Source of the DNA: Armatimonadota bacterium
Lineage (GTDB): Bacteria > Sysuimicrobiota > Sysuimicrobiia > Sysuimicrobiales > Humicultoraceae
Assembly (NCBI GenBank): GCA_037443365.1
Contig: JBBIOM010000041.1
Location: forward strand, 1 to 15,911
Direction of reading: 5' to 3'
Length of the DNA stretch: 15,911 nucleotides
The translations under genes were made by a program, and so were the position numbers. The notes under the pieces are model-generated. The model made no database searches. It saw only the letters and a program-made list of their open reading frames with translations, and had not been told where the DNA came from. Of this stretch, positions 1-15,911 are shown one piece after another (position 1 is the stretch's first letter; each line of letters begins with the position of its first letter).

Positions 1-12
1 GGCTCCGCGGTC

Positions 13-825
13 CTAGCGCGCCTCGGCCCGGCCCCTCCCGACCAGCGCCGCCGCCCCGAAGAGCGCAAGCGCCACCAGCACGATCGCCCCGCCCGCGGCG
101 ACGTCGAGGTAGAACGCCGCCACCAGCCCCAGCAGCACCGCGGCGAGCGCGAAGACGACCGCCCCGGCCAGCGTGCTGCGGAAAGAAGACGCAACCTGCA
201 TCGCGGCGAGCGTCGGCAGCACGAGCAGCGCGCCCACCAGCAGTATGCCCACTATCCGCATCGCAAGCACGACCACCAGCGCGGTGAGCACAGCGAACAG
301 AAGGTTCAAGGAGCGTACGGGCAGCCCGCTCGTCCGCGCCGTCTCCTCGTCGAAGGTGATCGCGAACAGCTCTTTGCGGAGCGCCAGAACGACCGCGCCC
401 ACCACTACGCCCAGCGACGCGACTACCCACAGGTCGAGTTCCGTCACCGTCGTGATGCTGCCGAACAGGTAGCCGAAGAGGTCCACCGTGAAGCCGCGCG
501 CCAGCCCGATCAGCACGATCGCCACCGCGAGCCCTCCCGAGAGGAACACGGCGAGCGCCGCGTCTCCGAACAGCCGCCCGCGCGCGCGCAGGGTCTCGAT
601 TCCCACGCCCCCGGCCACGGCGACCACGAGCGCCGAGACGATCGGGTGCAGCCCGGCGAACAGCCCGACCGCGATGCCGGCCAGCGCCACGTGCGCGAGC
701 GTATCGGCTATCAGCGAGAGGCGCCGCAGCACCAGGAAGACGCCTATCAGGGGACAGACCACCGCGACGATCACCCCGGCGAGCAGGGCGCGCTGCATGA
801 ACGCGTGCTGCAGCATCTCGGGCAT
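13..825 (-). CDS. znuB: Zn/Mn ABC transporter permease (ZnuB/ABC-3 family)
   Basis: 270-aa very hydrophobic ORF with ABC-3 hallmarks FMQRALLAG, LRRLSLIADTLAHVALAG, YLFGSI, FDEETARTSGLP, IVGILLVGALLVLP; last gene of the operon. Confidence 0.93.
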   Translation of the reverse strand: MPEMLQHAFMQRALLAGVIVAVVCPLIGVFLVLRRLSLIADTLAHVALAGIAVGLFAGLHPIVSALVVAVAGGVGIETLRARGRLFGDAALAVFLSGGLAVAIVLIGLARGFTVDLFGYLFGSITTVTELDLWVVASLGVVVGAVVLALRKELFAITFDEETARTSGLPVRSLNLLFAVLTALVVVLAMRIVGILLVGALLVLPTLAAMQVASSFRSTLAGAVVFALAAVLLGLVAAFYLDVAAGGAIVLVALALFGAAALVGRGRAEAR

Positions 826-832
826 AGGGGCC

Positions 833-1642
833 TCAGTGCACGTGCGACACGACGCGCACGCCGGTGTGGTAGACCGCGCGCAGCGCGTCGCTCTCCAGGA
901 ACGCGCGCGGGTCGCCGTGGTATACGAGGGTGCGGTTCATGCAGGCCAGCGTGGTCACCTCTGATGCGATCACGCCGACGTCGTGGGATATCATCACCAG
1001 CGTCACCCCGAGATCGCGGTGCAGGTAGCGGAGCAGCTCGTAGAACCGCTCCTGCGCGCCCGCGTCCACGCCGACGAGCGGCTCATCCAGGATCAGCAGC
1101 TCGGGCTCGCTGACCAGCGCCCGGGCGATGAACGCGCGCTGCTGCTGGCCGGTGGACAGGTGTCCTATCATCCGAGCGCCGAACTGGGCGACGCCGACCG
1201 TCTCCATGGCGCGCTCGACCGCCAGCCGGTCCTCCTTCCCTGGAACCCTCAGCAGGCCGGTCCGTGCGACCCGGCCGCTGGATACGACCTCGCGCACCGT
1301 GGCCGGGAACCGGGGGTCGAAGGCGGTGACGCGCTGGGGCACATAGCCGATGCGCCGCCATTCGTTGAAGCGCCCGATGCTGGTGCCGAACAGCAGCACC
1401 TCGCCGCACGACGGGCGCAGCAGCCCGACCAGGATGCGCAGCAGCGTCGTCTTCCCAGACCCGTTGGGGCCGATGATGCCGAGGAAATCCCCGGCGTGGA
1501 TGGCAAACGAGATGTCCTCGATCACGCGCTCGTGGTCGTACGCGAAGCAGATGCCGCGCACCTCGACAACAGGGACGCGTACTGCGCCGCCCGCGGGAGG
1601 GCAGCCGTCCGGGGGCCTGCCAGGGGGCCCGGCTAGCGGCAT
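833..1642 (-). CDS. znuC: Zn/Mn ABC transporter ATP-binding protein
   Basis: C-terminal part of the 833..2284 ORF: Walker A GPNGSGKTT, Q-loop IGYVPQ, signature LSTGQQQR, Walker B LLILDEP, SHD switch, C-terminal HVH. ATG at 1642 overlaps the znuA stop; the longer ORF is a shadow extension. Exact start uncertain. Confidence 0.92.
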   Translation of the reverse strand: MPLAGPPGRPPDGCPPAGGAVRVPVVEVRGICFAYDHERVIEDISFAIHAGDFLGIIGPNGSGKTTLLRILVGLLRPSCGEVLLFGTSIGRFNEWRRIGYVPQRVTAFDPRFPATVREVVSSGRVARTGLLRVPGKEDRLAVERAMETVGVAQFGARMIGHLSTGQQQRAFIARALVSEPELLILDEPLVGVDAGAQERFYELLRYLHRDLGVTLVMISHDVGVIASEVTTLACMNRTLVYHGDPRAFLESDALRAVYHTGVRVVSHVH

Positions 1643-2568
1643 CCCAGTCCCTCGCGCAGGACGCGCAGGTTCTCGTCCATGACCTTCACGTAGTCTCCTC
1701 CGGCAGCGATCTCCTCGCGCGTCAGCCCCTCGAGTGTGCGCAGCATCATGGTGCCGGCCCCGATCTCGCGCGCCAGGGTGACGGCGGCGCGCGGCGCGGG
1801 CAGGTGCTCGATGAACACCACGCGCACGTCCCGCTCGCGCAGCTTCCCTGCCAGGCGGGCGAGCGCGCCCGGAGTCGGATCGCCCTCCGGCACCAGCCCG
1901 GCCAGCCCGATCTGCTCGAGGCCGTAGCGCCTGGCCAGATACGCGAACGCGGTGTGCGTCGTCACCAGCAGCCGCCGCTCGCAATGCGCCAGGCCCTGGC
2001 TGAAGCGCTCGTGCAGCCCTGCCAGTTCCCGACGGAAGGCGTCGGCGGCCCGCAGATAGGCCTGTGCGCCGGCAGGATCGGTCGCCGCGAGCGCGATCTG
2101 GATCGTCTCGAGCATCTGTGCCGCCAACAGCGGGTCCAGCCAGGCGTGGGGATCCGGCGCGGCCGGACCGCGCCGGTGGCCGCCCTCGTCGGTCCCGCCG
2201 GATGTGACGATGAGCGGCAGGCCCGCGGTGGCGCGGATCACGCCTACCTGGGGCGGCAGCGACGGGAGCAGACGCTCGACCCACGGCTCGAACCCCGCGC
2301 CGTTGAAGATGAACAGGCGCGCCCGGCCGATCGCGGCCACGTCCTGTGGGCCGGGTTCGAAGTCGTGCGCCTCGGCGCCCGCGGGCACCAGCGTCCGCAC
2401 CTCGACGCGCGCGCCGCCGACCCTGCGCGCAAACTCGGCCAGGGGATAGATCGTGGCCACCACTACCGGGCGGGACGCGGGCGGTGTGGCCGTGCGTGAC
2501 CTCACGACCACAAGAGCAAGCAGCGGGATCGCGACAACCAGGAGCACGGCCCCGACTCGACGGTTCAT
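1633..2568 (-). CDS. znuA: Zn ABC transporter substrate-binding protein (ZnuA/AdcA, cluster A-I)
   Basis: From MNRRVGAVLLVVAIPLLALVVV (signal/anchor, no lipobox Cys); motifs VVATIYPL, EAHDFEP, DPHAWLDP, TTHTAFAYLARRYGL, VFIE give His/His/His/Glu ligands; ends YVKVMDENL. Confidence 0.92.
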   Translation of the reverse strand: MNRRVGAVLLVVAIPLLALVVVRSRTATPPASRPVVVATIYPLAEFARRVGGARVEVRTLVPAGAEAHDFEPGPQDVAAIGRARLFIFNGAGFEPWVERLLPSLPPQVGVIRATAGLPLIVTSGGTDEGGHRRGPAAPDPHAWLDPLLAAQMLETIQIALAATDPAGAQAYLRAADAFRRELAGLHERFSQGLAHCERRLLVTTHTAFAYLARRYGLEQIGLAGLVPEGDPTPGALARLAGKLRERDVRVVFIEHLPAPRAAVTLAREIGAGTMMLRTLEGLTREEIAAGGDYVKVMDENLRVLREGLGCR

Positions 2569-2578
2569 CGCGCTCGCC

Positions 2579-2959
2579 TCACCGGCACCGCGCGCAGTAG
2601 CCGAGGAACTCGAGCCGATGCCCTGTGACGCGGAACCCCGCCGCCGCGCCACGAGGCGCGCGCGGCGCCGGACAGCGATCCAGCGGCTGCCACCGGCCGC
2701 AACCCAGGCAGACCAGGTGGTCGTGGTGCTCGGTCGCCAGGCCGTATCGGACCGCGCCGCCGATAGAGGCGGTCTCCACGAGGCCGGCCCGCGCGAACGC
2801 TCCCAGCGCCCGATAGATCGTGGCGAGCCCCACGGCGTGCCCATCGCGCCCCACGCGACGGTGGATCTCCCTTGCGGTCAGGTGGCAGCCGGCGGTCTGG
2901 AGCACGCGCAGGATGCGCCGGCGCTGGGTCGTGTCGCGCGTCCGTCTTGGGCCGGTCAA
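2579..2959 (-). CDS. zur: Fur-family metalloregulator, most likely Zur
   Basis: RDTTQRRRIL..HLTAREI..GLATIYRAL helix-turn-helix, HHDHLVCLGCG and YCARC (two CxxC). TTG start at 2959 follows GGAGG by 6 nt. First gene of a znu operon, hence Zur rather than Fur (inference). Confidence 0.88.
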   Translation of the reverse strand: MTGPRRTRDTTQRRRILRVLQTAGCHLTAREIHRRVGRDGHAVGLATIYRALGAFARAGLVETASIGGAVRYGLATEHHDHLVCLGCGRWQPLDRCPAPRAPRGAAAGFRVTGHRLEFLGYCARCR

Positions 2960-2978
2960 CGCGTGCCTCCGCGAGAGT

Positions 2979-2999
2979 AAGTGAGAACCCTTCTCACTT
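2979..2999. promoter_or_regulatory. Putative Zur/Fur-type operator (perfect 9-3-9 palindrome)
   Basis: AAGTGAGAA-CCC-TTCTCACTT between the -10 element and the zur RBS; resembles TGAnAAnnnTTnTCA Fur-family boxes. Confidence 0.8.
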
Positions 3000-3012
3000 G
3001 GTTGGCGCAGTG

Positions 3013-3042
3013 ATTGTACGGCTCGGGCAGGGAAGCCGTCAA
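3013..3042 (-). promoter_or_regulatory. Sigma70-type promoter of the zur-znu operon (proximal)
   Basis: Minus strand TTGACG (3042-3037), 18-nt spacer, TACAAT (3018-3013). Confidence 0.75.
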
Positions 3043-3077
3043 CAGGGGATGAGTGCCGGTGGCCGAGACGGAAAGAG

Positions 3078-3189
3078 GGCGCGGCCGGGACGGGGACGAC
3101 GGTGGGGATGCAGCGTTGCGCCTGCGGGCGCCGGATCGCCGTGCCGGATGCGGCGACCGGCGTGCCCTCCCCGGTATCCCGGCCGCGCC
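3078..3189. other. Multi-branched inverted-repeat structure (candidate structured RNA)
   Basis: Perfect 13-bp IR GGCGCGGCCGGGA (3078-3090)/TCCCGGCCGCGCC (3177-3189), extended by CGGGGA (3091-3096)/TCCCCG (3168-3173), enclosing hairpins at ~3110-3125 and ~3126-3167. Confidence 0.5.
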
Positions 3190-3240
3190 ACGGTCGGGCT
3201 TGAGTGAACGCGGCAGAGCGCCTTCCGCGGACCGACCCGG

Positions 3241-3281
3241 AAAACAAAAACGCGAGCGCGAATGGAAGCACTCGCCTCGCG
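3241..3281 (-). terminator. Intrinsic terminator (riboswitch expression platform)
   Basis: Minus strand CGCGAG-GCGAGUG-[CUUC]-CAUUCGC-G-CUCGCG (13 bp, one bulge, one G-U) followed by UUUUUGUUUU. Confidence 0.85.
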
Positions 3282-3287
3282 GTGCTT

Positions 3288-3374
3288 CCTCTTCGGCAAC
3301 CCAGCCGGCCACCTTTCTTCTGTGGCCCTGTGGCTTTGCGTCCCCGGATCACTCCGGGTTTGCCCGTTCGGAGG
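3288..3374 (-). ncRNA. c-di-GMP-I (GEMM-I) riboswitch aptamer
   Basis: Minus strand CCUCCGAAC-GGGCAAA-CCCGGA-GUGA-UCCGGG-GACGCAAAG-CCACAGGGCCAC-AGAAGAAAG-GUGGCCGGCUGG-GUUGCCGAAGAGG. It shows the conserved GGCAAA, GNRA-capped P2, GACGCAAAGCC, P3 and GUURCCGA segments; P1 is CCUC/GAGG. Confidence 0.92.
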
Positions 3375-3397
3375 TGAGTCCGTATTCGGTTACATCA

Positions 3398-3426
3398 AGC
3401 GTACCGCTACCAACCACACTTGGCAA
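3398..3426 (-). promoter_or_regulatory. Sigma70-type promoter driving the riboswitch (distal)
   Basis: Minus strand TTGCCA (3426-3421), 17-nt spacer, TACGCT (3403-3398); predicted start ~3391, about 17 nt before P1. Confidence 0.65.
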
Positions 3427-3451
3427 TACCCCGAATCGAGTCACCTAGAGG

Positions 3452-3591
3452 GGCTCCGCCGGCTCTCGTGTGGGTAGAGATCCAGGCGTCCACAACCGTC
3501 ACCTGTCGGCCAGGGAGGTCCAGGTCCACGCTCACCACCCACCAGGGCGGGGCGAGTCCCAAATTGCGCGAAACAGCTCGACGTCGCGCAC
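3452..3591 (-). pseudogene. ISL3 transposase remnant (N- and C-terminal fragments fused)
   Basis: AGGAGG RBS (3605-3600), GTG 3591: MRDVELFRAI, then a 1-nt frameshift at ~3562 into LGLAPPWWVVSVDLDLPGRQVTVV (recalled ISL3 N-terminal pattern), joined at ~3490-3494 in another frame to CGRLDLYPHES (recalled ISL3 C-terminal GxLDLYP). Confidence 0.75.
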
Positions 3592-3637
3592 GCTCGCGGC
3601 CTCCTCTCATCCTGTAAGACCACGAGCATTCGGAGAC
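3452..3637 (-). mobile_element. Internally deleted ISL3-family element (MITE-like, 186 bp)
   Basis: One end is GGCTCCGCCGGCTCTCGTGTGGGTAG (3452-3477; ISL3 ends typically start GGCTC). The imperfect inverted other end reads GTCTCCGAATGCTCGTG (3637-3621). Both termini of an ISL3-type transposase lie inside. No target-site duplication seen. Confidence 0.72.
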
Positions 3638-3661
3638 GGGGTAGGAGCGGCTCCCACGGGA

Positions 3662-3689
3662 GCAGGTTCGAGTCCTGCAGGACCTACCA
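3662..3689 (+). other. tRNA 3'-end fragment (T-arm, acceptor 3' strand, ACCA); att-site-like
   Basis: GCAGG-TTCGAGT-CCTGC-AGGACCT-A-CCA has exact tRNA 3' geometry and resembles tRNA-Lys/Ile2 3' ends; no D arm, anticodon arm or correctly placed 5' acceptor strand upstream. Confidence 0.75.
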
Positions 3690-3700
3690 GAACCGTTCGG

Positions 3701-4591
3701 TCACTTCAGCCTGGGGTCCAGCACGTCGCGCAAGCCGTCGCCCGTCAGATTGAGCCCTAGCACAGCCAGCAGGATAGCCACGCCAGGGAACAGGCTCATC
3801 CACCACGCGTCCCTCACGAAGGCCCGTCCCGAATAGGCCATCGCACCCCATTCAGGCGTGGGGGGCTGTGCCCCCAGCCCCAGGAAGCTGAGGGCGGCTG
3901 TCGCCAGAATCGCGCCTCCGAACTGAAGGGTGGCTATCACGATTACTGGTGCGAGGACGTTGTGCAGCACATGGCGCAAGAGCAGGCGCAGGTCAGAGGC
4001 TCCCAGCGCCCTTGCGGCCTCGATGTAATCGTACTCCTTGATTGCCAACACCGCTCCGCGGACTACGCGGATGAACGTTGGAGCAGCAGAGATCCCTACG
4101 GCAATCATCGCGTTCCGCAGCCCCGTACCGAGCACAGCGACAATGGCGATGGCCAGCAACAAGGTGGGGAACGCGAGCCAGATGTCAACCAACCGCATGA
4201 ACACGGCGTCGGCCCGGGGATAGAAGCCGCTTGTCACCCCGATCGTCACGCCCAGGAAGGCGGAGATGCTCACCGCGATGATCCCCGCTATCAAGGAGGG
4301 TCTGCTGCCCCAGATAAGCATTCTGAAGAGATCACGTCCGAACTCGTCGGTACCCGCAGGGTACTGTCGCGAGGGCGGCAGTAGCCGATCCTCGAAGTGC
4401 ATGGAATAGGGATCGTATGGCGCCAGGATCGGCGCTAGCAGCCCGACGAGAACAAGCAGGCAGATGATGGTGAGGCCCACCATGGCGCTGCGGTGCCTCC
4501 ACAGGCGGTTGGCCACGACACGTGTGGGGCTGGGAGCCGCTATTCGGTCCGGGTCGTGCGCGGGCTGTGCCAGCGCGGGGGTGTTGGCCAT
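3701..4591 (-). CDS. Peptide/nickel ABC transporter permease (DppC/OppC family)
   Basis: GTDEFGRDLF, MRLVDIWLAFPTLLLAI, EAA loop YIEAARALGAS, LSFLGLGAQPPTPEWG, GDGLRDVLDPR; start MANTP at 4591 after GAGGAG. Confidence 0.93.
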   Translation of the reverse strand: MANTPALAQPAHDPDRIAAPSPTRVVANRLWRHRSAMVGLTIICLLVLVGLLAPILAPYDPYSMHFEDRLLPPSRQYPAGTDEFGRDLFRMLIWGSRPSLIAGIIAVSISAFLGVTIGVTSGFYPRADAVFMRLVDIWLAFPTLLLAIAIVAVLGTGLRNAMIAVGISAAPTFIRVVRGAVLAIKEYDYIEAARALGASDLRLLLRHVLHNVLAPVIVIATLQFGGAILATAALSFLGLGAQPPTPEWGAMAYSGRAFVRDAWWMSLFPGVAILLAVLGLNLTGDGLRDVLDPRLK

Positions 4592-4595
4592 CTCC

Positions 4596-5516
4596 TCACT
4601 CGTACCTGATCCGGGGATCAAGCAGGCCGTAGAGCAGGTCCACAATCAGGTTCACGACAACGAAGACCATGGCAAAGATCAGGACCACCCCCTGGATCAC
4701 GGGGAAGTCGCGCTTCGCGATTGCCTGAACCGCGTACTGCCCAACGCCGGGCAGGGCGAAGACTGTCTCTGTTACCACCGCGCCAGACAACAGGCCGCCG
4801 AACTGCAGCCCGATCAAAGTGACAACAGGAATCAGGGCGTTGCGCAAGGCGTGACGGTAGAGAACCCCGAAGCGCGTCGCGCCCTTGGCGTGGGCGGTTC
4901 GGACGTAGTCCTGCCGGAGGACCTCGAGCAGGCTACTCCGCGTGAGGCGGGCGATGCTGCCCCCGGACAGCAGCCCGAGCGTCACGGCGGGTAGCACGAG
5001 CGAGTGCAGCCCGTCGAATCCCGATACCGGGAAGAGCGCCAACTTGACGGCGAAGGCCCACATGAGGAGGAATGCTATCCAGAAACTCGGCGCGGAGATG
5101 CCGATGAGGGCGCCTACCATCAGCGCGAAGTCGGCCGGGCGGTTGTGACTGACGGCTGCCCCAACGCCGGCCGAGAGCCCGATAGCGACGCCGACGGCCA
5201 GGCTCATCAAGGCCAACCGGAGCGTGACCGGAAACCTCGCCTTGATCTCTCGCGATACGGGCAGGTTGGTAATCAGCGATCGACCCAGGTCACCCTTGGC
5301 GACTCGCCATACGAAGCCCGCGTATTGCTCGTGCAGGGGGGCATCCAGCCCCATGCTCCTTCGGAGCTCGGTAACGGCCTCCGGTGGGGCAAACTCGCCC
5401 AGCATGTAGCGGACGGGATCCCCCGGGATCAGGTGAAGGAGCCCAAACACAAGCGCCGAAACGCCAAGGAGCACAAAGATCGTGCTCCCCAGGCGTTTGG
5501 CGACGTAGACCTGCAT
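4596..5516 (-). CDS. Peptide/nickel ABC transporter permease (DppB/OppB family)
   Basis: LIPGDPV, GDLGRSL, DYVRTAHAKG, HALRNALIP, VTETVFALPGVG, RDFPVIQG, DLLYGLLDPRI. Confidence 0.94.
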   Translation of the reverse strand: MQVYVAKRLGSTIFVLLGVSALVFGLLHLIPGDPVRYMLGEFAPPEAVTELRRSMGLDAPLHEQYAGFVWRVAKGDLGRSLITNLPVSREIKARFPVTLRLALMSLAVGVAIGLSAGVGAAVSHNRPADFALMVGALIGISAPSFWIAFLLMWAFAVKLALFPVSGFDGLHSLVLPAVTLGLLSGGSIARLTRSSLLEVLRQDYVRTAHAKGATRFGVLYRHALRNALIPVVTLIGLQFGGLLSGAVVTETVFALPGVGQYAVQAIAKRDFPVIQGVVLIFAMVFVVVNLIVDLLYGLLDPRIRYE

Positions 5517-5527
5517 ATCCCAGAAGT

Positions 5528-7114
5528 CTACCTACGAGCGATGTAGGCGTCTTGCAGGTACACCGCGTTAGTGAATGGATGTGCCTTGACGTCCCTCACC
5601 TCGCTCCGCACGGCTATGACGTGCTCCCTCACGTATAGAGGCACCCACGGGGCGATCTCTACCAGCTGCTTCTGGAGCTCGAAGTAGACCTCCATTCGCT
5701 TCCGCTCATCCATCGTGGTCCGCCCCGCGTCCAGCAGCCGGTCCAGTTCTGGAGTAGAGTAGTGCACACGGATCGAGCGGCCTGTGTAGAAGAGCGCGTG
5801 CAGGATGTCAGGATCGTACCATCCGTAGGGCCAGACAATCATCTCGTGAAGCCCCCGCGGGGTGTTGGCACGGATCGTTGCATCTTCCAGAACCTCCAGG
5901 TCCACATGCATTCCGATCGCGCGAAGCTGGGATTGCAGGATCATGCCGATCCTGTGATTTACGGGGTCGGTTGTAACCCAGAGACTGGAAGCAAGGCGCT
6001 TCCCTTCCTTGACCATAATGCCGTCTGGGCCCGGGTGCCACCCTCCCTCGGCTAGTATGGCACGAGCCTTCCGGCGATCGAATGGGTAGAGCTGCCTGCT
6101 CATCTCCTCGATCCGCTCGGAGAACCCGGGGATCGTCGGCGGAAGAGGCCCGTAAACGGGCTTGGCCAGCCCTTCCAGGGCGAAGCGGATCACGTGATCA
6201 CGCTGGACCGCAGTAGAGATCGCCTTGCGAACCTTGGCATCGGTGAAGGGCCACTTCTTGTTGTTGAAGCCCAGGTATGTGATCCCATTCTCACGTGTTC
6301 GCAGCAACTGGATGTCCTGGCGCTCTCGCAGCCGCCGGACTTCCTGCGTTGGAACGCTCATTACGACGTGGACTCCGCCCCGGTCCAGCTCAAGCATTCG
6401 CGTCGCCTCGTCCGGAATGATGCGCAGGCGGACCGATTCGACATAAGGGGCCCTCTTGTTCGATGCATAGCGCGGGCCCCAGGTATAGTCGTCGAACCTC
6501 CGGAAGACCAGATGCGACCCGCGCACCCTCTCCACGAACCTGAACGGCCCCGCGCCGCTTGGCCGCTCTCCGAACTCCAGCCCCTCACGTTCCATCACGA
6601 CCGGATCGAAGGGGGCGAGATACGCTGTTACCATCGGGGCCCAAATGGGGGCGTAGGGCTCGCGGAAGCGCAGTCGGACCGTTCGGCTATCCACGACATC
6701 AACGGCATCAAGCGGGCCCAGCATGAAGGCGGATGCGGGCGACCTGACCGCAGGGTCACGGGCTCGATCGTATGTCTTCTTCACCGCCTCAGCGGTGAGC
6801 GGTGAGCCGGAATGGAAGCGGACATCCGTACGCAGCGTGAGAGTGATTTCCTTGCCGTCTGGGGAGACGCGCCAAGACTCCGCCAAGTGCGGGATGATCT
6901 TCCCCTTCTCGTCCATTACGACGAGCGTGTCATAGGGGAGGTAGTTCCCTATGTCCACCCAGGTTGTCTTGTGAATGTCCAGCGTATCGGGGTCACGAAC
7001 AATGGCCATCGTAAGGGTCCCGCCGCGGACTGGCTGACCCAGGGCAGGTATGCTCAGGGCAAGCACCAGCAACAGGGTCACAGTAACGAGACTCTCGAGG
7101 GGTCTGCGCGCCAT
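5528..7114 (-). CDS. Peptide ABC transporter substrate-binding protein (family 5, DppA-like)
   Basis: Signal peptide ..SIPALG-Q; GGTLTMA, DPDTLD, IIPHLAESW, TLRTDVRFHSGSPLTAEAV, GAGPF, PFTDAKVRKAI, PWVPLY; RBS GGAGGGAGGAG. Confidence 0.93.
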   Translation of the reverse strand: MARRPLESLVTVTLLLVLALSIPALGQPVRGGTLTMAIVRDPDTLDIHKTTWVDIGNYLPYDTLVVMDEKGKIIPHLAESWRVSPDGKEITLTLRTDVRFHSGSPLTAEAVKKTYDRARDPAVRSPASAFMLGPLDAVDVVDSRTVRLRFREPYAPIWAPMVTAYLAPFDPVVMEREGLEFGERPSGAGPFRFVERVRGSHLVFRRFDDYTWGPRYASNKRAPYVESVRLRIIPDEATRMLELDRGGVHVVMSVPTQEVRRLRERQDIQLLRTRENGITYLGFNNKKWPFTDAKVRKAISTAVQRDHVIRFALEGLAKPVYGPLPPTIPGFSERIEEMSRQLYPFDRRKARAILAEGGWHPGPDGIMVKEGKRLASSLWVTTDPVNHRIGMILQSQLRAIGMHVDLEVLEDATIRANTPRGLHEMIVWPYGWYDPDILHALFYTGRSIRVHYSTPELDRLLDAGRTTMDERKRMEVYFELQKQLVEIAPWVPLYVREHVIAVRSEVRDVKAHPFTNAVYLQDAYIARR

Positions 7115-7188
7115 CTGACTCCTCCCTCCGGTGTTGTCCTTCTGTTATCCTCCCTTGAGCCTTCCCTATTGTCCTTGAAGTTAGGAAG

Positions 7189-7217
7189 ATGCTAGCGTGA
7201 GGGTGGTGTCAGGTCAA
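7189..7217 (-). promoter_or_regulatory. Sigma70-type promoter for the peptide ABC operon
   Basis: Minus strand TTGACC (7217-7212), 17-nt spacer, TAGCAT (7194-7189). Confidence 0.65.
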
Positions 7218-7384
7218 GAGGGTGTCCCGGGACCAGACGGTCGGTCCAGCAGTTGAGGATCTTGACACCGAGATCCTGCTCCAGAGTTACCAGCGTCTCC
7301 GGACGCTACATCCGGGCCGCGGCCCAGGTCCAATCTCCACTGGCCCTGGGAAACCCTCCTGGGTAAACGATCCGTGAAAGGCGG

Positions 7385-8785
7385 TTAGGCCCCGCGGTTC
7401 TCCGCCGTCTTTCGGAACAAGTATCGCTCGAACAGCAGGTCGACACCCCCCTGTGTCAATCTGAACTCCACCGGCAGGCACTGGCCGCCGGCGTGAGTGT
7501 GGAAGATCGCCGCATCCTCACTGGAGGAGCTCACCCACATAGGCACCAGCTGCTCGGTATGCCGGTCACGGATCTCGAGGACCAGGAAGTCGCCCGCGCG
7601 CCGTACGGATGCCCCGAATGTCTTCTGATAGGTCTCGTAGGTGCCAGCGAGCTGATCGAGCAGGCGTTCCACTCGAAGCCCCGGTACCCGCCAGGGATCC
7701 TCACCGAGCATCAGCGCGAGCGCGTAGTAGGCGAAGTGCTGCATGGGGTACCCACTGCCGTTTGCGAGCATGACCGTGCCGATGCCCCTCTCCGGCACGA
7801 AGGCCATGTAGGCGGTGCTCACCAGCACGCTGCCGCCGTGGCCCACCAGGGTATGGCCGAAGAAGTCCGGATAGATGGACAGACCGTAGCCATAGTAGCC
7901 AGTGGGGGGACTATCGCGACGCTCACCGCGACGTAGGGGTAGGGGGACGGCAGGGGTTTGCATTGAGCGAAGCGTCTCTGCCTCTACCAGGCGCCCGTTT
8001 GGCCCCACACCCCCTGACAGGTACATCATCACGTAGGAGGCCATGTCCTCGACGTTCGAGACGAGGCCGCCGTCGCTCGTCACGCGCCCGTAGAGATACT
8101 GGCCGCGCAGGTGGGTCTTGTCCTTGGTGATCAGGTACGGGGTCGCGGCATCCCCGTCGCCCTCGACATCCGCCCGACCGAAGTAGCTGCGCGTCATTCC
8201 CAGCGGGGTCAGGATGTGATCTCTTATGTAGTCCTGATACGGCTGGCCCGACACTCTCTCGATCACAGACCCGAGCAGAACATAGCCCTCGTTGAGATAG
8301 AACCAGCGCTCCCCGGGCCGACCCAGTGTCCAGCCGCCGGCACCGTTGACGAAGCGCAGCATGTCCTCGTACCCGCCTAGCGGAAGCCAGCGATCGCTGC
8401 TCCCCTGGCGATGCCGGATTGTCGCCTCGGCATAGGCCAGCGCTGGAATACCCGAACTGTGCGACATCAGGTGTCGCAGGCGTATCACCTCCCTGCCGGG
8501 GCGAACTTCCAAGGGGACGTACCGATCAACGGGGTCATCGACGCTGAGCAGGCCCTTCTCCTGCAGCTGCATCATGGCCAAGCAGGTGAACGACTTCGTG
8601 ACGCTCCCGATGCCGAAAAGAGTGCGTGGGGTAGCTGGCAAGCCTTGTTCCAGATCCCGGAATCCAAACCCTCGGCGATGGACCACCCTTCCGTCTTGAA
8701 TCAGGGCAAGGCTCAGGCCTGGAAGCCGGGTCTCACCCATCTTCTCCAGAACGAAATCCTCCAGTCTGGGCACCAATTCCAGCAT
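7385..8785 (-). CDS. Serine hydrolase, beta-lactamase class C fold; Pab87/CubicO-like peptidase with C-terminal oligomerisation domain
   Basis: SxxK (GIGSVTKS), YxN (WFYLNEGY), GHGG, HSSGIPALAYAEA, DGGLVS, YGYGL, C-terminal VDLLFERY as recalled for Pyrococcus Pab87; ATG 8785 after GGAGG; no signal peptide. The ORF extension to 9187 is not considered real. Confidence 0.88.
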   Translation of the reverse strand: MLELVPRLEDFVLEKMGETRLPGLSLALIQDGRVVHRRGFGFRDLEQGLPATPRTLFGIGSVTKSFTCLAMMQLQEKGLLSVDDPVDRYVPLEVRPGREVIRLRHLMSHSSGIPALAYAEATIRHRQGSSDRWLPLGGYEDMLRFVNGAGGWTLGRPGERWFYLNEGYVLLGSVIERVSGQPYQDYIRDHILTPLGMTRSYFGRADVEGDGDAATPYLITKDKTHLRGQYLYGRVTSDGGLVSNVEDMASYVMMYLSGGVGPNGRLVEAETLRSMQTPAVPLPLRRGERRDSPPTGYYGYGLSIYPDFFGHTLVGHGGSVLVSTAYMAFVPERGIGTVMLANGSGYPMQHFAYYALALMLGEDPWRVPGLRVERLLDQLAGTYETYQKTFGASVRRAGDFLVLEIRDRHTEQLVPMWVSSSSEDAAIFHTHAGGQCLPVEFRLTQGGVDLLFERYLFRKTAENRGA

Positions 8786-8899
8786 AGACGCGACCTCCCA
8801 GGAAACGGTTGTTTCTTCCCGATTCGCCTCGCTGTCGGGACGCCCCTTCACGGCCTCCAGCGGCAGGGGGTGCTCATCCAGAGAGGCCCCAGCGTCTCT

Positions 8900-8960
8900 G
8901 GCTCTTCCGGAAACCGGGTGGGTAACTGAACCCGGCCGCATCGCGTTCAAACCCACACCA
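8900..8960 (-). mobile_element. Second ISL3-like terminal fragment
   Basis: GGCTCTTCCGGAAACCGGGTGGGTA (8900-8924) matches 3452-3476 at 18/25 positions in the same orientation; the minus strand reads GLNAMRPGSVTHP, loosely like ISL3 transposase C-termini. Right boundary approximate. Confidence 0.5.
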
Positions 8961-9014
8961 ACAGAAAGGGACCCCGGAAGGAGGTTGGCCCGACCGCTGC
9001 GAAACGGCCTAGCG

Positions 9015-9755
<741 letters not shown>

Positions 9756-9805
9756 ACCAGGCGTGCGGCATCACGGCAGGATCGCTCTCGGGCCAGCCCT
9801 CCCGA

Positions 9806-9851
9806 TTGCTTTAGGACCTTAATGACCTTATCATGAGACCATGAAGGTCAT
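9806..9851 (+). promoter_or_regulatory. TA operon promoter with overlapping operator repeats
   Basis: TTGCTT (9806-9811), 17 nt, TATCAT (9829-9834); GACCTTA direct repeats (9815-9821, 9824-9830); ATGACCTT (9822-9829)/AAGGTCAT (9844-9851) inverted pair. Confidence 0.7.
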
Positions 9852-10131
9852 CAATGTGAGTGAGCTGAAATCCCATCTCAGCAAGTATCTTCGCATGGCC
9901 TCGCGCGGATCACGGATCATCGTGAGGGACAGGGACGAGCCGGTCGCGGAGATTGGCCCCCCGGCCGCCGCCGCGCTGTCGTGGCACGACCGTTTGACGC
10001 GGGCGGGGCGACTACGGCCGGGCACCCAGAACTGGAGCGTCCTCAAGATCTCCAAGCTCGACCGGCGCGTCGACATCCAAGCATCGCTGGGTGCGGTGCG
10101 TGAGGACCCCAATGAAGTACGTCGACGCTAG
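9841..10131 (+). CDS. Phd/YefM-family antitoxin
   Basis: MKVINVSELKSHLSKYLRMASRGSRIIVRDRDEPVAEI is the Phd/YefM N-terminal pattern; 96 aa; overlaps the PIN gene by 20 nt. Confidence 0.9.
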   Translation: MKVINVSELKSHLSKYLRMASRGSRIIVRDRDEPVAEIGPPAAAALSWHDRLTRAGRLRPGTQNWSVLKISKLDRRVDIQASLGAVREDPNEVRRR

Positions 10132-10528
10132 CGCCGTCCTCCGCGTGTTGTTCTCCGAGCCCGGACCCGCCGTCCCGCTCGACGCCGGGGACAGGATTGT
10201 CTCTTCCCAACTCGTGGAGGTGGAGGTCTTTCGAGCGGTCGACCGCGCACGGTTGCTCGGGCACCTCGACGATGTCGAGACGGCGACGAAGCGCAAGGAA
10301 TTGATCGATGTGCTCTCCATGATGGATCTTGCGCCGATCGACGAACTCGTCATCGCGGGCGCGAAGAGCTCGTTCGCCGTGACGGTCCGCGCGATCGACG
10401 CGATCCATGTTGCGACGGCAGAGATCCTCGCTGCGGAGGCGGCGGGGGAACCGCTGGAGTTCTGGACCCACGACGACCGTCAGGCCACTGCGGCGCTCTC
10501 GCGCGGTCTCACCGTGCGCGGCGTGTAA
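10112..10528 (+). CDS. PIN-domain (VapC-family) toxin
   Basis: MKYVDASA, LVEVEV, RAIDAIHVATA, FWTHDDRQ provide the PIN acidic residues; 138 aa from ATG 10112. Confidence 0.9.
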   Translation: MKYVDASAVLRVLFSEPGPAVPLDAGDRIVSSQLVEVEVFRAVDRARLLGHLDDVETATKRKELIDVLSMMDLAPIDELVIAGAKSSFAVTVRAIDAIHVATAEILAAEAAGEPLEFWTHDDRQATAALSRGLTVRGV

Positions 10529-10574
10529 GCAGGATCCATGCCGTTGACAGACCCGCTGGACACTACCCCTCCTG

Positions 10575-10603
10575 TTCACCGCCGCCGTCCTCTTCGATAC
10601 AAT
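10575..10603 (+). promoter_or_regulatory. Putative sigma70 promoter of mfd
   Basis: TTCACC (10575-10580), 17 nt, TACAAT (10598-10603), 20 nt before the ATG. Confidence 0.55.
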
Positions 10604-10623
10604 AGAGGTTACGGTCTGTTGAC

Positions 10624-13806
<3,183 letters not shown>

Positions 13807-13918
13807 GCGGCGCGGCCAGGGAGGTGTGGCGGGGTTGACGCGCCCACCCGGCCCCTGGCACCCCTCCCCTGCCTGAGGTATGCTGTACCCGTTGTCTCAA
13901 TCCAGGAGGTTTCTGCAA

Positions 13919-14956
13919 ATGGAGATCCACGGTTCCGAGCCGACAAGGGGCCGCAGGGGCCTGCCCGAATGGGCCCGCTACGCCCTGATCGCCCTGGGCG
14001 TGGCCGTGCTTGTGGCGGCGGGAGGCACGGGCGCCTGGGTGCTGACCTCGAAGGCCCGGCAGGGGTCGGCCGTGGCCGCCCGGGTCAACGGCGACGCGAT
14101 CTACTGGTCGCAGGTGGACGCCGAGGTAGCCCGCGCCGCAGCCCAGTTCGGCCTCGACCCGGATAGCGACGAGTTCAAGAAGCAGCGGGACCAGGTCGCC
14201 AAGGTGGTGATCGACCAGCTCGTCGCGCAGCGCATCGTGCTGCAGGAGGGACGCAGGCGCAACATCACGGCAAGCGATAAGGAAGTCGATGAGCAGCTGG
14301 CGACGATAAGGCAGCGCTTCCCCGGCGAGGCCGAGTTCAACACCGCCCTGGCGAAGAACGGCCTGACGCTCGCGGGCCTGCGCGACATGATACGCATCAG
14401 CGCCACGCAGCGGCACGTGGCCGACGCCGTGGCGACGGCCACCGTCTCCGACGACGAGGTGCGCAAGCAGTACGACTCCAACCCCACGCTCTACGACAAG
14501 CCAGCCCAGATAAGGGTCAGCCACATCCTGCTGCGCATCGCCGAGAAGAGCGCCGAGCCCATTGCCGCGGCCAAGGCCAAGATCGTCCAGGCGAGGCTGG
14601 CCGACGGCGCCAGGTTCGAGGACATGGCCAAGCAGTACTCCGAGGATCCCGGGAGCGCCGAGCGCGGAGGCGACCTGGGGTTCGTCTCCAAGGGCACCCT
14701 GGTGAAGGAGTTCGAGGCCGTCGCGTGGGCGCTCAAGCCCGGGGGAACCAGCGAGCCGGTGCGCACGCAGTACGGCCTGCACATCATCCGGGTGCACGAG
14801 GTGCGCGCGGCCGAGAAGGGCTCGTTCGAGAAGGTCAGGGAAGAGATCCGCGCGCAACTGCTCGGGGCCAAGCGCGAGAAGGCCTTCGACGCCTGGCTCG
14901 CCGCGCAGCAGAAGGCGGCCAAGGTCGAGCGCTTCGAGAGGCTCGAGAGGAAGTAG
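13919..14956 (+). CDS. SurA/PrsA-type parvulin peptidyl-prolyl isomerase (foldase), N-terminal membrane anchor
   Basis: TM segment YALIALGVAVLVAAGG, VAARVNG SurA_N domain, PpiC motifs SHILL, SEDPGSAERGGDLG, PVRTQYGLHII; AGGAGG before ATG 13919 (alternative start 13880). Confidence 0.9.
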   Translation: MEIHGSEPTRGRRGLPEWARYALIALGVAVLVAAGGTGAWVLTSKARQGSAVAARVNGDAIYWSQVDAEVARAAAQFGLDPDSDEFKKQRDQVAKVVIDQLVAQRIVLQEGRRRNITASDKEVDEQLATIRQRFPGEAEFNTALAKNGLTLAGLRDMIRISATQRHVADAVATATVSDDEVRKQYDSNPTLYDKPAQIRVSHILLRIAEKSAEPIAAAKAKIVQARLADGARFEDMAKQYSEDPGSAERGGDLGFVSKGTLVKEFEAVAWALKPGGTSEPVRTQYGLHIIRVHEVRAAEKGSFEKVREEIRAQLLGAKREKAFDAWLAAQQKAAKVERFERLERK

Positions 14957-14982
14957 CGGCCCGGCCGGAGATCTTCAAGCGC

Positions 14983-15711
14983 ATGCGCTACACCTTCGAC
15001 GACCTGGTGGCGGTCATGGCCCGCCTGCGCGGGCCGGGTGGCTGTCCCTGGGACCGCGAGCAGACGCACGGCTCGCTTGCGCCCTACCTGCTGGAAGAGA
15101 CGCACGAGACCCTCGACGCGATCGCGCGCGGCGACCCAGGGGCGCTGCGCGACGAACTGGGCGACCTGCTGCTCCAGGTGGTCTTCCACGCGCAGATGGC
15201 GCAAGAGTCCGGCGCCTTCGCGGCGGGCGACGTGGTGGACGCGCTGGTGCGCAAGCTGATCGCGCGCCACCCGCACGTCTTTGGGGACGTGCGCGCCGGC
15301 ACGTCTTCCGAGGTCCTGGACCACTGGGGCGAGATCAAGCGCCGCGAGATGCCAGAGCGGGGGATCTTCGACGGCATCCCCGCCTCGCTGCCGGCGCTGG
15401 CGCGGGCGCAGAAGCTGCTGGCGCGCGCGGCCGGGGTCGAGGGAATCGCATCGCGTGGGCACGCTGCGGCGGCGGACGCCACCGCCCAGGTGCGGGACGC
15501 GCTGGATGCGGCCACAGCCGCGGTCTCGGCGGATCCAGCGGCGGCTGCGGCGGAAGGGGCGCCAGGGCCTACCGCCGCGCTGGGCGACCTGCTGCTGGCG
15601 GTCGTGGCGCTCGCGGCCGCCGCGGGCGTGGACGCCGAGTCTGCGCTGCGCAGCGCGTGCGAACGGTTCGTCGCGCGGGCTACCGAACGAAGCGAGCCCT
15701 CGGTATGTTGA
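14983..15711 (+). CDS. mazG: MazG-family nucleoside triphosphate pyrophosphohydrolase
   Basis: LRGPGGCPWDREQTH, LLEETHE, DELGDLLLQVVFH, RHPHVF, GIPASLPAL; second MazG domain degenerate. Confidence 0.93.
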   Translation: MRYTFDDLVAVMARLRGPGGCPWDREQTHGSLAPYLLEETHETLDAIARGDPGALRDELGDLLLQVVFHAQMAQESGAFAAGDVVDALVRKLIARHPHVFGDVRAGTSSEVLDHWGEIKRREMPERGIFDGIPASLPALARAQKLLARAAGVEGIASRGHAAAADATAQVRDALDAATAAVSADPAAAAAEGAPGPTAALGDLLLAVVALAAAAGVDAESALRSACERFVARATERSEPSVC

Positions 15712-15911
15712 TCGTCCTGGTCAGGTGGGGTTTACGGGTCCGGCCGAACTAGGTCCGGACCGAGTTGGAGAACTCATGCGCCAGGGTGTCGGTCTTCGAG
15801 GCGATCCCGAACACCGCATGACAGGAGGAACGCAGAAGACCCCAAGGGCACGCCTCCGCTTCGACCTCGGCTCGCTTCGCCTCGAGGCGTCGAGGTCCGC
15901 GCGTCTGCCGG

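Follow-up and report, generated by a model that had tools for sequence, protein, structure and literature searches.

A predicted c-di-GMP-I riboswitch in series with a conserved structured RNA domain beside metal-uptake genes in a family of Armatimonadota

Riboswitches for c-di-GMP are usually taken to control genes that encode proteins. A riboswitch can also control a non-coding RNA, as is the case for the AdoCbl riboswitch with EutX in Enterococcus or Rli55 in Listeria. In that arrangement, as in the one proposed here, the terminator of the riboswitch controls the production of a longer non-coding RNA and the output is RNA rather than protein; the present locus differs in its ligand class, c-di-GMP, and in its downstream RNA, which is unrelated. 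Upstream small RNAs linked to Vc2, whose stability depends on c-di-GMP, have already been described. The closest precedent is Bc1 of Bacillus thuringiensis (PMC11218506). Bc1 controls the chemotaxis receptor gene mcpE through a long expression platform that contains two terminators, simple hairpins 28 bp apart, and between them a Fur-family box bound by Zur. Heterologous tandem riboswitches are also on record (PMC9481103): SAM-I/AdoCbl, glycine/c-di-GMP-I and AdoCbl/c-di-GMP-I, along with a c-di-GMP-II/group I ribozyme pair. The literature searched yielded no c-di-GMP riboswitch placed before znu, none linked to a metallophosphoesterase, and no case in which c-di-GMP controls whether a separate structured RNA downstream is made.

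The locus considered here lies in a 15,911-nucleotide stretch of DNA from an Armatimonadota bacterium, and this whole stretch is referred to as the window. On its minus strand, a promoter, an aptamer, a terminator, a linker and a second structured domain (block 2) co-occur as a single unit. With moderate confidence, positions 3426-3077 can be regarded as a single conserved non-coding transcription unit whose output, a conserved non-coding RNA, is gated by c-di-GMP. The unit shares with RF01051 riboswitches (the Vc2, Bc1 and Cd1 type) a score far above the gathering threshold, a two-helix aptamer, a GNRA tetraloop, the G/A/C contacts and a terminator platform. Unlike in those riboswitches, no ORF comes next; instead, a conserved linker and a second structured domain stand behind the terminator, and all of this is conserved as one unit. 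With Bc1, the likeness consists in an aptamer followed by more than one termination checkpoint, in c-di-GMP sensing and Zur within one leader, and in a similar downstream Fur-family box with a TGAGAA-N3-TTYTCA core, the window operator resembling the Zur-bound motif of Bc1, ATTGAGAAACATTTTCAAAC (PMC11218506). The differences from Bc1 are that the second element here is a multi-helix domain of 115-160 nt, that the box stands behind a separate promoter, and that a regulator and a metal transporter lie downstream. Tandem riboswitches likewise place two structured domains serially on one transcript, the first with its own terminator and with c-di-GMP as one input; the second domain here, unlike theirs, has no match to a known aptamer or ribozyme family in Rfam 15.

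The unit begins with a distal promoter (promoter P1, 3426-3398, read from the sequence), which has a -35 element TTGCCA at 3426-3421, a 17-nt spacer and a -10 element TACGCT at 3403-3398. A consensus promoter scan of the window did not call it because TACGCT holds only three of the six consensus positions. In an alignment of 21 relatives, both hexamers of TTGCCA-N17-TAnnnT keep their positions, and the promoter that the first-pass annotation had proposed here is thus borne out. The same alignment revealed a conserved 5' leader, AACCGAATAC (3391-3382), in which an AAYYGAATA block is kept between the -10 element and the aptamer. The 5' edge of this leader is probably the transcription start.

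The aptamer (3374-3291) is a canonical c-di-GMP-I (GEMM-I) aptamer with the GNRA tetraloop GUGA, identified by covariance models and covariation. It matches the parent family RF01051 at 3292-3374(-) with 65.5 bits against a gathering threshold of 35, a result that bears out the earlier proposal of such an aptamer at 3374-3288. The match to RF03167 (c-di-GMP-I-GGC) at 3291-3373(-) reached 62.7 bits against a gathering threshold of 59 (E 4.9e-13), and cmscan, which reported a single RNA family in the whole 15.9-kb window, named RF03167 for this site only owing to its lower E-value inside the clan. The GGC of that variant's name reportedly denotes positions 20/47/92 (attributed to Weinberg et al. 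2017), the variant having G where the A47 equivalent is otherwise A. However, the RF03167 model consensus is CGCGAAgCc, and CGCAAAGCC in the window mismatches it in the diagnostic A47-equivalent column, which holds A in 43/43 units; the element was therefore rejected as a GGC variant. A search of the literature on c-di-GMP-I-GGC found nothing relevant to this element. The ligand-contacting nucleotides of Vc2 are given as G20, A47 and C92 (PMC11218506). At the equivalent positions, with the numbering mapped by our own reading of the alignment, the window has CGGGC, CGCAAAGCC and UUGCCGA, that is, G, A and C. Among 43 distinct units, the main helix was 98% paired with 4 pairs changed on both sides, helices 2-4 showed 98-100% pairing and 5 pairs that differ on both sides, and the tetraloop (alignment columns 30-33) was G-Y-R-A in 43/43, with G30 and A33 invariant. 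Judged by its sequence, the riboswitch is genuine and of the canonical c-di-GMP-I type, and ligand binding is predicted. The source genome encodes 6 GGDEF genes and carries 4 further GEMM-I riboswitches.

An intrinsic terminator (T1, 3281-3241), also anticipated by the first-pass annotation, follows the aptamer. A terminator scan found a stem at 3275-3252 followed by GTTTTTGTTT, one site where shuffled sequences gave an expectation of 0.4. When the aptamer helix P1 was enforced in folding, a 13-bp hairpin (3281-3269 / 3264-3251, loop CUUC) with a T-run at 3250-3241 was obtained. In a fixed-column count, pairing in this helix stood at 85.9% and 1 pair had changed on both sides, and compensatory changes in two relatives (G010 and G024) were recognized when the alignment was read by eye. 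The competing structure is an antiterminator hairpin (3289-3264) formed by GGAAGCAC (3289-3282) and GUGCUUCC (3271-3264), which appears in the unconstrained minimum free energy (MFE) fold and is also predicted by RNAalifold on 43 units. Its 5' strand shares 2 nt with GAGG (3291-3288), the 3' strand of aptamer helix P1. The antiterminator is invariant and therefore beyond the reach of covariation testing. The isolated platform adopts the terminator fold with or without the 3' strand of helix P1, and the thermodynamics of ON versus OFF are equivocal. In modelling, then, the architecture of the platform is weakly consistent with termination at high c-di-GMP, so that the switch would act in the OFF direction.

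What lies beyond the terminator? The first-pass annotation had described about 200 nt without a credible coding sequence. No coding sequence was indeed recognized there: the ORFs at 2956-3312 and 3039-3299 had no Pfam match, and peptides read from conserved ATG or GTG codons in block 2 and the linker diverge after 5 codons, with no Shine-Dalgarno sequence preceding the start. Furthermore, the alignment of the unit carries indels of 1 and 2 nt that break the frame, and a small peptide is therefore excluded. In other words, the riboswitch has no gene of its own, as had been suggested, and is followed on the same strand by a conserved, ORF-less RNA with no promoter between them. However, the stretch is not empty, as it contains block 2.

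The linker (3240-3193), in which the promoter scan found no promoter-like site, carries a motif with the consensus GCCCGUCGG, which in the window reads GGUCCGCGG (3233-3225, minus strand) and is complementary to CCGAACGGGC on the 5' side of the aptamer. RNAalifold paired alignment columns 17-20 with 177-180, that is, the aptamer 5' side with the linker motif. Substitutions in the linker are mostly C-to-U changes that retain pairing with G (24 keep it, 12 break it). Alternatively, the motif may form a local 3-bp hairpin.

Block 2 (3192-3077, ~115 nt) is an undescribed structured RNA domain recognized by folding, covariation and a covariance model. It is closed by helix H1 (3189-3177 / 3090-3078), within which lie helix H2 (3173-3168 / 3096-3091) and hairpin H3 (3161-3151 / 3141-3130). 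The loop of H3 (3150-3142) has the invariant core UCCGGCA, and a C-rich stretch, GCAUCCCCACC (3111-3101), is unpaired. The window copy folds with an MFE of -77.2 kcal/mol (z -4.31), which 0/200 shuffles equalled, and a covariance model of the domain (R1) scores it at 85.5 bits. Across the 43 distinct units, pairing reached 99% in H1, 94% in H2 and 96.8% in H3, the last with 5 pairs changed on both sides, although the sequences are close kin (the effective sequence number of the model is 1.61) and such counts therefore overstate the number of independent events. The covariation of the three helices is on par with that of the aptamer. When the whole structure was compared with 500 shuffles, 0/500 reached the observed value on four of five measures, and 18/500 did so on the fifth, the number of further standard pair types. 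Many G-U pairs in these units are compatible with this strand only. Against Rfam, block 2 of the window had no match at E<=1, and 6 relatives gave none at E<=5. The identity of block 2 as 6S RNA was rejected, since the genome has a good 6S RNA (74.6 bits) elsewhere (C4:3474-3655). A crude genome scan for mRNA targets complementary to GCAUCCCCA was uninformative.

The model search for block 2 covered 94 genomes, all within this phylum. The unit was present in 22/34 genomes and in 8/12 genera of the family to which the window belongs, and in 0/60 genomes of the other six (sister) families. There is one unit per genome, except for one genome with a second block 2 copy at a contig edge. Identity across genera, promoter included, is 74-88%. 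When metagenomes were scanned with a block 2-specific pattern, 24/24 matches were true elements, and in all 23 of the metagenome contigs with enough upstream DNA a GEMM-I aptamer lay ~215 nt upstream. A scan of genome contigs with a loose pattern gave 120 GC-rich chance matches, 0 of which were true by nhmmer. The unit is restricted to a single family, and the phylum is small, high in GC and for the most part uncultured.

The first-pass annotation had also entertained that the riboswitch is an orphan left after its gene was deleted. A relic of this kind would be a functionless remnant whose controlled gene, for example a metallophosphoesterase, disappeared in this lineage. A gene for a secreted metallophosphoesterase is the commonest same-strand neighbour of the unit elsewhere (16 loci, in relatives and metagenomes), and no such gene or homologue was found in this genome assembly. 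In addition, a 27-aa N-terminal fragment of a transposase lies just upstream (3562-3485, minus strand); by tblastn it is 74% identical over 27 aa (E 3e-6) to residues 11-37 of the intact transposase of a relative, which is ISL3 by Pfam. The IS remnant suspected beside the riboswitch is thus real, and on sequence grounds it is a rearrangement scar. A scar resembling a tRNA 3' end is seen just upstream as well; ARAGORN found no full tRNA beside the ISL3 fragment, and Rfam gave only noise below threshold. The flank upstream of the unit is unlike that of same-genus relatives. However, promoter, aptamer, terminator and block 2 have all stayed intact, and the window copy still folds at a z of -4.3. 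It is 78-84% identical to four same-genus genomes, which also have no metallophosphoesterase behind the unit, and the helices in these genomes are preserved through compensatory or wobble changes. The form adjacent to zur occurs in 5 genera. A conserved promoter, covarying helices and single-copy retention across 8 genera contradict a decaying orphan, which makes the relic explanation very improbable. Even so, this lineage may once have had a metallophosphoesterase gene behind the unit and lost it.

Downstream of the unit lies a metal-uptake operon with its own control region. The proximal promoter (promoter P2, TTGACG-18-TACAAT, 3042-3013) was found by the scan with 10/12 matches, one found against 0.1 expected, and is conserved among same-genus relatives. 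Its -35 element begins 35 nt beyond the end of block 2. An operator of the Fur family (Zur-like), AAGTGAGAA-GGG-TTCTCACTT (2999-2979), is a predicted site that lies 13 nt past the -10 element; it is an inverted repeat of perfect 9-3-9 form. An exact match to its core, TGAGAANNNTTCTCA, exists only here in the 2.2-Mb genome, where 15 sites have <=2 mismatches, and the operator is conserved in three further genomes (G002, G005 and G007). Both the second promoter and the Zur-like box had been read correctly in the first pass. They are followed by a Fur-family regulator gene, probably zur (2959-2579, Pfam FUR 2.9e-23), with a TTG start preceded by GGAGG at 2970-2966. Next come genes for a ZnuA-type binding protein (2568-1633, Pfam ZnuA 4.1e-76), an ABC ATPase (about 1576-833, ABC_tran 1.3e-30) and an ABC-3 permease (825-13, ABC-3 1.6e-65), all on the minus strand. 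The third ligand position of the binding protein is His (VTTHTAF), which would mark the Zn type. Neither the regulator nor the transporter reached an NCBIfam equivalog cut-off; the best matches below the cut-offs were PerR/Fur for the regulator and MntC/AztC, whose models score alike, for the transporter. The earlier naming of the operon as zur-znuACB therefore holds for a Fur-family regulator and a ZnuA-type ABC transporter, and the names themselves are likely, not proven.

The proximity of the unit to this operon had suggested control by two inputs. In this model the unit is a long leader, and transcripts from promoter P1 that arise at low c-di-GMP cross block 2, promoter P2 and the operator, adding to the expression of zur-znuACB from the Zur-controlled promoter. 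The unit is co-oriented with zur at the short distance given above, and a clear T-run after H1 is missing in the window and its genus. Among 41 informative loci, zur comes first on the unit's strand in 14, spread over 5 genera, and zur or znuA lies <=4.5 kb downstream in 18/22 genomes of the family; the linkage between riboswitch and zur/znu locus, which the first pass had proposed to look for in relatives, is thus conserved. Zur acting within the platform of Bc1 is a published precedent (PMC11218506). On the other hand, zur is served by a strong promoter and operator of its own 3' of block 2 in the window's genus and in G010 and G012, and H1, a GC helix of 13 bp with a U-rich tract behind it, may stop the polymerase. 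The first recognized downstream feature is the secreted metallophosphoesterase in 16 loci, a gene on the opposite strand in 9, znuA in 1 and a P-type ATPase in 1. Conservation of the unit is just as good before the metallophosphoesterase, the P-type ATPase and the convergent gene. Finally, the model leaves the conserved structure of block 2 without a role. Two-input control as the explanation of the unit is accordingly a tentative one, and it looks doubtful. The unit is still conserved in the 9/41 loci with a convergent next gene, so that read-through into zur is not its general function. Of the first-pass model, termination at high c-di-GMP is matched, weakly, by the architecture of the platform. 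The picture of a riboswitch pointing into zur over an empty spacer has to be replaced by one in which it is fused to block 2.

In another model, block 2 is itself a second aptamer of unknown class, with H1 and a U-run as its terminator, and the tandem acts as a two-input gate on the metallophosphoesterase, zur or znuA. The anatomy of block 2 is riboswitch-like, with a multi-stem junction, a long closing helix, invariant loop and junction nucleotides and peripheral stems of variable length. At least 4 T residues directly follow H1 in 14/46 loci, including 8/10 with a metallophosphoesterase gene within ~350 nt. The longest ORF, counted from the first ATG, GTG or TTG, starts very close to block 2 in G043 and G016, 23 and 67 nt past it, and at these loci block 2 looks more like a cis-acting leader than a free RNA. 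Heterologous tandems that include c-di-GMP-I are known (PMC9481103). However, the U-run is missing in 32/46 loci, the window among them, and where present it is preceded by no local terminator hairpin, only by H1, a helix of 150-nt range. In the window's genus a promoter separates block 2 from the gene that follows, the next gene is convergent in 9 loci, the element is confined to one family, and the metal-gene context is the sole hint of a ligand. A tandem riboswitch thus seems unlikely. Just as unlikely is the broader proposal that block 2 represents a new class of riboswitch, or some other RNA that senses a ligand or protein, always in series with c-di-GMP-I and coupling the messenger of biofilm and motility to metal (zinc) homeostasis and the secreted metallophosphoesterase.

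The favoured explanation remains that c-di-GMP gates the synthesis of a non-coding RNA. Counting against it, a same-strand gene comes next in 32/41 informative loci, and at least 4 T residues after H1 are seen in only 14/46 loci and not in the window. Binding of c-di-GMP to the aptamer would close helix P1 and weaken the antiterminator; at high c-di-GMP the 13-bp terminator would then form and a short RNA of ~150 nt would be released. At low c-di-GMP, the polymerase would pass the terminator and make block 2, giving an RNA of ~315 nt with its 3' end presumably at or shortly past the closing helix H1. The regulated output would therefore be, in the first place, an RNA and not a protein. The upstream flanks of the unit are variable and metal genes lie downstream, and the most likely role of block 2 is that of a regulatory RNA tied to the adjoining metal-homeostasis genes. 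In this genome, a polymerase that also passed H1 would meet the Zur-guarded promoter of zur-znuACB, and such read-through into the operon is predicted as a possibility.

What does this arrangement mean for the family that carries it? The conserved output is a structured RNA outside Rfam, fused to a riboswitch and located near metal-homeostasis genes. Should block 2 be a regulatory RNA, c-di-GMP would control whether a separate structured RNA downstream is made. Should it be a sensor, the unit would be a new heterologous tandem gate and block 2 a candidate orphan riboswitch whose gene context is clear. On either reading, the unit offers a concrete and testable link between c-di-GMP and zinc uptake, which so far has been hinted at only by the binding of Zur in the Bc1 platform.

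For minus-strand positions 3426 to 2979, the first-pass annotation had described a c-di-GMP riboswitch without a gene of its own, pointing into a Zur-regulated zur-znuACB operon. This observation was confirmed: all seven elements claimed for the interval are present, followed by the operon. The distal promoter (TTGCCA-17-TACGCT, 3426-3398) received no call in a consensus promoter scan; its hexamer positions are kept in 21 relatives. The terminator stem was found by a scan at 3275-3252 with a T-run after it, and ViennaRNA with the aptamer's closing helix (P1) enforced gave an extended stem of 13 bp (3281-3251, then TTTTTGTTTT). The proximal promoter (TTGACG-18-TACAAT, 3042-3013) matches at 10 of 12 positions. 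The Fur-family (Zur-like) box, AAGTGAGAA-GGG-TTCTCACTT at 2999-2979, is a perfect inverted repeat whose core has a single zero-mismatch occurrence in the 2.2-Mb genome. Pfam identified FUR, ZnuA, ABC_tran, and ABC-3 in the downstream genes. The regulator and transporter reached no NCBIfam equivalog cut-off, with similar scores for the Mn-type and Zn-type transporter models. The name zur-znuACB is likely because the ZnuA-type operon begins with a Fur-family gene and because the binding protein has a His within VTTHTAF, which we take to be a mark of the Zn type.

The aptamer was borne out by cmscan. Its sole match in the whole 15,911-base window was RF03167 (c-di-GMP-I-GGC) at 3291-3373(-), with an E of 4.9e-13 and 62.7 bits (gathering score, 59). 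The parent model RF01051 reached 65.5 bits (gathering score, 35) at 3292-3374, and the GGC label is a product of clan competition on E-value only. GGC presumably refers to the nucleotides at positions 20/47/92. The key positions of Vc2 are reported as G20, A47, and C92 (PMC11218506). The diagnostic column reads CGCGAA in the GGC consensus versus CGCAAA in the window. Because this column holds A, not G, in the window and in all 43 related units, the GGC assignment is ruled out, and the aptamer is of the ordinary c-di-GMP type, its GNRA tetraloop being GUGA.

Conserved sequence occupies the spacer beyond the terminator, described at first as being without a gene. When 40 relatives were searched at the DNA level with window 3430-2960 as the query, conservation extended ~160 nt beyond the aptamer, at 74-88% identity across genera, with a structured RNA domain (block 2, 3192-3077(-)) within it. 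Successive alignments of 16, then 22, then 43 distinct copies gave a unit (3426-3077(-)) consisting, in order, of the promoter, a short conserved leader, the aptamer, an antiterminator (GGAAGCAC/GUGCUUCC), the terminator, a linker carrying a conserved motif (GCCCGUCGG), and block 2. Block 2 comprises a closing helix of 12-13 bp (H1), a second helix (H2), an 11-bp hairpin whose loop core UCCGGCA is invariant (H3), and C-rich single strands (GCAUCCCCA). Every genus but the window's own also has another hairpin, which is variable, and a hairpin loop that is conserved (GCGGGCAACUG). A protein-coding block 2 was ruled out because 1- and 2-base indels disrupt every frame; peptides from the conserved ATG/GTG have only five codons in common. 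6S RNA was likewise ruled out, as that of the genome is located elsewhere. No Rfam 15 family matched block 2, either in the window (E<=1) or in six relatives (E<=5).

In the 43-sequence alignment, the cells paired amount to 99% in H1, 94% in H2, 96.8% in H3, and 98% in the main helix of the aptamer, with 1, 1, 5, and 4 pairs, respectively, changed on both sides. Because the aligned sequences are close kin (effective number 1.61), these covariation counts are supportive, not decisive. Sliding the helix partners lowered pairing from 96% to 34-47%. The values observed for the whole structure were met by 0/500 shuffles on four of five measures, and 18/500 equaled the observed value for further standard pair types. 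Furthermore, numerous G-U pairs are compatible with this strand only, and block 2 of the window folds into the consensus structure at -77.2 kcal/mol (z = -4.31), with none of 200 shuffles as good.

Presence in genomes was scored by BLAST and by R1, a covariance model of block 2. Block 2 was found in 22 of the 34 genomes of the window's family (8/12 genera) and in 0/60 genomes of the other six families; widening the scope from order to class or phylum leaves the same 94 genomes. G024, flagged as unpublished, is one of the 22 and supplies one row in every family-genome count and in the tallies of a metallophosphoesterase as the next gene and of T-runs; G015, also flagged, is among the 12 without the element. 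Each genome has one copy, apart from G017, which has a contig-edge duplicate. This extra copy (L255, G017:C66:28-188) lies at a contig start and shares 91% identity with the first; it may be a true duplicate or reflect a mixture of strains in the MAG. The absence of block 2 from three genomes of the same genus is not informative because contigs G001:C17 and G003:C181 stop ~95-140 nt upstream of zur, precisely at the expected position of the unit, and the zur locus is missing from the assembly of G004 (85% complete). A metagenome scan with a block 2-specific pattern returned 24 contigs, all true elements. The c-di-GMP aptamer lies ~215 nt upstream of block 2 in 23/23 contigs with sufficient upstream DNA, the 24th being cut by the contig end and left out of this count. 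In genomes and metagenome contigs alike, the aptamer of the unit and block 2 always occurred together.

P1 pairs CCUC (3374-3371) with GAGG (3291-3288), two of whose G also belong to the 5' strand of the antiterminator. The modeled fold contains the terminator when P1 is enforced and the antiterminator when unconstrained, which suggests an OFF switch, as the first-pass annotation had supposed. However, the isolated platform prefers the terminator in either case, so the folds point only weakly to this direction. At low c-di-GMP, polymerase would continue into block 2. The linker motif 3' of the terminator (3233-3225; columns 177-185 of alignment A2) is complementary to the aptamer 5' side CCGAACGGGC (3370-3361; columns 11-20), and in an RNA that has passed the terminator the motif could disrupt the aptamer fold. 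Substitutions in the motif are mainly C-to-U, with G pairing kept in 24 and broken in 12; a local hairpin of 3 bp offers another explanation.

The fate of the transcript after H1 varies among lineages. A run of at least four T follows H1 at 14/46 loci; it is found at 8/10 loci with a phosphoesterase gene within ~350 nt downstream and at two loci with a convergent gene, and is absent from the window, where the sequence is CCUCUUUCCGUCU. The main rival reading assigns block 2 a cis role, as the second checkpoint of a tandem riboswitch. The regulated product is taken here to be the RNA itself, because the unit is kept at 9 loci where no same-strand gene comes next and where the phosphoesterase gene is gone.

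Downstream genes were tallied over 46 loci (22 genomes and 24 contigs) as the first feature recognized by the query set, with Pfam names. On the same strand, this was zur at 14 loci, znuA at 1, a secreted Metallophos-family phosphoesterase at 16, and an HMA-domain P-type ATPase at 1. It was on the opposite strand at 9 loci (M20 peptidase, SCO1, PCuAC, YibE/F, ISL3 transposase), and 5 had no recognized feature or insufficient DNA. No metallophosphoesterase gene was found in the window's own genome. The earlier interpretation is correct in part, since the synteny with zur is real, with zur or znuA within 4.5 kb downstream in 18/22 genomes; what it missed is that the riboswitch belongs to a conserved composite RNA. 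The upstream flank is not conserved, and the unit is linked to its downstream flank, which is metal-related. Block 2 and zur are separated by a strong promoter and the box in the window's genus and in G010 and G012, which puts block 2 outside the zur leader made from that promoter. Read-through into zur-znuACB is possible as an extra in the window's genus.

Upstream, the window has an ISL3 fragment and a tRNA-3'-like sequence in place of the NadE-like/lipoprotein flank of G005-G007. The latter sequence (GCAGGTTCGAGTCCTGCAGGACCTACCA, 3662-3689 (+)) resembles the T-arm, acceptor 3' strand, and CCA of a tRNA; ARAGORN found no complete tRNA there, and Rfam gave only sub-threshold noise. As it borders the ISL3 fragment, it may be a scar of integration or rearrangement. 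An intact ISL3 element adjoins the unit in G011; together with the contig ends in G001 and G003, this suggests a locus susceptible to IS activity or assembly breaks. Upstream of the scar, 3701-9187 (-) holds an operon-like row of Beta-lactamase/Pab87_oct (D-aminopeptidase-like), SBP_bac_5, OppB-like, and OppC-like genes, in which no ATPase gene was seen. In one same-genus genome (L066, G006:C11), block 2 is separated from the zur promoter by a ~0.7-kb insertion (1830-2560) with a HicB-like antitoxin ORF (UPF0150/HicB_lk_antitox). Six metagenome loci (L234, L235, L237, L240, L245, L252) lack a T-run after H1 and have ~0.85-1.15 kb without a convincing ORF before the metallophosphoesterase gene, as judged by an ORF check with a GC3 filter for L234, L237, and L240 and by tblastn offsets alone for L235, L245, and L252. 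This stretch may contain a further non-coding RNA.

The genome has four further GEMM-I riboswitches: three within 10 kb (C7:68149-68244, C7:70556-70634, C7:77759-77844), near a GGDEF gene (C7:65710-66174), and one at C1:160879-160959. Each is followed after ~60-220 nt by an ORF; these include a sigma-factor-like gene with pilin-like genes, a 737-aa protein that we read as having TPR-like repeats, a 246-aa protein, and secreted proteins. Of the paralogues, C7:77762-77842 is nearest to the window aptamer (81% identity).

Riboswitch-gated non-coding RNAs are known for AdoCbl (EutX, Rli55). A literature search found no c-di-GMP riboswitch before znu or a metallophosphoesterase. Among published cases, the nearest is Bc1 of Bacillus thuringiensis, a c-di-GMP-I riboswitch reported to have a long expression platform with two terminators and, between them, a Fur-family box (ATTGAGAAACATTTTCAAAC) that bound Zur in EMSA and slightly changes the c-di-GMP response (PMC11218506). 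The box as reported there and the window box have a TGAGAA-N3-TTYTCA core in common. In contrast to Bc1, the second element of the window is a multi-helix domain, the box is placed after a separate promoter, and the downstream genes are the regulator and transporter themselves. A survey of tandem riboswitches lists glycine/c-di-GMP-I, AdoCbl/c-di-GMP-I, and c-di-GMP-II/group I ribozyme pairs, and no partner among the pairs listed resembles block 2 (PMC9481103). The composite RNA is a variant of long-platform, tandem, or RNA-gating riboswitches. The c-di-GMP riboswitch is part of a conserved, undescribed composite RNA that is confined to one family and whose function is predicted.
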